Part shown: positions 1 to 6,036 of the stretch, piece after piece
Layout of the letters: every line of letters starts with the position of its first letter
Numbering within the stretch: position 1 is the first letter of the stretch
Virus record (IMG/VR): IMGVR_UViG_3300028607_000568
Location: 1-6,036 of that record
Length of the DNA stretch: 6,036 nucleotides
Strand: one strand, 5' to 3'
Position numbers and translations under genes: made by a program
The notes under the pieces: generated by a model
The model's input: the letters and a program-made list of their open reading frames with translations, nothing else
Databases searched by the model: none
What the model was told of the DNA's origin: nothing

Positions 1-459
1 GAAATTGGACATTTAATATTTGAAAATTCTCGTTGTAAGAAGTTAACGCTTACAGATATACAAGCGCATACAATTTTAGTGCGTGGAAATGCCAGCGATG
101 GTCAAAGTCTGGCCCCTTCACCGGGAACTGCGAGAATGAGGGCCATAGGTGGGGGTCACCAACAGGCTGACGCAATGGTCACATCGGGAGGTACATATGA
201 CCGTATTTGGATACAGGCTCCGACGAGTGGGGTTAACGGAAAAATAGGCACTTTAAGATTATCTAACTTATATACTAAAGGTGGTGACTGTGTGCTGTCA
301 AAAATAAATGTAGGAACTATGGAAATTCTTTTAAATGAAGTTGGAATGGGAAATGGGTTCTCCACTAAAGAATTTACAATCAGTACTACTGTTACGGGGG
401 CTAACATAACTGTCGAAGATAACGTGGAAGTAACGATAGCAGAACCAACAACTAGTTAG
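1..459 (+). CDS. C-terminal part of a beta-strand-rich hypothetical protein (possible beta-helix; possibly virion or surface protein); 5' truncated by the window
   Basis: Frame 1 is open from base 1 (EIGHLIFENSRCKKLTLTDIQAHTILVRGN...), so GTG79 is probably not the start. Ends with tandem stops TAG TAA (457-462). Repeated alternating-hydrophobic units: IGHLIFEN, IGTLRLSNL, VGTMEILLN. Confidence 0.75.
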   Translation, partial: EIGHLIFENSRCKKLTLTDIQAHTILVRGNASDGQSLAPSPGTARMRAIGGGHQQADAMVTSGGTYDRIWIQAPTSGVNGKIGTLRLSNLYTKGGDCVLSKINVGTMEILLNEVGMGNGFSTKEFTISTTVTGANITVEDNVEVTIAEPTTS

Positions 460-472
460 TAAAGGGGAGAGT

Positions 473-1048
473 ATGTTACGAGAGAAATTACCATGGTTTA
501 TTTTAGGTTTTCTTATAGCTTGTCTTATGGTTATTCCATACCATGTAAAAGTAATGGATGACTTTAATAATAAGTATAAAGAACAGTGTCTGATAGTAGA
601 TGTTGTAATATCTGATTCACGCGCAGGGTTACCCATATCTATGTCTGGTGAACAAATGATGTGTGGTTCTAATTGGACGAACTCATTCATATATTTCCCC
701 GGTTTTGACGAGCTAGAAAACCAAGCGTTTGGTTTAATAAGGAGGAGTAGAATGACCTATATAGTTACGTCTACTTGTGTAGATGTATTAGATACAGCGT
801 GTTTAGATGTTTGTCCAGTGGACTGCATTTACTTTGAGGAAGGTGTAGATCGAATGGTGTACATTGCTCCTGATGAATGTATCGACTGTGCGGCCTGTGA
901 ACCAGTTTGTCCAGTTAATTCAATCTTTGATGAAAGGGATGTCCCTAAAGCTGAAGAGGCATATATCCCTCTTAATTATGATTATTTTGAAAAGGATATA
1001 GATGAAGTACGAGCCAGACTAAATGAAATGGTTCCGATAGAAGAATGA
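473..1048 (+). CDS. N-terminally membrane-anchored 93-aa region fused in frame to a ferredoxin (long 191-aa form)
   Basis: SD-like AAGGGGAG at 462-469 precedes ATG473. Basic N-terminus MLREK is followed by hydrophobic LPWFILGFLIACLMVIPY. There is no stop before the ferredoxin Met at 752. Confidence 0.6.
   Translation: MLREKLPWFILGFLIACLMVIPYHVKVMDDFNNKYKEQCLIVDVVISDSRAGLPISMSGEQMMCGSNWTNSFIYFPGFDELENQAFGLIRRSRMTYIVTSTCVDVLDTACLDVCPVDCIYFEEGVDRMVYIAPDECIDCAACEPVCPVNSIFDERDVPKAEEAYIPLNYDYFEKDIDEVRARLNEMVPIEE
739..745 (+). promoter_or_regulatory. Strong Shine-Dalgarno site (AAGGAGG) inside ORF 473-1048, serving the ferredoxin start
   Basis: TAAGGAGGAGTAGAATG: consensus SD at normal spacing from ATG752. 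Confidence 0.85.
752..1048 (+). CDS. fdxA: 7Fe ([3Fe-4S][4Fe-4S]) dicluster ferredoxin, FdxA/Azotobacter FdI type, 98 aa
   Basis: MTYIVTSTC-x7-C-x3-CPVDCI ... PDECIDCAACEPVCP has the C9/C17/C21 and C43xxC46xxC49xxxC53P spacing of 7Fe ferredoxins. The family-typical MTY(V/I) N-terminus begins exactly at ATG752, 6 nt after AAGGAGG. Confidence 0.93.
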   Translation: MTYIVTSTCVDVLDTACLDVCPVDCIYFEEGVDRMVYIAPDECIDCAACEPVCPVNSIFDERDVPKAEEAYIPLNYDYFEKDIDEVRARLNEMVPIEE

Positions 1049-1131
1049 TACTTATAGCTATTATTGCGTTTATGATCTTATTTAGTTTATGGGTAGTTGT
1101 ACCAACATATTTACGAAGGGGGGATAAATGA
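1045..1131 (+). CDS. 28-aa single-pass membrane peptide (MILIAIIAFMILFSLWVVVPTYLRRGDK)
   Basis: Missing from the ORF track. It fills the gap exactly, with ATGA start/stop overlaps at both ends (1045-1048 and 1128-1131). About 19 hydrophobic residues are followed by a basic tail. Confidence 0.7.
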   Translation: MILIAIIAFMILFSLWVVVPTYLRRGDK

Positions 1132-1586
1132 AAAAAATACCGACATGGATTACAGCTATAGGTCATTGGTTTTTGCTTTTTGTTCAATTAAGATTTTTCC
1201 ATAATGATATTGTTGATAATACATTTATTAATGAGTCATTAGTTTTACCCAAAGGAATGAAAAGAATGACCTTAGATAATAAATATTGGGTATGTTCTAA
1301 AGAAACTTTTATGAAGTTAGTTAAATGGGTATGGGTAAGTAAAATGAAGTATGTTGGTGATCGTTATGATTGCGATAATTTTGCCTTTACGTTTAAAGCT
1401 TTGGTAGGATTAATATGGGGTTTGAATAATGTGGGGGTGGTTATTGACACTACCGGAGGTCATGCCTATAATATTATTATCTTTGATGATGGTTCATGGG
1501 AACTTTTTGAGCCACAATCAGGGCGTTTTGTTAAGCCGGGAGAACATAAAATGTATACATTTAAGAGAGGACAGGTGATTTTATAA
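1128..1586 (+). CDS. Putative papain/transglutaminase-like cysteine protease (resembles the Marasmius oreades agglutinin C-terminal domain)
   Basis: Motifs YDCDNFA (C82), GHAYN (H112) and FEPQ (E128) occur in the order of a Cys-His-Glu triad. G-rich SD at 1116-1124. Hydrophobic N-terminal stretch. Confidence 0.7.
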   Translation: MKKIPTWITAIGHWFLLFVQLRFFHNDIVDNTFINESLVLPKGMKRMTLDNKYWVCSKETFMKLVKWVWVSKMKYVGDRYDCDNFAFTFKALVGLIWGLNNVGVVIDTTGGHAYNIIIFDDGSWELFEPQSGRFVKPGEHKMYTFKRGQVIL

Positions 1587-1741
1587 TGTATGGAAGTGAT
1601 GAATGCGATTGTAGTGAACCAGCCAAGGGTTCAGAGGAAGAAGAATGTGTTTGTCTCGATTCAGGAATGTGTGAATGCACTGAGGAATTTTGTGAATGTA
1701 CTTTATGCGAGGGGGTAACAGATGACTACAACTACTCATAA
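1586..1741 (+). CDS. 51-aa acidic Cys-rich, metallothionein-like peptide
   Basis: Missing from the ORF track. MYGSDECDCSEPAKGSEEEECVCLDSGMCECTEEFCECTLCEGVTDDYNYS has 9 Cys (four CxC plus one), 16 D/E and 1 K. TAATG overlap with the upstream stop; SD AGGTGA at 1573-1578. Confidence 0.78.
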   Translation: MYGSDECDCSEPAKGSEEEECVCLDSGMCECTEEFCECTLCEGVTDDYNYS

Positions 1742-1961
1742 AATAATAGTTTATACTTCTATTGGTTGAGGCCCATGCATGGCAACCAAGTCTTGGTTGC
1801 GTAAGAGAGGTTATGAGTTTACTGAGTATAATATATCAGAGAATCAAGAATATGCAGATGAGTTACTTAAAAAGGGTTTTAGAGTAACTCCAGTAGTTAT
1901 GATAGGAGATACACCGATTGTTGGATATAGTCCAACGATGTTAGAAAAAGCATTGGCATAG
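1722..1961 (+). CDS. Glutaredoxin/NrdH-redoxin-like selenoprotein, 79 aa, UGPC active site (TGA 1767-1769 read as Sec)
   Basis: Reads MTTTTHKIIVYTSIG-(TGA)-GPCMATKSWLRKRGYEFTEYNISEN...GFRVTPVVMIGDTPIVGYSPTMLEKALA. The first beta strand (IIVYT), CxxC position, cis-Pro motif (TP) and IVG(Y/F) of the Grx fold are all present. SD GAGGGGGT at 1709-1716 precedes ATG1722. The ORF-track start at 1779 lacks the active site and has no convincing SD. Confidence 0.88.
1779..1802 (+). promoter_or_regulatory. Candidate bacterial-type SECIS hairpin
   Basis: GCAACCAA (1782-1789) pairs perfectly with TTGGTTGC (1793-1800) around the loop GTC, which starts with G and has 20 nt between it and the UGA. The stem can extend via U1780-G1801 and A1779-U1802 with G1781 bulged. 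Confidence 0.72.
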
Positions 1962-1970
1962 GAGAAGTGA

Positions 1971-2414
1971 ATGGTTATTGGAAATATGTTGAGAGACAGG
2001 GAAGTTCAGTATACAGCGGTACGAGATGAGACAACAAATACGTGGAGAATATTAGATACGTGGCATGATGCATTACGAAAATTAGACCCAGACGATGATA
2101 TACCTGATGATAATGAAGCGGTAAAAATTTTAACTGAGGGTGAATTTATTTCTTTGATGAAAGAAGCTGCACGGTTAGGAGTCTTGGCTAATGCAACATT
2201 CGGAACAGGAGAAGCGGAGCATGAAGCAACAATCTTAACTAAGGATCAAGAGATTCAACAGCTACATGAACAAATTTTAATGTTACAAGAAGAAAAATCA
2301 CAAGTGATTCAAGATGTATCACATTCCGAAGAATATGAATTGAAGGAAAGAGCGATGGATTCAATTCTAAAATTAGTATCCATGCAAGACATGACTAATT
2401 TAGGTAGGGATTAA
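1971..2414 (+). CDS. Hypothetical acidic protein with a C-terminal coiled coil, immediately upstream of the portal
   Basis: 147-aa ORF with SD AGGAG at 1960-1964. Heptad-like segment KDQEIQQLHEQILMLQEEKSQV. No family recognised. Confidence 0.8.
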   Translation: MVIGNMLRDREVQYTAVRDETTNTWRILDTWHDALRKLDPDDDIPDDNEAVKILTEGEFISLMKEAARLGVLANATFGTGEAEHEATILTKDQEIQQLHEQILMLQEEKSQVIQDVSHSEEYELKERAMDSILKLVSMQDMTNLGRD

Positions 2415-2417
2415 TAT

Positions 2418-4391
2418 ATGAAACTATCAGAATATTTACCAGATGTGCCAGTATTAGCACAACAAATGACTAGTTTGAATAATCAGATTGATCTGATGCA
2501 GTTGATGAAAGCAAGTGGGGGGGCAGAGACAGCTTCTGCGCCTATGATTGGATTAGATCATGTAGTTAATACATGGGTTCGCCATCAAATGGCATATAGG
2601 CAACAACTAGTACAAGATTTACAAACAATCTGTATGTCAGTACAGGAAATACGTTCCCCATTAAATCACATTACGTCGGAAGTATTTCGGAGAGGCTTGG
2701 TATGGGAAGCTAAGACTGATGATCCAGATACCGAAACAAAAGAAACGTTAGAAAAGTTCATGAAAAATTGTAATTCTTTCTCCCAAAGTTTGGAAGAAGT
2801 ACTAAGACAATTCCATTTTGATTTAAATTCAATTGATGATGCGTTCTTATATTTGGCTAAGGAGTATTATAGTGATGGTGAAACATTGCGCTCTAAAGTT
2901 AAAGAAATCAGACGGCTTAATCCAGCCTTGGTCGAGTTCGATCTTGATCAGGCTGGCTTACCTAAGAACTCGCATTTTATATGCCCACTCCATAGAGAAG
3001 AAGTCAATGAAGCACCGGGAGGTTGCCAAGACCCCGATTGCAAACGGGAATTGCAACCCGTTATGTACAAATACTACCATAGGAACCAGCATGTCTACTT
3101 GTTGGAACATGAAGTTATCCACGTTTCTAAGTTTTCCCCTTCGGAAACTTATGGTTGGAGTCCAATACTTACGGTTTTTGAAAAAGGATTAACGCTTATA
3201 GGAATGGATAAAAATCTTTATAGGTATTTCTTTGAACGAAAAATGCCTGCATCAATGATTATGGTCACTACAGATGATCCAGAAAGTCTTAGACGTGAAC
3301 GTGAACATATTGCTGCACAGACTAAGATTGATCCCAATTTTATTCCTATGGTTGCTGTATCAGCCCGTAGTCAACGAGGTCGCGTAGACCTTGTGCGTCT
3401 TTTTCATACATTACAAGAGATGGATTATCTTCCAGTTAGGGAAGAGATACGTGAACGAATTGCAGCTATGTGGGGAGTTACTCCCGCATGGCAAGGCGCA
3501 CCAGAAGCATTTGGGGGGCTTTCTACACAAACACAGCAATTAGTTGTAATGAGTCGAGTAGTCGAGTCTGATCAACGCCTTATACAACAGAAAATTATTC
3601 CTGCTATTTTAGAAGCTTTTGGTGTTGATGATTGGGACTTGAAGTTGCCAAATCCAGAGGAGAAGGCAGAGGCCACTAAGGTTAGTTTCTTACAGCAACG
3701 AGCGCAGATAATGCAAACGATGGCACAACTTGGTTTTATGTTTACATTAAAAGAAGAAGGGGTTGCTATGCAAGACGCTGAATTCGTTATTTCTGGTGAA
3801 ATGGTTCCGAATGCTCAAATGCAAGCGGAACAACAAGCTATGCAATTAGCCCAACAAGAACAGCAATTCAAGATGCAAGAACAACAACAGCAGATGCAAG
3901 AACAACAAATGGGAGCCGCTACTGGTGGTGGTGAAGAACTACCCGCTGGCCCTGAAGGTGGGGCCATCCAAGCAATGCTTAAAGCTGAAGGGAAATTTAA
4001 TGGGCGCACTGGTGGAAGAACTCCTGATTGGCAGGACAAAGCCCCGAACGAAGAACGGGACATTGATGAATATGCAGAAGCACGAGCGCATAAAGCAGAG
4101 AATAGAAATTGGGGTATTAAAGATATTGGAGGAGGTCATCCCATCAATAAGACATGGATGGGAGATTTAATGCAGAAAGGTTTTACGAGTCCTGTAATTA
4201 AAGAAGTAAATTCAGATGGGTCTAAACTTTGGTTTTTACAGAATGGCATAGACTTTGTTGCTGATTTAGGGCCAGCCGGTGTTTTAAGTATTGAGAAAGC
4301 AACCTTTTCAAATGCTATTCCGCAACATTCTAAGACTCCTATGGACACTACACCCTCTACAATAGATATAACTGATGAGGATGATAGTTAA
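2418..4391 (+). CDS. Phage portal protein, HK97-family-like, with a putative Zn-binding insertion and a long Q-rich C-terminal extension
   Basis: Portal-like motifs appear in the expected order: DLNSIDDAFLY; KEIRRLNPALV; EVIHVSKFSPSETYGWSPI; YFFERKMPASMI; EMDYLPVREEIRERIAAMWGVTP (compare D/E-M-x-F...IARAFGVPP); QQKIIPAIL. Confidence 0.85.
   Translation: MKLSEYLPDVPVLAQQMTSLNNQIDLMQLMKASGGAETASAPMIGLDHVVNTWVRHQMAYRQQLVQDLQTICMSVQEIRSPLNHITSEVFRRGLVWEAKTDDPDTETKETLEKFMKNCNSFSQSLEEVLRQFHFDLNSIDDAFLYLAKEYYSDGETLRSKVKEIRRLNPALVEFDLDQAGLPKNSHFICPLHREEVNEAPGGCQDPDCKRELQPVMYKYYHRNQHVYLLEHEVIHVSKFSPSETYGWSPILTVFEKGLTLIGMDKNLYRYFFERKMPASMIMVTTDDPESLRREREHIAAQTKIDPNFIPMVAVSARSQRGRVDLVRLFHTLQEMDYLPVREEIRERIAAMWGVTPAWQGAPEAFGGLSTQTQQLVVMSRVVESDQRLIQQKIIPAILEAFGVDDWDLKLPNPEEKAEATKVSFLQQRAQIMQTMAQLGFMFTLKEEGVAMQDAEFVISGEMVPNAQMQAEQQAMQLAQQEQQFKMQEQQQQMQEQQMGAATGGGEELPAGPEGGAIQAMLKAEGKFNGRTGGRTPDWQDKAPNEERDIDEYAEARAHKAENRNWGIKDIGGGHPINKTWMGDLMQKGFTSPVIKEVNSDGSKLWFLQNGIDFVADLGPAGVLSIEKATFSNAIPQHSKTPMDTTPSTIDITDEDDS
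3816..3911 (+). repeat. Gln-rich low-complexity coding tract with a 17-nt direct repeat at 21-nt period
   Basis: Encodes QMQAEQQAMQLAQQEQQFKMQEQQQQMQEQQM. AGATGCAAGAACAACAA occurs at 3871-3887 and 3892-3908. Confidence 0.85.
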
Positions 4392-6036
4392 TGCCCATCC
4401 GTCAAGCAAAAGGTAAATGGTATTGGGGAACTCAAGGGCCATTCGATTCTAAAAAGAAGGCTCAAGAGGTGGCTAGGGCCGCGCATTCATCTGGGTATAC
4501 TAAAAAATCATCGGATAAAGCAGCACCGGGAAGTAGACCCATGGAGAATCCTTCTTCCATTACAGCAGACGAATTGAATCGAAAATTGCGTAGAGCAACT
4601 AGAGGAGGTAAAGAATTAAAAGAAATACTTCTAAAATATGGGGTACAGGATTTTGGTAACTCACAAGAAGATGCATTAAAACGTGGGGCCAATCAACCTA
4701 AAGGGTGGAAACGCAACAATGCTAATGATGATGAAACTTCAATGGATAAATTTAGGACTTTCGTTAAATTTGACCAACAACGTAGTACCAATCATCCAGC
4801 TTATCCTAGTACTTTTCAAGGTAAATTAGGCGTGAAACGTATTGATTGGAGAAAAAAGAAAGACCCCAATTTTGAAAAACATACTCGTGTTGGAACACCA
4901 ACGGATTCTGTCTATCAAACGTCTATGGACACAGCCATTTTTATGAAAGAGTTGTGGCTCCAAAAGTTTATGGATATATCTAGACAACGTGTTATTGCGT
5001 ATATATTAAAGGAAGCTGAAGAAGAGGAACCGAAAGAAGAAAAACCTCCAAAAGGGGAAGAGCCTACAGAATTGGATGCGGATACTCCAACCGAAGAACC
5101 TACAGATAAACCTACTCCAGTCGTAGATAAACCTGTTACTGTAGCCGGGGCTTTACAGTGGGATACAGCTACGATGGGGCCAATGCCAGAGACTCGTATT
5201 GAAATCAATGATCCTGATGATGCTCCAAAAGGAACCCGTCTTATTGAAGGGCCACGGGAAGGACTCTATTATGATGGTGCTGCAAGTGATGGTGCGCAAA
5301 TTGAAGACCATATTTATTCAGATGAGTTTGATCGCCTTCGCAAACAAATACGTTGGGAAGCTGAACAACAATTAGAGGAAGGTGGGGTAGGGTCTTTAAG
5401 TGATGCTCACGAAACGTACAACAATATGGAAATATCCTATTCAAAATATATCCTAGATGAAATTAGTAAAATTAATCCAAATGTTGTTGATGAACATGAA
5501 GGACATTTAGTTCCGATAGATGTAGATGCTTTTACTGAAATTAATAAAAACGATCTTCGTCAACGCCCAGAGATGCAACGTCTCGCCCTAGACTATGCTG
5601 ATGCACATGATGCTTTAGTAGCTGCGAGAAAGCGTCTTGAGCCAATGCAAGCTGAAGCAATAAATGCTTTGTTAAAAGTTTTTGGTCAGTTGTCCCAACC
5701 ACAAATTGGAAGTCCGGATATTGATAAAGACTCTTCTTATGAAGTAGGTATATCTCCTGATGTTACACTAATGGTAGATAATGATGGATTATATGGTCAC
5801 TGGTTAGAAACTATGCACAAACGGCAAACCATACTTAAATTCTTAGATGAGGTAAATGTTAATGCCACAAATAATTTATCTCCTGAGCAACAGATCGAAA
5901 TGCGGAAACGGGTTATTAATACTGAAATGATTGCTATTAGGGGCAAAAATACCGGGGCATCTTATTTAGGTAAAAAAGGGGGGGATATTCAAAACCGTCT
6001 ATTTGGCGGTTCTGATTTTAGAAACAATACTGTTTT
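4391..6036 (+). CDS. Large modular hypothetical protein (at least 548 aa, 3' truncated), probably head-associated
   Basis: Missing from the ORF track because it has no stop in the window. TAATG overlap with the portal stop; SD GAGG at 4377-4380. My manual translation (MPIRQAKGKWYWGTQGPFDSKKKAQEVARAAHSSGY...GGSDFRNNTV) found no in-frame stop. Basic N-terminal part, E/P/T-rich linker, then an acidic helical region. Confidence 0.85.
   Translation, partial: MPIRQAKGKWYWGTQGPFDSKKKAQEVARAAHSSGYTKKSSDKAAPGSRPMENPSSITADELNRKLRRATRGGKELKEILLKYGVQDFGNSQEDALKRGANQPKGWKRNNANDDETSMDKFRTFVKFDQQRSTNHPAYPSTFQGKLGVKRIDWRKKKDPNFEKHTRVGTPTDSVYQTSMDTAIFMKELWLQKFMDISRQRVIAYILKEAEEEEPKEEKPPKGEEPTELDADTPTEEPTDKPTPVVDKPVTVAGALQWDTATMGPMPETRIEINDPDDAPKGTRLIEGPREGLYYDGAASDGAQIEDHIYSDEFDRLRKQIRWEAEQQLEEGGVGSLSDAHETYNNMEISYSKYILDEISKINPNVVDEHEGHLVPIDVDAFTEINKNDLRQRPEMQRLALDYADAHDALVAARKRLEPMQAEAINALLKVFGQLSQPQIGSPDIDKDSSYEVGISPDVTLMVDNDGLYGHWLETMHKRQTILKFLDEVNVNATNNLSPEQQIEMRKRVINTEMIAIRGKNTGASYLGKKGGDIQNRLFGGSDFRNNTV

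What the first reader, a model, noticed from the sequence alone, without database searches (positions are those of the whole stretch)
473..2414. Translationally coupled redox/metal cassette placed directly ahead of the portal gene
Seen: ferredoxin, membrane peptide, Cys-protease-like protein, Cys-rich peptide and Sec-redoxin are chained by ATGA/TAATG or short overlaps. Gaps of only 9 and 3 nt then lead to the portal, leaving no intergenic room for a promoter or terminator. Four of these products depend on thiol, selenol or Fe-S chemistry. Known: a terminase large subunit usually precedes HK97-type portals, and phage redoxins usually sit with nucleotide-metabolism genes. Inference: a late-expressed module that may manage redox state or metal supply during virion assembly (the portal has a putative Zn site). 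It could also be a simple accumulation of auxiliary genes.
Basis: inference. Interest (0 to 1): 0.65.

Follow-up and report, generated by a model that had tools for sequence, protein, structure and literature searches.

The report
Accessory-gene hotspot with phage selenoprotein redoxin
The tightly chained small genes ahead of the portal are real, but they are a variable accessory-gene island rather than a fixed redox or metal module, and the notable gene in it is a phage-encoded selenocysteine redoxin that carries its own bacterial-type insertion hairpin and probably serves the phage's B12-dependent ribonucleotide reductase.

Summary
Bases 473-2414 carry seven co-oriented ORFs joined by ATGA or TAATG overlaps, a 20-nt overlap, and gaps of 9 and 3 nt.

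The idea of a module for virion assembly does not hold. In 84 distinct related loci the backbone is terL, class II RNR (NrdJ), 0-7 small genes, p147, portal.
- Only p147 is universal.
- The ferredoxin trio and the Cys-rich peptide occur in a few loci.
- The papain-like protease is found near the portal in no relative; its homologues lie about 5 kb past the capsid gene.
- The "191-aa ferredoxin" is a 31-nt-deletion fusion of an upstream membrane-protein gene with a 98-aa FdxA-type 7Fe ferredoxin.

The redoxin is the commonest accessory gene. In some relatives it directly follows NrdJ, so it is probably the reductase's hydrogen donor.
- Its in-frame TGA (1767-1769, UGPC) is kept in 26 distinct sequences and aligns with Cys in others.
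- A 6-8 bp hairpin with a G-first loop follows 12 nt downstream, with compensatory changes.
- Cys forms encode the same peptide with codons that break this hairpin.

This fits a bacterial SECIS. The phages carry no Sec machinery. I found no report of phage selenoproteins. Expression and host are untested.

The parts
1..459 (+). C-terminal 152 aa of 'g1', a 420-470-aa protein of unknown function. It forms the upstream border of the island.
   Evidence: 62-100% identical to the C-terminus of full-length homologues in relatives. It lies between NrdJ and the redoxin in G004, G008 and G009, but elsewhere in G001. No Pfam, PHROG or NCBIfam match.
473..751 (+). 'fdN': the N-terminal part of a small membrane protein. 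It is a separate 102-aa gene in relatives. Here it is fused in frame to the ferredoxin by a 31-nt deletion.
   Evidence: Homologues in L003, L047, L051 and L108 are 64-70% identical, lie in a different frame from the Fd, and stop 1-2 nt before its ATG. The DNA alignment shows deletions of 26 + 5 nt in the window.
752..1048 (+). FdxA-type 7Fe ferredoxin, 98 aa, with its own Shine-Dalgarno sequence (AGGAGG, 740-745).
   Evidence: Pfam Fer4_7 and Fer4. NCBIfam FdxA_Actino 105 bits, FdxA_Protbact 84 bits, both below cut-off. Best solved match is 2V2K, then other 7Fe ferredoxins. Cys 9, 17, 21, 43, 46, 49 and 53 line up with the cluster ligands. It is 95-100% identical in loci whose portal is only 61-64% identical.
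1045..1131 (+). mem28, a 28-aa single-pass membrane peptide.
   Evidence: Conserved at 62-92% identity directly after the Fd in L003, L006, L047, L051 and L108. No family match.
1128..1586 (+). cp152, a MOA-type papain-like cysteine peptidase with a Cys82-His112-Glu128 triad.
   Evidence: PF18022 at 40.7 bits and PF18021 at 27.5 bits, both above cut-off. C82, H112 and E128 are invariant in 29 homologues. AF2 model pLDDT 89.5. Foldseek hits MOA and PSL1a at E 4e-6, probability 1.0. It is absent from every portal-linked locus. Homologues in the same phage group lie about 5 kb past the MCP. GC is 32%.
1586..1741 (+). cys51, an acidic 51-aa peptide with 10 Cys.
   Evidence: Homologues are found only in L002-L006 and L025, always directly ahead of the redoxin. 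No family match.
1722..1961 (+). Glutaredoxin-fold, NrdH-like redoxin of 79 aa with active site U-G-P-C.
   Evidence: PF00462 at 51.3 bits when TGA is read through. NrdH and YruB models score 59-62 bits, below cut-off. Solved relatives are 7C10 and E. coli NrdH 1H75. It lies directly upstream of p147 in every Grx-bearing locus of this portal family, with NrdJ 50-2000 nt upstream wherever the locus reaches that far.
1767..1769 (+). In-frame UGA read as selenocysteine, at the first position of the CxxC motif.
   Evidence: TGA at the same codon in 26 distinct sequences (39-93% identity). TGT or TGC at that codon in other homologues. The frame is conserved on both sides, with synonymous variation upstream. 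TGA is otherwise a normal stop, 7-20% of stops. There is no in-frame TGA in the portal or g9.
1782..1800 (+). Putative bacterial-type SECIS hairpin: 8-bp stem (1782-1789 with 1793-1800) and loop GUC (1790-1792), 12 nt after the UGA.
   Evidence: MFE is -10.6 kcal/mol, and 0.4% of synonymous recodings fold as well. The core pairs are kept in all Sec forms with compensatory changes. The first loop base is G in 23 of 23. Cys forms encode the same MATKSWL peptide with codons that break the hairpin.
1971..2414 (+). p147, a portal-linked protein of unknown function with a small alpha/beta N-domain and a long helical hairpin.
   Evidence: Present directly upstream of the portal in every locus that reaches that far. 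There are 14 invariant columns in 36 sequences. AF2 pLDDT 75. No fold or family match.
2418..4391 (+). Portal protein, 657 aa, with a C189-x2-H192...C203-x4-C208 putative Zn site (2982-3041).
   Evidence: phrog_18178 E 3e-41; Pfam Phage_portal E 1.7e-6, below cut-off. 406 relatives in IMG/VR. The Cys/His site is conserved and is lost as a unit in one subclade.
4391..6034 (+). g9, a 3'-open ORF (548+ aa) after the portal, starting in a TAATG overlap. It is outside the finding.
   Evidence: It is variable among relatives, 24-81% identical. No family match.

Best explanation
The window is a fragment of an uncultured marine tailed phage of about 70-85 kb, with an SU10-type capsid protein and about 37% GC, that most likely infects a bacterium.

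Bases 473-1961 lie in a gene-insertion hotspot of a conserved backbone: terL, class II (B12-dependent) ribonucleotide reductase NrdJ, 0-7 small genes, p147, portal. The small genes are accessory cargo. They are swapped slot by slot through recombination at gene boundaries and are transcribed in the same direction as the packaging genes. They are not a co-adapted module for capsid assembly.

One of them is common and has a likely job. The 79-aa glutaredoxin-fold redoxin is the phage's own hydrogen donor for NrdJ, comparable to NrdH or T4 NrdC. In most lineages its attacking cysteine is replaced by selenocysteine.

UGA 1767-1769 would be decoded by the host's SelB and tRNA-Sec, recruited by a hairpin inside the ORF 12 nt downstream.

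The other genes are sporadic passengers whose roles are inferred only from their families. These are the ferredoxin with its two small membrane partners, the MOA-type cysteine peptidase, and the Cys-rich peptide.

What is shown and what is inferred:
- Shown: gene order, variability, the Sec/Cys alignment, hairpin conservation, and the family assignments.
- Inferred: Sec insertion itself, the RNR-reductant role, co-transcription, and the identity of the host.
For: Backbone and variability.
- Of 80 portal-anchored loci, p147 precedes the portal in every locus that extends that far upstream. The redoxin occurs in 25 loci, the Fd with mem28 in 4, cys51 in 6-7, and cp152 in none.
- Among 84 distinct loci, about 43 go from NrdJ (or g1) to p147 with at most one small ORF. 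The island holds 0-7 genes from 15 families.
- Three CheckV-complete relatives lack Fd, mem28, cp152 and cys51. G008 (85 kb, terminal repeats) and G009 (82.8 kb) have terL, NrdJ, g1, Grx(U), p147, portal. G001 (71.5 kb) has terL, NrdJ, Grx(Cys), p147, portal.
- NrdJ is identified by TIGR02504 at 640 bits against a cut-off of 400. terL is identified by phrog_38, E 1e-25.

Mosaicism.
- Compared with L003, the Fd is 100% identical, mem28 92%, cys51 66%, Grx 93%, p147 73% and the portal 92%.
- cp152 occupies the slot that holds an unrelated 77-aa gene in relatives.
- cp152 homologues sit about 5 kb past the MCP in the same phage group.

Selenocysteine.
- UGA aligns with Cys, and the frame is conserved on both sides.
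- The hairpin is retained in 26 of 26 Sec forms. It occurs in three sequence versions, with the central pairs formed in 23 of 23 sequences and several pair types at each.
- TGA is otherwise a stop.
- Gene callers truncate the family to 54-61 aa.
- A second, unrelated phage group (G007, 95.6 kb) also has Grx(U) 1.2 kb from an NrdJ, with a different hairpin sequence.

Bacterial host.
- An 88-nt tRNA-Tyr with a long variable arm is carried by G008 and G007.
- The phages encode a DnaB-type helicase and a Toprim primase.
- Shine-Dalgarno motifs are visible in the sequence.
Against:
- No Rfam SECIS family matched.
- No Sec machinery was found in the phages, and the host is unknown, so Sec competence of the host is assumed.
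- The redoxin scores below the curated NrdH cut-offs and lacks the NrdH signature motifs.
- NrdJ itself is not on this 6-kb record.
- About 60% of relatives have NrdJ without this redoxin, so the phage RNR can work with host reductants.
- All loci that carry the Fd also carry Grx(U). Some functional link within the island is therefore not excluded.
Confidence: 0.75

Rival explanations
1. One reading: the seven genes form one late-expressed functional module that manages redox state or metal supply during virion assembly, for example by loading the portal's Zn site.
For: - The genes are co-oriented and chained by overlaps.
- Four products use thiol, selenol or Fe-S chemistry.
- The portal's Cys/His site looks real: it is conserved and is lost as a unit.
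- Other small Cys-rich ORFs (families F3 and F6) also sit ahead of the redoxin in relatives.
Against: - The genes are gained and lost independently. Most relatives, including three CheckV-complete genomes, have the same portal and Zn site with none of Fd, cp152 or cys51.
- cp152 lies in another region of related genomes.
- The redoxin's conserved upstream neighbour is NrdJ, not a structural gene.
- Tight packing is the norm across these genomes.
Confidence: 0.05
2. A partial electron-transfer chain. The FdxA-type ferredoxin would feed electrons through a host ferredoxin-dependent disulfide or thioredoxin reductase to the Sec-redoxin and on to NrdJ. In that case Fd and Grx(U) are functionally linked even if the other genes are passengers.
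For: - Every locus with the Fd also has the Sec form of the redoxin.
- The g1-fdN-Fd-mem28 block is 95-100% identical between two portal clades that are only 61-64% identical to each other, and both clades carry Grx(U).
- Ferredoxin-dependent thioredoxin reductases exist in bacteria (established knowledge, not tested here).
Against: - Only about 8 of roughly 37 Grx-bearing loci have the Fd, which reflects perhaps two transfer events.
- No reductase gene accompanies the two genes.
- The complete Sec-form genomes G008 and G009 lack the Fd.
Confidence: 0.12
3. The TGA is an ordinary stop. The redoxin would then be a pseudogene, or a truncated 60-aa product starting at ATG 1779, or TGA would be reassigned or leaky in the host.
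For: - Gene callers predict 54-61-aa ORFs for this family.
- No Sec machinery is found in the phages.
- No Rfam SECIS family matched.
Against: - The 14 codons upstream of the TGA are conserved as a Grx beta-1 strand, with synonymous changes.
- Several Sec forms have no Met after the GPC motif, for example those reading GPCQVTK or GPCKVTK.
- A product starting after the UGA would lack the nucleophilic residue of the active site.
- The same codon is Cys in homologues.
- The hairpin is maintained by synonymous-site constraint.
- TGA terminates 7-20% of long ORFs and never occurs inside the portal, terL, NrdJ or MCP genes.
Confidence: 0.06

Closest known systems
Bacterial selenoprotein glutaredoxins and thioredoxins with a UxxC motif, decoded through an intragenic bacterial SECIS (the E. 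coli fdhF paradigm)
   Same: - Thioredoxin-fold redoxin with Sec in place of the N-terminal active-site Cys.
- Sec/Cys pairs among homologues.
- A stem-loop inside the ORF, starting about 11-12 nt after the UGA, with G (usually GU) in the apical loop.
- Grx and Trx UxxC selenoproteins are listed in PMC13188914.
   Different: - The gene is encoded by phages that carry no selA, selB, selC or selD.
- The active site is UGPC, which is thioredoxin-like, on an NrdH-like scaffold.
- The gene is linked to a class II RNR.
- No Rfam SECIS model matches.
- The literature searches found no phage-encoded selenoprotein, and a 2026 review of prokaryotic selenoproteomes does not mention phages or viruses.
NrdH redoxin (E. 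coli, 1H75) and phage T4 NrdC: small dedicated hydrogen donors for ribonucleotide reductase
   Same: - A glutaredoxin fold of about 75-80 aa with a CxxC-type site and a cis-Pro (TPV) motif.
- Encoded next to an RNR gene in relatives.
- phrog_22 is classed under nucleotide metabolism.
   Different: - It scores below the NCBIfam NrdH cut-off (58.6 against 85.75 bits).
- It lacks the CVQC and WSGFRP signatures.
- Its partner is the B12-dependent class II NrdJ rather than a class Ib enzyme.
- The nucleophile is Sec.
Hyperplastic or moron/AMG islands of tailed phages: variable small-gene clusters at fixed junctions of conserved modules
   Same: - A fixed insertion site between conserved genes.
- Slot-wise replacement of genes, and mosaic identities among neighbouring genes.
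- Lower GC in some cargo genes.
- Co-orientation and tight packing.
   Different: - Here the site lies between terL/NrdJ and the portal, which splits the usual terL-portal pair.
- The cargo is enriched in small Cys-rich proteins.
Papain-like cysteine protease domain of the fungal lectins MOA and PSL1a (PF18022, PF18021)
   Same: - The fold matches (Foldseek E 4e-6, TM 0.60 normalised to the query).
- The Cys-His-Glu triad is invariant.
   Different: - It is a stand-alone 152-aa protein with no ricin-type lectin domain.
- The window's copy has a hydrophobic N-terminus.
- The family is widespread in marine phage contigs, with 108 clusters.
- Its substrate is unknown.
7Fe ferredoxin FdxA (Mycobacterium smegmatis 2V2K, Azotobacter FdI)
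   Same: - The ligand pattern C-x7-C-x3-CP ... C-x2-C-x2-C-x3-CP.
- A near full-length alignment to 2V2K.
   Different: - It scores below the NCBIfam equivalog cut-offs.
- It is phage-borne.
- It is accompanied by two small membrane proteins, and in this window it is fused in frame to one of them.

Membership tests
Bacterial-type selenoprotein gene (UGA plus intragenic SECIS) | An in-frame UGA that aligns with Cys in homologues | tested here: met
   TGA in 26 distinct sequences. TGT or TGC at the same codon in L027-29, L064-65, L075, L131 and L135-138.
Bacterial-type selenoprotein gene (UGA plus intragenic SECIS) | Coding conservation on both sides of the UGA | tested here: met
   The beta-1 strand motif (I/V-x-V/I-Y/F-T-S-x-G) upstream is kept with synonymous third-position changes. 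The remainder of the Grx fold lies downstream.
Bacterial-type selenoprotein gene (UGA plus intragenic SECIS) | A stem-loop just 3' of the UGA with G in the apical loop, kept by covariation | tested here: met
   A 6-8 bp stem starts 12-16 nt after the UGA. Five central pairs are formed in 23 of 23 sequences, with 2-4 pair types at four of them. The first loop base is G in 23 of 23. On the codon alignment, 2 pairs carry double changes and the slid controls collapse. Cys forms break the hairpin with synonymous codons.
Bacterial-type selenoprotein gene (UGA plus intragenic SECIS) | A match to a curated SECIS covariance model | tested here: not met
   No SECIS family appeared among the Rfam matches at E up to 10. 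Bacterial SECIS elements are known to be poorly conserved in sequence.
Bacterial-type selenoprotein gene (UGA plus intragenic SECIS) | Sec machinery (tRNA-Sec, SelA, SelB, SelD) available in the translating cell | not testable with these tools
   It is absent from the phage genomes. The weak tRNA-Sec hits were tRNA-Tyr or tRNA-Ser. The host is unknown.
Bacterial-type selenoprotein gene (UGA plus intragenic SECIS) | Selenium present in the protein | not testable with these tools
   This needs 75Se labelling or mass spectrometry.
NrdH / glutaredoxin-like RNR hydrogen donor | Glutaredoxin fold with a CxxC-type site and a cis-Pro | tested here: met
   PF00462 at 51.3 bits against a cut-off of 22.9. 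It aligns over 70 residues with NrdH 1H75, including the C-x-x-C and P-V positions.
NrdH / glutaredoxin-like RNR hydrogen donor | Curated NrdH model score and the signature motifs (CVQC, WSGFRP) | tested here: not met
   TIGR02194 scores 58.6 bits against a cut-off of 85.75, and NF007657 scores 54.2 against 131. The sequence shows UGPC and VGYSP instead of the signature motifs.
NrdH / glutaredoxin-like RNR hydrogen donor | Genomic linkage to a ribonucleotide reductase | tested here: met
   In relatives NrdJ lies 50-2000 nt upstream. In a second phage group it lies 1.2 kb away. NrdJ is not on the window's own 6-kb record.
NrdH / glutaredoxin-like RNR hydrogen donor | Supports RNR turnover | not testable with these tools
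   This needs an enzyme assay.
   Only p147-portal is universal. Grx-p147 is common. The fdN-Fd-mem28 trio travels together in a few loci. cp152 is absent from all portal-linked loci and lies elsewhere in relatives.
The scan shows no convincing terminator in 473-2414, but it does show a perfect sigma-70 consensus inside cp152.
MOA-type papain-like cysteine peptidase (PF18022) | Family model above cut-off, matching fold, and a Cys-His-Glu triad | tested here: met
7Fe ferredoxin FdxA | The [3Fe-4S] + [4Fe-4S] cysteine ligand pattern | tested here: met
   The alignment to 2V2K conserves all ligand cysteines.
7Fe ferredoxin FdxA | Curated equivalog cut-off | tested here: not met
   FdxA_Actino scores 105 bits against 125, and FdxA_Protbact scores 83.6 against 135.

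The most novel reading that the evidence does not exclude
These uncultured marine phages carry what may be the first described family of bacteriophage-encoded selenoproteins. It is a UGPC redoxin with its own intragenic SECIS. The hairpin would hijack the host's SelB and tRNA-Sec to make a faster or more oxidation-resistant hydrogen donor for the phage's B12-dependent ribonucleotide reductase. Switching between Sec and Cys forms among sister phages would then track whether the host can decode Sec, or how much selenium is available. That would make the gene a host-range or niche marker.
Probability: 0.5. Interest if true: 0.8.

Novelty: new variant of a known kind. Interest (0 to 1): 0.6.

Why it matters
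The cassette idea itself resolves to something ordinary: a phage accessory-gene hotspot. The redoxin inside it matters more.

- **Selenium in viral infection.** If Sec is really inserted, selenium use extends to bacteriophages, and a trace-element-dependent step enters viral nucleotide synthesis in the ocean, alongside the cobalt-dependent NrdJ.
- **Host constraint.** The host must be a bacterium with SelA, SelB, SelC and SelD. That gives a sequence-based limit on the host range of an uncultured phage group.
- **A natural experiment.** Sister phages carry Sec or Cys forms of the same gene, which allows a direct comparison of the catalytic value of Sec.
- **Annotation.** Gene callers truncate this family to 54-61 aa, so such genes are systematically missed in viromes.

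Tried and rejected
- **Global TGA reassignment (codes 4 or 25).** Rejected. TGA ends two window genes and 7-20% of long ORFs in relatives, and it never occurs inside the large conserved genes.
- **Archaeal host.** This was suggested because the only portal hits among deposited phages are Haloarcula viruses at 27-30% identity. Rejected on four grounds: a bacterial-type long-arm tRNA-Tyr, DnaB and Toprim genes, Shine-Dalgarno motifs, and the position of the SECIS.
- **Phage-borne tRNA-Sec.** The weak RF01852 hits are tRNA-Tyr.
- **Host from MAG binning.**
  - A 3.9-kb contig in an Alphaproteobacteria MAG carries a portal 72% identical to the window's. That MAG's 'tRNA-Sec' hit is tRNA-Ser(UGA), and no SelB domain was found in it.
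  - Contigs of about 110 kb in Daviesbacteria and Woesearchaeota MAGs are probably mis-binned phages. This gives no host evidence.
- **Actinobacterial host via WhiB.** No WhiB gene was found.
- **Host from the Fd's nearest cellular homologues.** They are 77-78% identical, lie on Mb-scale contigs, and one is named Chloroflexota. That DNA is 63% GC against 38% in the phage, and FdxA is highly conserved, so this is only a weak lead.
- **Other selenoprotein candidates.** A crude read-through scan of four genomes gave only noise apart from the redoxin.
- **Function of p147.** There was no family, feature or fold match in Pfam, PHROGs, NCBIfam, the ESM Atlas, the PDB or BFVD.
- **MFE-based test of Sec against Cys forms.** It did not discriminate, because the distant Cys forms are GC-rich. 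I relied on hairpin position and covariation instead.
- **Close homologues in deposited phages.** Deposited phage genomes hold only Cys glutaredoxins at 46% identity or less.

Full report
**What the window is**

The 6036-base window is an entire IMG/VR record that CheckV rates 8% complete. All credible genes are on the + strand. In order they are:
- the 3' end of a gene I call g1 (1-459);
- a 191-codon ORF (473-1048);
- a 28-codon ORF (1045-1131);
- a 152-codon ORF (1128-1586);
- a 51-codon Cys-rich ORF (1586-1741);
- a glutaredoxin-like ORF (1722-1961) interrupted by TGA at 1767-1769;
- a 147-codon ORF, p147 (1971-2414);
- the portal (2418-4391);
- a 3'-open ORF that starts at 4391.

**Observation check**

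The family assignments also hold.
- Ferredoxin: Pfam Fer4 families.
- Protease: the papain-like domain PF18022 and PF18021 of the fungal lectins MOA and PSL, above cut-off.
- Redoxin: PF00462 Glutaredoxin at 51 bits once TGA is read through.
- Portal: phrog_18178, E 3e-41.

The pattern scan shows no convincing terminator in 473-2414. It does show a perfect TTGACA, 17 nt, TATAAT consensus at 1444-1472, inside the protease gene.

Tight spacing is typical of this phage group. In four related genomes 48-58% of same-strand neighbours are 10 nt or less apart or overlap.

**Relatives and backbone**

The portal has 406 relatives in IMG/VR, and 80 loci were fetched. Local tblastn of the window's proteins against them gave these counts:
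- p147 lies directly upstream of the portal in every locus that reaches that far;
- the redoxin is present in 25 of 80 loci;
- the Fd with the 28-aa peptide is present in four;
- the Cys-rich peptide is present in six or seven;
- the protease is present in none.

I annotated longer relatives. The conserved order is terL (phrog_38, E 1e-25), then a class II adenosylcobalamin RNR, then optional genes, then p147, the portal, and later an SU10-type major capsid protein (PF17236). The RNR is assigned by TIGR02504 NrdJ_Z at 640 bits against a cut-off of 400.
- G001 (71.5 kb, CheckV 100%) has terL, NrdJ, Grx(Cys), p147, portal.
- G008 (85 kb, direct terminal repeats) and G009 (82.8 kb) have terL, NrdJ, g1, Grx(Sec), p147, portal.
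- None of these three carries the Fd, the 28-aa peptide, the protease or the Cys-rich peptide.

Across 84 distinct loci the interval between NrdJ (or g1) and p147 holds 0 to 7 small ORFs from 15 families. About 43 loci have no redoxin at all.

Homologues of the protease are widespread in marine contigs, with 108 clusters. In the same phage group they lie in a different small-gene cluster about 5 kb beyond the capsid gene. In the window the protease occupies the slot that holds an unrelated 77-aa gene in L003, L051 and L108.

Identities between the window and its nearest relative L003 are strongly mosaic: Fd 100%, mem28 92%, cys51 66%, Grx 93%, p147 73%, portal 92%. The Fd block is also 95-100% identical in loci whose portal is only 61-64% identical.

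This is the signature of a recombination hotspot that collects accessory genes.

The portal's C189-x2-H192...C203-x4-C208 site is conserved and is lost as a unit in one subclade. It is present regardless of island content.

**The 'ferredoxin' ORF**

In relatives, the first 93 codons of the 191-codon ORF correspond to a separate 102-aa membrane protein. That gene is in a different frame and stops 1-2 nt before the Fd start. The window has lost 26 + 5 nt near the end of that gene, which puts the two genes in one frame.

The Fd proper (752-1048, preceded by AGGAGG) is an FdxA-type 7Fe ferredoxin.
- All cluster ligands align with M. smegmatis FdxA 2V2K, E 1.6e-23.
- It scores below the NCBIfam equivalog cut-offs.

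**The redoxin is a selenoprotein candidate**

Reading TGA 1767-1769 as Sec gives a 79-aa protein with active site U-G-P-C. The comparative evidence has five parts.
- **Same codon.** It is TGA in 26 distinct sequences from this and other phage groups, at 39-93% protein identity. It is TGT or TGC in other homologues.
- **Upstream frame.** The 14 upstream codons encode the conserved beta-1 strand of the fold, with synonymous variation.
- **No alternative start.** Several Sec forms have no Met after the motif, so a product starting downstream is not a general alternative.
- **TGA is a normal stop.** It is used as a stop elsewhere in these genomes.
- **The hairpin.** Twelve nt after the UGA lies an 8-bp stem (1782-1789 with 1793-1800) with loop GUC.
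  - Only 0.4% of synonymous recodings of the window's sequence fold as well.
  - On the codon alignment of 14 Sec forms, 89% of cells pair against 11-47% in the slid controls, and two pairs carry double changes.
  - When 23 distinct Sec forms are aligned on the hairpin, five consecutive pairs form in 23 of 23 sequences with 2-4 pair types at four of them, and the first loop base is always G.
  - A second and a third clade use a different hairpin sequence, shifted by one codon: CGAAAGC-GUG-GCUUUCG, and its compensatory variant with U...A at the base.
  - The Cys-form clade encodes the identical peptide MATKSWL with codons (ACG AAA) that destroy the stem.

Spacing, stem length and a G(U) loop match the bacterial SECIS paradigm of E. 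coli fdhF. That comparison rests on my own knowledge. No Rfam SECIS model matched.

The phages carry no tRNA-Sec, selA, selB or selD. The weak tRNA-Sec hits are an 88-nt tRNA-Tyr with a long variable arm, which is the bacterial type. Sec insertion would therefore depend on a Sec-competent bacterial host, and that host remains unidentified.

Public protein sets hold this family almost only as 54-61-aa truncated ORFs.

**Likely role of the redoxin**

- Its best family and structure matches are NrdH and YruB-type glutaredoxin-like proteins, although below curated cut-offs and without the NrdH signature motifs.
- Where nothing is inserted, its upstream neighbour is NrdJ (G001, L132/133, L112-114). 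A separate 95.6-kb phage group also has Grx(Sec) 1.2 kb from an NrdJ.
- I therefore infer that it is the phage's hydrogen donor for its RNR, with Sec as the attacking residue. This is inference, not demonstration. Most relatives manage without it.

**Other genes**

- **Protease.** The model is confident (pLDDT 89.5). It matches the MOA and PSL1a protease domains at E 4e-6, with C82, H112 and E128 invariant. Its substrate is unknown.
- **p147.** It has a small alpha/beta domain followed by a long helical hairpin. Nothing informative matched.
- **Small Cys-rich ORFs.** The Cys-rich peptide and two other unrelated small Cys-rich ORFs (F3, a CxC...CxxC zinc ribbon, and F6) recur directly ahead of the redoxin in different relatives. 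I could not evaluate this.

**Literature**

Full-text searches found no report of a phage-encoded selenoprotein.
- A 2026 review of prokaryotic selenoproteomes lists UxxC Grx and Trx selenoproteins in bacteria and does not mention phages or viruses.
- A marine trace-element survey notes that 41% of GOS class II RNR genes are viral, while most other metalloprotein and selenoprotein families it examined had few or no viral sequences.
- One paper predicts tRNA-Sec genes in huge phages but describes no selenoprotein.
- Deposited phage genomes contain only Cys glutaredoxins, at 46% identity or less.

**Limits**

- The host is unknown. The leads from MAG binning and from the Fd's Chloroflexota-named homologues are weak.
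- I used the code TGA=U for this one gene only, because the comparative evidence shows it.

**Verdict**

The embedded Sec-redoxin with a conserved intragenic hairpin is the part worth pursuing.

Noticed in passing
window 2982-3041 (portal residues 189-208): The portal carries a C-x2-H...C-x4-C motif that is conserved in 54 of 59 distinct relatives. In one subclade (L033, L055, L066, L076, L077) His and both distal Cys are lost together. This pattern is consistent with a real metal site. Its presence is independent of the island's content.
   Followed up: partly
window 1444-1472 (+), inside cp152: There is a perfect sigma-70 consensus here (TTGACA, 17 nt, TATAAT), about 115 nt ahead of cys51. 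It overlaps the codons of the conserved catalytic motif I-D-x-x-G-G-H-A-Y-N. A homologue in L165 has an 11 of 12 match and L168 does not. It may be a by-product of the protein motif or a real internal promoter.
   Followed up: partly
window 473-1048, compared with L003 191-797, L047, L051 and L108: A 31-nt deletion (26 + 5 nt) fuses the upstream membrane-protein gene in frame to the ferredoxin. Relatives have two genes in different frames.
   Followed up: yes
window 1-1131, compared with L047, L051, L107 and L108: The g1 C-terminus and the Fd are 95-100% identical at protein level in phages whose portals are only 61-64% identical to the window's. This indicates recent lateral exchange of this block between lineages.
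   Followed up: partly
L116-L119 (G007, 95.6 kb, 44.6% GC) and L124-L129: Other phage groups carry the Sec form of the redoxin with a differently sequenced hairpin (C/UGAAA/GGC-GUG-GCUUUCG/A) shifted by one codon. In G007 it lies 1.2 kb from an NrdJ. In L124-129 no RNR lies within about 4 kb upstream.
   Followed up: partly
G008:C1:20763-20850 and G007:C1:10243-10330: Both phage genomes encode an 88-nt tRNA-Tyr(GUA) with a long variable arm, which is the bacterial type. It scores weakly (24-26 bits) against the tRNA-Sec model.
   Followed up: partly
L013, L018, L021, L022, L025, L104 and L115 (family F3); L051 and L107-L109 (family F6): Two further unrelated small Cys-rich ORFs recur in the island. 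F3 is a 35-46-aa CxC...CxxC zinc ribbon and F6 is about 50 aa. Both usually sit directly ahead of the Sec-redoxin. F3 also occurs without the redoxin, in L018 and L019.
   Followed up: no
L131 4025-4065 and L075 2747-2787: Two Cys-form redoxins keep a different 6-bp hairpin (AGCUAC...GUGGCU) at the SECIS position, with no G in the loop. It could be a relic of a former SECIS or chance.
   Followed up: no
L090 and L091 (contigs of about 110 kb): Contigs binned into a Daviesbacteria MAG and a Woesearchaeota MAG carry portals 57% identical to the window's over residues 1-461. They are probably mis-binned phage genomes from groundwater or other habitats.
   Followed up: no
L049, L052 and L056, between NrdJ and p147: There is a gap of about 460 nt with no + strand ORF of 25 aa or more, where other relatives have the island or nothing. 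The content of this gap was not examined.
   Followed up: no
window 4391-6034: The ORF after the portal has an acidic, Pro/Glu/Lys-rich central stretch. It is far more variable among relatives (24-81% identity) than the portal. It has no family match.
   Followed up: no
window 1045-1586: mem28 and cp152 have clearly lower GC (31-32%) than the flanking genes (35-41%). This is consistent with foreign origin of this segment.
   Followed up: partly

What the first reader, a model, noticed from the sequence alone, without database searches (positions are those of the whole stretch)
1586..1741. Unannotated acidic metallothionein-like peptide overlapping the selenoredoxin start
Seen: 51 aa with CDC, CVC, CEC and CECxxC motifs, 16 acidic residues, no His and one Lys. 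It is coupled to the upstream gene by TAATG, and its last 20 nt overlap the redoxin start, whose SD lies inside it. Known: CxC repeats in tiny proteins are typical of metallothioneins, but the cyanobacterial SmtA type uses His ligands and is not this acidic. Inference: a possible new viral metal-binding (Zn, Cu or Fe-S) peptide or a redox substrate of the adjacent redoxin.
Basis: partly seen in the sequence, partly recalled or inferred. Interest (0 to 1): 0.7.

Follow-up and report, generated by a model that had tools for sequence, protein, structure and literature searches.

The report
Viral nine-cysteine partner of a selenoredoxin
The 51-residue cysteine-rich ORF is a real, conserved gene found only in marine viruses, always translationally coupled or fused to a selenocysteine NrdH-like redoxin, so it is probably a metal-thiolate helper domain of that enzyme rather than a free metallothionein.

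Summary
ORF 1586-1741(+) encodes 51 aa with 9 Cys, 16 Asp/Glu, 1 Lys and no His. It starts in TAATG and overlaps the redoxin start by 20 nt.

The gene is real:
- dN/dS is 0.07-0.17 in its frame, against 0.8-2.3 in the other two frames.
- All 9 Cys are invariant in 24 distinct homologues, while every Cys codon flips between TGT and TGC.
- The signature is CxC-x10-12-CxC-x5-7-CxC-x3-4-CxC-x2-C.

An exhaustive profile search of 1.84 billion proteins found only 3 clusters. None of 185,579 species genomes has a copy. No Pfam, NCBIfam or PHROG family matches.

In 9 of 10 sequence types the gene sits directly before a TGA-containing (Sec) NrdH-like redoxin. In a different, DNA-polA phage lineage (15 contigs carry it; 7 read here) the two are one reading frame.

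The closest resemblance is the Zn3Cys9 beta-domain of mammalian metallothionein, with 7 Cys in register but E=2.4-8, which is not significant.

Best reading: a metal-thiolate cluster module that acts as accessory or redox-relay partner of the viral selenoredoxin. Metal binding is untested. AlphaFold gave no confident fold.

The parts
1444..1472 (+). Perfect sigma-70 consensus promoter (TTGACA-17-TATAAT) inside the upstream gene, 114 nt before the peptide ATG. It is a possible dedicated promoter of the peptide-redoxin pair in this lineage.
   Evidence: 12 of 12 matches; expected 0.01 per window, reached in 1 of 200 shuffles. Also present in L108 of the same lineage, but not upstream of the peptide in other lineages. 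Function is inferred.
1573..1578 (+). Shine-Dalgarno AGGTGA of the peptide gene, 7 nt before the ATG
   Evidence: Read. SD-like purine runs also precede the homologues in L029, L031, L033 and L115.
1586..1741 (+). Gene for the 51-aa acidic nine-cysteine protein, with signature CxC-x11-CxC-x5-CxC-x4-CxC-x2-C
   Evidence: conserved, dN/dS 0.07-0.17, 9 invariant Cys with TGT/TGC flips at all nine codons.
1709..1715 (+). Shine-Dalgarno GAGGGGG of the redoxin gene, inside the peptide ORF, 6 nt before ATG 1722
   Evidence: Read.
1722..1961 (+). NrdH/glutaredoxin-like redoxin with in-frame TGA (codon 16) in place of the first Cys of the CxxC motif (U-G-P-C). It is the partner gene and overlaps the peptide gene by 20 nt.
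   Evidence: PF00462, E=7.9e-10, on the piece after the TGA. NrdH TIGR02194, 1.5e-13. TGA is conserved in 26 of the 33 listed rows (loci fetched twice count twice), and TGT/TGC (CAPC/CSPC) stands there in L054-56, L091-92 and L102.
1767..1769 (+). In-frame TGA, the presumed selenocysteine codon
   Evidence: Sec/Cys pair across homologues.
1782..1800 (+). Hairpin GCAACCAAG-T-CTTGGTTGC, 12 nt after the TGA. It resembles a bacterial-type SECIS.
   Evidence: 90.6% of cells are paired in 16 TGA-form sequences and 2 pairs show compensatory changes. The three Cys-form homologues use other synonymous codons (ACG/ACT AAA) and lose the stem. No Rfam hit.

Best explanation
ORF 1586-1741 encodes a small cytoplasmic, very acidic protein that has almost no hydrophobic core. 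Its fold is probably organised by its nine invariant cysteines around thiophilic metal ions. The Cys count and order (four CxC pairs plus xxC) fit a trinuclear M3Cys9 cluster like the metallothionein beta-domain.

It works together with the selenocysteine NrdH-like redoxin encoded immediately downstream. The two are made from one message by coupled translation and probably act in roughly equal amounts. In a second phage lineage they are a single polypeptide, with the Cys-rich module N-terminal to the thioredoxin fold.

The proposed role is an accessory or redox-relay domain. In this model the selenol/thiol active site of the redoxin exchanges with the cluster thiolates, which would switch metal binding and/or dock or relay electrons to clients. 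A candidate client is the Zn- and Cys-rich C-terminal domain of the viral class II ribonucleotide reductase.

Shown: the gene is real, the Cys are conserved, the family is virus-only, and the gene is coupled or fused to the redoxin.
Inferred: metal binding, cluster stoichiometry, and thiol/selenol exchange with the redoxin.
For: Real gene:
- dN/dS is 0.07-0.17 in frame against 0.8-2.3 in the other frames.
- 9 of 9 Cys columns are invariant in 24 distinct sequences, against 64% mean identity in the 41 other columns.
- Every Cys column shows both TGT and TGC.

Linkage to the redoxin:
- In the window, L108, L029-33, L052/L125, L116-120 and L124 the redoxin start overlaps the peptide's 3' end by 8-20 nt, and the overlap sequence differs between lineages.
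- In L115 and L133-138 the two are one frame with no ATG/GTG/TTG between them, interrupted only by the TGA. These contigs carry a DNA-polA replication module, which is a different phage type.
- 15 contigs carry that fused form.

Distribution: only 3 clusters in 1.84e9 representatives, none in the genome collection, and about 130 marine contigs in all.

Metal-cluster plausibility:
- The profile aligns without gaps to residues 2-25 of the 30-residue metallothionein beta-domain, with 7 Cys in register.
- Zn3Cys9 is the beta-cluster stoichiometry (PMC8198881).
- AlphaFold finds no self-sufficient fold (pLDDT 52.7 and 47.0).

Precedents:
- The Trx2 N-terminal zinc finger on a thioredoxin fold (PMC8615215).
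- The Zn-binding six-Cys electron-relay CRD of class II RNR, whose reductant is unknown (PMC5704485). That CRD is present in the RNR of these viruses, and in L139 the RNR lies about 1.8 kb upstream of the peptide.
- Selenium chemistry releases zinc from zinc-thiolate sites (PMC8707161).
Against: - No metal-binding data exist.
- The match to metallothionein is not significant (E=2.4-7.9), and no MT, Pre-SET/CXC, FTR or zinc-finger Pfam model matches.
- The strong acidity (16 D/E, 1 K) is the opposite of vertebrate MTs, where lysines balance the anionic clusters (PMC8198881).
- The redoxin occurs without the peptide in many relatives (L034-37, L040, L042-44, L047-49, L074, L078). L049 is a close relative of L052 that lacks it.
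- One short-form member (L123) is followed by another CxC protein, not by a redoxin.
- The possibly related 13-Cys long forms have no redoxin within 3-5 kb.
- No difference was seen by eye between peptide-linked and peptide-free redoxins in the basic stretch after the active site (sequences).
Confidence: 0.45

Rival explanations
1. It is a free-standing viral metallothionein, an auxiliary gene that buffers, stores or detoxifies Zn, Cu or Cd in the infected cell. Its place next to the redoxin reflects a shared accessory-gene cassette, not joint function.
For: CxC-rich 9-Cys pattern in register with the MT beta-domain. L123 and the long-form 13-Cys proteins occur without a redoxin. The gene is an indel between close relatives (L049 and L052). 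There is a recombination boundary near the TGA.
Against: The in-frame fusion with the redoxin in a different phage type. The start-stop overlap is kept in every lineage despite sequence turnover. 9 of 10 short-form sequence types are redoxin-linked. The acidity is unlike known MTs. No MT family model matches.
Confidence: 0.2
2. It is a metal-free thiol/disulfide protein: a multi-disulfide substrate, redox buffer or electron relay that the selenoredoxin reduces or oxidises. It would be comparable to the cysteine array of the RNR C-terminal domain.
For: Coupling and fusion to a disulfide oxidoreductase. Cys arrays are known to relay electrons in class II RNR (PMC5704485).
Against: Nine is an odd number of Cys, and all nine are invariant. 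CxC pairs form strained disulfides. A cytoplasmic protein without a hydrophobic core would have nothing to fold around. The viral RNR already has its own relay domain in cis.
Confidence: 0.15
3. It is a mini iron-sulfur protein that passes electrons from the phage ferredoxin (752-1048) to the redoxin, like the CxC-ligated [4Fe-4S] and disulfide centre of ferredoxin:thioredoxin reductase.
For: An FdxA-type ferredoxin lies 540 nt upstream in the window and in L030. From established knowledge, the FTR catalytic subunit uses CPC-x16-CPC-x8-CHC motifs. Small acidic Cys-rich proteins are typical of ferredoxins.
Against: No hit to the FTR or any Fe-S Pfam model. Ferredoxin is absent near the peptide in L139/L140 and in the polA lineage. 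Ferredoxin plus redoxin occur without the peptide in L074 and L078.
Confidence: 0.1
4. It is an acidic decoy such as a DNA mimic, an anti-defence protein, or a neutraliser of the small basic 4-Cys protein that precedes it in L052 and in the long-form loci. The cysteines would only hold a structural zinc scaffold.
For: Net charge is about -15. It evolves fast compared with its neighbours (66% identity against 92% for the portal). It shows presence/absence variation. A basic 35-82 aa 4-Cys protein sits directly upstream in L052, L009, L011-13 and L127.
Against: No PHROG match. The fusion partner is a redoxin, not a nucleic-acid or defence protein. The basic protein is absent from the window.
Confidence: 0.05
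5. It is not a functional protein: a chance ORF, or a leader whose translation only regulates the redoxin.
For: It is short and has no family match.
Against: Frame-specific purifying selection. Invariant Cys with synonymous codon flips. Conservation across two unrelated phage backbones and as a fused domain.
Confidence: 0.02

Closest known systems
Beta-domain of vertebrate metallothionein-1/2 (Zn3Cys9 or Cd3Cys9 cluster; PDB 2mrt, 1dft, 2mhu)
   Same: Both have nine cysteines, arranged as four CxC pairs plus an xxC. Profile positions 18-41 align gap-free to MT residues 2-25 with 7 Cys in register. Both are small, have no His and lack a hydrophobic core.
   Different: The match is not significant (E=2.4-7.9) and no Pfam MT model matches. 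The first spacer is longer (x10-12), and the remaining two Cys lie N-terminal instead of C-terminal. Cys content is 18% rather than about 30%. The peptide has 16 acidic residues and 1 Lys, whereas MTs balance cluster charge with lysines (PMC8198881). It has four aromatic residues. It is viral and tied to a redoxin.
Bacterial thioredoxin-2 (TrxC) N-terminal zinc-finger domain
   Same: A small Cys-rich, metal-binding module placed N-terminal to a thioredoxin-fold oxidoreductase and thought to mediate target interaction (PMC8615215). The fused form in L115 and L133-138 has exactly this architecture.
   Different: Trx2 uses two CxxC motifs for one Zn. Here there are nine Cys, mostly as CxC. The partner is an NrdH/glutaredoxin-like selenoprotein, and in most lineages the module is a separate, translationally coupled protein.
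C-terminal cysteine-rich domain (CRD) of class II ribonucleotide reductase NrdJ
   Same: A Cys array that binds zinc and relays electrons, and whose reductant is unknown (PMC5704485). It is encoded in the same viral genomes: about 1.8 kb upstream of the peptide in L139, and directly before the Cys-form redoxin in L054, L091 and L102.
   Different: The pattern differs (CC...CxxCxxC...C, six Cys). The viral NrdJ keeps its own CRD in cis even where the peptide is present, so the peptide is not a detached CRD.
Cyanobacterial/bacterial SmtA/BmtA metallothionein (PF02069)
   Same: A prokaryote-world small protein with nine Cys that binds a zinc cluster (established knowledge).
   Different: SmtA also needs two His ligands and has a zinc-finger-like fold. 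The peptide has no His and no PF02069 match.
Ferredoxin:thioredoxin reductase catalytic subunit (PF02943)
   Same: CxC motifs next to a thioredoxin-type client, with a ferredoxin nearby in the window.
   Different: No model match. The spacing and the Pro/His residues of CPC/CHC are absent. Ferredoxin linkage is inconsistent across lineages.

Membership tests
Metallothionein (general operational definition) | Low molecular mass, and high Cys content arranged in CxC/CxxC motifs | tested here: met
   51 aa, 9 Cys (18%), four CxC and one CxxC. The Cys fraction is at the low end for MTs.
Metallothionein (general operational definition) | Scarcity of His and aromatic residues | tested here: inconclusive
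   No His, but 4 aromatic residues out of 51.
Metallothionein (general operational definition) | High metal content in metal-thiolate clusters | not testable with these tools
   Needs ICP-MS, native MS, UV or 113Cd-NMR on purified protein.
Any curated metallothionein sequence family (Pfam PF00131, PF02067, PF02068, PF02069 and others) | Score above the family gathering threshold | tested here: not met
   No family at E<=0.1 for the window peptide. Among relatives the best is PF02068, E=0.23 and 12.3 bits against a cut-off of 31.8, and PF00131, E=1.5. NCBIfam gave nothing. PDB MT chains score E=2.4-8.8.
SmtA/BmtA bacterial metallothionein | Cys9His2 ligand set | tested here: not met
   No histidine in any of the 10 short-form sequences tabulated.
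Thioredoxin-2-type N-terminal zinc finger | Cys-rich module N-terminal to a thioredoxin fold in one polypeptide | tested here: met
   Met only in the fused lineage L115 and L133-138. In the window it is a separate, overlapping gene.
Thioredoxin-2-type N-terminal zinc finger | Two CxxC motifs that ligate one zinc | tested here: not met
   The signature is four CxC plus one CxxC.
Ferredoxin:thioredoxin reductase catalytic subunit | CPC-x16-CPC-x8-CHC motif, or a PF02943 match | tested here: not met
   No Pfam hit, and the spacing and residues differ.
Class II RNR cysteine-rich domain (CRD) | Six-Cys array CC-x(n)-CxxCxxC-x(n)-C at the RNR C-terminus | tested here: not met
   The peptide pattern differs, and the NrdJ of the peptide-bearing lineage has its own CRD.
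Viral acidic 13-Cys 'long-form' proteins (L002, L009, L011-15, L022, L126-129) | Demonstrable sequence homology with the short form | tested here: inconclusive
   hhalign probability is 10%. Against that, L123 carries both forms in tandem, and its second protein combines the nine-Cys short-form order with the long-form C-terminal CxCGGxCxC. Both forms share neighbours: the basic 4-Cys protein and the 'KD..IT' helical protein.
Selenoprotein partner (applies to the neighbouring redoxin, not to the peptide) | In-frame TGA aligned with Cys in homologues, plus a SECIS-like hairpin | tested here: met
   Sec insertion itself is not testable here.

The most novel reading that the evidence does not exclude
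The peptide and the Sec-redoxin would form a natural two-component 'selenol-catalysed zinc-thiolate switch'. This would be the first biological system in which a selenoprotein is dedicated to loading, unloading or oxidising a metallothionein-like cluster. The pair could be the missing reductant pathway for CRD-type class II ribonucleotide reductases in infected marine bacteria. A variant reading is that the nine-Cys module handles selenium or another thiophilic element for its co-translated selenoprotein.
Probability: 0.2. Interest if true: 0.85.

Novelty: new variant of a known kind. Interest (0 to 1): 0.62.

Why it matters
Phage-encoded selenoproteins are hardly described. A 2026 review of prokaryotic selenoproteomes does not mention phages or viruses at all.

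Here a Sec-containing NrdH-like redoxin comes with its own dedicated nine-cysteine partner. The partner is exchanged between unrelated phage backbones as a unit and is sometimes fused to the redoxin. This gives three things:
- A defined, cheaply testable pair: two proteins of about 50 and 80 residues.
- A candidate for how redoxins talk to zinc-thiolate sites. Selenium-catalysed zinc release has so far been shown only with small molecules in vitro.
- A possible lead to the unknown electron donor of CRD-type class II ribonucleotide reductases.

It also adds an uncharacterised protein family to the accessory genes of marine viruses. If the peptide binds no metal and does not interact with the redoxin, it remains an ordinary small hypothetical protein.

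Tried and rejected
1. Family searches with the window peptide and its relatives gave nothing usable: Pfam, PHROGs and NCBIfam.
2. PDB sequence search: 0 hits with the 6-sequence profile, and only insignificant hits with the 24-sequence profile. The long-form profile gave 0 hits.
3. AlphaFold2 on 8- and 24-sequence alignments gave pLDDT 52.7 and 47.0. The models are too poor for a fold search.
4. megablast of the whole window against cultured phages found no match.
5. 'Detached RNR C-terminal domain' is rejected. The NrdJ of the peptide-bearing lineage keeps its own CRD.
6. 'Fusion by programmed frameshift in the window' is rejected. The redoxin frame is +1 relative to the peptide in the window and L031 but +2 in L052, and each redoxin has its own ATG, with a Shine-Dalgarno in the window.
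7. Homology of short and long forms by hhalign was not demonstrated.
8. The charge of the redoxin helix after the active site was compared by eye between peptide-linked and peptide-free lineages, and no difference was seen (sequences).
9. tRNA-Sec or other tRNAs: none in 17 related loci.
10. Rfam found no SECIS family hit in the window.
11. Literature searches for phage metallothioneins or phage Sec-glutaredoxins found nothing relevant.

Full report
OBSERVATION. The window is the whole 6,036-bp contig IMGVR_UViG_3300028607_000568. ORF 1586-1741(+) encodes 51 residues with 9 Cys, 16 Asp/Glu, one Lys, no His and 4 aromatic residues. The Cys spacing is CxC-x11-CxC-x5-CxC-x4-CxC-x2-C. Its ATG (1586-1588) shares an A with the TAA stop of the upstream gene, and AGGTGA lies 7 nt upstream. 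Its last 20 nt (1722-1741) overlap the start of a glutaredoxin/NrdH-like gene (1722-1961), whose GAGGGGG Shine-Dalgarno (1709-1715) lies inside the peptide ORF. That gene has TGA (1767-1769) in place of the first Cys of its CxxC motif.

IS IT A GENE? Yes. Portal- and neighbour-based scans of IMG/VR gave related contigs, and a tblastn of the peptide against them found homologues with all nine Cys. Against L029, L031 and L033, dN/dS is 0.07-0.17 in the peptide frame and 0.8-2.3 in the other two frames, with dS about 1 or more. In an alignment of 24 distinct sequences, the nine Cys columns are invariant while the 41 other well-occupied columns average 64% identity. M1, G3, D8, E11 and G15 are the only other invariant positions. 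Every one of the nine Cys codons occurs as both TGT and TGC among homologues, so selection acts on the amino acid. One cluster member, seen on a single contig, has Phe at the second Cys.

HOW WIDESPREAD? The family is narrow. A full HMMER pass over 1.84 billion representative proteins found three clusters at E<0.001. A word-indexed search of 5.8 billion proteins found one further sequence. IMG/VR holds 7 contigs and the metagenome scan found 5 loci. None of 185,579 bacterial and archaeal species genomes has it. Cluster look-up counts about 130 contigs, and the names sources give are only 'hypothetical protein'. The record names that were seen are marine (Tara Oceans and others). No Pfam, PHROG or NCBIfam model matches.

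CONTEXT IN THE WINDOW. The gene order is:
- the end of a structural-looking gene (79-459);
- a membrane protein;
- an FdxA-type ferredoxin (752-1048);
- a 28-aa hydrophobic ORF;
- a protein with a PF18022 'Lectin_C_term' domain, read here from established knowledge as a papain-like fold (1128-1586);
- the peptide;
- the redoxin;
- a 147-aa acidic protein;
- the portal (2418-4391).
In the 38-70 kb contigs of the sister lineage (L139/L140), a class II ribonucleotide reductase lies about 1.8 kb upstream of the peptide and the capsid genes follow the portal.

THE PARTNER. The redoxin piece after the TGA matches Glutaredoxin PF00462 (E=7.9e-10) and NrdH TIGR02194 (1.5e-13). TGA is kept at the same codon in 26 of the 33 rows, where loci fetched twice count twice. 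The more distant homologues L054-56, L091-92 and L102 have TGT/TGC there (CAPC/CSPC), and their redoxin directly follows the RNR gene. A hairpin that starts 12 nt after the TGA (1782-1800) is kept in 16 TGA-form sequences, with 90.6% of cells paired and two pairs showing compensatory changes. The Cys-form homologues encode the same residues with other codons and lose the stem. Sec insertion itself cannot be tested here.

LINKAGE OF PEPTIDE AND REDOXIN. Ten short-form sequence types were tabulated. In nine of them the gene lies immediately before the TGA-redoxin. In the window/L108, L031, L029, L033, L052/L125, L116-120 and L124, the redoxin ATG lies inside the 3' end of the peptide gene. The overlaps are 20, 11, 11, 11, 17, 17 and 8 nt, and the sequence and relative frame differ between lineages. 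What is conserved is therefore the coupling, not a particular sequence. The relative frames differ (+1 in the window and L031, +2 in L052), which excludes a conserved frameshift.

The decisive result is the fused form. In L115 and L133-138 the Cys-rich module runs on in the same frame, through a three-residue linker, into the first beta-strand of the redoxin. No ATG, GTG or TTG lies between them, and only the TGA interrupts the frame. Fifteen contigs carry this form, and seven contigs from separate assemblies were read here. They carry a replication module with a T7-like family A DNA polymerase, which is a different phage backbone from the portal lineage of the window. Separate, coupled genes in one lineage and one fused gene in another is the classical 'Rosetta stone' argument for joint function. 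The pair has also moved between phage types as a unit.

LIMITS OF THE LINKAGE. The redoxin does not need the peptide. Many relatives have the TGA-redoxin alone or preceded by a small basic 4-Cys protein (L034-37, L040, L042-44, L047-49, L074, L078). L049 and L052 are close relatives without and with the peptide. One short-form gene (L123) is followed by a second CxC-rich protein rather than a redoxin. A family of 62-69-aa acidic proteins with 13-14 Cys lies in the head-morphogenesis module of related viruses, with no redoxin within 3-5 kb. Profile comparison does not demonstrate homology between short and long forms (probability 10%). Three points nevertheless suggest one superfamily whose core property does not depend on the redoxin:
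- both forms start with a nine-Cys block that ends in CxCxxC;
- the second L123 protein combines the short-form Cys order with the long-form C-terminal CxCGGxCxC;
- both forms share neighbours.

WHAT DOES IT DO? A 51-residue protein with net charge near -15, nine invariant Cys and almost no hydrophobic residues cannot fold on its own. AlphaFold2 agrees, with pLDDT 52.7 and 47.0. Such sequences normally fold around thiophilic metals.
- The only solved structures the family profile touches are the acidic hinge protein of complex III (E=0.97) and the 30-residue beta-domain of mammalian metallothionein. The beta-domain aligns gap-free with seven Cys in register (E=2.4-7.9, not significant). That domain uses nine Cys for a Zn3Cys9 cluster (PMC8198881), the same Cys count as here.
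- From established knowledge, CxC-x3-4-CxC-x2-C also resembles the polycopper motif of fungal Mac1-type factors, and CxCxxC resembles the As(III) site of ArsR. The metal therefore cannot be named from sequence.
- An N-terminal Cys-rich zinc module on a thioredoxin fold is known from bacterial Trx2 (PMC8615215).
- A zinc-binding Cys array that relays electrons is known from the C-terminal domain of class II RNR, whose reductant is unknown (PMC5704485). That domain is present in the RNR of these very viruses.
- Selenium compounds are known to mobilise zinc from zinc-thiolate sites (PMC8707161).

I therefore commit to this model: a metal-thiolate cluster module that serves the selenoredoxin as an accessory or redox-relay partner (confidence 0.45). 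The gene's reality (about 0.97) and its functional tie to the redoxin (about 0.8) are much firmer than the metal claim (about 0.6) or the specific chemistry.

RIVALS. A free metallothionein (0.2) fits the pattern and the redoxin-free relatives, but not the fusion. A metal-free multi-disulfide substrate or relay (0.15) fits the partner, but not the odd, fully invariant Cys count. An FTR-like Fe-S relay from the nearby ferredoxin (0.1) is attractive in the window, but ferredoxin is not consistently linked and no model matches. An acidic decoy (0.05) and a non-functional ORF (0.02) have little or no support. The idea that the peptide is a detached RNR C-terminal domain was tested and rejected.

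MEMBERSHIP AND NOVELTY. The peptide is not a member of any curated metallothionein family, and SmtA-type membership fails because it has no His. It may work like a metallothionein beta-domain and, in the fused form, like the Trx2 zinc finger. It is best classed as a new variant of a known kind: a Cys-rich metal module attached to a thioredoxin-fold enzyme. The new elements are the CxC nine-Cys design, the extreme acidity, the restriction to viruses and the selenoprotein partner.

HOST. The portal's only cultured relatives are haloarchaeal tailed viruses at 27-30% identity. That pattern has been used to define marine archaeal 'magroviruses' (PMC5434244). However, the SECIS-like hairpin inside the coding region, the Shine-Dalgarno sites and a perfect sigma-70 promoter at 1444-1472 point to a bacterial host. 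This conflict is unresolved.

Noticed in passing
window 1722-1961 (TGA 1767-1769; hairpin 1782-1800): The downstream NrdH-like redoxin has TGA in place of the first active-site Cys. It has Cys-containing homologues (CAPC/CSPC) in L054-56, L091-92 and L102. A hairpin after the TGA is kept only in TGA forms: the Lys codon is always AAG there, and AAA in Cys forms. This looks like a phage-encoded bacterial-type selenoprotein. A 2026 selenoproteome review mentions no phages.
   Followed up: partly
L054:3299-5248, L139:6260-8164 and about 55 other loci: These viruses encode a class II ribonucleotide reductase with the six-Cys C-terminal zinc domain (CC...CxxCxxC...C). The reductant of that domain is reported as unknown (PMC5704485). 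The Cys-form redoxin sits directly after it, so the viral NrdH-like protein is a candidate for the missing reductant.
   Followed up: partly
window 1444-1472 (+): A perfect TTGACA-17-TATAAT promoter consensus lies inside the coding region of the upstream gene, 114 nt before the peptide. The chance expectation is 0.01 per window. It is present only in the window/L108 lineage.
   Followed up: partly
window about 1586-1770 compared with L031:264-448: There is a recombination boundary near the TGA. Downstream of it the window and L031 differ at 1 of 78 nt, and the redoxin piece is 100% identical. The peptide gene just upstream has dS about 1 and 66% protein identity, and the gene before it is entirely different.
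   Followed up: partly
window 1045-1131 (+): A 28-codon hydrophobic ORF is joined by ATGA overlaps to both the ferredoxin stop (1046-1048) and the start of the next gene (1128-1130). It is below the ORF-list cut-off, and its conservation was not checked.
   Followed up: no
L002:4003-4197, L009:2401-2589, L011:4250-4441, L013:4142-4351, L126-L129; L123:215-391: A second family of acidic 58-69-aa proteins with 13-14 Cys (a nine-Cys block plus C-terminal CxCGGxCxC) lies in the head module near the prohead protease, without a redoxin. L123 carries a short form and a long-form-like gene in tandem.
   Followed up: partly
L052:666-806, L036:2873-2980, L048:5164-5295, L009:2137-2385: A small, very basic 4-Cys protein (CxC...CxxC, 35-82 aa) recurs directly upstream of either the TGA-redoxin or the acidic Cys-rich protein. 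It is absent from the window.
   Followed up: no
window 2418-4391: The portal's only matches among 50,697 cultured phage records are haloarchaeal tailed viruses (27-30% identity). The bacterial-type SECIS hairpin, the sigma-70 promoter and the SD sites suggest a bacterial host. The host domain is unresolved.
   Followed up: partly
L133:8653-9003 and 9555-12002: In the fused lineage the Cys-rich/Sec-redoxin gene lies three genes upstream of a T7-like family A DNA polymerase. From established knowledge, T7 polymerase uses host thioredoxin as its processivity factor, so a polymerase-related role of the redoxin is conceivable there.
   Followed up: no
window 1128-1586: The upstream gene matches PF18022 (Lectin_C_term, E=3.3e-10). 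It has conserved YDCDNFAF and GGHAYN motifs, read here as a papain-like Cys/His pair from established knowledge. Homologues occur in 27 other viral contigs with quite different neighbours.
   Followed up: no

Follow-up and report, generated by a model that had tools for sequence, protein, structure and literature searches.

The DNA analyzed here, referred to as the window, is a stretch of 6,036 nucleotides from an uncultured virus (IMG/VR record IMGVR_UViG_3300028607_000568, positions 1 to 6,036). Within it, a small redoxin gene interrupted by an in-frame TGA was found upstream of a gene encoding the portal protein. The features of the locus, all on the plus strand, are as follows.

1..459 (+), C-terminal end of the homologue of the 497-aa protein that follows NrdJ in relatives (tblastn, 57% identity; the match covers bases 1-456)
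752..1048 (+), FdxA-like 4Fe-4S ferredoxin, being the in-frame C-terminal part of ORF 473-1048 (Pfam Fer4 families; PHROG ferredoxin; NCBIfam FdxA_Actino at 105 bits, below the cutoff of 125)
1709..1715 (+), Shine-Dalgarno-like GAGGGGG, 6 nt upstream of ATG1722
1722..1961 (+), full redoxin ORF of 79 codons including the TGA at codon 16 and ending at TAG 1959-1961; the predicted product is an NrdH/glutaredoxin-like selenoprotein
1722..1766 (+), N-terminal 15 codons, the inferred first beta-strand, (K)IIVYTSIG
1767..1769 (+), in-frame TGA, the proposed selenocysteine (Sec) codon, at the position of the attacking Cys
1767..1778 (+), redox motif U-G-P-C
1779..1961 (+), 60-aa fragment reported by gene callers, read here as an annotation artefact and not as a separate gene
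1782..1800 (+), bSECIS-like hairpin with 5' arm GCAACCAA (1782-1789), loop GUC (1790-1792) and 3' arm UUGGUUGC (1793-1800), 20 nt after the UGA
1971..2414 (+), conserved 147-aa protein (p147) of unknown function between the redoxin and the portal gene, syntenic in about 40 loci and without a family hit
2418..4391 (+), portal protein (phrog_18178 portal, E 3e-41; the Pfam Phage_portal match is weak)

Window 1722-1961 translates as MTTTTHKIIVYTSIG, an internal stop and then GPCMATKSW...KALA to the terminal stop. An in-frame TAA at 1716-1718 makes ATG1722 the first possible start. The piece following the TGA (1770-1958) matched the Pfam Glutaredoxin family PF00462 at 39.2 bits, above the gathering threshold of 22.9, and covered profile positions 11-58 of 60. 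It also aligned to Escherichia coli NrdH (PDB 1H75) with the Cys of the window matching chain residue 14, which places the TGA three residues earlier, at chain residue 11; residues 11 and 14 form the CVQC active site of this protein. No structure was predicted, and sequence matches to solved NrdH and Grx structures were used instead. A preliminary description of this DNA, made from the sequence alone, had claimed that a Shine-Dalgarno sequence and ATG1722 lead in frame to a TGA at codon 16, exactly where the attacking Cys of the Grx CxxC motif belongs, and this observation proved to be correct. Its accompanying claims also held: TGA ends both ORF 473-1048 and the 28-codon ORF 1045-1131 with ATGA overlaps, Trp is encoded by TGG throughout, and gene callers truncate the redoxin gene, with 23 of 24 database clusters being fragments of 54-61 aa.

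The occurrence of the TGA is far beyond chance. It was found at the same codon in 24 distinct versions of the window's own clade and in 53 of 58 IMG/VR stretches recovered with a DNA pattern; these 53 related viral contigs all keep it, and they comprise 37 distinct versions of the UGA plus 45 nt across subfamilies of 35-47% GC. The same TGA is carried by three cellular homologues (loci L026, L057, and L058), one cellular homologue being in a Dehalococcoidia MAG. The reading frame is conserved on both sides of the TGA in all relatives. Upstream, an I-x-V-[FY]-T-S-x-G motif is maintained with synonymous variation (for example, Ser as TCT/TCA/TCG/AGT) and is colinear with Cys homologues such as IIYTSNG-C and KIYTSIG-C. 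Decay of the allele had been named beforehand as an observation that would count against a selenoprotein, and none was seen; there are no frameshifts or further stops, and both halves of the gene show purifying selection. A pseudogene, or a sequencing or assembly error at 1767-1769, is thus contradicted by the comparative data; although a single window cannot exclude an error on its own and no raw reads were examined, the same TGA appears in dozens of independent contigs from many samples with diverged flanks, and this possibility is considered remote.

The preliminary description had also proposed, as a test, that TGA and TGY should alternate at this codon among related phages, and this was observed. 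Among 80 relatives of the portal gene, the site upstream of the p147 and portal genes holds a TGA form in 20 loci, a TGT/TGC form in six, and no redoxin in 43. GPC is invariant in the Sec forms, while the Cys forms read C-[AS]-P-C. In the wider family, 62 of the top 150 representatives are truncated just after the xxC and 65 are full-length CxxC proteins. Cys homologues at two further loci, L047 and L048 (48% identity), turned out to be cellular; they lie next to a class Ic Glu/Gln-tRNA synthetase and CofD, and share no genes with the phages. Another sequence, P0009 (motif CIHC), first appeared to be a phage Cys ortholog, but its 1.2-kb contig is 93% identical to the related locus L004 only from codon 27 onwards and carries a LysE gene at 32% GC upstream; it is a recombinant or an assembly chimera and was not used as evidence. 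Alternation of Sec and Cys at one position is the recognized signature used to find selenoproteins (PMC13188914).

A feature not listed in the preliminary description is a hairpin just after the UGA that meets the published bacterial SECIS model (PMC13188914, Fig. 2). That model requires a loop of 3-9 nt, an upper stem of 4-16 bp, G in the first two loop positions, 16-37 nt between the UGA and the loop, and a minimum free energy at or below -7.5 kcal/mol; the window has an 8-bp stem, the loop GUC, 20-nt spacing and -10.6 kcal/mol. All 37 versions have a hairpin of fitting geometry, and 29 of 37 satisfy the energy criterion over 48 nt while eight miss it. Taken alone, the hairpin of the window is not exceptional against dinucleotide shuffles (z = -1.73; 9 of 200 shuffles fold as well). 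However, in 35 of 37 versions 5% or fewer of 300 synonymous recodings fold as well, and the stem is held by rare codons: Thr is ACC in 23/24 and Lys is AAG in 24/24 versions of the window's clade, against genome usage of 9.6% and 30%. Pair 17-33 is C-G in 13 and U-A in 12; overall, 88% of cells are paired, against 9-47% when partners are slid, and no shuffle of 500 reached the observed covariation score. Most stem pairs are invariant and so say nothing about structure, and the covariation rests mainly on this one well-populated compensatory pair and a few cells of pair 16-34, in sequences that are related to each other. A second subfamily builds a different hairpin in another register, using other codons for K-x-W-L. 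The Cys orthologs provide a natural control, as they encode the same MATKSWL peptide with ACG/ACU AAA and lack such a hairpin. A scan of the window with Rfam returned no SECIS or other credible RNA family even at E <= 10; one paper notes that bacterial SECIS elements are poorly covered by those models. A lower stem pairing the GGNCC after the UGA with a downstream GG-rich codon appeared in many single folds, but its register is not conserved and it is not kept by RNAalifold; hence, it is not claimed.

These data bear on three other readings of the interrupted frame. The first is that the UGA mostly terminates and that a small fraction is read through by a near-cognate tRNA (Trp or Cys) without SelB, with the hairpin acting only as a read-through stimulator or as a translational attenuator of redoxin dosage. 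UGA is the leakiest stop codon in bacteria, the Sec machinery of the host is unverified, and the hairpin is short and, in the eight versions noted above, weaker than the SECIS energy criterion. Nevertheless, Trp at the attacking position would give an inactive redoxin, the UGA sits exactly at the catalytic Cys in a slot that alternates only with Cys codons, and the geometry of the hairpin and its loop G fit the SECIS model. In addition, cellular homologues sit beside a second gene that has TGA at its redox Cys positions, which points to real Sec usage in that family, and this first reading is considered unlikely. The second, that a 15-residue leader peptide ends at the UGA and the 60-aa fragment is translated independently from ATG1779, could draw on the GAGG at 1768-1771 (within the UGAGG sequence), 7 nt before this ATG, as a ribosome-binding site, and on the choice of this ORF by gene callers. 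The in-frame ATG, however, is absent in relatives that read GPCLATK and GPCTATK and shifts by one codon in the GPCAMTK forms; the fragment would lack both the first beta-strand and the attacking residue, and the upstream 15 codons are conserved as protein. It is regarded as very unlikely. The third, an alternative genetic code in which TGA is read as Trp (code 4) or Gly (code 25) to give G-W-GPC or G-G-GPC, is suggested by four database entries of this family that were called with W at this position (P0032, P0047, P0051, and P0067), but it is already contradicted and highly improbable. TGA ends 13 of 123 long ORFs across related loci and is absent from the interior of every other long gene, including proteins of 1373-2071 aa called under code 11, whereas a recoded genome would scatter TGA through its genes; the same TGA also occurs in cellular contigs of 58-60% GC that hold long ORFs called under code 11. 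A scan of the phage loci for further in-frame TGA genes with nearby Cys gave only off-frame and antisense noise.

A search of the contig and host for sel and nrd genes had likewise been proposed in advance. Class II NrdJ (TIGR02504, 668 bits against a cutoff of 400) lies two genes upstream of the redoxin in relatives, where the redoxin gene is situated between the NrdJ and portal genes, and NrdJ is also adjacent in a second phage lineage that lacks the portal and p147 homologues; NrdJ is not inside the 6-kb window itself. Scans of the window and about 60 related loci for tRNA-Sec found none, the only tRNA being tRNA-Asp in the cellular loci L047 and L048, and no SelA/B/D domain appeared among the called genes of an 82.7-kb relative, which also has no tRNA. 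Sec insertion would thus depend on the host, which was not identified, so that the presence of selA, selB, selC and selD in it was not checked, and the Sec genes of the cellular relatives carrying the same TGA were not searched. The best cultured relatives of the portal are tailed viruses of Haloarcula at about 28% identity, which briefly suggested an archaeal virus, but this was rejected because the 82.7-kb relative encodes DnaB, DnaG, PolA, RecA, RuvC and a sigma-70-type factor. The 497-aa neighbor has no match in GenBank phages, PolA is 28% identical or less to phages of Gram-positive hosts, and the closest cultured viruses are only 25-30% identical. A Cys-rich peptide at 1586-1741 was examined as a possible relative of ferredoxin-thioredoxin reductase (FTR), given its CxC spacing and the FTR neighbor in cells, but there was no Pfam hit even at E <= 5, and this relationship remains a speculation.

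With regard to family, the protein is nearer to the NrdH/YruB-like small redoxins than to classical glutathione-dependent Grx, which refines the earlier assignment, yet it falls below the NCBI cutoffs for both. The window piece scored 50.8 bits against NrdH-redoxin (TIGR02194; cutoff 85.75) and 47.6 bits against the YruB family (TIGR02196; cutoff 88.55); the full-length Cys orthologs at loci L138 and L186 gave 49.7 and 50.9 bits, and 49.8 and 55.9 bits, respectively. These are nonetheless the best family and structure matches (nearest structures 7C10 and 3ZIJ), with a length of 75-80 aa and a C-terminal V-G-[YF]-S-P that aligns with the S-G-F-R-P of NrdH. The NrdH family is characterized by a CVQC active site and a WSGFRP motif; the window reads U-G-P-C, which is thioredoxin-like, and I-V-G-Y-S-P, and the motif across Sec and Cys forms is U/C-[GAS]-P-C. 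NrdH is a dedicated reductant of ribonucleotide reductase (RNR), which matches the RNR neighborhood here, but it classically serves class Ib NrdEF, whereas the partner here would be a class II NrdJ. Matches to the UXX-star glutaredoxin-like (seleno)proteins curated by NCBI (NF041212 and its subfamilies) were weak, at 35-37 bits (34.9 for the window piece against NF041212) and below the cutoff of 66; that family name indicates Sec three residues from the C-terminus, while here Sec would be at residue 16 of 79.

Bacterial selenoprotein glutaredoxins of the UxxC type (PF00462), as in Clostridium/Alkaliphilus oremlandii OhILAs, Geobacter sulfurreducens and Moorella, are an experimentally verified family (PMC13188914; PMC1794560, Table 1). 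They are likewise small thioredoxin-fold redoxins in which Sec replaces the N-terminal attacking Cys of CxxC, the UGA is followed directly by an in-ORF bSECIS, and Cys homologues exist; the gene described here differs in being carried by phages rather than cells, in its nearness to NrdH/YruB-like redoxins, in its UGPC motif, and in its linkage to a viral NrdJ. Cys-type glutaredoxin/NrdH-like genes of cultured phages (Enterococcus, Arthrobacter, Gordonia and other phages) have the same fold and size and are common in phage nucleotide-metabolism modules; 169 GenBank phage records matched at 44% identity or less, all listed hits are annotated as ordinary proteins, and the one read through, from Enterococcus phage RioGrande, uses Cys (VYTKNN-CMPC), with no UGA and no SECIS. 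Exploitation of host Sec insertion by a virus is known from the glutathione peroxidase of molluscum contagiosum virus and fowlpox virus (PMC6769590; PMC1802603), but those are eukaryotic viruses with eukaryotic-type SECIS elements. tRNA-Sec genes have been predicted in huge phages, and it has been speculated that such phages might encode selenoproteins (PMC10747093), although no selenoprotein gene was named; here the gene and its bacterial-type SECIS are identified, and the phage carries no tRNA. No report of a phage selenoprotein was found.

Taken together, the preferred explanation, held with fairly high confidence, is that window 1722-1961 is a single gene for a 79-residue NrdH/glutaredoxin-like thiol-selenol oxidoreductase with Sec as its attacking active-site residue (U16). 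In this view, the ribosome reaches UGA 1767-1769, the hairpin within the coding sequence recruits the SelB of the host carrying Sec-tRNA(Sec), and Sec is inserted instead of termination. Recognition of the SECIS by SelB is species-specific. The phage would supply only the UGA and the SECIS; tRNA(Sec), SelA, SelB and SelD would come from the host, such that the amount of full-length protein would depend on host selenium status, and without Sec insertion only a 15-residue peptide would be made. The most likely function of the redoxin is to re-reduce the phage's own class II, B12-dependent NrdJ during DNA replication, a role that rests on gene neighborhood and on what is known of the NrdH family. 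The comparative data themselves establish the conserved UGA, the Sec/Cys alternation in one syntenic slot, the selected hairpin, the absence of Sec machinery in the contig of a relative, and the NrdJ linkage; Sec insertion itself, for which no selenium labelling or mass spectrometry exists, the electron acceptor, the upstream reductant and the identity of the host are inferences. The interpretation offered in the preliminary description, that a phage borrows host Sec insertion to make a redoxin whose production depends on selenium, is supported, the in silico tests it proposed having come out in its favor.

A broader reading is also considered likely: that a widespread lineage of uncultured marine phages (more than 400 portal relatives in IMG/VR, with at least 53 contigs carrying this gene), plus at least one further phage lineage, encode a genuine selenoprotein, a U-G-P-C redoxin placed beside the viral B12-dependent ribonucleotide reductase and translated by hijacking host SelB and tRNA-Sec through a phage-borne bacterial SECIS. 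As far as could be found, this would be the first selenoprotein family of bacteriophages. It would make phage DNA synthesis in part of the ocean depend on two trace nutrients, selenium and cobalt, and would restrict productive expression to Sec-competent hosts; one candidate host group is the Dehalococcoidia/SAR202-like bacteria, whose chromosomes carry the nearest cellular Sec homologues. Selenocysteine decoding is treated as a cellular trait; the 2026 review of the prokaryotic selenoproteome does not mention phages or viruses, and a global ocean survey found few or no viral sequences in selenoprotein families. If confirmed, a conserved phage selenoprotein would reveal a systematic annotation gap, as nearly every database copy is a 60-aa fragment or a mistranslation with W at the Sec position. 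It would also mean that phages can carry the cis-element needed to recruit a host-specific recoding machine, and this element would become a new kind of host-range determinant and host-prediction marker. Matched Sec and Cys versions of one viral enzyme in one genomic slot would allow a direct test of what Sec buys a redoxin, and selenium availability would join cobalt as a trace nutrient linked to viral nucleotide synthesis in the sea.

Translation of window 1722-1961 gives MTTTTHKIIVYTSIG*GPCMATKSWLRKRGYEFTEYNISENQEYADELLKKGFRVTPVVMIGDTPIVGYSPTMLEKALA*, in which the internal stop is the TGA at 1767-1769. A GAGGGGG run at 1709-1715 lies 6 nt before ATG1722, and an in-frame TAA at 1716-1718 makes that ATG the first possible start. 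The 63 residues that follow the TGA match the Pfam Glutaredoxin profile at 39.2 bits (cutoff 22.9) from profile position 11 onward, and they align to E. coli NrdH (PDB 1H75) with the Cys of the window on chain residue 14; the TGA therefore falls on chain residue 11. Residues 11 and 14 of NrdH form its CVQC active site. TGA is used as a stop at 1046-1048 and 1129-1131, as had been claimed, and the observation made in the preliminary description, an open frame from ATG1722 interrupted by a TGA where the attacking Cys belongs, is confirmed as it was written.

That this TGA is not an error was first indicated by a protein search with the C-terminal piece, which returned 24 clusters; 23 of these are fragments of 54-61 aa that begin just after the xxC, the pattern expected if gene callers stop at a conserved TGA. 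Inspection of the DNA confirmed it. All 20 loci from IMG/VR have TGA at this codon, in 16 distinct local versions, and the upstream frame is conserved as M..I.V[FY]TS.G. A scan of metagenomes added more loci, and every close relative again had TGA. The upstream codons vary synonymously, with Ser, for example, encoded by TCT, TCA, TCG or AGT, and hence the 15 codons before the TGA are translated in the same frame as the rest. A DNA pattern built on [FY]-T-S-x-G-TGA-G-P-C found 58 stretches in IMG/VR, of which 53 are this gene; they fall into several subfamilies, from genomes of 35-47% GC. The immediate context, GGU-UGA-GGC, is also under synonymous constraint, for a reason that was not established: the codon before the UGA (window 1764-1772 spans the three codons) is GGT in 24 of 24 versions, and the codon after it is the rare GGC in 17 of 24, against 9% genome usage.

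This is not a different genetic code. In the related loci, TGA ends 13 of 123 long ORFs, and genes of 1373, 1477 and 2071 codons are called under the standard bacterial code. A scan for other TGA-bridged ORFs with a nearby Cys found only off-frame and antisense noise. The recoding is specific to this one codon.

Alternation of TGA with TGY at this codon among related phages had been proposed in advance as a test of the selenoprotein reading, and it was examined in 80 of the 407 IMG/VR relatives of the portal protein of the window by inspection of the region upstream of each. Both forms were found in the same syntenic slot, and thus TGA and TGY do alternate among related phages.

State of the redoxin slot upstream of the portal gene in the 80 loci examined
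TGA form: 20 loci
TGT or TGC form (loci L138-140, CAPC; L175/176, CSPC; L186, CAPC): 6 loci
No redoxin: 43 loci
Too little upstream sequence: 11 loci

In the wider family, a full HMMER scan gave 440 hits at E <= 0.001. Among the top 150 representatives, 62 are truncated right after the xxC and 65 are full-length CxxC proteins. Four others, the database proteins P0032, P0047, P0051 and P0067, carry W at the Sec position (for example ...YTSNGWGPC...); these look like gene calls made under genetic code 4 on short contigs, a second kind of misannotation besides truncation. The only full-length 'Cys form' in the first protein search, P0009 (contig L059, 652-879), is 93% identical to phage L004 from codon 27 onward but is unrelated before that point, with a LysE gene upstream at 32% GC; it is either a recombinant that replaced exactly the UGA-plus-SECIS module, or an assembly chimera.

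Twelve nucleotides after the UGA lies the hairpin GCAACCAA-GUC-UUGGUUGC (1782-1800), with a fold energy of -10.6 kcal/mol. The published bacterial SECIS model asks for a loop of 3-9 nt, a stem of 4-16 bp, a G in the first two loop positions, 16-37 nt between UGA and loop, and an MFE at or below -7.5 kcal/mol (PMC13188914), and the window, with a GUC loop, 8 bp and 20 nt, satisfies it. On its own, this hairpin is only mildly unusual (z = -1.73, with 9 of 200 shuffles folding as well); it is the comparative evidence that counts. Weak points are that 8 of 37 distinct versions miss the energy criterion over 48 nt and that no Rfam SECIS model matches. Rare codons are fixed in the stem: Thr is ACC in 23 of 24 versions and Lys is AAG in 24 of 24, whereas these genomes use ACC for 9.6% of Thr and AAG for 30% of Lys, and other Thr and Lys columns of the same gene follow the genome bias. 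With 28 distinct sequences of this hairpin type, 88% of cells pair, against 9-47% when the partners are slid; pair 17-33 is C-G in 13 and U-A in 12, and none of 500 shuffles reaches the observed covariation score. All 37 distinct versions have a hairpin that fits the geometry of the model, and in 35 of them, 5% or fewer of 300 synonymous recodings give one as stable (median 1%).

A second subfamily encodes K-[AG]-[WY]-L with AAA...CUU and forms a different hairpin one codon further on, either GAAAGC-GUG-GCUUUC or GUGAAAG-GGUAU-CUUUCAC; what is preserved is the structure, not the sequence. The Cys orthologs encode the identical MATKSWL as GCU ACG AAA UCU UGG UUA, or GCU ACU AAA UCG UGG CUA, and have no such hairpin.

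The best family matches of the protein are NrdH (TIGR02194, 50.8 bits) and the YruB family (TIGR02196, 47.6 bits). Full-length Cys orthologs also score only about 50 bits, below the respective cutoffs of 85.75 and 88.55, and this is therefore a distinct clade of small NrdH/YruB-like redoxins, not a member of either curated family. Its active site, UGPC, is thioredoxin-like. Cultured phages carry only Cys-type relatives at 44% identity or less.

The window, IMG/VR contig 3300028607_000568, carries a portal gene (phrog_18178, E 3e-41). The only relatives of this portal among 50,697 GenBank phage records are tailed haloarchaeal viruses (HVTV-1, HCTV-5 and others) at 27-30% identity, the nearest at 28%, and the lineage has no close cultured relative. 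An 82,756-bp contig of a relative, read in separate pieces that were not joined, nonetheless encodes DnaB, DnaG, PolA, RecA, RuvC, a sigma-70-type factor, a tail tube protein, an S74 fibre and an SU10-like capsid protein; its replication genes are bacterial in type, and this is a tailed bacteriophage. The local gene order in relatives is TerL, NrdJ, a 93-aa gene, a 497-aa gene, optional inserts, the Sec redoxin, a 147-aa gene (p147) and then the portal. NrdJ, the class II B12-dependent RNR, scores 668 bits on TIGR02504. In locus L025 (4439-10168) and syntenic loci, the class II RNR gene and the redoxin sit inside the packaging/head module, between the terminase large subunit (phrog_38, E 1.8e-26) and the portal gene, which is an unusual place for nucleotide-metabolism genes. 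The neighboring features within the window are as follows.

1-456: end of the homologue of the 497-aa protein
473-1048 (+): one open frame joining an N-terminal membrane-like segment to an FdxA-like 4Fe-4S ferredoxin, the latter with its own AGGAGG and ATG at 752
1045-1131 (+): a 28-codon hydrophobic micro-ORF (MILIAIIAFMILFSLWVVVPTYLRRGDK) with ATGA start/stop overlaps at both ends
1128-1586 (+): a 152-aa protein with an N-terminal hydrophobic segment
1586-1741 (+): a 51-aa acidic, Cys-rich peptide directly upstream of the redoxin gene, which it overlaps by 20 nt
2418-4391: the portal gene

The ferredoxin, the 152-aa protein and the Cys-rich peptide are the optional inserts. The ferredoxin part, which lies between the 497-aa gene and the redoxin, is 95-100% identical in six other contigs (L074, L091, L097, L099, L111 and L113). 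The micro-ORF is below the length threshold of the ORF list and was read directly from the sequence. The 152-aa protein matches Pfam Lectin_C_term (PF18022, 40.7 bits) and Agglutinin_C (PF18021, 27.5 bits), both above threshold, and has no PHROG or NCBIfam hit; this is an unexpected domain in this module. The Cys-rich peptide has the pattern CxC-x13-CxC-x5-CxC-x4-CxC-x2-C and no Pfam or PHROG hit even at lenient thresholds, while homologues at 67-74% identity occur in the loci L003, L073, L078, L093 and L099. Its CxC spacing loosely recalls the Fe-S/disulfide site of ferredoxin-thioredoxin reductase, but this is unsupported. A second phage lineage, without these portal or p147 genes, also has NrdJ 1.2-1.5 kb upstream of its Sec redoxin, and this repeated linkage supports a role as reductant of the viral RNR.

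No locus contains a tRNA gene, and no called gene of the 82.7-kb contig has SelA, SelB or SelD domains; the phage brings only the UGA and the SECIS. Cellular homologues with the same TGA exist. One, L026, lies in an 805-kb contig of a Dehalococcoidia MAG, next to ftsY. Two others, L057 and L058 (58-59% GC), lie next to rpoB and rpoC and read VYTSIG-TGA-GPCHMVKVYL. In the latter two, the gene just upstream of the redoxin (9481-9740 in L057, and at the same place in L058) is a homologue of the ferredoxin-thioredoxin reductase (FTR) catalytic subunit (PF02943, E 3.7e-9), with two in-frame TGAs where the family has the second Cys of its CPC and CHC motifs; it reads CP-TGA and CI-TGA, and so it may be a double-Sec FTR paired with a Sec redoxin. 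A ferredoxin beside the redoxin in the window, together with this FTR neighbor in cells, raises the possibility of a ferredoxin-driven reduction route. The hairpin of phages L076 and L090 is nearly the same as the cellular one, which hints at gene exchange with Dehalococcoidia-like bacteria and names them as one candidate host group. This is inference only. The host is unknown, and the phages of the window have 38-40% GC while those cells have about 60%.

Sec-containing Grx and Trx are known in bacteria (PMC1794560; PMC13188914). Full-text searches of a literature collection found no described phage selenoprotein, although the collection is not exhaustive and prior reports elsewhere cannot be excluded. 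The 2026 review never mentions phages or viruses (PMC13188914), a GOS survey reports few or no viral sequences in selenoprotein families (PMC9402790), and one paper predicts tRNA-Sec genes in huge phages and only speculates about selenoproteins (PMC10747093).

The interpretation offered in the preliminary description, that a phage borrows host Sec insertion to make a redoxin, likewise stands. The conserved UGA, its alternation with Cys codons and the selected hairpin were shown here, whereas incorporation of selenium, the Sec competence of the host and the function as RNR reductant remain unproven. By every accepted computational criterion this is a selenoprotein gene. A bacterial UxxC redoxin with a bSECIS is of a type already described; here it is carried by phages, and the gene belongs to a sizeable family of phage genes that annotation pipelines truncate.

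What the first reader, a model, noticed from the sequence alone, without database searches (positions are those of the whole stretch)
1767..1803. SECIS-like hairpin inside the coding sequence just after the UGA
Seen: a perfect 8-bp stem GCAACCAA/TTGGTTGC with a G-initiated 3-nt loop 20 nt downstream of the UGA, and a possible bulged lower extension. I noticed no comparable hairpin elsewhere, though I scanned only by eye. Known: bacterial SECIS elements lie immediately 3' of the UGA with a G near the start of a small apical loop, whereas archaeal ones are usually in UTRs. Inference: this independently supports Sec decoding and suggests a bacterial, Sec-using host. A 10-nt palindrome CCATGCATGG (1773-1782) overlaps the base of the stem and could compete with it.
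Basis: partly seen in the sequence, partly recalled or inferred. Interest (0 to 1): 0.75.

Follow-up and report, generated by a model that had tools for sequence, protein, structure and literature searches.

The report
Selenocysteine hairpin in a phage redoxin gene
A marine bacteriophage gene for a small NrdH/glutaredoxin-type redox protein has a UGA codon in place of its catalytic cysteine, followed by a conserved RNA hairpin of the bacterial selenocysteine-insertion type, so this virus lineage probably makes a selenoprotein using its host's machinery.

Summary
The hairpin is real: 8 bp, 1782-1789 with 1793-1800, loop GUC, 20 nt after UGA 1767-1769. Its folding energy alone is unremarkable. 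Comparison with relatives is what makes it convincing.

The gene (1722-1961) encodes a 79-codon NrdH/glutaredoxin-like redoxin. The UGA replaces the first Cys of the redox motif, giving U-G-P-C. All 32 distinct TGA-bearing homologs, from marine viral and metagenome contigs, keep the TGA, the reading frame on both sides, and a 6-8 bp hairpin 19-20 nt after the UGA with G in the first two loop positions.

The hairpin uses codons that are rare in these genomes: Thr ACC 25/26 (genome 10%) and Lys AAG 26/26 (genome 30%). One stem pair covaries (C-G 14, U-A 11).

Four Cys orthologs at the same genomic position encode the same peptide, (M/K)ATKSWL, with ACG/ACT AAA codons. They lack the hairpin.

TGA is otherwise a normal stop in these genomes. 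A related 85-kb genome has bacterial-type genes (sigma-70, DnaB, DnaG, PolA, RecA). No tRNA-Sec or SelA/B/D was seen in the parts read.

Verdict: a bacterial-type SECIS in a phage selenoprotein gene. Sec insertion itself and the host remain unproven.

The parts
1722..1961 (+). Gene for a 79-codon NrdH/glutaredoxin-like redoxin with an in-frame UGA at codon 16 (active-site motif U-G-P-C)
   Evidence: Translation. The C-terminal piece 1770-1958 hits Pfam Glutaredoxin PF00462 (E 7.9e-10, from profile position 11), PHROG 22 thioredoxin domain, NCBIfam NrdH TIGR02194 (E 1.5e-13) and PDB 1h75 E. coli NrdH.
1709..1715 (+). Shine-Dalgarno-like GAGGGGG, 6 nt before ATG 1722
   Evidence: Read directly from the sequence. 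Relatives also have a K-G-G-encoding GGAGG-like stretch just before their start codon.
1767..1769 (+). In-frame UGA, the proposed Sec codon, replacing the N-terminal catalytic Cys of the CxxC motif
   Evidence: TGA is present in all 32 distinct Sec-type genes. Cys orthologs have TGT/TGC at this position. By offset it aligns with Cys11 of E. coli NrdH.
1770..1781 (+). 12-nt spacer between the UGA and the base of the hairpin (Gly-Pro-Cys-Met codons)
   Evidence: Spacing from UGA to loop is 20 nt, within the 16-37 nt of the bSECIS consensus (PMC13188914).
1782..1789 (+). 5' arm of the SECIS upper stem, GCAACCAA (Ala-Thr-Lys codons GCA ACC AA-)
   Evidence: Codon choice is constrained: ACC 25/26 and AAG 26/26 against genome use of 10% and 30%.
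1790..1792 (+). Apical loop GUC; G1790 is the third base of the invariant AAG Lys codon
   Evidence: G is invariant in 29/29 sequences (column 24). With the closing A-U pair the sequence reads A-G-U-C-U, which fits the N1-G-[G|U]-N-N2 loop pattern in PMC13188914.
1793..1800 (+). 3' arm of the SECIS upper stem, TTGGTTGC (Ser third base, Trp, Leu, first base of Arg)
   Evidence: Pairs 17-23 with 27-33 are 87% paired across 29 sequences. The Leu third base (column 33) covaries with column 17: CG 14, UA 11, other 4.
1762..1768 (+). Upstream copy of UUGGUUG (last bases of Ile, Gly GGU, and the U and G of UGA) that can pair with the 5' arm 1783-1789 instead of the 3' arm; role unknown
   Evidence: Contiguous 6-7 bp in 22 of the 25 distinct Sec-type sequences (5 bp in 2 more, interrupted in 1) and broken in all 4 Cys-type sequences. 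It is sometimes the MFE fold. The Gly-1 codon is GGT in 26/26.
1773..1782 (.). Palindrome CCATGCATGG; judged coincidental
   Evidence: Palindromic in only 3 of 29 related sequences.
1809..1812 (+). GGTT, which could pair with GGCC 1770-1773 as a lower stem; not conserved in register
   Evidence: One search gives the fold. One search shows the lower helix 57.6% paired. RNAalifold does not predict it.

Best explanation
The hairpin at 1782-1800 is a bacterial-type selenocysteine insertion sequence (SECIS) inside the coding sequence of a phage-encoded NrdH/glutaredoxin-like redoxin.

Proposed mechanism (inferred, not shown): when the ribosome brings UGA 1767-1769 into the A site, the hairpin starts 12 nt downstream, just outside the mRNA channel. 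The host's SelB-GTP-Sec-tRNA(Sec) complex binds its G-containing apical loop and delivers selenocysteine in competition with RF2. The product is a 79-residue redoxin with the active site U-G-P-C.

Proposed function (inferred from family and from gene neighbourhood in related contigs): electron donor for the phage's B12-dependent class II ribonucleotide reductase, which is encoded one or two genes upstream in relatives.

Shown here: the UGA, the reading frame and the hairpin are conserved together; the hairpin is kept by synonymous-site selection; it is lost where the codon is Cys.

Not shown: SelB binding, Sec incorporation, or that the host uses Sec.
For: (a) Position of the UGA. The redoxin domain begins right after it: Pfam PF00462 from profile position 11, NrdH TIGR02194 from position 12. 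The Cys at piece residue 3 aligns with C14 of E. coli NrdH 1h75, which puts the UGA at C11.

(b) Conservation. 32 distinct genes (29 distinct 60-nt stretches) from viral and metagenome contigs all have TGA there. The N-terminal strand upstream is conserved in frame as I-x-V-[FY]-T-S-x-G, with synonymous variation.

(c) The hairpin in all relatives. All 29 have a 6-8 bp hairpin 19-20 nt after the UGA, with G in the first two loop positions.

(d) Codon bias. ACC 25/26, AAG 26/26 and TCT 18/18 inside the stem and loop, against genome use of 10%, 30% and 27%. Synonymous resampling gives a median p of 0.0225, and 0.008 for the window.

(e) Covariation at pair 17-33: CG 14, UA 11. The U-A state occurs in two separate clades.

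(f) Cys orthologs. Four of them, in the same RNR-redoxin-150aa-portal position, encode (M/K)ATKSWL with ACG/ACT AAA. They lack the hairpin.

(g) bSECIS consensus. All four criteria in PMC13188914 Fig. 2A are met: loop 3 nt, stem 8 bp, G first in the loop, spacing 20 nt, MFE -10.6 kcal/mol.

(h) TGA is an ordinary stop elsewhere: 25 of 198 ORFs of 100 aa or more end in it. Coding density under the standard code is 82%, and no other gene on the coding strand has a conserved in-frame TGA.

(i) Bacterial host. A related genome carries sigma-70 regions 2 and 4, DnaB, DnaG-type primase, family A polymerase and RecA, and an 88-nt tRNA-Tyr.

(j) Precedent. UxxC Sec-glutaredoxins with bacterial SECIS are known in marine metagenomes and bacteria (PMC1088965, PMC2398784, PMC13188914).
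Against: There is no direct evidence of Sec insertion.

The host is unknown. The only cellular bins holding relatives disagree: an Alphaproteobacteria MAG holds a 3.9-kb contig with the gene, and a Ca. Nitrosopelagicus (archaeal) MAG holds an 87-kb relative without the gene. So a Sec-using host is not verified.

No tRNA-Sec and no SelA/B/D were found. The material read was 2 Mb of related loci for tRNAs and about 58 of 85 kb of one genome for large ORFs.

Rfam gives no match at the site.

Folding energy against dinucleotide shuffles is not significant, nor is the 48-nt MFE against synonymous resampling (median p 0.16).

The stem has only one covarying pair, with about two independent events. 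The Cys control is a single clade.

Part of the complementarity comes from the peptide ATKSWL itself.
Confidence: 0.75

Rival explanations
1. Sec-independent UGA read-through. A near-cognate tRNA (Trp or Cys) reads the UGA at low efficiency, and the hairpin acts as a generic read-through stimulator or a ribosome pause. The phage would make a little full-length redoxin, with Cys (active) or Trp (inactive), plus a 15-residue peptide.
For: No Sec machinery or tRNA-Sec was found in the viral sequence read. The host is unknown. A conserved alternative helix that includes the UGA hints at some regulation beyond a plain SECIS.
Against: TGA is one transversion from TGT/TGC. Keeping it across lineages that have diverged to about 45-60% identity is hard to explain if Cys were the intended residue. 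Trp at the nucleophilic position of CxxC would kill the activity. The hairpin's position, size and G-containing loop match the bSECIS consensus. Sec/Cys pairs at UxxC in glutaredoxins are established.
Confidence: 0.12
2. Genome-wide or host-wide reassignment of TGA (genetic code 4 or 25: Trp or Gly). The hairpin would be an accident of the peptide sequence.
For: Stop-codon recoding occurs in some phages and candidate phyla (established knowledge).
Against: 25 of 198 long ORFs end in TGA. Coding density is 82% under the standard code, and no other coding-strand gene has a conserved in-frame TGA. Trp is encoded by TGG in the same gene. No suppressor tRNA was found. Synonymous-site constraint and loss of the hairpin in Cys forms would remain unexplained.
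Confidence: 0.03
3. The TGA is a true stop. The real gene would be the 60-residue ORF from ATG 1779, as gene callers annotate it, or the gene is a pseudogene. The hairpin would be a transcriptional, RNA-stability or DNA-level element.
For: Public gene calls start at the Met after the motif in 23 of 24 database entries.
Against: The upstream 10-15 codons are conserved in frame at the protein level, with synonymous change. Several members have no Met at that position, reading CLATK, CTATK, CAMTK or CKMTK. A protein starting there would lack strand beta-1 and the first active-site residue. No T-run follows the hairpin. 29 independent assemblies exclude sequencing error.
Confidence: 0.03

Closest known systems
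Bacterial SECIS element (bSECIS consensus model of Zhang and Gladyshev, as summarised in PMC13188914; prototype E. coli fdhF)
   Same: It lies in the coding sequence directly 3' of an in-frame UGA. It has a small apical loop with G then U, a 4-16 bp upper stem, 16-37 nt between UGA and loop, and MFE below -7.5 kcal/mol. From my own knowledge: the 12-nt gap to the stem base resembles the 11-nt spacing required for the minimal E. coli element, and the loop A-GUC-U resembles the fdhF loop A-GGUC-U.
   Different: No bulged U in the upper stem, and a loop one G shorter than fdhF's (from memory, not tested here). The lower stem is not conserved. No Rfam family matches. It sits in a phage genome. A conserved alternative helix can pair the 5' arm with the UGA codon itself.
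Sec-containing glutaredoxins (UxxC) of bacteria and marine metagenomes (Clostridium Grx; the Sargasso Sea and GOS 'Grx' and 'Grx-like' families)
   Same: Pfam PF00462 fold, Sec in the first position of UxxC, Cys-containing homologs exist, marine metagenome origin.
   Different: The closest families by profile are NrdH and YruB-like redoxins rather than classical GSH-dependent Grx. The motif is the thioredoxin-like U-G-P-C. All members found are on viral contigs or short metagenome contigs next to a portal gene, and 185,579 species genomes yielded only one copy, on a 3.9-kb virus-like contig of an Alphaproteobacteria MAG. Whether the published families include these sequences could not be checked.
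NrdH-redoxin (E. coli NrdH, PDB 1h75; phage NrdH-like glutaredoxins)
   Same: About 75-80 residues. The layout is strand, CxxC, xATKxxL helix, with a G-[FY]-x-P motif near the C terminus. It is encoded near a ribonucleotide reductase. Best NCBIfam and PDB matches are NrdH.
   Different: Sec instead of Cys, and GP instead of VQ in the motif. The neighbouring reductase is class II NrdJ, not class Ib NrdEF. The TIGR02194 score (50.8) is below the cut-off (85.75), but only the C-terminal piece could be scored.
Selenoprotein genes of eukaryotic viruses (glutathione peroxidase homologs of molluscum contagiosum and fowlpox viruses)
   Same: A virus carries a selenoprotein gene and depends on the host's Sec machinery. 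In fowlpox the SECIS is inside the coding region (PMC8310308).
   Different: Those use eukaryotic SECIS and SBP2-type machinery, and the genes are GPx captured from the host. Here the element is bacterial-type, the protein is a redoxin, and the virus is a tailed phage.

Membership tests
Bacterial SECIS (bSECIS consensus) | Stem-loop inside the ORF immediately 3' of an in-frame UGA | tested here: met
   UGA at 1767-1769, hairpin at 1782-1800, in the same ORF 1722-1961.
Bacterial SECIS (bSECIS consensus) | Apical loop of 3-9 nt and upper stem of 4-16 bp | tested here: met
   Loop 3 nt, stem 8 bp in the window. Relatives have loops of 3 or 5 nt and stems of 6-8 bp. Criteria taken from PMC13188914.
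Bacterial SECIS (bSECIS consensus) | G in one of the first two loop positions, usually followed by G or U | tested here: met
   The loop is GUC. The G is invariant in 29/29. G followed by G or U in 23/29; the other 6 have AGAUG or AGGUG.
Bacterial SECIS (bSECIS consensus) | 16-37 nt between the UGA and the apical loop | tested here: met
   20 nt in the window, 19-20 nt in all 29 relatives.
Bacterial SECIS (bSECIS consensus) | MFE of -7.5 kcal/mol or lower | tested here: met
   -10.6 kcal/mol (44 nt) and -13.9 kcal/mol (61 nt). Caveat: 16.7% of random in-frame positions pass all the loose criteria.
Bacterial SECIS (bSECIS consensus) | Structure conserved in UGA-bearing homologs beyond what coding requires, and absent where the codon is Cys | tested here: met
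   Synonymous constraint, resampling p, covarying pair 17-33, and loss of the hairpin in 4 Cys orthologs with the same peptide. The Cys forms are one clade.
Bacterial SECIS (bSECIS consensus) | Binds SelB and directs Sec insertion | not testable with these tools
   Needs 75Se labelling, mass spectrometry or a reporter assay with a cognate SelB.
Bacterial SECIS (bSECIS consensus) | The organism that translates it has selA, selB, selC and selD | tested here: inconclusive
   The host is unidentified. MAG bins holding relatives disagree. No Sec genes or tRNA-Sec were found in the viral DNA read.
Selenoprotein (Sec/Cys pair in a thiol oxidoreductase) | The UGA aligns with a catalytic Cys of homologs | tested here: met
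   Cys orthologs read C-[AS]-P-C where the Sec forms read U-G-P-C. The offset to E. coli NrdH C14 places the UGA at C11.
Glutaredoxin / NrdH-like redoxin | Match to the family profile | tested here: met
   PF00462: 39.2 bits against a cut-off of 22.9. The best NCBIfam hit, NrdH TIGR02194, scores 50.8 bits, below its cut-off of 85.75, but only the piece after the UGA could be scored.
Glutaredoxin / NrdH-like redoxin | Genomic association with ribonucleotide reductase | tested here: met
   In relatives the order is TerL, NrdJ (TIGR02504: 649 bits against a cut-off of 400), an unknown ~470-aa gene, the redoxin, a ~147-aa gene, then portal. In Cys forms the redoxin directly follows the RNR. The window starts inside the ~470-aa gene, so its own RNR is not seen.
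Phage with reassigned TGA (code 4 or 25) | Many in-frame TGAs in conserved genes, and TGA not used as a stop | tested here: not met
   25 of 198 long ORFs end in TGA. Coding density is 82% under the standard code, and the redoxin is the only coding-strand gene with a conserved internal TGA.
Any Rfam RNA family | Covariance-model match | tested here: not met
   No match at 1767-1812 even at E up to 10.

The most novel reading that the evidence does not exclude
A widespread lineage of marine tailed bacteriophages encodes a genuine selenoprotein. It is an NrdH-like redoxin with a U-G-P-C site, placed next to the phage's B12-dependent ribonucleotide reductase, and translated by hijacking the host's SelB and tRNA-Sec through a phage-borne SECIS.

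The review and database papers read here do not mention phages or viruses, and four keyword searches found no report. If so, this would be a first documented family of phage selenoproteins. It would also tie these phages to Sec-using hosts. The conserved alternative helix that pairs the 5' arm with the UGA itself might add a regulatory switch.
Probability: 0.45. Interest if true: 0.75.

Novelty: new member of a known kind. Interest (0 to 1): 0.62.

Why it matters
If Sec is inserted, several things follow.

First, phages as well as poxviruses would be carrying selenoprotein genes, with the cis-element they need to exploit host recoding machinery.

Second, the gene would mark these uncultured phages as infecting Sec-using bacteria. 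That is a rare sequence-based clue to host range.

Third, it would link selenium, alongside cobalamin, to viral nucleotide synthesis in the ocean, through a Sec redoxin beside a B12-dependent reductase.

Fourth, there is a practical point for annotation. Gene callers truncate all members to a 60-residue ORF, so the family is invisible in current annotation.

Finally, the natural pair of Sec and Cys orthologs encodes the same peptide with different codons. That is a ready-made design for testing which stem bases matter.

Tried and rejected
P0009 as a Cys control: the only full-length 'Cys homolog' in the first protein search turned out to be a chimera. Its first 33 residues match an 85-residue marine bacterial glutaredoxin 3, and the rest matches the viral family. 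The junction lies at a shared 20-nt stretch on a 1.2-kb contig, with a bacterial LysE gene on one side and a phage gene on the other. I dropped it as a control.

Archaeal host: the portal's only cultured relatives are haloarchaeal tailed viruses at about 28% identity, and an 87-kb relative is binned in a Ca. Nitrosopelagicus MAG. I rejected an archaeal host because a related genome carries sigma-70, DnaB, DnaG-type primase, family A polymerase and RecA and an 88-nt tRNA-Tyr. It is not a magrovirus, since those carry RadA, MCM and AEP (PMC5434244).

Lower stem: I tested it in a fixed register and it is only 58% paired. RNAalifold does not predict it. Individual sequences do form GGNCC...GG pairings, but in shifting registers, so this stays inconclusive.

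Searches that found nothing:
- Rfam at E up to 10: nothing at the site.
- Megablast of the window against cultured phages: no match.
- TerL against cultured phages: no match.
- Genome scan with the redoxin alignment: no hit.
- Cluster look-up for names: uninformative.
- tRNA-Sec or suppressor tRNA: none. ARAGORN found only tRNA-Leu(UAA) and one tRNA-Tyr.

The conserved ~470-aa neighbour gene has no Pfam, PHROG or NCBIfam match, and I did not pursue it further.

The pieces were searched separately.
Full report
**Observation.**

The window is a 6,036-nt contig of a tailed virus (IMG/VR UViG_3300028607_000568). It carries a portal gene at 2418-4391 (PHROG 18178, E 3e-41). It also has an FdxA-type ferredoxin ending at 1048 and several small genes.

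The ORF from ATG 1722 to TAG 1961 has one in-frame TGA at 1767-1769.
- stem GCAACCAA 1782-1789 with TTGGTTGC 1793-1800;
- loop GTC 1790-1792;
- 20 nt between the UGA and the loop.

RNAfold returns it as both the MFE and the centroid structure. It is the only perfect short-loop inverted repeat of 8 nt or more in the window.

By energy alone it is not special: z = -0.37 and -0.22 against dinucleotide shuffles. Position-specific tests give a different picture. A hairpin this strong that obeys the SECIS loop and spacing rules occurs at 0.57% of random in-frame positions in these phage genes. Resampling synonymous codons of this very sequence gives p = 0.008. The loose published criteria alone are met at 16.7% of random positions. 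The case therefore rests on comparison with relatives.

**What the gene is.**

The piece after the UGA (1770-1958) is a glutaredoxin-fold redoxin:
- Pfam PF00462, E 7.9e-10, starting at profile position 11;
- PHROG 22 'thioredoxin domain';
- best NCBIfam hit NrdH TIGR02194, E 1.5e-13;
- best solved structure E. coli NrdH 1h75.

In the 1h75 alignment the Cys at residue 3 of the piece pairs with chain residue 14. The UGA three codons earlier therefore falls on the first, nucleophilic Cys of the CxxC motif. The active site reads U-G-P-C. The read-through protein was never submitted to a tool; the pieces were searched separately.

**Relatives.**

A protein search returned 24 clusters. Of these, 23 are ORFs of 54-61 residues that start just after the redox motif. 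That pattern is what results when gene callers stop at an internal TGA.

DNA was fetched from IMG/VR, JGI metagenomes and GTDB genomes. It yielded 32 distinct Sec-type genes, giving 29 distinct 60-nt stretches. Every one has TGA at the same codon. Upstream in the same frame, every one has a start codon and the strand I-x-V-[FY]-T-S-x-G.

The upstream residues are conserved while their codons vary. Thr at -4 uses four codons, Ser at -3 uses four, and Val at -6 uses four. So that part is translated in frame with the rest.

The family is deep. Branch lengths reach about 0.7 substitutions per site, and identity to the window falls to 46-48%.

**The hairpin in relatives.**

All 29 sequences have a hairpin 19-20 nt after the UGA. 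It has 6-8 bp and a loop that is GUC (21), GGC (2), AGAUG (5) or AGGUG (1). G is always within the first two loop positions.

Codons inside the stem and loop are fixed on choices that are rare in these genomes:

| Codon position | Observed | Genome use |
|---|---|---|
| Thr +6 | ACC 25/26 | 10% |
| Lys +7 | AAG 26/26 | 30% |
| Ser +8 | TCT 18/18 | 27% |

The same amino acids elsewhere in the gene use the common codons.

Pairing across the stem was as follows:
- Stem pair 17-33 joins the second base of an Ala or Met codon to the silent third base of Leu. It covaries, with C-G in 14, U-A in 11 and a mismatch in 4.
- The U-A state appears in two separate clades.
- The upper helix is 87% paired.
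- The covariation score exceeds all 500 shuffles and all slid registers. Because the sequences are related, this counts as modest support.

**The Cys control.**

The first apparent Cys homolog, P0009, is a chimera of a bacterial glutaredoxin 3 and the viral gene, and I discarded it.

True Cys orthologs turned up in related viral contigs, in the same position between the ribonucleotide reductase and the 150-residue gene that precedes the portal. There are four distinct sequences in two sub-lineages. They read C-A-P-C or C-S-P-C and then the same peptide, (M/K)ATKSWL. Their codons are GCT ACG AAA TCT TGG TTA or GCT ACT AAA TCG TGG CTA/CTG.

The ACCAAG/CUUGGU complementarity is gone. One of the four has no hairpin that meets the criteria, two have one of -1.3 kcal/mol and one has one of -1.2 kcal/mol, against a mean of -5.1 kcal/mol in the Sec forms.

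The caveat is that the Cys forms are one clade, so they represent a single switch.

**Other readings of the TGA.**

TGA is not reassigned in these genomes:
- 25 of 198 ORFs of 100 residues or more end in TGA.
- Coding density is 82% under the standard code.
- The redoxin is the only gene on the coding strand with a conserved internal TGA.
- Trp in the same gene is TGG.
- ARAGORN finds only tRNA-Leu(UAA) and one tRNA-Tyr in more than 2 Mb of related loci.

A true stop with a 60-residue product is contradicted by the conserved upstream frame. It is also contradicted by members that have no Met after the motif. Sequencing error is excluded by the number of independent assemblies.

Sec-independent read-through cannot be excluded. 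It fits poorly with a TGA maintained one mutation away from Cys codons across deep divergence.

**Host.**

The portal's only cultured relatives are haloarchaeal viruses at about 28% identity, and an 87-kb relative sits in a Ca. Nitrosopelagicus MAG. This raised the possibility of an archaeal host, which would have undermined the interpretation.

Evidence from an 85-kb relative argues against it. That contig carries the Sec gene, and its portal is 84% identical to the window's. It encodes:
- proteins with sigma-70 regions 2 and 4;
- a DnaB-like helicase;
- a DnaG-type primase;
- a family A DNA polymerase;
- a bacterial-type RecA;
- an 88-nt tRNA-Tyr. A long variable arm is the bacterial form; this last point is from my own knowledge.

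The MAG contig also lacks the redoxin gene. A 3.9-kb contig that does carry the Sec gene and its hairpin is binned with an Alphaproteobacteria MAG. So a bacterial host is supported, but its identity and its use of Sec are unknown.

No SelA, SelB or SelD was seen among the large ORFs of the 18.5-77 kb stretch of the 85-kb genome that was read. The phage would therefore depend on host machinery. That is an inference.

**Genomic setting.**

In relatives the gene order is: large terminase, class II B12-dependent ribonucleotide reductase, an unknown ~470-residue protein, the redoxin, a ~147-residue protein, then the portal. The reductase scores 649 bits on TIGR02504 against a cut-off of 400.

The window begins inside the ~470-residue gene. 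This rests on my reading of the translated start of the window against the consensus. The window has extra small genes inserted before the redoxin.

An NrdH-type electron donor beside a reductase is the ordinary arrangement. The selenium is what is unusual.

**Comparison with what is known.**

The element meets each of the four consensus criteria for bacterial SECIS given in PMC13188914.

[quoted passage not shown] The kind is therefore known.

I could not find any report of a natural phage-encoded selenoprotein:
- The 2026 review and the 2026 BSepDB paper do not mention phages or viruses.
- A 2021 survey states that selenoprotein families have few or no viral sequences in GOS (PMC9402790).
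- Four keyword searches found nothing relevant.
- A 2021 review of viral recoding (PMC8310308) describes only the two poxvirus glutathione peroxidase genes in the passages I searched.

This is absence from a limited library, not proof of novelty.

**An extra feature.**

The 5' arm (…CAACCAA) can also pair with UUGGUUG at 1762-1768. That stretch is the end of the Ile codon, the Gly codon GGU, and the U and G of the UGA. This alternative helix has 6-7 contiguous pairs in 22 of the 25 distinct Sec-type sequences, 5 in two more, and is interrupted in one. It is broken in the Cys forms, and it is sometimes the MFE fold.

The Gly codon before the UGA is GGT in 26 of 26 sequences, against 37% genome use. 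Once the ribosome covers the UGA, only the SECIS pairing remains possible. Whether the alternative helix has a role is open.

**Verdict.**

This is a bacterial-type SECIS in a phage gene for an NrdH-like selenoprotein (confidence 0.75). It is a new member of a known kind, in a genomic context that appears not to have been described. Sec insertion, SelB recognition and the host remain to be shown.

Noticed in passing
window 1762-1768 with 1783-1789: A conserved alternative helix. UUGGUUG, which includes the U and G of the UGA codon, can pair with the 5' arm of the SECIS hairpin. It has 6-7 contiguous pairs in 22 of the 25 distinct Sec-type sequences, 5 pairs in two more and an interrupted helix in one, and it is broken in the Cys forms. 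The Gly codon before the UGA is GGT in 26/26. It could be a switch or a codon-context effect; unexplained.
   Followed up: partly
L044 (1225-nt ENA contig), gene 652-879 = P0009: A chimeric glutaredoxin. The first 33 residues are identical to an 85-residue marine bacterial glutaredoxin 3 (CIHC motif), and the rest is 87% identical to the viral family. LysE lies on the left and a phage gene on the right. The junction is at a shared GAGTTTACTGAGTATAATAT stretch. It is either an assembly chimera or a real recombinant.
   Followed up: partly
window 1-459; L063:8310-9749 and homologs (alignment A6): A conserved ~470-residue protein sits between the RNR and the Sec redoxin, and the window starts inside it. 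It has hydrophobic N-terminal segments and a Gly-rich C-terminal part, and no Pfam, PHROG or NCBIfam match. It is absent from the Cys-form contigs and from the relative that lacks the redoxin.
   Followed up: partly
window 2418-4391; L066: The portal's only cultured relatives are haloarchaeal tailed viruses (about 28% identity), although the replication and transcription genes of the group are bacterial-type. An 87-kb relative without the redoxin gene is binned in a Ca. Nitrosopelagicus MAG, probably a binning error.
   Followed up: partly
window 473-1048: A single 191-codon ORF joins a 93-residue hydrophobic N-terminal part to an FdxA-type 7Fe ferredoxin. The ferredoxin starts at 752 and is preceded by AGGAGG. 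In relative L046 the two are separate genes, so here the upstream stop seems to be missing.
   Followed up: no
window 1586-1741: A 51-residue Cys-, Glu- and Asp-rich ORF (10 Cys) with no family match. It overlaps the start of the redoxin gene by 20 nt.
   Followed up: no
window 1128-1586: A 152-residue protein that matches the C-terminal domains of ricin-type lectins and agglutinins (PF18022, E 3e-10). This is unusual among phage head-module genes.
   Followed up: no
L056 12656-15328; L052 12577-14823; L057 4513-5911: Downstream of the portal, several relatives have a short ORF of about 90-100 residues ending in TGA that overlaps the next ORF of about 415-437 residues in another frame. This could be a programmed frameshift or simply overlapping genes.
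   Followed up: no
(IMG/VR): The virus group is abundant in marine viromes: 209 contigs with the RecA relative and 435 with the capsid relative. The scans recovered about 30 contigs with the Sec redoxin. Some relatives carry a tRNA-Leu(UAA).
   Followed up: partly
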